A DNA stretch of 27,727 bases, taken from a virus. Taxonomy: Duplodnaviria; Caudoviricetes. Below the pieces are notes generated by a model, which made no database searches, was not told the origin of the DNA, and saw only the letters and a program-made list of their open reading frames with translations. Shown here one piece after another: positions 1-27,727 of this stretch. Position 1 is the first letter of the stretch. Each line of letters begins with the position of its first letter. The position numbers and the translations under genes are program-made. Location of the stretch: positions 1-27,727 of IMG/VR virus record IMGVR_UViG_3300037424_001102. The stretch is one strand, 5' to 3'.

Positions 1-45
1 AGTACCAAATGGATAGGAATCGAAATGACCCCTATCCTAATAGAC

Positions 46-243
46 TCAATGTTTATGCTTATTTGTCCTTTTCTTTGGTCTGTCCTCATTGTTGAGGATG
101 GCCAGAAGGTTGCTTGCTTTCCCGGACCACTCGGACATGAGTGACTTCAGGTCTGCGGCAGCGGCGGTGTAACCATGATCGAGATACCACCTCTTTATTC
201 TCCGCCACGTGCCTGCTTCCTCAGCAATAGCTTGATTGGTCAT
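46..243 (-). CDS. hypothetical phage protein (65 aa)
   Basis: ORF track 46..282; start moved to ATG 243, which follows the RBS AACAGGAGGAG. Confidence 0.75.
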   Translation of the reverse strand: MTNQAIAEEAGTWRRIKRWYLDHGYTAAAADLKSLMSEWSGKASNLLAILNNEDRPKKRTNKHKH

Positions 244-309
244 GATACTCCTCCTGTTGTTGAAAATGTACAAAGATGGCACACAAAGAAGTGTGCCACA
301 ATTTGCTGT

Positions 310-690
310 CTATCCTTTTAGTATGCCCGATATAATGTTGACAAGAAAGTTGGTTGTAGCCAACTGCTTTTCTTTTTTCTCACTGATAAGCGAGCGGAAG
401 TATTCAACCCTCTCATCGATGACAGCCTTGTTTGCATCACTGGCGAAGTGGTAAGTAATAAAAGCGTTGAAGTCATGAAATTCCTTTGTGTCCCTTTTAT
501 ACTCTTTTCCGTCGGTGACAACATCAACAGCAAGGAGAGCGATGGCCATTTTCAGGCCAAGATTTCCGACCGCGTATTCAAACCTTCTACTTTGGTCGAG
601 GGCTCTGATCATCAGAGTTGAGTTGGACGGGACCTTCATGTCAGGAACTTCATGTTCTCTTTTCAGGTAGTTCAAAAATACTTTTGCCAT
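310..690 (-). CDS. hypothetical phage protein
   Basis: 126 aa ORF with RBS ACAGGAGGAG and leader cassette. Confidence 0.8.
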   Translation of the reverse strand: MAKVFLNYLKREHEVPDMKVPSNSTLMIRALDQSRRFEYAVGNLGLKMAIALLAVDVVTDGKEYKRDTKEFHDFNAFITYHFASDANKAVIDERVEYFRSLISEKKEKQLATTNFLVNIISGILKG

Positions 691-751
691 GTTCTCCTCC
701 TGTGGTGCCTAAATGACAAAAGAGGGCGGCAGATAATTGCCGCCCAAATAG

Positions 752-1165
752 CTATACGATGGCGCTTGGGTGAAGGTCGTAGCTGATAACCGCTCCGCAG
801 GCCCCACAAACAACGAACTTCTCGCCGGGGTACCCATCAACGGTTTTCAAATTCTTGCGTTCTCCGCACCGCTGGCATGACGACACAAGCCTTTGGTGGG
901 CTCGGTGTAGGTGTCTGACACTACAGCCAAGATTGATTTCAAACTGACGGCAAATTTCTTCGGCTTTGCCGTGGAACCGTTCTCCGGCGATGGTCATGAA
1001 AGTAACCAGCCCATCATGGAAGACAATTTTCAACCCATCGTGGCTCTTTCGAAGTTCATATTCGATGAAACCATATGGGTCATGTTCTGGGCCTTCGTAA
1101 CCATGGGCAATTGTGATTGTGGAGCTTCCGGTCCTGATTGAGGTCTCATGACAAACTTCTCGCAT
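752..1165 (-). CDS. hypothetical protein with C-terminal Zn ribbon
   Basis: CQRC...CGAC motif; RBS ACAGGAGGAG. Confidence 0.8.
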   Translation of the reverse strand: MREVCHETSIRTGSSTITIAHGYEGPEHDPYGFIEYELRKSHDGLKIVFHDGLVTFMTIAGERFHGKAEEICRQFEINLGCSVRHLHRAHQRLVSSCQRCGERKNLKTVDGYPGEKFVVCGACGAVISYDLHPSAIV

Positions 1166-1230
1166 CTGGATTCTCCTCCTGTCAAAAGATAAAGTACAAA
1201 AGTGGGTGGAGCTTCTGCCCCACCCAAAAT

Positions 1231-1734
1231 TCAGATCAAAGATTTCCCATCCACAATGAAAATGGAGTAGGTGTAGACCGTCTCGATCTCTGGCTCATCG
1301 TAGAGGTACTCACAGTGAGAAACTTGTTTCCCAATGTAAGGACCCCACTTATTCCAGCGCCACCCACCTTTCGGTGGTTGATCCTTCTTGTCAAGACGAA
1401 CCAAGGAGATGACAAACTTCTCTTTGCTGGCCTCAAAGTCAAAGGCCTCGAGAAGCTGCTCCGGGGAATCACAGACGCCGTAGTCGTTCAGACCCCCAAT
1501 CAGGCTCGGCACCCCGGCGATGTCAAGGTCCATGAAATACATCATGTCCTTTAGTTTTTCCTGCACCTCGTGCTCAAAGTTCCAGTGAGAACACAGATAC
1601 ACGCCCTTTTGCAGTCTCACCGGCGGCTCTCCTTCACCAGCAACAATCCTTGACACGGCAAGGAAAGGGTTGATGTTGAAGAGCTTATCCGTGGGCAGCT
1701 TTTCGGGGCACAGTAACGTCACGTCAGTTAGCAT
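1231..1734 (-). CDS. hypothetical phage protein
   Basis: 167 aa ORF; RBS GCAGGAGGAG. Confidence 0.8.
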   Translation of the reverse strand: MLTDVTLLCPEKLPTDKLFNINPFLAVSRIVAGEGEPPVRLQKGVYLCSHWNFEHEVQEKLKDMMYFMDLDIAGVPSLIGGLNDYGVCDSPEQLLEAFDFEASKEKFVISLVRLDKKDQPPKGGWRWNKWGPYIGKQVSHCEYLYDEPEIETVYTYSIFIVDGKSLI

Positions 1735-1807
1735 GACACTCCTCCTGCTTCAGGTTTAGTACAAAAGAGGATGGGGCAAAGCCCCATCCAAATGTTGGTC
1801 TGCCTAA

Positions 1808-2167
1808 TTAGTCATCCCACGCGGCATCGAACGCATCATAGTCGTCAAGATCATGATCGTAGTAATCGTAAGGCTCATCATCCTGTTCCCTGAGTTCCTC
1901 ATCATGGAGGAAGTCACCAAACGCATCATACATGTCGAGGGTGTAGAGGTCGTCCATGTGCTGTTTGTCGATTTTGCGCTGTTCAACCATTTCCTCCTCA
2001 ACACAGAGGAGGTGGTTGCGAAGCTCTTCCTTGAGAAGCCGCTTTACCCGGCGGCGGGCAAGATGCCGACTCTTAACCTTATCCTTATGTGATGGTGCAC
2101 ACAGCTTCCAAAAGCCGCCACCAAGGGAGGATTTGCGAAACAGCGCCTTCCTGAATGTATCCGACAT
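1808..2167 (-). CDS. hypothetical protein with basic N-terminus and very acidic C-terminus
   Basis: 119 aa; RBS ACAGGAGGAG; D/E/Y-rich tail. Confidence 0.75.
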   Translation of the reverse strand: MSDTFRKALFRKSSLGGGFWKLCAPSHKDKVKSRHLARRRVKRLLKEELRNHLLCVEEEMVEQRKIDKQHMDDLYTLDMYDAFGDFLHDEELREQDDEPYDYYDHDLDDYDAFDAAWDD

Positions 2168-2230
2168 GATTTAGTCTCCTCCTGTATTACAATTACCAAA
2201 TTAGTAAAGGGGATGGGGCAGAGCCCCATC

Positions 2231-2503
2231 CTAATTTGTTCCGCAACGCCCAAGCAACCAGGGCAGTACCTTATCGTGGTACTGTTCTTTGTAGTCGACC
2301 TGGAAGGTGTTGCGTTTTATCCGTTTTACTGAAACCATGACAGGAACCACGGATTCATCCGGCACGAAAGTCTTTGCAAACTCGTTGTACCTCATGCCGT
2401 GGGTAACTTTCTCAAAGCACCCAGGTATCCTTATGCCTAAGTGAGCATTTGGACCAAGGCGCTTGAGAACCAGTTGATCGTCAAGCTGCATGGTAACTTG
2501 CAT
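2231..2503 (-). CDS. hypothetical phage protein
   Basis: 90 aa ORF; RBS GAAGGA. Confidence 0.7.
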   Translation of the reverse strand: MQVTMQLDDQLVLKRLGPNAHLGIRIPGCFEKVTHGMRYNEFAKTFVPDESVVPVMVSVKRIKRNTFQVDYKEQYHDKVLPWLLGRCGTN

Positions 2504-2518
2504 TACACGTCCTTCTTT

Positions 2519-2683
2519 TTACCAACGGCGCGGGTACTCTGGATGCTTGCTGTTCTTCTTTTTTGGCTTGCTGCGTTCAATCACGTCTTCAGTAACGCTC
2601 TCTATGATCTTTTTTGCAGCAAACACAAGCATGCAAAAGGTGAAAATGACGAGGATAGCACCAAGCACCATTTCAAAATCCAT
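2519..2683 (-). CDS. small membrane-anchored protein (54 aa, not in the ORF track)
   Basis: Hand translation MDFEMVLGAILVIFTFCMLVFAAKKIIESVTEDVIERSKPKKKNSKHPEYPRRW; RBS AACAGGAGGT; one hydrophobic helix. Confidence 0.75.
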   Translation of the reverse strand: MDFEMVLGAILVIFTFCMLVFAAKKIIESVTEDVIERSKPKKKNSKHPEYPRRW

Positions 2684-2744
2684 AATGGTCACCTCCTGTT
2701 GTTGAATAACAAAAGAGGGTGGAGCTTATGCCCCACCCAAATGA

Positions 2745-3050
2745 TTATCTTGTCATATCATACTTCCAGTGATCCGGTCCGAAAGCAACGTGACAGGCCA
2801 CCTTATCCGAGATGGCCTTATCGCGCGCCAGCTTGGCGTCCCCCTTTTTGAAGAAGGTGCCATATTCCACAAGAGCATGCCCGGCATGGCCCCTCAACTC
2901 AAAGAGGGCAGGCTTGCGCTGGATGTGGACGGTGGGAATCACCGTGGCCACGGCCTTTTCCTCATTGGCTGCCTTTTTGGGTTCCTTTTTGATGCGTGGC
3001 TTTTTTGAAACCTTTGCGACCTTTTTCTTCTCCACGTTTTCACGCTTCAT
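2745..3050 (-). CDS. hypothetical Lys-rich protein
   Basis: 101 aa; RBS AAGAGGAG. Confidence 0.75.
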   Translation of the reverse strand: MKRENVEKKKVAKVSKKPRIKKEPKKAANEEKAVATVIPTVHIQRKPALFELRGHAGHALVEYGTFFKKGDAKLARDKAISDKVACHVAFGPDHWKYDMTR

Positions 3051-3127
3051 AGAAGTTCTCCTCTTGTTGTGTCACTAAAAGTGACAAAGTGGATAGGAGG
3101 ATCGAAACACCCCCTATCCTAATAGAC

Positions 3128-3688
3128 TCAGTTGAAACCCTGGATGAATTCCCTTGCCGCTTCCTCAGTCCCTTCCATAATGGCGTCGAGACCGAGGACA
3201 CTAACAAGCGTGCCGGCGGACTTTTCAGTCTCTGCATTCTTTTTGATGTCTGACAGCATGGATGTGATTGCGCCACGAAAATCACCGACCTCAATGTAGG
3301 CCATGGCACGGTCCTTGCACCATTGAAGATGCTTTTGCCTTTCCGTAAGCTTTGGGTGGAACCACCACCCACCGTAGATACTACCATCCGTCATGGTGAG
3401 CATCTGTCTGTGTCCAGAGATACACAAGTTGTCTGGGTTGCCGAGGTTTCTGACGGAAGCAACGGTCAACGCATAGTCAGGGTTGTCCGTAATCCCAGGC
3501 TTGTGAAGGCATACTAATTCATCATCAGTACGAAACCTCACCACGTCCCCAGGTGAAAACGTTCCTTCTATGAATGGGATTGGAATCCAGACTGCGTCCG
3601 GGGTGGTATCAATCCCGCTGTCACAGCCTTCGTAGTCCTCGAAGATCCCCATTTCATGGGAATCATCACGTTCATCATAATCAGGCAT
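3128..3688 (-). CDS. hypothetical phage protein (186 aa)
   Basis: Start moved to ATG 3688 (MPDYDERD), downstream of RBS AAGAGGAG and the leader cassette. Confidence 0.75.
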   Translation of the reverse strand: MPDYDERDDSHEMGIFEDYEGCDSGIDTTPDAVWIPIPFIEGTFSPGDVVRFRTDDELVCLHKPGITDNPDYALTVASVRNLGNPDNLCISGHRQMLTMTDGSIYGGWWFHPKLTERQKHLQWCKDRAMAYIEVGDFRGAITSMLSDIKKNAETEKSAGTLVSVLGLDAIMEGTEEAAREFIQGFN

Positions 3689-3770
3689 TAAAGGCTCTCC
3701 TCTTGTCATAGCATTTATAACAAAAGAGGTGAGAAACACAAGTTTGATCCTCACCTGAATAGTTTAGTAG

Positions 3771-3914
3771 TCAGATTACATATACGGACACCATGATGAC
3801 AACCAAAAGCCACCCAATGGGGCCGTAGAGTTTTCCAGGAACAAGCATTGAAAACGATAGGCAGAGGATAGCCGCCAGCAACAGCAGCCACCTGAAGAAC
3901 TCGTTGGCGTACAT
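3771..3914 (-). CDS. small two-TM membrane protein (47 aa, not in the ORF track)
   Basis: Hand translation MYANEFFRWLLLLAAILCLSFSMLVPGKLYGPIGWLLVVIMVSVYVI; RBS CAGGAGG. Confidence 0.7.
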   Translation of the reverse strand: MYANEFFRWLLLLAAILCLSFSMLVPGKLYGPIGWLLVVIMVSVYVI

Positions 3915-3978
3915 TTGTTCATCCTCCTGGAAGGTAAATTACCAAAAGGAGGTCACAAAGCGTGACCTCCAATAAATT

Positions 3979-4335
3979 TTAGTCGATGACCCTGTCCTGC
4001 GGAACGTAGACAACGCCAATTATTGCGGCTTTCTCAAAGTGGTAGGAATCAGGCTTTTCATACTCGGCCTTGGACATTGGCAAAACCATCATTCCATCGG
4101 TAAACCAGCCAACGTTCCCGGACGTAGACCCGGATTTGTAGACGCGCTGCCCAGCTTTCAGGTTCTTCAACATTGCCAAAGCGGCATCATTTCTGACTGA
4201 AATGGACTTGTGAGAAGCAAGGATGCAATCAATCATTTCATCCGCAGCATTCTCATCTCCGTCCAGCCATAGGTAGATTTCTTCAGCATCACGCTCGGAC
4301 AAGCTTTCAAGAAGCTTCTTCAGTGACTCATGCAT
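3979..4335 (-). CDS. hypothetical phage protein
   Basis: ORF 3979..4341; ATG 4335 fits the RBS CAGGAGGAG spacing better than GTG 4341. Confidence 0.75.
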   Translation of the reverse strand: MHESLKKLLESLSERDAEEIYLWLDGDENAADEMIDCILASHKSISVRNDAALAMLKNLKAGQRVYKSGSTSGNVGWFTDGMMVLPMSKAEYEKPDSYHFEKAAIIGVVYVPQDRVID

Positions 4336-4417
4336 GATCACTCCTCCTGGCTAGGTTTGTCAAATGTTCAAACAAGGGAAGCGTGAAGTGTTCAGATATG
4401 CTTCCCTTAAAGCAGTT

Positions 4418-4954
4418 CTACCTGTTTGCTTCTTCATCACGGGCATACTTCAGCCACCCCTCATGGAGATCCTTTTCATTTATTGGCCCCCATGCGGATT
4501 TAGAAGCGTTCTTTATTATATGTGCCTTGAACTCTTGTTCCGTCAAACCGCGCTCATGGGTGGGGTTGAACGGTTTGGAGGAGATTGCGTAGGACTTGTT
4601 GACGTTTTTACCGGCAAGCCAGCCCGTTGATATCTCAAACACCATTTTATCTATGTGGGTGTAAATTTCACCAGTGTGAAACTGCTTCCCACGTGAGATA
4701 CCAACACAGTGAATATTCAACCTCCCAACCTTGTAAACTTTCCATGAGTGAGTGGTCATGTAGTAGCCAGCGTCGTCCTCAACGTAGACGTGATCTCCAA
4801 CCTTCAGAGACCTTCTCCAGGAGACTTCCGGCTTAGATGTAAGAAAGTATTCACGCTCAGCCATTAAACGGTAGGCTTCATCGTCTGAAACGCTACCAGC
4901 AACACCTTTGGTAATCTCCATTGATCTTTTCTGTATTTGTAGCCGTGAAAGCAT
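4418..4954 (-). CDS. hypothetical phage protein
   Basis: 178 aa; RBS GAGAGGA. Confidence 0.75.
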   Translation of the reverse strand: MLSRLQIQKRSMEITKGVAGSVSDDEAYRLMAEREYFLTSKPEVSWRRSLKVGDHVYVEDDAGYYMTTHSWKVYKVGRLNIHCVGISRGKQFHTGEIYTHIDKMVFEISTGWLAGKNVNKSYAISSKPFNPTHERGLTEQEFKAHIIKNASKSAWGPINEKDLHEGWLKYARDEEANR

Positions 4955-6213
4955 AATATCCTCTCATTGGTTTTTTTCCCCAGCCATAGGATTAGACTTA
5001 GATGAATGTACATCTACAAAAAACGATAGAAGTAATCCCAAAGATAATATCCTTGAGTATTACCCCATATTGAAAGGGTTAAAGGTGGTGAGATATCAAC
5101 AAGGCTGAAATGCCTTTCCATCCCACCACCCCCATAACAGGAGGAGGAGAACCATAAAGGGCATAATGTGAAAGCTTATCTCAGTATCTAGCCCGGTTAA
5201 ACCCCTTGATAGTCAAGGAAAACACACAACACGTGGTATGAAACACCACACACTAGTCATAGAAAGTACGTAGAAAGTGGGTTTTTTGGGGGGCCTCGCA
5301 CGACCATATAAATCTCTTGTTGTTTTTGTTTCCTGGGATGATGATCTTTTTATCCAACACCCAATGGCATTTGGATAGCTCCTATGTCCACGCAGGAAGC
5401 GCCCGCTCACCCATGCATTAAGATTATACGTGTGGATAACCCAAATGTGTTTCCCACAACCAACCTTAACACCCTTGTTGATCAGGTTTGTGCTGGATGC
5501 CCGTAGCATGTTGAGTTGTAAGTGGATGTGTCCTGTGTCCGTAAGGGCTGGACACTTAGTTGGATAGTCTCTTACCCAATTTAACTTCCTGGCCTTGGCA
5601 TTGCAGCCAAGGGATTATCCTTCTAGGTAGCACTGCCATTTGAAGGGTTGTTCAGTCATCTAGTATCCAAGTGATGTCAGTGGGAAGTTTCCCAACTGAT
5701 CAGCTTTACTTAGATACACTTGCCCTGTATCCCTGTGACCGCTATGAAGCCAGCCCTATAAGGGGGGAGGTTTTCCGCCAGCCATGAGTGCCACTTTCCC
5801 CATTGCGGGTATCGCAGCCTTTTTATGTTATCCGTCTCATGCGGTACGGTGTGCCACAATTTTTGCGCTCTGTTTCCGGGTAGCGTTCCCGGCCGGGCAT
5901 TCAATGTAGTCCCTTATCCCGACTTGGGCAATGCAACTCAGCAGTACCAACTTCCTTACCACAACAGCGCATTACCCGTAACCATAATGCCATAGGTAGG
6001 GGCTCAAATCAATAGTGTTAGTTAACATCACAAATACTTGAAAACACTCACTATTACTTGACCTCCAAAGTAATTCACCTGAAGGCTTTCACCATTCAAT
6101 GTTCGTCCTCACCAGGATCGAAACATCACCTATCGCGATAGGGCGTTTTTTATCCAGCCTCACTGAACTCGTCGTGGCTTTTGTTTTCCCCCAAGTTGTC
6201 TTCTTCCCCAGTG

Positions 6214-6572
6214 TGTGTGTATAATCTGGCGCGAAGAAGAAAACAAAAACGAGGATCTCTTACTGTGTGTAGATGTATCTTGATTATGTGTATATGGATA
6301 TGTATATGGATATGTGTAAAAGGATCTCTTACTGTATATATTGGATAGATACTTTACTGTATATATTGGATATGTGTAAAAGGATCTCTTACTGTATATA
6401 TTGGATAGATACTTTACTGTATATATTGGATATGTGTAAATGGCATTTGGATAGCTCCTATGTCCACGATTTGGATAGCTCCTTGGATAGCTCCTTGGAT
6501 AGCTCCTTGGATAGCTCCTATGTCTCAGCGTGTGTATAATCTGGCGCGAAGAAGAAAACAAAAACGAGGATC
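6214..6572. repeat. composite repeat block
   Basis: ~43-bp direct repeat GTGTGTATAATCTGGCGCGAAGAAGAAAACAAAAACGAGGATCT at ~6215 and ~6530. It brackets a 60-bp tandem duplication (~6308-6440) and TTGGATAGCTCC x5 (6447-6518). ATGGCATTTGGATAGCTCCTATGTCCACG recurs at ~5364-5392. Confidence 0.9.
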
Positions 6573-6819
6573 TATGCCTAGGATAATTTACTGTGTGTAT
6601 CAAAAACGAAACGTTGTCTATCCAATAAGCAAAAATTTGATTGAGCCTACTGGACTCTTCCTCTTTGTTTGTTTCTTCCCCCGTGCATTTGACCAAAGCA
6701 ATTGAGGATCGAAACACCCCTTATCGCGATGGGGGCTGGTCCCTCCTCCATGACAATCTTCCTCGTTGTTTGATTGGCCCTCCTCTTTGGGGTCCTCTTC
6801 TTCCCCCGCGTTGGCACGC

Positions 6820-6882
6820 TTCTTGCTTCCTCTTCCTCCTGGCATGATTCTTGCTTCCTCTTCCTCCTGGCATGATTCTTGC
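6820..6882. repeat. 28-bp tandem duplication
   Basis: TTCTTGCTTCCTCTTCCTCCTGGCATGA x2. Confidence 0.85.
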
Positions 6883-6963
6883 ACATGCATCTTCCATGCC
6901 ACGTGGTGGCACTATATGTGTATATCCATGATGCATATTTCTTGCCAACTATGGTGCAGGAAT

Positions 6964-6998
6964 AAAAAAAGCCCCCGGCCCAATGAAGGGCTAGGGGC
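6964..6998 (-). terminator. intrinsic terminator
   Basis: Minus strand GCCCCTAGCCC...GGGCCGGGGGC followed by a T run, after the 7007 gene. Confidence 0.75.
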
Positions 6999-7006
6999 AG
7001 TTGAGG

Positions 7007-7192
7007 TTAGCGCGTTGTGGCGCGGTAAATGAGCCATAGGGCAACGAACCACGCCACCATGCCACCAGGCACGGCAACAAAAGGGTTGAGCCCCTGCCCT
7101 ACGTATTGCCATTGCCAGCCAAGCCAAAAGGCAAGGGTGCCAATCAGCACATAGGCCGGGATTGTGAACATGTAAAAACACGTTTTGATCAT
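7007..7192 (-). CDS. small membrane protein (two hydrophobic segments)
   Basis: 61 aa hydrophobic ORF; RBS GGGGGAAG. Confidence 0.65.
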   Translation of the reverse strand: MIKTCFYMFTIPAYVLIGTLAFWLGWQWQYVGQGLNPFVAVPGGMVAWFVALWLIYRATTR

Positions 7193-7204
7193 GTGTACTT
7201 CCCC

Positions 7205-7561
7205 CTAATGCCAATGTGCGTTGCCAGTTAAATGCATCATGATCACATGGCAGCGCTCATGATGAATTGCATCAATGATTTTGCCAAGCGGTAAAGTGTT
7301 ATCCACAAATACCGTTGGGCGTGGCATGGTGAAAACAACAAATGCCAGTGTTCTCATGTGAGCATCAAACCCGTGATGCGCTGCCAAGGCTTTAATGCTT
7401 TCTGTATCCTTGCCAATGACCACAATGTCAACACCGCTTAGATCACGCTGGCATTCAACAGGATAAGGGTTGCCCGCTTGATCGTGCGCTGGGTACCCTT
7501 GCCCGGCCACGGCCCCGGTTGACAGTATCAGGGCCGTGGCAACAAGTAACATCCTAACCAT
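7205..7561 (-). CDS. secreted protein with signal peptide and HExxH-like motif (possible zincin-like fold)
   Basis: N-terminal LLVATALILSTGAVA; HHERCH motif near the C-terminus; RBS TGAGGT. Confidence 0.6.
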   Translation of the reverse strand: MVRMLLVATALILSTGAVAGQGYPAHDQAGNPYPVECQRDLSGVDIVVIGKDTESIKALAAHHGFDAHMRTLAFVVFTMPRPTVFVDNTLPLGKIIDAIHHERCHVIMMHLTGNAHWH

Positions 7562-7577
7562 GGCATTACCTCACATG

Positions 7578-7611
7578 AAAAAAGCCCCCAACCCTTTTGA
7601 GGTTAGGGGTC
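7578..7611 (-). terminator. intrinsic terminator-like hairpin
   Basis: Minus strand CCCCTAACCTC-AAAA-GGGTTGGGGG followed by TTTTTT. Confidence 0.7.
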
Positions 7612-7626
7612 TTTTGTGGTTGCTGT

Positions 7627-8148
7627 TCAGGCGGCAGGCGCGGGCTGTACGGTAGGGGTTTCATTGGCCTGGGTGTTAACCTTGGCCGGGGCCTTACCCT
7701 TGCCCTTGCCCTTGCTGGTGCCCTTGGTGGTGCCCTTGGCCTGTACCTTGCCCTGCCCCTTGACGGGGGCGTTGCTGGCACCCTTGCCCTTGCCCTTGCC
7801 GGTGCTCAGGCTGACGCGGTACACCACGTGGTTGGCCTGATTGTTTGCCATAGGCTCACCCTTCAACAGGCCGGCCGCAATGAGCGCACGGCGCTTGTTG
7901 TTTTGTGGATTGCCGCACGCCATAATGACTTGAAGGTTGGTGGCACCAGCCGGGCGTAGGTACATGGCCAGAGCAAGCGCGACCTTTGAGCCCGGGCGTG
8001 CGCCCAAAGTGTGCGCTGCGGTCAAGTCAGCCGGTGACGGCTTGGCCCCCATGGTGGTGGGTTGCCACTGCTTGAGGTAAGGCCCGTACCAATCATTAAT
8101 GGTGCCGGCCTTGGGGGTTGTGGTGGTGGTGGTATTCATCTTTGCCAT
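7627..8148 (-). CDS. putative DNA-binding protein (DUF3489/wHTH-like core with Lys/Gly-rich histone-like tail)
   Basis: RPGSKVALALAMYLRPAGAT resembles the DUF3489 pattern (R-GTK---IAML-RP-GAT); GKGKGK repeats; RBS TGAGGT. Confidence 0.6.
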   Translation of the reverse strand: MAKMNTTTTTTPKAGTINDWYGPYLKQWQPTTMGAKPSPADLTAAHTLGARPGSKVALALAMYLRPAGATNLQVIMACGNPQNNKRRALIAAGLLKGEPMANNQANHVVYRVSLSTGKGKGKGASNAPVKGQGKVQAKGTTKGTSKGKGKGKAPAKVNTQANETPTVQPAPAA

Positions 8149-8272
8149 GATATGAACCTCACATAAGGGGTTAAAAGCCTGATATCCTTTTGATTTTTTG
8201 CCTTGTCCGCCTGGGTGACTATGGAGGGTGCCCTGGGCTTTTATGGTGGCGTGTTCCTTGGCTTACAAATGC

Positions 8273-8301
8273 ATTATATGTGATGTCACATAACATGACA
8301 A
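8273..8301 (-). promoter_or_regulatory. sigma70-type promoter with a palindromic operator in the spacer
   Basis: TTGTCA-N17-TATAAT on the minus strand; inverted repeat TATGTGA-TG-TCACATA at 8277-8292. Confidence 0.8.
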
Positions 8302-8505
8302 TGGGTTTGTTAGGTGTTTTTGTTTTTTTCATTCATCCAAACGTGTGATTGAAAATGCCAAGGGGCAATGCATTTTATCATCCATGATGGTGTCTTCTTC
8401 CTTGCGCGCAAATGTCAAACCAAAATTCAAACGCACGCCTATCCGAGGGTATGGGAGGTCGGATTTGGGGAGGGGTATCCCCCCTGGAACCGGGCCACTC
8501 TCAGA

Positions 8506-8632
8506 CTAAATACCAAATTTTTTCCAGGCAGGAGTATCTTTAACACTAAAATCATATGGCAAACCTATATGAATGTTTTTTATCCGTGTAGTAAGTGTGC
8601 GTTGCTATCTAAATACCAAATTTTTTCCAGGC
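8506..8632. repeat. ~25-bp direct repeat
   Basis: CTAAATACCAAATTTTTT(T)CCAGGC at ~8506 and ~8609. Confidence 0.8.
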
Positions 8633-8783
8633 TCACTCTTCCACGGTCGGTTTATATAGTGCAAACCCCCTATGTAATGCTTTGTGCCCGGCTGTGTCTA
8701 CATAGTGCATGAAATGCAAAAAGTGTTTGTCCCTATATGTTTTTCATGTTTAATGGATAAATTTTTTTGGATATAAAGATATG

Positions 8784-8822
8784 AAAAGAGCCTATCCAGG
8801 TTTATTTGGATAGGCTCTCTTT
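8784..8822 (-). terminator. terminator closing the TIGR array transcript
   Basis: AGAGCCTATCCA-loop-TGGATAGGCTCT followed by TTT on the minus strand, directly after the last array unit. Confidence 0.75.
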
Positions 8823-8825
8823 GTA

Positions 8826-9551
8826 CAATCTCACGGTGGGTCACAAATTAAAGATGGTTTAGTTATCTTCAACATTCTCTATTTGGGGCACAATTTACCC
8901 GTGGTTTAGATATGTTCTTTACATCCTGGTTATGGGGAATGGCTACCATGGTTTAGAAAGTATCTAAAAACATTCTTCCAATGGTCCACAAGTGCGTGAT
9001 AATGGTTACTTCTTCAAAACAGTTCCAAATTGGGTCACAACTCAAACATGGTCTTATCTCAACACAGTGTTGGGTCACAATTTATATATGGTTTGATGCT
9101 TCCTTACAGATGCAGTGTGGGCCCCAATACCAATTTGGTTTTACCCTTTTGATTCCTTTACAAACCTGAGATGGGTCTTATTACAATTATGGTTTTACAG
9201 TCAATATCTGGATCTCATGTCATGGTTGGTTTGGAAAGTGTTTGCAATCTCTCGATTGGGACTCATACTTCATCTGGTGTGGGTATCTTTTACAGCGCTC
9301 GATCGGAACACATTCTTTGTCTGGTTTACTTCTTTTACAAACCCTGTTTGGTTTACAGTTACTTTCTGGTTTATAGGAAACTTAACAAACAGGAGATGGG
9401 TCTCATCACGATCTCGGTCTTTGGCTAGGTTAAGGCTAAGTCTAAGACAACGCTCGACACGGGACTCATTTCTTCACTGGCCTGATACTGGTTCTTGCTC
9501 TTTGCGTCCACGTGCTAGATAGTCGTCTTGTGGGTCGCATGCCTCCACTGG
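8826..9551 (-). ncRNA. TIGR-like dual-spacer guide RNA array, 15 units
   Basis: Plus-strand pattern CA-N9-TGGnnnnCA-N9-TGG repeated 15 times, e.g. CA atctcacgg TGGGTCACA aattaaaga TGG. On the minus strand this reads CCA-spacerA-TG(A/T)GACCCA-spacerB-TG. Confidence 0.85.
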
Positions 9552-9581
9552 AACTCAAAAAAACCTTGGCATGGTCACTGG

Positions 9582-9911
9582 TTAAATCTCAAACCGCTTC
9601 TTATCCCAGCCTGCCGCAGTCCCACCACATAGACGTGGTATCCTATCCTCCAGGTAGATTACCAAGGTTACGTTTTCCAGGTAATCCCATTTGATGTTTC
9701 TGACCATCTGGACAAAGTCATCGTCAATCAAATAGGAAGTTGACAGGCCCAAGACAACAGTCTCGCTGTTCTTGTTGCCGCCAAAACCGTCCTGTGCCGC
9801 AAACGCCTCCTCATGCCCCCTGGCAGTTAACCAGTTGTTCAGATCACGTGTGCGGCTTTCAATGTCCTCAGCAACGTCAAACGCAAGAACAAAGGTTGTT
9901 ACTTGACTCAT
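9582..9911 (-). CDS. hypothetical protein between the TIGR arrays
   Basis: 109 aa; RBS CAGGAGAG. Confidence 0.8.
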   Translation of the reverse strand: MSQVTTFVLAFDVAEDIESRTRDLNNWLTARGHEEAFAAQDGFGGNKNSETVVLGLSTSYLIDDDFVQMVRNIKWDYLENVTLVIYLEDRIPRLCGGTAAGWDKKRFEI

Positions 9912-9933
9912 CTATCTCTCCTGAAAGCTTTTG

Positions 9934-10099
9934 CACGTCCATGATGGGTCTCAAGTGGGAAATGGCAACATTTGGGTAAAACAATCGTGGTTAGGATCAC
10001 ATCCTTGGTCTGGTTTGGTGCTTCGGGTTCCCCATGGATCACAAAGCCAACGTGGTTCTTTTCTGAACATTACCATACTGGGGCACAGACGCCGCTTGG
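9934..10099 (-). ncRNA. TIGR-like array, 4 units
   Basis: Four units, all with 9+9 nt spacers, e.g. CA cgtccatga TGGGTCTCA agtgggaaa TGG. Confidence 0.85.
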
Positions 10100-10104
10100 T
10101 ATCT

Positions 10105-10359
10105 TTACACAAATTCCCACGGGACATCCTTAGAGGTTAAGTGATGTTTTCCTTCCTCAAATAATGTGCAAGTGTATTCAACATCACCAATCAGGAAAAC
10201 TTTCTGTGTTGTCTTGACCACAAGAAGCTCTTGGTTTCCAAGTAAAACAATGTCCCCTGATTTTGCAATGGCGTTTTCAGGCTTTACAAAGACAGATATC
10301 TTTGTTGTACTGCTTGGAATTAGTCTTTGTACCGGGGGATTCTCAATCATTTGTGCCAC
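10105..10359 (-). CDS. hypothetical protein
   Basis: 84 aa ORF co-oriented with the operon; start uncertain. Confidence 0.55.
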   Translation of the reverse strand: MAQMIENPPVQRLIPSSTTKISVFVKPENAIAKSGDIVLLGNQELLVVKTTQKVFLIGDVEYTCTLFEEGKHHLTSKDVPWEFV

Positions 10360-10422
10360 CCATAACGCCCTGATAAGGAACCATGTCGTTGTCGTTTGGT
10401 TGTGCGTTCGATTTGGCTGGGC

Positions 10423-10557
10423 CTAATGTCTCAGTGCAGCCCTACAGCGTACATGGAAGTGATCAAAACCCTGCGACGAAAAATCATAGATTGCTGCCCA
10501 CGACGAACCAACCTCATCTTCCTTGAAGTGTTTTCCGCAGTTGGAGCATTTATCCAT
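10423..10557 (-). CDS. small Cys/His (Zn-finger-like) protein (44 aa, not in the ORF track)
   Basis: Hand translation MDKCSNCGKHFKEDEVGSSWAAIYDFSSQGFDHFHVRCRAALRH; CxxC...HxxC. Confidence 0.55.
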   Translation of the reverse strand: MDKCSNCGKHFKEDEVGSSWAAIYDFSSQGFDHFHVRCRAALRH

Positions 10558-10568
10558 TTTTATAACCC

Positions 10569-10751
10569 CTACCAAACAGGAACGCTTGAGTCCCATTCAT
10601 CTGACAACTTCTTTGCATTCTTTTTTCTTTTGTTGTTCTCTACATATTCCATAAGGGCATTTCCAATGATGCTGGCCTCTTCAATTGACAGCAAGACTAT
10701 TACGTCTTTGGTCGGCACATCCTTACCATTAAAAAGTTGTCCGCTTTTCAT
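10569..10751 (-). CDS. hypothetical protein
   Basis: 60 aa; ATGA overlap with the upstream gene. Confidence 0.7.
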   Translation of the reverse strand: MKSGQLFNGKDVPTKDVIVLLSIEEASIIGNALMEYVENNKRKKNAKKLSDEWDSSVPVW

Positions 10752-10978
10752 CTTAGCTTCCTTTGTGTGACAGTTAACCCAGAATCCTTATCCATCCTCA
10801 CCTTTACTGCATACTGATTGCCAATCAGAAAAACAACTTCATTATCTCTCATCTGGATAATTGGTGCCGGGACTTCAGAAAGTGGAATTTCTTGTTGGAC
10901 TACAGAAAGTGGAATTTCTTGTTTGGTGTAGTTTGACACCAGTTTTCCAGAAACACTATCTTCAGGTTTGGTGGCCAT
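10748..10978 (-). CDS. hypothetical protein with a short internal duplication (QEIPLS x2)
   Basis: 76 aa; CAAGAAATTCCACTTTCTG occurs twice. Confidence 0.65.
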   Translation of the reverse strand: MATKPEDSVSGKLVSNYTKQEIPLSVVQQEIPLSEVPAPIIQMRDNEVVFLIGNQYAVKVRMDKDSGLTVTQRKLR

Positions 10979-11001
10979 GTTGTTTTACATCCCATATGAA
11001 G

Positions 11002-11033
11002 CAAGCGCCTAGTGGGTAACAGGTTATTCCTGG
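11002..11033 (-). ncRNA. solitary TIGR-like unit
   Basis: CA agcgcctag TGGGTAACA ggttattcc TGG (9+9). Confidence 0.7.
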
Positions 11034-11074
11034 CAAACACAGACTAAAAGTTGGCTTCAGGATAATATTAACTT

Positions 11075-11263
11075 TTAGTTTTCTGTTTTGAGTTTGACTT
11101 CCTCAAAAAGGTTGTCCCTTAGAAGTGTTGCCGCACGCTTCAGATTGGAGTACTCTTTAATCATTATGCCACAGTTTTCTCCTGGAAGGATGTCATGAAT
11201 GATGTCACAGATGGTCCTTAGCTTCTGGAGATTGGTTGCCTTGATATATTCTAATTCATTCAT
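11075..11263 (-). CDS. hypothetical protein
   Basis: 62 aa; RBS ACAGGAG. Confidence 0.75.
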   Translation of the reverse strand: MNELEYIKATNLQKLRTICDIIHDILPGENCGIMIKEYSNLKRAATLLRDNLFEEVKLKTEN

Positions 11264-11278
11264 TTGTCATTCTCCTGT

Positions 11279-11350
11279 CACGGCTGGTTTGGAGCTCAAT
11301 CAGGCTACTGGAAATCTAACACGTTTCTTGTGGATCACAGTCTTTGGTGG
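11279..11350 (-). ncRNA. two TIGR-like units
   Basis: CA cggctggtt TGGAGCTCA atcaggctac TGG and CA cgtttcttg TGGATCACA gtctttgg TGG. Confidence 0.7.
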
Positions 11351-11516
11351 TTACTTCTGTACATTCATCCAGTTCAAATTTCCTAATGTGACCACCAATG
11401 CCATTAAAAAGTCCAAGTTGCCACGTGGGCCTTGCCTTTCTAATAAGAAGGACTTTGTCTGGCTTCCTTCCATTAAAGGCAACGCCGGCAACGTAGCTGT
11501 TTTCCATGTCTGGCAT
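11316..11516 (-). pseudogene. truncated Nudix-hydrolase-like gene
   Basis: VLLIRKARPTWQLGLFNGIGGHI resembles a Nudix N-terminus; the REXXEE half of the Nudix box is missing and the ORF runs into a TIGR unit. Confidence 0.55.
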
Positions 11517-11531
11517 TTTGTCACCTTTGTC

Positions 11532-11766
11532 TTAGCCTGAGAAGGAGTTGATTATCCCACTTTCAAGGAGTTTGCACAGTGTGCAGCTTTCATCCAGCCA
11601 AACATCGTGGGCTGTTTTTTCAATCGGTGAGTATTTGTGGCTGTTAGATATCAACGAGTTTTCCCTGATCATAGCCCTTGCTTTATTCTCATCACCAGCA
11701 ATAACAATGTGCCCCCCATGGCATTGTTTCTGGATCAAACTTATACTTTTCAATGGCCGTGTTCAT
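11532..11766 (-). pseudogene. hypothetical gene, probably frameshifted in a G run (~11712-11717)
   Basis: Frame MNTAIEKYKFDPETMPWG overlaps frame GGHIVIAGDENKARAMIREN at the homopolymer. Confidence 0.4.
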
Positions 11767-11767
11767 A

Positions 11768-12187
11768 TCATGGATGATTATTTGACAGGCACCCATTGCA
11801 ACCCCTTGAGAGCCACCCCCCCCTGTTATATGCAGCCATGGCATAGGGGGTATATTCATCATGGTAAAGGTCCAGGGCAAATGGGCCACTGTTAAACGTT
11901 TTACCATTGTCGATGTCAGCAGCAAGGAGTGGGTATTCCTTCCTGCACGCACCTGCGTAGGCCAACACAGCGGCTTGCACGGCGAGTGTGATTGAACCAT
12001 CTTCACTTTTTTCTAAGACAAAGTAGGAACAATCACAGTGTTTTTGTCCTTCTTTGTCTCGACCATCTATGCGCGTCACCACCACATTCTTACCGTTTGA
12101 GGTAAGGCCGTTTGCATACATGTGGTCATCCGCATCCTTGAAATCAAATTTTGGGTACAGCCCACGTGTTTTGTCACCCATGACCAT
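11768..12187 (-). CDS. hypothetical phage protein
   Basis: Start moved to MVMGDK, downstream of GAAAAGAAGGA. Confidence 0.7.
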   Translation of the reverse strand: MVMGDKTRGLYPKFDFKDADDHMYANGLTSNGKNVVVTRIDGRDKEGQKHCDCSYFVLEKSEDGSITLAVQAAVLAYAGACRKEYPLLAADIDNGKTFNSGPFALDLYHDEYTPYAMAAYNRGGWLSRGCNGCLSNNHP

Positions 12188-12422
12188 TTTCCTTCTTTTC
12201 ACTTGTTGTTTTGCTATGTTGTGAGAACATTTTGCCCATGTCAGGGCAATGATACGAAAGCAGATAGCCAAGGTGGATTATATCTTTCTCGGTTGGGACC
12301 AGGTAATAATCCTCGTCGAGGTCCATCATCTTTACAGTTTTGCTTTGGCAGGCGGCAAGCATCGCCCATGTTCTTTGCCAGAACATAAACTCATCAAGTC
12401 CTTGGCGTCTGCCTCGTGTCAT
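12174..12422 (-). CDS. hypothetical protein coupled to the TasA-like gene
   Basis: 82 aa; ATGA overlap with the 12419 stop. Confidence 0.6.
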   Translation of the reverse strand: MTRGRRQGLDEFMFWQRTWAMLAACQSKTVKMMDLDEDYYLVPTEKDIIHLGYLLSYHCPDMGKMFSQHSKTTSEKKENGHG

Positions 12423-13327
12423 GCCGCCTTGTCCATGGAATTTGTGATGAATTCAGGGAGAGTGCTGGAACGACGGTCTTCAGTCCACTCTTCCCAGATC
12501 CTCTCAAGGAATTTCTTTTCCATATAGCGTTTGGCCCTACTGTGAATGTGCCCTTCGCTTCGTGCAAGCTCTCCAGTCTTTTTGGAAACCCAAATTCCGC
12601 TACCCTTTTTCGATTCTTTCATTTGGGCAGCTGGCAAAACAACCATTCCAAGGTCCTTTGCAGCCTCGATTTCGTACTTTTTGCGCCACGAATACAGGCG
12701 GTACCACATGCTGTCGGGTGCCTTACCGGCCTTTATGAGGCTGTCGCCCATTTGAAAGGCCACTGAGCGGCGGTATTGGCTGTAGCCTAGTGCCTTGCCC
12801 TTGACGGGCTTCGGGGCCTTACCATCAACGACGGCCAGCCCAAAACGCTTCCAAAGCTTGGCTGGGGTGGTGTAGTCGGCCAAATCACGCCCGGCTTCGG
12901 CAATAATCTTGGCGAGCATGGGGGCACCAAAGCCGTGTTGGGCCTCAGCCCACTTCCAGATGGGGAGTGTTTGGGCAACCTTGCCCATCTGGCGGGCGAG
13001 TTGGTCTTGCTTTTGTTTGGTGCTTTTGGAGATGATGAAAAGATCTTCAGCGGCCTGAACGAAGAGAGGGTCCTCCTGGTCAACAATCAGCCGTTGGTAG
13101 CATTCCTTGACTTTGGCTTTGTCCAGGAACTCGCGGCCAGCGTTTTCACCACTGTCATCGTCACTGTTGGCCATACCCCTATCAGGCAAAAGGTTTTCGT
13201 ACCCAGTATAAATGCGGGCGCGTGATTTTAGCATGTTTGTCAGCGTGCCAGCCTCACGGATGGCGGTGCGGTGTTGCCTGCCAAGGCCGACGATGGTGCT
13301 GATTGCTTCTTTCTGTTGTTCATTCAT
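12419..13327 (-). CDS. tasA: TasA-like Nop-domain RNA-guided DNA-binding protein (IS110/IS116-related, no nuclease domain)
   Basis: Coiled coil followed by LPIWKWAEAQHGFGAPMLAKIIAEAG...YTTPAKLWKRFGLAV...GHIHSRAKRYMEKKFL, typical of the IS110 C-terminal/Nop fold. No DEDD RuvC or HNH motif. Flanked by dual-spacer arrays. Confidence 0.8.
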   Translation of the reverse strand: MNEQQKEAISTIVGLGRQHRTAIREAGTLTNMLKSRARIYTGYENLLPDRGMANSDDDSGENAGREFLDKAKVKECYQRLIVDQEDPLFVQAAEDLFIISKSTKQKQDQLARQMGKVAQTLPIWKWAEAQHGFGAPMLAKIIAEAGRDLADYTTPAKLWKRFGLAVVDGKAPKPVKGKALGYSQYRRSVAFQMGDSLIKAGKAPDSMWYRLYSWRKKYEIEAAKDLGMVVLPAAQMKESKKGSGIWVSKKTGELARSEGHIHSRAKRYMEKKFLERIWEEWTEDRRSSTLPEFITNSMDKAA

Positions 13328-13349
13328 AGCATCTTCTCCTGTTGTGTTG

Positions 13350-13465
13350 CACGTTCTTTTTGGTTCTCAACTCACTGATGGCTCGTCGTTGCACTCTGCC
13401 ACTGGATATCAGGGGCTTAATGGCACACCCTTACAATTCGCCGCGTGGATCTCAAGACTTCATGG
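13350..13465 (-). ncRNA. TIGR-like array, 3 units, in the leader of tasA
   Basis: Minus strand: CCA tgaagtct TGAGATCCA cgcggcgaat TG ... GCCA ttaagcccc TGATATCCA gtggcagag TG ... GCCA tcagtgagt TGAGAACCA aaaagaacg TG. Confidence 0.85.
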
Positions 13466-14042
13466 GCAAACATTTGCCCTCACCACAACCCGCGCCTTGC
13501 TTGTAAGCAAGTTTATACATCCTTCTAAGTGTTTTTATGGAAATTGCCTCACCGACTGTTTTGTTCTTGTGGAAGTAAAGCCTGTCTTTTACAGCACTTT
13601 CAAATCTAAATGCCTTGAGGTTGTTGGAAATGTTGGATCGCCGCTGTTTAGTGCTACGGTCAAGGTCTTCCCACCTGCAATCGCAGAGGTATTTCCCTAC
13701 TGTAGTTACCCAAAAGAACAAGGATGTTTTATGCGCCTCTTCAAAACGCTTGCCACCGCTGGCCCTATCGGCTTTCATTTTTTTGTAATCAGCAAGTTCG
13801 GTGTCATTGTCTGATTGCTGCCCTTGGTGGACAGCCTCTCGCTCGTTGTGGCGTAGGGTGCCGAGGTATGTTTGGCACATTAAACGTAGTGTGGGTCCAT
13901 CGTCTAATATGCTGCTCCATATTTCGGGGCTGGTATGCATTGTGGCAACGATATTTGTTACGGCAACATTTTTGCCGTCTGCGGAGTATTCCCCACGGTG
14001 CTTGGAATGCACTTCACTTGCGACTTCTCTGAAGGTTTTCAT
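13452..14042 (-). CDS. hypothetical protein, candidate Tas partner
   Basis: 196 aa directly upstream of tasA, bracketed by TIGR-like units. Confidence 0.75.
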   Translation of the reverse strand: MKTFREVASEVHSKHRGEYSADGKNVAVTNIVATMHTSPEIWSSILDDGPTLRLMCQTYLGTLRHNEREAVHQGQQSDNDTELADYKKMKADRASGGKRFEEAHKTSLFFWVTTVGKYLCDCRWEDLDRSTKQRRSNISNNLKAFRFESAVKDRLYFHKNKTVGEAISIKTLRRMYKLAYKQGAGCGEGKCLPMKS

Positions 14043-14061
14043 GTTGCACTCGTGCTGGTGG

Positions 14062-14095
14062 CAGTGTTGACCTGGGACGCATCACGGGGATCAGG
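14062..14095 (-). ncRNA. degenerate solitary TIGR-like unit
   Basis: CA gtgttgacc TGGGACGCA tcacggggatc AGG (9+11). Confidence 0.45.
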
Positions 14096-14156
14096 GCCAC
14101 TTGGTCAATCATATATACGTTTTACCACTCAGGATAGATCCTTAGTTGAGCACCAT

Positions 14157-14456
14157 TTACCTTTTAAGGAGTGTTTGAATATTTTTTCTTATATAAGTGG
14201 TTAGGTCTGCATTTGTGTATGACACTGCCAGTGTACCTGCCTCTCGTTTGCAGGAAGTTATGACTTTTCTGCACCTTGTCTTCTTGTTGTCTAGCCAAGT
14301 CCGTGTTATGTGGTCATCAAAACCTTTTAGATACCTAGCTGCGGTTCTTCTTGCAGAGCCCTCTGTTTCTGCAAGAATGGCAAATGACTTTGGTAACAAT
14401 TGCCATTCATCAGTGCTCGGTGGTCTATCTAACAGTGCTAAAATGTAAACGTTCAT
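14157..14456 (-). CDS. hypothetical protein
   Basis: Start moved to MNVYILALL, overlapping the end of the NADAR gene. Confidence 0.65.
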   Translation of the reverse strand: MNVYILALLDRPPSTDEWQLLPKSFAILAETEGSARRTAARYLKGFDDHITRTWLDNKKTRCRKVITSCKREAGTLAVSYTNADLTTYIRKNIQTLLKR

Positions 14457-14934
14457 CTTTTGTCTTTTCCAGCTCTTCCAGAATGAGACCTTCCCTAACA
14501 TACATAAGAATTTTTCCAAGATTGTTGTGCTTCCTTTTTTTTTCACATTTGGGGCAGGAGCAAGCCCCCCAGAAATTGTCATGCCACCAATTCCCCTCAA
14601 TGAGAGTTTCATTTCCTGTTCCAATTAACCACTGCTTAAGATTTTCATCCTTATATTTTTTTATCTCAAGGATGGTCATTACCCTAATCCTGATTATTCC
14701 CCAATTTTTTCTAATGGTGACTTGCTGGCCAAGGTTCTTTGCTTTTTGTGGTGTGGACGTCAGTGCCACTTTTCTCCTCATCCCAGGGGAGAGAGTCTTG
14801 GCTGCTTGATAGGCGTGTTCAACAGAAGGGTATGATATCCCTTCCATTTTTACGGTGCAAGGGTAGAAATTACTAAGAAATTCAAATGAGCCCCTAAAAC
14901 TGTCAATCATTTTATCCGTCTTTTCTCTTGACAT
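14425..14934 (-). CDS. NADAR (YbiA-like) family protein
   Basis: FLSNFY, YPSVEHAYQAAK, LIGTGNETLIEGNWWHDNFWG and NNLGKILM motifs; start at 14934 or 14910. Confidence 0.9.
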   Translation of the reverse strand: MSREKTDKMIDSFRGSFEFLSNFYPCTVKMEGISYPSVEHAYQAAKTLSPGMRRKVALTSTPQKAKNLGQQVTIRKNWGIIRIRVMTILEIKKYKDENLKQWLIGTGNETLIEGNWWHDNFWGACSCPKCEKKRKHNNLGKILMYVREGLILEELEKTKDERLHFSTVR

Positions 14935-14969
14935 GTTCAGTGTTCTAACATATCTACGTAGCAAGAAGG

Positions 14970-15068
14970 TTCCTGGTGCTTTTGGTGGGGGCTTTTTAGC
15001 GTAATGCCACCAAGGGAATTTTCCCGGCACTGTGAGTGGGGGCTTTTTAGCGTAAGACCACTCTGGAA
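14970..15068 (-). repeat. two tandem ~51-nt stem-loops with a near-identical loop
   Basis: TTACGCTAAAAAGCCC enclosed by TTGGTGG/CCACCAA in one copy and GAGTGG/CCACTC in the other. Confidence 0.8.
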
Positions 15069-15208
15069 CGCAGTGGGGCCTATGAGAAGGTTTCTCATGG
15101 CCCCACTTCAATTCTTACAGTCACAGTCTTGGGTGCGGAAATGGTAGTCTTGATTTTGAAAATGTGCGCCTGCTAATCCTTACCTCACTCCATGACATAG
15201 ATATTCCA

Positions 15209-16491
15209 TTGACATCCTCCCCACGGATAAATCCGGGGGATTCCGAACCCTCGCGAGTCCGGTTGCTGCCCTGAGTCGCCTTACTGCGCGTGCTCATATC
15301 TGACAGCCGTGATTTCCGCCAGCCCGGCGGTATTGATATTGATTCCTGCGTTGATGTCGCGGTCATGGACTGCTCCACATTCCGAGCACATCCACTCCCT
15401 GACGTTCAACGCCTTCTTGCCGTCTCGATGCCCGCAGGCCGAACAAATCTGACTGCTCGGATACCACCGGCTGATTTTGACGAAAGTCCGCCCATGCCAT
15501 GCGGCTTTGTACTCAAGCTGGCGTGTGAATTCGCTCCAGCTCGCGTCTGCAATTGACTTCGCCAGGCAATGGTTTTTCTGCAATCCCGCCACATTCAAAT
15601 CCTCGACCGATACCGTTTGGTTTTCACGGATGATGCGAGTCGAAAGTTTGTGCAGAAAATCATTGCGCGTATCTGCAATTCTGGCGTGGTGCCGCGCAAC
15701 CTTCACCCTCGCCTTGTTCCGGTTCTTGCTCCCTTTCTGTTTGCGGGCGTGCCGCCGCTGTAGTTGCGCCAAGCGCACTTCGTGCTTCCGGTAAATCTTC
15801 GGTGCCTCGATCTTCTCGCCGTCGCTGGTGGCGATGAAGCTGTTCAAGCCAAGGTCGATGCCGATGGCCTTGTCGTTCACTGGCAGTAATTCCTTGTCGG
15901 CCTCGCCCTGGAACGCCACGAAGTACCGGCAGGCCGTGTCCTTGCTGATCGTGATGCTGGTGATCTTGTCCGGCAGCGAACGCGACTCGATGAAGCGCAG
16001 CGGCTCATTTGACTTGGCGATGTACAGCGCGCCGTCCTTTAACCGGAAGGCGTTCGACATGAGCCGGATCGACTGCTTGCCATGCTTCGACTTGAAGCTC
16101 GGGTATTTGGCGCGCTTGGCGAAGAAGTTGCTGAACGCCTTGTCCTGGTTGCGCAGCGCCTGCTGCAAGGCAACGTTCGACACGTCGTAGAGCCACGCGA
16201 GTTCAGGCGCTTGCTTCATCTCGGTCATGCGTGCAGCCGATTTCACGTAGCCAATCTTTGTGCCGTTGAGCGTGTATTCCTTGCTGCGCCAGTCGAGGAT
16301 TGCGTTCCAGACATACCGCGCGCTACCGAACGTCCGAGCAAGCAGCTTCGCTTGGTCATCGGTAGGGTAGGCGCGGTATTTGTGCGAGCAGTGTTCCATG
16401 AGCAAGAGATTACAAAATGCTTGGTGATTTGTCAACATTAACTTCCCGCCTTACCCCATAGCTGAAGCTAGGGGTTTGCGGCGGATATTTG
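15209..16491 (-). mobile_element. IS200/IS605-family element, tnpB only (IS1341-like)
   Basis: Left-end hairpin ~16446-16484 preceded by (C)TGAT; right-end hairpin 15216-15244 ending in TCAA; visibly higher GC than its flanks; no tnpA. Confidence 0.85.
15281..16399 (-). CDS. tnpB: RNA-guided endonuclease TnpB
   Basis: KYRAYPT HTH; RuvC motifs GIDLG, VEDL and DRDINA intact; CSAC...CSEC Zn finger. Confidence 0.95.
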   Translation of the reverse strand: MEHCSHKYRAYPTDDQAKLLARTFGSARYVWNAILDWRSKEYTLNGTKIGYVKSAARMTEMKQAPELAWLYDVSNVALQQALRNQDKAFSNFFAKRAKYPSFKSKHGKQSIRLMSNAFRLKDGALYIAKSNEPLRFIESRSLPDKITSITISKDTACRYFVAFQGEADKELLPVNDKAIGIDLGLNSFIATSDGEKIEAPKIYRKHEVRLAQLQRRHARKQKGSKNRNKARVKVARHHARIADTRNDFLHKLSTRIIRENQTVSVEDLNVAGLQKNHCLAKSIADASWSEFTRQLEYKAAWHGRTFVKISRWYPSSQICSACGHRDGKKALNVREWMCSECGAVHDRDINAGININTAGLAEITAVRYEHAQ

Positions 16492-16708
16492 ATCAGCCGT
16501 GGGTCTTTGCTGCCTGTTTTCCATGTGTGTATTGTTCCTGGGTGTATTCCACCGTTTTCACAAACTTTTTGTAGGCAAGAAAACATGCCGGGTACTTGTT
16601 CTTTATTAGCAGTGCAATTCCTTTCTCCATCACACCGACGCAGTTGACGGTGTTTACAATTGCGTCTGTTTTCTGATTAAGTATGCTTCCTGAAATTATA
16701 CTGAACAT
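16492..16708 (-). pseudogene. macro-domain (Appr-1-p/DarG-like) gene, frameshifted and interrupted by the IS
   Basis: DAIVNTVNCVGVMEKGIA motif; after the A run the alternative frame gives KVCENGGIHPGTIHTWKTGSKDPRLI up to the IS left end. Confidence 0.75.
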
Positions 16709-16737
16709 TTTAAATTCCTCTATTTATTGTGGCTGTC

Positions 16738-17249
16738 TCAACTTTGCTTTGGAAGTTTTGGAAACGGGGGGCCGTTTTTCCAGCACCCCCAAAGATTAAC
16801 AATTGGTGTGCCAAGATCAAGTGCATATTTTATGCAGTTGTGTGTTCCGCCACGAGTTCCATTTCAGAGGGCAACAAGGACATCGCTTTTATCGACCATC
16901 CATTCATTTCTTTTTTGCATTGCCCAAGCAGAGTAGCGACCAGGTGTTATGATCTTCACCCTGTCGGCGTAAGTCAGAAGGTGCTTGTACCTCTTTCTGG
17001 ACTTTTCAGGCCACAAACTTTCCTGTCCGCGAAATGGTACTGCTGCCCAAAGAGGGATTCCCAAGTCAATTGCTGCCTCTGCCCAGGCCGTGTCCCATCC
17101 AAGGGCAAGTCCTGAAATGCAAACCGCAACCTTGGCAGCGTTTTCTTCTAGGAAGGCATGTGAAAAGTCATATAACTTCTCATCTGCTTTTTATTGTAGC
17201 CATCGAGTTTGTTTGGGCGGTGACCCGTTGCCGAAAGAACAAATGTCAT
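16738..17249 (-). pseudogene. SLOG/YspA-family gene with a frameshift and an internal stop
   Basis: ATGHRPNKL, frameshift in an A run (~17188-17192), ISGLALGWDT, AMQKRNEWMVD, then LVAL*NGTRGGTHNCIKYA with TGA at the usual Trp position. Confidence 0.8.
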
Positions 17250-17286
17250 TTTGCATTCTCCTGGGTTTGTTAAACTATACGTTAAA

Positions 17287-17322
17287 TAAAAAAAGAGGCC
17301 CCCCACTTTTGATGGGGGCCTG
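17287..17322 (-). terminator. intrinsic terminator
   Basis: AGGCCCCCA-TCAAAAG-TGGGGGCCT followed by CTTTTTTT. Confidence 0.85.
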
Positions 17323-17411
17323 AGTTGATTGGAGTCTGTCTAACAGGGGGGAGTGCTACCACTGAAGGTCGTTGTGTGGCAGTATTATAAGCCTTTAAAA
17401 AGAAATGTCGA
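17287..17411 (-). ncRNA. candidate ~90-nt sRNA (interval includes its promoter)
   Basis: TCGACA-N16-TATAAT (17411-17384), no ORF, then a terminator; contains ACTCCCCCCTGTT. Confidence 0.5.
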
Positions 17412-17417
17412 TGGTTT

Positions 17418-17732
17418 TTATGCTAAGTGTCCTTTATCTACTGGTGGAACTTTTATTGTGGTCACGTTTAAATAGACTTCACCTATTTGTGTTTCCAGAA
17501 CTTGATATTCCACCTCTGGTGGGAAGTTTGCCTCGGCAAGTGCTTGTAGCAAGGTGGCGCTGTATGAGGTTCTTCCTTCAGCTAGGCTGTCTGGACCTCG
17601 AAAGTGATCGTAACCAATGGCATTCATGATCAAACCGTGTGGAACTTTCTTTTTTCCGCACACGATGTCCTTGTGGAGACTTAGGATTGACTGCCTTATG
17701 CCCTCGATCTGGTCCAACTTGCTTGTGTTCAT
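17418..17732 (-). CDS. hypothetical protein
   Basis: 104 aa; RBS AAAGGGA. Confidence 0.7.
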   Translation of the reverse strand: MNTSKLDQIEGIRQSILSLHKDIVCGKKKVPHGLIMNAIGYDHFRGPDSLAEGRTSYSATLLQALAEANFPPEVEYQVLETQIGEVYLNVTTIKVPPVDKGHLA

Positions 17733-17746
17733 GTGAGGTCCCTTTC

Positions 17747-18022
17747 CTACAGCCGAACTCTTTTTCTGACAACCTTGCTTTTATCTATACGAAACTCCCG
17801 TCCAGGATAGCCATCATTTGGATCATCTAATGCTTGTGTGGGGGCCTTTCTTAATGCCTTTATCATCGCGCCTTTCATTGTTTCCCCCTCAGACCTGGAG
17901 ACAACCCCACATTTGTTCCTGATTGACACTTCCCATGTGCCGGTAACTTCCTTATAGAAGCCATTGGGCATTAAGCCCTTTGACTCCATCTCAATTAATA
18001 GATCATCAATGGTTTTTGTCAT
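17747..18022 (-). CDS. hypothetical protein
   Basis: 91 aa ORF in a tightly packed operon. Confidence 0.7.
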   Translation of the reverse strand: MTKTIDDLLIEMESKGLMPNGFYKEVTGTWEVSIRNKCGVVSRSEGETMKGAMIKALRKAPTQALDDPNDGYPGREFRIDKSKVVRKRVRL

Positions 18023-18029
18023 GGTGTGC

Positions 18030-18296
18030 TCAAAGTTTAGTCAACGAGTCAGCACACACGCTAAGCATTTTGGTAATGTCGCATAGGCGCAGTGTCATCA
18101 TCTCTTCAACAGAGATGCCACACATAAGGGCGAGTAGCTTGTAAATCTGTTCTGAGTTTGTGAGGTTTTGTATCTCTATCTTTGCTGCTACCACGTCACA
18201 CATGATTGGCATTCTCATTTCATATGTTTTTGTATCGGTGACTACTCTTCCAAGTAGTTCACCGGTAGCCTTAACAACATAGTCATTCATCAGCAT
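18030..18296 (-). CDS. protein resembling the Mu gp41/P2 gpE tail assembly chaperone family
   Basis: MRMPIMCDVVAA...EQIYKLLALMCGISVEEMMTLRLCD pattern; RBS ACAGGAG. Confidence 0.5.
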   Translation of the reverse strand: MLMNDYVVKATGELLGRVVTDTKTYEMRMPIMCDVVAAKIEIQNLTNSEQIYKLLALMCGISVEEMMTLRLCDITKMLSVCADSLTKL

Positions 18297-18314
18297 GTCT
18301 CCTGTTTGGCAAAA

Positions 18315-18881
18315 TCAAAAGAACGGCCCGTCCTCATCCCTTATAATAGCAACATTGCCCTGCTTCAGTACAGTCACACAATCAGCAGATGGGCCAAGAA
18401 CGTGATTCCCTTTCTCATCAATTGCCAGCACTTCATACCTTCCAGTTACGGCACAGGCGGACCTAACATACTCTTCGAACTTACCATTGACAAGAGCTTT
18501 GTACGCCTGAAACCCTGGAATATCGATGCTCATGAATGATTTTATGCCGTTGGCGTTTAAATCATTCATTATCTTTGCGTAAAGAAGTGCTATCAACGAC
18601 GATTCAAACACATCGATGACCGGGATCATTACGTCTGGCCCTCCGTCTGGACGATCCCTCCACATAACAAACGGAACCTTAGAAAATTCCAGCGAAAGGT
18701 TTCCATCCTTTTCTTTCCATTCTTGTTTTATAAACTCAAAAACAGTTGTTTTTTCTGAAAGCGTCCCGCCCCCGATAATGCTCATTGCCTCGGTTATCCA
18801 CTGAGCGGTTTCAATTTTGTTAACTTTCAACAGGTGCGTGCGACATTGTACTGTCGCTGCCGGCTCCGTGTATGTTTGCAT
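18315..18881 (-). CDS. hypothetical protein
   Basis: 188 aa; RBS AGGGA. Confidence 0.75.
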   Translation of the reverse strand: MQTYTEPAATVQCRTHLLKVNKIETAQWITEAMSIIGGGTLSEKTTVFEFIKQEWKEKDGNLSLEFSKVPFVMWRDRPDGGPDVMIPVIDVFESSLIALLYAKIMNDLNANGIKSFMSIDIPGFQAYKALVNGKFEEYVRSACAVTGRYEVLAIDEKGNHVLGPSADCVTVLKQGNVAIIRDEDGPFF

Positions 18882-18942
18882 TGGAATAATCCCTATCTAT
18901 TGAAAATTTTACCTTTTTCACTCTACTATACGTGGCTTGACT

Positions 18943-18972
18943 TTGCGCGGATTTTGTGCATTTCTTTATAAT
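18943..18972 (+). promoter_or_regulatory. possible sigma70-type promoter of the head operon
   Basis: TTGCGC-N18-TATAAT about 25 nt upstream of the protease ATG. Confidence 0.45.
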
Positions 18973-18997
18973 GTTCGCGAACAGAGGAGTGCCAAAA

Positions 18998-21136
18998 ATG
19001 CCTGCTGTTTCAACTATTAAGAAGACAGTTGTGGACGACCTTCTCAGTGGTGAAAAAATCTTCAAAGCTTTTGCCTGTGATCAGGTCAAGGCCATTGATT
19101 CGGAAAAACGCCTCATTGATTTCATCATCAGTACCGACCGTGTTGACCGCTATGGTGACAGTATTGCTGTCTCTGGGTGGGATCTGAAAGAATACAAAAG
19201 AAATCCTGTGGTGCTGTTTGGCCACGCCAGCCGGGTTCCACCGGTTGGGCGGGCAGTCAAAGTGTGGAAGGATGCTGACACACTTCGGGCAACCGCAGAA
19301 TTTATGCCACCGGACATCAGTGAATTTGCCTACAGCATTTTCAGAATGTATGAGGGTGGGTATCTCCGCTCCGTCAGTGTTGGCTTCATCCCGCTGAAGT
19401 GGGAGAAGCTCACTGACGACTCTGGCATGATGACTGGGTTTAAGTTCCTTAAGCAGGAACTTCTTGAGTTTAGCTGCGTCCCAATCCCTGCAAATCCAGA
19501 TGCCCTGGTTGATGCCAAGAAGAAGGGCATCAATCTGGACCCAATCAACGAGTGGTATGGAAAGCTGCTCGATAATTGGGATGCGGAGGCTGCTGTTGTC
19601 ACCAACCTGTATGGTGTTGACCGCAAAGGGATTGAGGAGATGAAACAGAAAGCTTCCGGTTCTGGCAAGTCCATCGTTGTTCCTCCAGGGGTGCAGGACC
19701 TCCTTCTTGCCGCAAACCTGAAAAAGATTCACCAAGTGGATAAAGTTGAGGAAGGTGCCAGTGTTAGTGATGACGTTCATTACCCGGCTGTTGGTGTGGA
19801 TGTTGCCAACAGTGCAGGAAATGTCACTTTTAAGTCTGTTGAAGTTTCACAGACTTTGGAGGAAGATAACGAGGACGGTTCAAAGGAAAAGAGCATCACC
19901 GTATCCCACCTCGTTGTTGATTTCAGCAAGGTTGCCAAGTTTTCAAAGGCACTCGTTCTTGACAAAAATTCTCCGAGCATCTCCCACAGCATGGAAAATG
20001 ACACAATCACCGTCAAAGCTTCCAACGGCGAGTTGACCTACAAGGTCCTTGGGGAAGTGGCCGGTGAGGAGGCATTTTGCGGGGAGTTGCTATCCTTTAA
20101 GGATAAGACAGGTCGTAACTGTGGTGGCATCCCTTACGGAATGGCTCACCCACAAGGAACGGCAAAGAAGGCAGAAGCAGAGCAGTGGCTTGAAGGATCT
20201 GAGATTGTTGCAAAGTGTGCTTCTGTGGAAGACCTCATGGTTATGTGTGCCTGGAAGGCTGACAAGCCAGCAAGTGATCTTACGGTTGAGGACTTCAAAC
20301 TTCCACACCACACGTGCGGTGGTGATTATGCCGTTGTTTGGAAGGGTTTGGTCAAGGCCACTGCGAGTCTTCCAAAGATTGGTGCTTCAGAGTCCGAGAT
20401 GTTCATTGCCCAACAGCACTTGGATAAGCACTATAAGGAGTTTGGAAAGGAGGGACCGTGGGATAAGAGCGCCAGTGAGTGGTTGCGCTATCTCCAGTCC
20501 GCCGCGTCTGGCAGGACCTCCTCGTGCCGTGGTATGTGCAAGAGCCTTTTTGGTGATGATCTTGTTCCGGAGGAGGTGTGGCCGCTGACTGAAGAGGAGA
20601 AGGCTGCACTTGCTGAGGAAGTTGTCACACTTCCAGAAAACAAGGACAAGGAGCAGCCATCTGTGGTTACCCAGTCCTTGGATGTGAAAGTTGCCCCTGT
20701 TGTGACGGATGATGAACAACAGGAAACTGGCAAGCCAGAGCAGCAAAAGGGTGCTGCTGACAAGGACGACAAGGACTGTTCCGACATTAGCATTGAGGAG
20801 GTGTGTTCAAAAGCGGAGGAGTTTATTTCCCAGCTTGAAGATGAGTTGGTTAAGTTTATCAAAAGCCTTGCACCCCCAAGCAGGAAAGAAATTAGGAAGC
20901 TGCGGTTTATTCGTGGCTGCCTATTTGATGTCTTGAAGACACTTGGGGAAGTTATTGGAGAGGAATCACCGGAGGACATCGGTGAGGATGATGAACCAAC
21001 AAAGAAGCAAGCCCGCCAGTCATTGACATTTGATCAAGTCGACAGGTTCCTTGAGAGCCCGTTGGTGCTTGAAAAAATCAAACTGGCGGTGTCACGTGCC
21101 ATTGAGAAGGAGCGTGGTCGCCTTCCCAACGCTTGA
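18998..21136 (+). CDS. HK97-family prohead protease with a long C-terminal extension
   Basis: DRYGD, NPVVLFGH, LRSVSVGF and ELLEFSCVPIPANPDAL motifs; RBS AGAGGAG; about 712 aa. Confidence 0.9.
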   Translation: MPAVSTIKKTVVDDLLSGEKIFKAFACDQVKAIDSEKRLIDFIISTDRVDRYGDSIAVSGWDLKEYKRNPVVLFGHASRVPPVGRAVKVWKDADTLRATAEFMPPDISEFAYSIFRMYEGGYLRSVSVGFIPLKWEKLTDDSGMMTGFKFLKQELLEFSCVPIPANPDALVDAKKKGINLDPINEWYGKLLDNWDAEAAVVTNLYGVDRKGIEEMKQKASGSGKSIVVPPGVQDLLLAANLKKIHQVDKVEEGASVSDDVHYPAVGVDVANSAGNVTFKSVEVSQTLEEDNEDGSKEKSITVSHLVVDFSKVAKFSKALVLDKNSPSISHSMENDTITVKASNGELTYKVLGEVAGEEAFCGELLSFKDKTGRNCGGIPYGMAHPQGTAKKAEAEQWLEGSEIVAKCASVEDLMVMCAWKADKPASDLTVEDFKLPHHTCGGDYAVVWKGLVKATASLPKIGASESEMFIAQQHLDKHYKEFGKEGPWDKSASEWLRYLQSAASGRTSSCRGMCKSLFGDDLVPEEVWPLTEEEKAALAEEVVTLPENKDKEQPSVVTQSLDVKVAPVVTDDEQQETGKPEQQKGAADKDDKDCSDISIEEVCSKAEEFISQLEDELVKFIKSLAPPSRKEIRKLRFIRGCLFDVLKTLGEVIGEESPEDIGEDDEPTKKQARQSLTFDQVDRFLESPLVLEKIKLAVSRAIEKERGRLPNA

Positions 21137-21173
21137 TCACTGTGGGCAAATTTTTAGAAAGAGGATTACATAA

Positions 21174-22403
21174 ATGCCAAAGGAAAACGAAGTCATCAAC
21201 ATGGAAGATCTCGACAAGTTGATTGCCGCGAGCCTCGAAAAGTCGGTGGCTGCTGCTGTTGCTGCTGCCTTGAAGGAATTGCGCCCCGGTATTGGTGATG
21301 CGGAAGATGTTTTTGACCGCAACTCCGGTATCACTCGTGGTCGCAAGTTCCAGCTTGGAGAGGACAAGAAGGGCATCGCCGCTGCTCGGCTTGTCCGTTG
21401 CTTGGCTTTTGCCAAAGGCGATGTCGCCAAAGCCGCTTGGTTTGCCAAGAAGGCTTTCAATGATGATCTTGGTGATGAGATCCACCGTGCCCTTACAGCC
21501 GGTGACATGAGTGCTGCTGGTTCCTTGATCCCGCCCGCTTATGCGGCTGAGATCATCGAACTGTTGCGTTCGGCCACCGTTGTTCGCCGTGCCCAGGCGC
21601 GTGTTGTGCCCCTGGATAACGGGACGCTGACCATCCGCAAGCAGACTGCTGGCTCCACCGCCTCATACGTTGGTGAGTCGGAAAACATTGGCGTGACCAT
21701 CCCGGAAACCGGGCTGCTCGTGCTGTCCGCCAAGAAGCTTGCTGCCATTGTGCCAATCAGCAATGAGCTTCTGAAGTGGACCGCTGGACCGAGCGCGGAC
21801 GAGTTCGTCCGTGACGATCTTGTTGCTGAGATCTCGGTTCGCGAGGATCGTGCATTCATCCGTGATGATGGCACCGATCACACGCCAAAGGGCATGCGGT
21901 ATTGGGCGGCTGCGTCCAATGTCACCGCCTCCAATGGCAACACATCCGCAAACATTGAAGAGGACTTCCGTAACCTCATCGATGGGCTGGAAGACAACGA
22001 CGTCAAGCTGCTGCGTCCGGCGTGGTTCATGCACCCGTCCCGCAAGAACTACCTGCGGAATCTGCGTGATCCAAACGGCAACCTGATTTACCCGGAAGTC
22101 CGTCAGGCCAATCCAACCCTGTATGGGTACCCCCTGTTCCCGACGACTAGCATCCCGAAGAACCTGGGTGTTGGTGGAAATGAATCGGAGGTGTACTTCG
22201 CCGACATGGCAGACGCCCTGATTGGTGAGGCACAAGGGATTGAGATCGCGGTCGACAGTTCCGCCGCCTACCTCGAGGGCGGTGTGGTCAAGTCCGCGTT
22301 CTCCCGTGATGAGACCCTGATCCGCGCGATCGAGATGCATGACTTTGCTCTCCGTCACAACGTCAGTGTTTCTATCAAGACCGGCGTGACTTGGGGCGCG
22401 TAA
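21174..22403 (+). CDS. major capsid protein (HK97 fold)
   Basis: GSLIPPAYAAEIIELLR, YVGE, KKLAAIVPISNELL and LYGYP motifs; follows the protease. Confidence 0.95.
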   Translation: MPKENEVINMEDLDKLIAASLEKSVAAAVAAALKELRPGIGDAEDVFDRNSGITRGRKFQLGEDKKGIAAARLVRCLAFAKGDVAKAAWFAKKAFNDDLGDEIHRALTAGDMSAAGSLIPPAYAAEIIELLRSATVVRRAQARVVPLDNGTLTIRKQTAGSTASYVGESENIGVTIPETGLLVLSAKKLAAIVPISNELLKWTAGPSADEFVRDDLVAEISVREDRAFIRDDGTDHTPKGMRYWAAASNVTASNGNTSANIEEDFRNLIDGLEDNDVKLLRPAWFMHPSRKNYLRNLRDPNGNLIYPEVRQANPTLYGYPLFPTTSIPKNLGVGGNESEVYFADMADALIGEAQGIEIAVDSSAAYLEGGVVKSAFSRDETLIRAIEMHDFALRHNVSVSIKTGVTWGA

Positions 22404-22424
22404 GGTCCCGCCTTGTACGAAACC

Positions 22425-22449
22425 GGGGAAGGGCGCAGTGCCCTTCCCC
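22425..22449 (+). terminator. hairpin after the capsid gene
   Basis: GGGGAAGGGC-GCAGT-GCCCTTCCCC; weak U tract. Confidence 0.5.
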
Positions 22450-22471
22450 ATTAAATAAGGAGTGAAACACG

Positions 22472-22915
22472 ATGAATCCTTCTTTCATGCGGAACATCGG
22501 GGCCTACTTCGCCTGCGTGCCGGGGTTGGCCTCTGTTGCAAAAACCACTTCGACCGATGGGTCTGCTCTTAACGGTCTGACTTTTGACCGCAACAGCTAC
22601 GCGGCCATGCTCCTCTCTTGCAAGGTCTCCGTGCTTTGCGCCGCTGTTCTTGCCTCGGACGAGACCCTGACCGTGGCGTGTGCGCTTGAGGACAGTGCAA
22701 ACGGAAGCTCTTGGGCTGAATATTCCACTGCTGCTGCTGACGTTGTTATCAGTGAAAGTGGTAATGCTGTGGCGGAGTTCAACTTCGACCTTAGCGGTGC
22801 CCGTCGGTACGTCCGGCCGGTCATCACTCCAACCCTGAGTGCTACGTCTGCGGACACCGTCACTCTTGGTGCCATTGTCAACGTTGGTGGATCGGTGGAG
22901 CTGCCAATCGTGTAA
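22472..22915 (+). CDS. putative capsid decoration/cement protein
   Basis: Beta-rich, LEDSANGSSW...RRYVR pattern; directly after the MCP gene. Confidence 0.6.
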   Translation: MNPSFMRNIGAYFACVPGLASVAKTTSTDGSALNGLTFDRNSYAAMLLSCKVSVLCAAVLASDETLTVACALEDSANGSSWAEYSTAAADVVISESGNAVAEFNFDLSGARRYVRPVITPTLSATSADTVTLGAIVNVGGSVELPIV

Positions 22916-22977
22916 GCAGTATTCTGGACATGGGGTGGGGACAGCCCTGCCCCATGTTCTAAAATAAGGAGACGCTC

Positions 22978-23286
22978 ATGCTGTTAAAGATAAGCGACGG
23001 TTCCGGAGGGTGGACCCTACTGGACAACGTTGATAGGGTCCACATTTCGTCTTTGCACAAGGAAATAAGAACAGCAGATGATCTCAGTAACATAAAAACC
23101 CCGGGTGAGAATGAAAGGGTTGTGTTGATTTCAAAGGATTGCTTTCCACTGAAAAACGGACGAGGAATTGACACTGGGATTCTTGAGGTTGTTCGTGGTG
23201 GAAAGTTGCTATCAGTCATCTACACGGACGTTACCTACGTGTGCGATGACAGAGGAAACACTATGGAGAAGGTTGTTGTTCGTTAA
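22978..23286 (+). CDS. hypothetical protein
   Basis: 102 aa; RBS AAGGAG. Confidence 0.75.
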   Translation: MLLKISDGSGGWTLLDNVDRVHISSLHKEIRTADDLSNIKTPGENERVVLISKDCFPLKNGRGIDTGILEVVRGGKLLSVIYTDVTYVCDDRGNTMEKVVVR

Positions 23287-23308
23287 CTTAGGAAGATAGG
23301 AGCATGTC

Positions 23309-23668
23309 ATGAAAGATGCAATCAGGTTTGTTCGACGTTCTGGGATTTATGGGCCAAATGATATTGCGGCGTTTGCGCCCGCTGTGTCGGCCTCCTATGT
23401 CAGGGCCGGGGTGGCAGTTCGAATGAAGCCAGAGGGCCAGAAAACAGCCGACAGCCCCCCTGCAAAGCCCACCGTTACCCAGGTTGTGGACCAGGACCCC
23501 CAAAAGGTTGACGAGCCAGCCGGTATGCCTGAAGCCGAAGACGCTGATGAGGAAGCGGACCGCAGTGCTGAGTCCCGCAAGCGCACGCGCATCATGGACA
23601 CCGGAACAAAGGAATTCAGTAGTGTGACCAAGGCAAAAACCACAAGGAAGCCCCGGGTCAAGAAGTGA
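23309..23668 (+). CDS. hypothetical head-region protein
   Basis: 119 aa; RBS AGGAG; low-complexity tail. Confidence 0.7.
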   Translation: MKDAIRFVRRSGIYGPNDIAAFAPAVSASYVRAGVAVRMKPEGQKTADSPPAKPTVTQVVDQDPQKVDEPAGMPEAEDADEEADRSAESRKRTRIMDTGTKEFSSVTKAKTTRKPRVKK

Positions 23669-23677
23669 GGGTTTGTT

Positions 23678-24319
23678 ATGAGCATCGTCGTCGTTACCGC
23701 CGCAACGGACAGCTTGCTGACCACAGTGGATGCGGTCAAAGTGGAGCTCAACATCTCAGGAACCGACGACGATGCTCACATTACCAACCTAATTCAGGAA
23801 GCATCCGATCTGATCAAAAATTATACTGGACGTGTTTTTGGGAAAGAAAAAGTAAGAGAGACTATTGGTGCAAAGGGCCTACCGGAGATCCTTCTTGAGA
23901 GGACGCCAATTGTTTCTATTGAGGGCATTACATTCAACGGTTTGGCCATTACTGATTATTCTATTCAGGATGCAGACGCCGGGGTGCTGTTTAAGGTCAG
24001 TGGTTGGACAAGTACGGAACTTTCCTGGACAACTTTTGCAAGGCACCCTTCCCAGTACATGGAGCCTTTGTGGGCATTCACTTATTGGGGCGGGTATGTC
24101 CTTCCAAATTGGGACGACACCATGGACCCAAGGACACTACCACATGACTTGGAGCGGGCGTGCATAGATATTGCAAAGACTCTTTACAAGGCCCGCAATG
24201 TGGATGGAACAATAAGCAGATACAAGATTGGAGACACCGACGTTTCTTGGGATAAGAAGGCTGGGTACTTCAGCCAGAGCGTTTCAGGTGTCCTGGACTT
24301 CTACAGGAGGGCATACTGA
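23678..24319 (+). CDS. head-tail connector/adaptor
   Basis: LTTVDAVKVEL...DDAHITNLIQEASDLIKNYTGR...LPHDLERAC. Confidence 0.85.
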   Translation: MSIVVVTAATDSLLTTVDAVKVELNISGTDDDAHITNLIQEASDLIKNYTGRVFGKEKVRETIGAKGLPEILLERTPIVSIEGITFNGLAITDYSIQDADAGVLFKVSGWTSTELSWTTFARHPSQYMEPLWAFTYWGGYVLPNWDDTMDPRTLPHDLERACIDIAKTLYKARNVDGTISRYKIGDTDVSWDKKAGYFSQSVSGVLDFYRRAY

Positions 24320-24651
24320 TGTCCTTCCTTAATGCATTTCTAACCCAGACAGCTACCTATTGGGCACCGGGTGCCCCCGATGGGTATGGTGGGTATACAT
24401 TTGCATCTCCTGCCCAATTACGGGTGCGGTGGGAGAATAGATCTGTTGCTGCAACAGATCAAAATGGGAAACAGTTTCTATCAAGGTCGATCATCTACCT
24501 TGAAAACGATGTTGTTCTTGATGGTTACTTATTTCTTGGGGCAAGTTCCACCGTGGACCCAAGAGGCGTTGCCGGGGCGGTGACCATAAAGGATTTCAGG
24601 AAGGTGCCATCCCTTGATGGGTCAGAGTTTGAAAGAAGGGCTCTGCTCTAA
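24319..24651 (+). CDS. head closure/head-tail joining protein
   Basis: QTATYW...DGYGG pattern and position. Confidence 0.7.
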   Translation: MSFLNAFLTQTATYWAPGAPDGYGGYTFASPAQLRVRWENRSVAATDQNGKQFLSRSIIYLENDVVLDGYLFLGASSTVDPRGVAGAVTIKDFRKVPSLDGSEFERRALL

Positions 24652-25103
24652 TGGCCATAAAGAAAACAATTTTTGCCGGTGGGCAGACTGGGGTTGATAA
24701 CTCCAGGTCGATAAATGCTGCAATTTCGGCATACAAAGAGTTTGCTGAGGTTGCCCGCAGTGATGCTGTCAGGATACTGCGTGGCGTTGGCAGAATAATC
24801 CTAGATTCAACAATACCGTTTGTCCCACTTCAGACAGGTGCATTGAGGGAAAGCGGAAGGTTTAATGTTGAACGAACTAGGCAGGGTGCGAGGCTGGTGA
24901 TTTCGTTTGGTGGTGGTGATTATCCTGTTACCCCAACTGAGAATGCACCAACCGGTTTTGTGGATTATGCAGTTCTTGTACATGAGGATTTAACAAGGAA
25001 CTATAAGGTTGGTGGTCCAAAGTTTTTGGATCTCGGCATTGGGGCAGCAAGAACACAATTTGACCAGTACGTGGTGGATGAGTTTAGGAAGTTGGCAAAA
25101 TGA
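24651..25103 (+). CDS. neck/tail completion protein (HK97 gp10-like)
   Basis: VPLQTGALRES...YAVLVHE...GPKFL. Confidence 0.75.
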   Translation: MAIKKTIFAGGQTGVDNSRSINAAISAYKEFAEVARSDAVRILRGVGRIILDSTIPFVPLQTGALRESGRFNVERTRQGARLVISFGGGDYPVTPTENAPTGFVDYAVLVHEDLTRNYKVGGPKFLDLGIGAARTQFDQYVVDEFRKLAK

Positions 25104-25525
25104 CCGCACCAACTGTTGATATGAAGGATCTGCTGGTCAGCCAGGGCATAGGGGCGTTTGCTGCCTCAACCGGTTGGGGGATCTATATTGGCAATGAGCC
25201 TGATTCCCCAGATACCACGATTACTCTTTTTGACACGCCCGGGGAGCCAGCAAACCCAAAGTTCCGCCTTGATTACCCACGCTGGCAGTTGCGTACACGT
25301 GGAGCACCAAACGGGTACCCTGCTGCTTTTGATAAGGCCACGGCGGCAAGGAATGTTCTTCTTGGTCACGCTGCAACCGTGATCAATACATCAAGGTATG
25401 ATGGTATTTTTCTTGTTACGGATACGTTTCTTTTGAAAATTGATGAAAAGCAGAGGCCCATATTTGTGAGTAATTGGAGGGCGTTCAAAGAACCTGCATC
25501 AGGTGGAAACAGGGTTTCACTGTGA
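25100..25525 (+). CDS. tail terminator
   Basis: EPDSPD...QLRTRG...DEKQRPIF pattern; directly before the tail tube gene. Confidence 0.7.
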   Translation: MTAPTVDMKDLLVSQGIGAFAASTGWGIYIGNEPDSPDTTITLFDTPGEPANPKFRLDYPRWQLRTRGAPNGYPAAFDKATAARNVLLGHAATVINTSRYDGIFLVTDTFLLKIDEKQRPIFVSNWRAFKEPASGGNRVSL

Positions 25526-25611
25526 AGGAGTTGGGTACTGTTGTTTGTTTAGGTAGATAGCGAGGCGATCAATTCAAATGGGCTCTTTGCCCCGGCTAAG
25601 GAGGTTTAGGA

Positions 25612-26661
25612 ATGGTTACGACTGCAAAAATTGTTCAGGTGTCCGACGATAGTGGCGTCACCTGGAAAACACTTCCTGGTGGAAGTGGCGATTGGAATGA
25701 TGAGGCCGGGCAGATCAACGACACTATCTTTGGCCATACCTTCCAGTCCAACCAAACCGGTCTCATCACGTGGACTGCAAACGCAAACGCCATCTATAAG
25801 GGGTTTGCCGGTTATGTGGCAAAGCTGAAGAAGTCCGGCACGTCAACGACTTTCACAACTGAGGCGATGTCTCTGGTCTCCGGAAAGACCTATGAGATTG
25901 CCGACGCCACAAAGGATGTTTGGGACCGGTCAGTGGTTCCGAGCGTTTATGCCGACGCAGTCCTTGTCAATGCCAGCAACATCGAGTCAATCGATTACTT
26001 GTTTGGCCGGGTCACCTTCATCTCAACCTACACCCCGGCCGGTGCGGTAACCGTTTCTGGCAAATACCTTCCTATGGCGGAAATCTCAAAGATCAACAGC
26101 TTCACCCTTACGCAAACCGCCGCCATCATTGACAAGACCGACTTCGCCCTTGCCAGGACGACTGGGTACAGGTCGTTTGACCCAGGTCTCCGTACTGTTG
26201 GTCTGCAAACCGGTGGTTTCTATGATGTCACCAATGACCTTGTTGACATTTTGGACGCCAGGGAAGAAATTGTTTCTGAGATCAACCCTGATGGAAGTGG
26301 GCTGTCAATGGCCCGTGGGTTTGTGAAGATGGCCTCCAGGACACAGTCCGGCGACGTTGGTGCCTTGGAAGCTGAAACTGCAAACTTTGGTCTCACTGTT
26401 CCTGAGAACATTGATACGGTTTTCGCCTGGAGGCACGATTCCTCCACAACTCTTTCCGAAGCTATCCAGATCGTTCTTAACGGGTGGCTGAACGAAACCC
26501 CAATCATGGTGCGCTACCTTCCAGACGGTGTTGGGTCCGTTGGCTTTAGTGGCGAGTGCGTGGTCACGGACGTTTCCCTTAGCAGCAGCCTTGACGCGAT
26601 GAATGTGTTTGCTGCCAAGTTCCAGGGTTCTGGTGAGCCAACAAGGGGCACGGCTTCATAA
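25612..26661 (+). CDS. major tail tube protein
   Basis: 349 aa, T/S-rich; C-terminal FSGECVVTDVSLS...FQGSG; precedes the chaperones; no sheath gene. Confidence 0.8.
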   Translation: MVTTAKIVQVSDDSGVTWKTLPGGSGDWNDEAGQINDTIFGHTFQSNQTGLITWTANANAIYKGFAGYVAKLKKSGTSTTFTTEAMSLVSGKTYEIADATKDVWDRSVVPSVYADAVLVNASNIESIDYLFGRVTFISTYTPAGAVTVSGKYLPMAEISKINSFTLTQTAAIIDKTDFALARTTGYRSFDPGLRTVGLQTGGFYDVTNDLVDILDAREEIVSEINPDGSGLSMARGFVKMASRTQSGDVGALEAETANFGLTVPENIDTVFAWRHDSSTTLSEAIQIVLNGWLNETPIMVRYLPDGVGSVGFSGECVVTDVSLSSSLDAMNVFAAKFQGSGEPTRGTAS

Positions 26662-26680
26662 CCATCGCGGAAGTGCAACA

Positions 26681-26875
26681 ATGTCGATGAAGTACAAAAA
26701 GGTGATTGGTCAAGCTTCCGGGTCTTCTGTTGCAGCAGGATTCATCGTTTGGTACTGGAACGGAACTCACCCGGAAATGCCAATCACTGCGGAGTTGGCT
26801 GGTGGTATGGGGGCGCTTGTTGGTCCGGTGTTGGCATACTTGGTTTCGTGGTTGCCAACGCCCCCAATTAGGTAG
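26681..26875 (+). CDS. small two-TM membrane protein (holin-like)
   Basis: 64 aa with two hydrophobic segments, between the tube and chaperone genes. Confidence 0.5.
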   Translation: MSMKYKKVIGQASGSSVAAGFIVWYWNGTHPEMPITAELAGGMGALVGPVLAYLVSWLPTPPIR

Positions 26876-26931
26876 GTGGGGGGACTGCCCCCTCCACCTA
26901 GTGTAGCAAGGTAGATAGACAGGAGAATTAA

Positions 26932-27297
26932 ATGGTTGCCAAACAGGTTCCAGTGACTAGCCAGATGCGTGATGAGCTCCGCTCGCTCATTTTTGCTGGC
27001 AAGAACAAAGAACAGAAGAGCGTCAACATTCAGATGTTTGGGAATGAGGTTGAAATCCGTCAGCCAACTGTTGGACAGATCTCCAGGCTTGCCAAATTGC
27101 AGGCGGATGAAAAGACCGACGCACTCATTTCCATCATGCTTGAATACTGCTATGTTCCAGGGACAGACCAACGTCTATTTGACCGCGAGGATGTTGAATC
27201 CATCAACAGCCTTCCGGCCGGGCAGTGGCTTGCTGATCTCAACAAGGCCGTTCTCGAGCTTACCGGCCTGAACGTGGAAGTTGCGGAAAAAAACTGA
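26932..27297 (+). CDS. tail assembly chaperone (gpG-like)
   Basis: EVEIRQPTVG; ends with the slippery GAA AAA AAC TGA. Confidence 0.85.
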   Translation: MVAKQVPVTSQMRDELRSLIFAGKNKEQKSVNIQMFGNEVEIRQPTVGQISRLAKLQADEKTDALISIMLEYCYVPGTDQRLFDREDVESINSLPAGQWLADLNKAVLELTGLNVEVAEKN

Positions 27298-27533
27298 GAA
27301 ATGACGGCCTTCGTTTTGCCGTCATGATGGTTGCTGAGGCACTTGGGAAGTATCCAAGAGAAGTTGAAGAGGAGTGTACCTACGATGAGATCATGGAGTG
27401 GTTGGCTTACTTTAAGCTAACTTCCAGAGATCCAAAAGGTTCTGGTGGCCAGCCAACTGTGGCACCATCAGTGCCTCCAATTTTAGGAAGAGGTGCCCCC
27501 ATTACTAGTTGGGGTGCAGGCAGACGGAGGTAG
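27288..27533 (+). CDS. -1 frameshift extension of the tail chaperone (gpGT-like)
   Basis: A AAA AAC at 27288-27294; the -1 frame is open through LRNDGLRFAVMMVAEALGK...EIMEWLAYF. Confidence 0.85.
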   Translation, partial: KKLRNDGLRFAVMMVAEALGKYPREVEEECTYDEIMEWLAYFKLTSRDPKGSGGQPTVAPSVPPILGRGAPITSWGAGRRR

Positions 27534-27538
27534 ATACC

Positions 27539-27727
27539 TTGACCACTCTTGCTGAACTGTCTTATGCAATCACAGCGAACACGGAGGGCCTGAATAAGGC
27601 CCTCCCTATCCTTAACAGAATGGCAACGACCATGAATGCGCTGGACAAGACCGTCCAGCAATTCGGCAAGGCCGTACAGGAGCAAAGTGCGGCCATGGCT
27701 AAGTCTATTACCGCAGTGGGTGAGGCA
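27539..27727 (+). CDS. tape measure protein, N-terminus (cut by the window edge)
   Basis: TTG start after GGAGG; MTTLAELSYAITANTEGLNKAL... open to the end; follows gpGT. Confidence 0.8.
   Translation, partial: MTTLAELSYAITANTEGLNKALPILNRMATTMNALDKTVQQFGKAVQEQSAAMAKSITAVGEA

Follow-up and report, generated by a model that had tools for sequence, protein, structure and literature searches.

The locus described here raises the question of whether guide-like units dispersed among the protein genes of a phage are real TIGR units and, if so, how guides could arise from them. The window, i.e., the whole stretch of DNA analysed, is 27,727 nt long. The earlier note had located such units in five clusters outside the main array and called for a comparison with shuffled sequences. 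All five clusters were confirmed at those positions (Table 1), comprising 11 units (hereafter satellites), all on the minus strand. The strict pattern CCA-N9-TG-N4-CCA-N9-TG matched 13 times in the window, exclusively on the minus strand (8826-13423), with 0 matches on the plus strand. Against a chance level obtained from 2000 dinucleotide shuffles, the minus strand of 9600-14200 contained five perfect matches (shuffle mean, 0.008), eight matches with at least nine of the ten anchors (0.30) and 17 with at least eight (3.35), and no perfect match was found on either strand of the other 22 kb. On the tas strand, each unit has box C (CCA) and box D (UG) around two spacers of ~9 nt, and the satellites are genuine TIGR dual-spacer units of a sediment phage TasA locus.

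Table 1. Features of the TIGR-Tas locus, listed from upstream to downstream on the minus strand
Feature	Position	Strand	Description
Satellite cluster	14062-14093	-	1 degenerate unit; box C reads TGA; 19 nt before gene X start
Gene X	13452-14042	-	196 aa, mostly helical; conserved partner of Y/H-less Tas proteins
Satellite cluster	13350-13465	-	3 units between gene X and tasA: 13434-13465, 13392-13423, 13350-13381
tasA	12419-13327	-	302-aa solo Nop-domain TIGR effector; phmmer match to TaTasR 9MTY, E 2.2e-07
Cargo block	9582-12422	-	Ten small ORFs: 82, 139, 73, 66, 62, 76, 60, 57, 81, 109 aa
Truncated Nudix ORF	11316-11516	-	5' half of Nudix hydrolase gene; breaks off at Nudix box and runs into a unit
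Satellite cluster	11279-11350	-	2 units: 11320-11350, 11279-11311
Satellite cluster	11002-11033	-	Single perfect unit, 23 nt before 76-aa ORF start
Satellite cluster	9934-10099	-	4 units: 2 perfect, 2 with one anchor change
Main array	8826-9569	-	14 units counted; begins 12 nt after 109-aa ORF stop
Intrinsic-terminator-like hairpin	8784-8821	-	15 bp, U tail; directly after last unit; fold z -5.0

The individual clusters differed in regularity. The cluster between gene X and tasA contained two perfect units and one with 8- and 10-nt spacers, and a cluster occupied the same position in L023-L026 and L028. In the pair at 11279-11350, spacer A was 10 and 8 nt long, respectively. A possible extra half-unit was observed immediately upstream of the single unit at 11002-11033. 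The unit at 14062 retained 8/10 anchors and had no closing pair, a level of similarity that chance yields approximately three times in the region; units also precede the gene X orthologue in L024, L028, L036, L039 and L085. Its sequence being at chance level, the support for this unit comes from its position. Overlap with protein genes, which had been suggested more generally, held for two units only: 13434-13465 covers the final 14 nt of gene X, and 11320-11350 lies within the end of the truncated Nudix ORF. A candidate inside tasA (13066-13097, 9/10 anchors) was not called, as 0.3 such matches are expected by chance. DNA contigs from a second study (X2) matched 9820-10069, 11105-11299 and 14000-14169 without any difference, and one X1 contig, possibly from the source sample, spans 8000-10087; at the Nudix/unit junction (11320-11350), none of the contigs listed reaches 31 nt into both flanks.

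The positions flanking the units (-1/+1) paired in 8/11 satellites as G-C, A-T or T-A (shuffle mean, 3.5; p=0.003) and in 19/25 units overall (p=0.0002), although these p-values are optimistic because the units and their spacer lengths were chosen by the analyst and units within one locus are related. An extra pair beside the box C/D pair has been described in the TasR structure. Only this first stem position paired above chance; positions 2-4 did not, leaving no palindromic stem, and the second position was paired in 5/13 units here versus 52/58 in L023-L028. A fixed 36-nt period with a conserved edge repeat was likewise not found: neighbouring units of the main array were 37-63 nt apart, plus two longer gaps (36 nt in L079 and L164). 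Therefore, with neither stem nor fixed spacing, the only signal in these guides is box C/D and one base pair.

Four of the 11 satellites showed off-length spacers or anchor changes beyond one base, and some of these may be decaying. It is quite improbable, however, that the satellites as a whole are decaying remnants of an array that gene insertions and deletions have split, with only the terminal array in use. The 8- or 10-nt spacers of three satellites, the anchor changes of three satellites, the Nudix gene broken off at a unit and the weaker stems relative to L023-L028 would fit such decay. Against it, five satellites are perfect, the closing pair covaries among them, the main array has the same irregularities, and the cluster between gene X and tasA is kept in position across relatives.

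The product of 12419-13327 is a true TasA. Its structural model (pLDDT 90.9) had a helical N-terminus and the coiled coil of a Nop-domain Tas protein, and the top ten Foldseek rows were TasR or TasH throughout. No nuclease domain was matched in Pfam, RuvC and HNH were absent, which places it in the TasA subtype, and an N-terminal DEDD/RuvC catalytic domain was lacking in both the model and the Pfam search. A PHROG search returned PHROG 4285, annotated as 'transposase'. The tail past the last helix contained no Y and no H, i.e., not the C-terminal Y/H processing loop of the dual-repeat class. In a quick version of the Tas tree, this Y/H-less TasA grouped with stem-loop Tas proteins, in a clade that holds stem-loop arrays; a CUU motif at the processing boundary is a described mark of that class. 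Despite this placement of TasA in the stem-loop clade, the units here have retained only a single extra base pair, and their linkers are irregular.

The layout of the genes points to a shared transcript. Between 14934 and 9582, every ORF runs in the same direction as the units, and units occupy five of the six gaps >50 nt in this interval, whereas gaps without units measured -188 to 15 nt in 7/8 cases. The four units at 9934-10099, for example, fill their gap, the first lying 5 nt from the stop of the 81-aa ORF. A start codon follows 15-23 nt downstream of each of the five clusters. As had been proposed, several units end just before a ribosome-binding site (RBS), with box D ending 9, 2 and 11 nt before the AGGAG of tasA (13340-13336), of the 11263 gene (62-aa ORF, unit 11279-11311) and of the 9911 gene (109-aa ORF), respectively. 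From 17.3 kb to 8.5 kb, the minus strand had a single strong terminator, the hairpin at 8821-8784, whose place after the array is that expected of TIGR-Tas loci. Two weak terminator-like sites occurred inside the block (10594-10579 and 10242-10230), and a promoter scan was uninformative (12 found versus 13.7 expected); several transcripts are therefore possible. Since the clusters lie near gene starts, the genes share one orientation and a single strong terminator lies beyond the last unit, excision from a polycistronic mRNA is the likeliest route for satellite guides. This anatomy supports the corresponding part of the earlier note, co-transcription itself being a reading of the layout; the likeness to snoRNAs hosted in transcripts fits the box C/D arrangement and had already been drawn for TIGR by Faure et al. 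2025 (PMC12045711). Xu et al. 2026 (bioRxiv 10.64898/2026.09.09.750476) obtained sequences of tigRNAs that originate within a tasA coding sequence and discussed precursor processing versus internal promoters. Processing of tigRNAs from three PlTasA subarrays and from inside BltasA has been published, as have assays in which TasA represses transcription; for BlTasA, processing was better with an extended locus.

We consider it roughly 65% probable that the satellites are TIGR units sharing one long mRNA with protein genes, that TasA dimers bind them and trimming frees them as guides for DNA binding, and that cargo genes later entered the array. TasA dimers would bind the units at their box C/D motifs within this long mRNA, and the trimmed guides would direct TasA to bind, rather than cut, 18-bp DNA targets. 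Because TasA has no known self-processing residues, it might protect the guides while a host RNase trims them, possibly aided by gene X. The outcome could be repression of foreign or related DNA, judging from the published TasA assays. The ancestral order was probably units, gene X, units, tasA and units. Small cargo genes would later have inserted at several sites in the downstream array, the RBS of each gene adjoining the unit before it, presumably because a phage tolerates little spare intergenic DNA.

The same spacing could instead be read as translational control. A distance of 15-23 nt before a start codon corresponds to the edge of a ribosome footprint. The satellites might serve mainly as mRNA operators, with apo-TasA binding the last unit before an RBS and blocking or uncoupling translation of tasA, gene X and cargo, so that feedback matches protein to guide supply. 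Such operators would suit the ends of the clusters, as close as 2 nt to AGGAG, and the 22 nt between the last unit and the tasA ATG, a distance of 19-22 nt in four of the five closest relatives tested (L023, L024, L025 and L028); it was 85 nt in L026, however, and 27-613 nt in 14 other relatives, the range of most longer-stemmed ones. Xu et al. (2026) also noted that intragenic guides may link maturation with Tas translation. In contrast, tight packing of an operon brings the end of every intergenic element close to an RBS, the Shine-Dalgarno sequence is not part of the one-base-pair stem, and the segments from unit to RBS fold no better than shuffles. The spacers are fully variable, as guides should be, and not enriched for anti-Shine-Dalgarno words. 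Autoregulation of tasA and its neighbours, as previously suggested, thus found no direct support, packing being sufficient to explain the closeness to RBSs, and we regard this function as unlikely.

Gene X was present at 27/43 Y/H-less tas loci versus 0/24 loci with Y/H, and its orthologues adjoin tasA in L024, L026 and L028 (pairwise E 7e-18, 2e-12 and 4e-07). The family comprised 2,786 clusters at 50% identity. No significant match to gene X was obtained in Pfam, PHROG or PDB, nor in Foldseek searches of PDB and viral structures, and Pfam, PHROG and the fold searches gave no ParB match; the best values of the fold searches (VIA Z 5.1; Atlas top score 0.76) do not establish a new fold. A sequence search of viral contigs and tblastn of one member against cultured phages gave no match, and a profile search found the gene in Rhizobium phage RHph_X2_25. 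A predicted TasA-gene X complex scored 0.00, which is evidence neither way. In the main texts of the TIGR-Tas papers, gene X was not found named. In these loci, gene X and the self-processing Y/H loop never occur together, and gene X is a specific candidate for the processing or effector step that is still missing. It may be the maturation factor or co-effector of Y/H-less TIGR systems, so that guides with almost no stem could be released from ordinary mRNA of the phage, with release also cutting the operon message into gene-sized pieces and setting cargo-gene expression; we put this forward as a rather improbable extension.

The cargo block lies between tasA and the main array. Its 139-aa ORF matched phrog_9572 and phage BcepF1, no homologue of the cargo ORFs was detected in loci L001-L216 at E 0.01, and none was found for the 109-aa and 81-aa ORFs. 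As most are singletons, their coding status is judged by RBS, packing and gene calls only. The truncated Nudix ORF matched phage Nudix/MutT genes by tblastn (E 5e-5 to 2e-4), and its 3' half had no match in the window. In 15/20 relatives, a unit begins -52 to +16 nt from the tas stop, and in the closest relatives gene X and tasA have units directly against their stop codons and RBSs. Here, the corresponding distance is 1,068 nt. This displacement of ~1.07 kb, together with ten ORFs before the main array, favours cargo insertion into an older array. The earlier note had offered such insertion as an alternative; the idea itself is supported, and it is compatible with polycistronic guides. In L035 (66 aa) and L137 (165-aa Nudix), a single unrelated gene has units close on both sides, which points the same way, although gain or loss of genes between units was not seen directly, since no relative shares the cargo genes. 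Nudix was rejected as a regular TIGR partner: among 13 other Nudix loci, tas occurred only in L218, a close relative of L137. The converse history, in which units spread singly into gaps that a resident operon already had, or a small promoter drives each cluster separately, appears highly improbable. Nearly every gap >50 nt holds units, and Xu et al. (2026) stated that independent promoters for internal guides cannot be excluded; however, the unit that usually follows the tas stop directly is absent here, units have no known mechanism of acquisition, and the clusters either overlap the upstream stop or start only 5-63 nt beyond it, which leaves little room for a promoter outside coding DNA.

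Searches for guide targets (spacer A plus the reverse complement of spacer B) covered the loci themselves and gave none with <3 mismatches in the 27.7-kb window. An apparent excess of self-targets over 213 units of 21 loci reflected units matching themselves and largely disappeared once the unit was masked (55/213 at ≤4 mismatches versus 211/1065 in shuffles). Spacer B of unit 9386-9417 was complementary to the tasA RBS; this match was at chance level and had the wrong spacer order for DNA targeting. In a motif scan of viral contigs, a tas gene lay on three contigs among 129 loci, and most other contigs had periods in multiples of 18 nt, typical of coding repeats.

Split, intergenic and intragenic TIGR arrays have already been published; the locus is therefore an extreme form of known split arrays, and the scattering itself is not new. 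Xu et al. (2026) left open both the maturation of Y/H-less guides and their origin from tas-containing mRNA, and this locus offers a clean test of both. If the satellites load, any ~35-nt mRNA gap can host a guide, array finders needing repeats or stems would miss such guides, and the result would bear on multiplexed guide design. Among known systems, IS110 transposases with their bridge RNA share the Nop-like RNA-binding domain, but the TasA model lacks the N-terminal DEDD/RuvC domain, in fold searches it matched IS110 proteins far more weakly than Tas, and many different guides take the place of one bridge RNA. Box C/D snoRNAs from host transcripts have the same two-guide layout, Nop-domain dimer and likely release from a longer RNA, whereas a K-turn/L7Ae or fibrillarin partner is absent here and the published Tas target is DNA. 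In dual-repeat TIGR-TasA operons with tasParB (Faure et al. 2025), arrays likewise lie upstream, downstream and between tasA and its operon partner, with a minimal closing pair and a terminator after the array; the present locus differs in having no fixed 36-nt period, conserved edge repeat, Y/H dyad or ParB-matching partner. The stem-loop systems PlTasA (Faure et al. 2025) and BlTasA and MbTasA (Xu et al. 2026) share a solo Nop-domain TasA without a Y/H loop, CCA/UG boxes, 9-nt spacers, a 9-nt loop, variable linkers, and subarrays on both sides of tas that overlap coding sequence. Unlike in those systems, the units here have no real stem, the box C/D pair being extended by one pair, the five satellite clusters are scattered across 4.2 kb, ten unrelated ORFs separate tasA from the main array, and a conserved non-ParB partner gene is bracketed by units.

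TIGR guide units, in which box C is CCA and box D is TG, lie scattered among protein genes of the window, as the earlier note described. The strict pattern (CCA-N9-TG-N4-CCA-N9-TG) matched 13 times, always on the minus strand from 8826 to 13423. Within 9600-14200 five matches were perfect, where 2000 shuffles averaged 0.008, and the other 22 kb contained no perfect match; thus, the units withstood the suspicion that they are no commoner than in shuffled sequence. When spacers of 8-10 nt or one or two anchor changes were tolerated, all 11 satellite units of the earlier note were recovered, along with 14 main-array units. The 14062 unit by itself was a chance-level match. Independently of the anchor letters, the two bases that immediately flank a unit, 5' of box C and 3' of the final box D, formed a Watson-Crick pair in 8 of the 11 satellites (four G-C, three A-T and one T-A, where shuffles averaged 3.5; p = 0.003) and in 19 of all 25 units (p = 0.0002), these p-values being optimistic because the units were hand-picked and mutually related. 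Pairing at stem positions 2-4 was no higher than chance. The TIGR-Tas literature was compared through portions of Faure et al. 2025 (PMC12045711), Xu et al. 2026 (bioRxiv 10.64898/2026.09.09.750476), bioRxiv 10.64898/2026.08.11.744272 and PMC13421893, the first of which describes this extra edge pair in a TasR structure. The 27.7-kb window is a phage contig, with genes for capsid, head-tail and tail proteins between 21 and 27 kb. Its sequence was present in two sediment metagenome DNA runs, and three junction regions recurred unchanged in contigs from a second study.

Features of the window and, where a locus handle (L) is given, of other tas loci
Feature	Position (strand)	Detail
Main array	8826-9569	
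Satellite clusters	9934-10099; 11002-11033; 11279-11350; 13350-13465; 14062-14093	4, 1, 2, 3 and 1 (degenerate) units
Main-array unit	9386-9417	spacer B exactly complementary to tasA RBS, 13331-13343 (-), to which spacer A adds four matching bases; spacer order wrong for DNA targeting; chance-level
Site inside tasA	13066-13097 (-)	9/10 unit match, not above chance; relatives hold intragenic units in 5' part of tas
Unit-free gap	10351-10422 (-)	sole gap >50 nt without a called unit; contains two CCA motifs 17 nt apart, perhaps a decayed unit
Ten cargo ORFs	9582-12422	
Half Nudix gene	11316-11516 (-)	
tasA	12419-13327 (-)	
Gene X	13452-14042 (-)	196 aa
IS605-type TnpB gene	15281-16438 (-)	upstream of TIGR locus; second RNA-guided protein in same block
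NADAR and macrodomain-like group	14425-14934 (-); 16493-16708 (-)	beside TnpB
Related hairpins	716-748; 1196-1228; 1761-1793; 2206-2235; 2709-2741	between small minus-strand genes; likely terminators of gene cassettes
30-nt element	3098-3127; 6114-6143; 6705-6734	promoter- or origin-like
Non-coding stretch	6215-6599	direct repeats of 60, 44 and 12 nt; promoter- or origin-like
Intact Nudix gene	L137:8083-8580 (-)	between units
Unit runs within tas frames	L124:5005-6195; L038:1378-2610	five or more units
Units within a neighbouring gene	L234:2958-3638	Mycobacterium phage Rich
35-nt-period arrays	L023:17-296; L024:788-1239	3-nt linkers alternate TGA/TCA, so that each doubles as 3' stem arm for the preceding unit and 5' stem arm for the following one; dual-repeat look-alike inside Y/H-less clade

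The tasA product matched TaTasR (9MTY, E 2.2e-07), and among the matches listed for its model (pLDDT 90.9) only TasR and TasH structures had E<0.001. The model had no nuclease domain, and the product was therefore assigned to TasA.

Layout was measured over the 13 junctions between ORFs called from 14934 to 9582. Five carried units and were 52-193 nt wide; of the eight unit-free junctions, seven measured -188 to 15 nt and one 72 nt. Satellite clusters overlapped a stop codon or started 5-63 nt past it and ended 15-23 nt ahead of a start codon; in three clusters box D was followed by AGGAG at distances of 2, 9 and 11 nt, in one by a weak GGGA and in another by no such motif. Between about 19.8 kb and the array, every gene lay on the minus strand. 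A 15-bp terminator directly followed the last unit, and two weak 5-bp terminator-like sites occurred inside the block. This layout is most simply read as a single polycistronic transcript, or a few such transcripts, holding both genes and guides. A promoter scan of the block remained at chance level. The polycistronic guides proposed in the earlier note are plausible from the layout and the terminator, although largely anticipated in publications.

We favour, with a probability of about 0.65, a mechanism in which TasA dimers would bind box C/D units within the operon mRNA, the protected units would be trimmed out by a host RNase to which gene X may contribute, and the resulting RNPs would bind 18-bp DNA targets and block transcription, as published for MbTasA (Xu et al. 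2026). The search for guide targets found none: no site in the window had fewer than three mismatches, and self-matches of guides in 21 loci showed no clear excess. The earlier note also suggested that Tas binding might regulate the translation of tasA and its neighbours. The basis for such autoregulation at the RBS is the short unit-to-start distance, for which gene packing accounts, and we consider this reading rather unlikely. Decay of the satellites is improbable, as are separate promoters or a spread of units.

Among 20 relatives, two of them near-duplicates, 15 had a unit starting at -52 to +16 nt relative to the tas stop, but 1,068 nt and four ORFs lie between the two in the window. The cargo ORFs had no homologues in loci L001-L216, and one was a Nudix gene of which the 5' half is present, broken off at the start of a unit; a Nudix gene between units is intact in L137, a distant TasR locus. 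A Nudix gene also occurs near tasR in L218, a relative of L137. For these reasons, the favoured history, reconstructed by comparison, is that cargo genes entered an older downstream array, with a later deletion at one unit, much as the earlier note had offered as an alternative. At least two units were detected in 38 of 80 other tas loci, and another ORF lay between units in six of those, convincingly only in L035 and L137. The window had the most dispersed units among the loci compared, most relatives' contigs being short.

In the closest loci, units span from stop codon to next RBS around two genes, tasA and an upstream gene of 165-175 aa, an orthologue of gene X. The gene X profile matched 27 of 43 tas loci lacking the tyrosine and histidine (Y/H) of the Tas processing loop (window counted) and 0 of 24 Y/H loci, a distribution over related loci and many short contigs that may reflect one gain. 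It was absent from the four actinophage-like Y/H-less loci (L016, L232-L234), and Y/H-less systems therefore do not all need it. The matched loci include one in cultured Rhizobium phage RHph_X2_25. Gene X usually lies upstream of tas, and downstream in L031 and L039. The unannotated family comprises 2,786 protein clusters; family and fold searches gave no significant match, and the model was helical (pLDDT 85.4, pTM 0.52).

Guide processing in dual-repeat systems depends on the Y/H dyad, which stem-loop clades lack (Xu et al. 2026; PMC13421893). Both residues were absent from the window TasA tail beyond the last helix. A quick tree, built from 67 of 81 Tas domains after 14 short or partial ones had been set aside, placed this TasA as sister to L023-L028 (SH-aLRT 100) within a Y/H-less clade whose other members have long-stemmed units. 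Despite this placement, the window units have hardly any stem, with pairing at positions 1, 2 and 3 in 12, 5 and 2 of 13 perfect units, compared with 57, 52 and 36 of 58 units in L023-L026 and L028. L023 and L024 had 35-nt periods with short overlapping stems, a form mentioned by Xu et al. 2026.

Published arrays flank tas on both sides or lie between tasParB and tasA, the three PlTasA subarrays are all processed, and the snoRNA parallel has already been drawn (Faure et al. 2025). Intragenic tigRNAs and their processing have been reported, with co-transcription posed as an open question (Xu et al. 2026). Literature searches and the portions compared gave no account of guides among unrelated cargo genes or of gene X; the Science supplement (figs S4, S13, S14), bioRxiv supplements and TIGRSafari might contain such loci. 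The main idea of the earlier note was largely anticipated; what this analysis adds is the stemless, Y/H-less architecture with its unnamed partner, gene X. The locus would function as a TIGR-TasA and belongs to that family, but fully matches neither class definition: it differs from the dual-repeat class in lacking the Y/H dyad and in its unit spacing of 37-63 nt rather than 36, and it shares a Y/H-less Tas with the stem-loop class but has almost stemless units.
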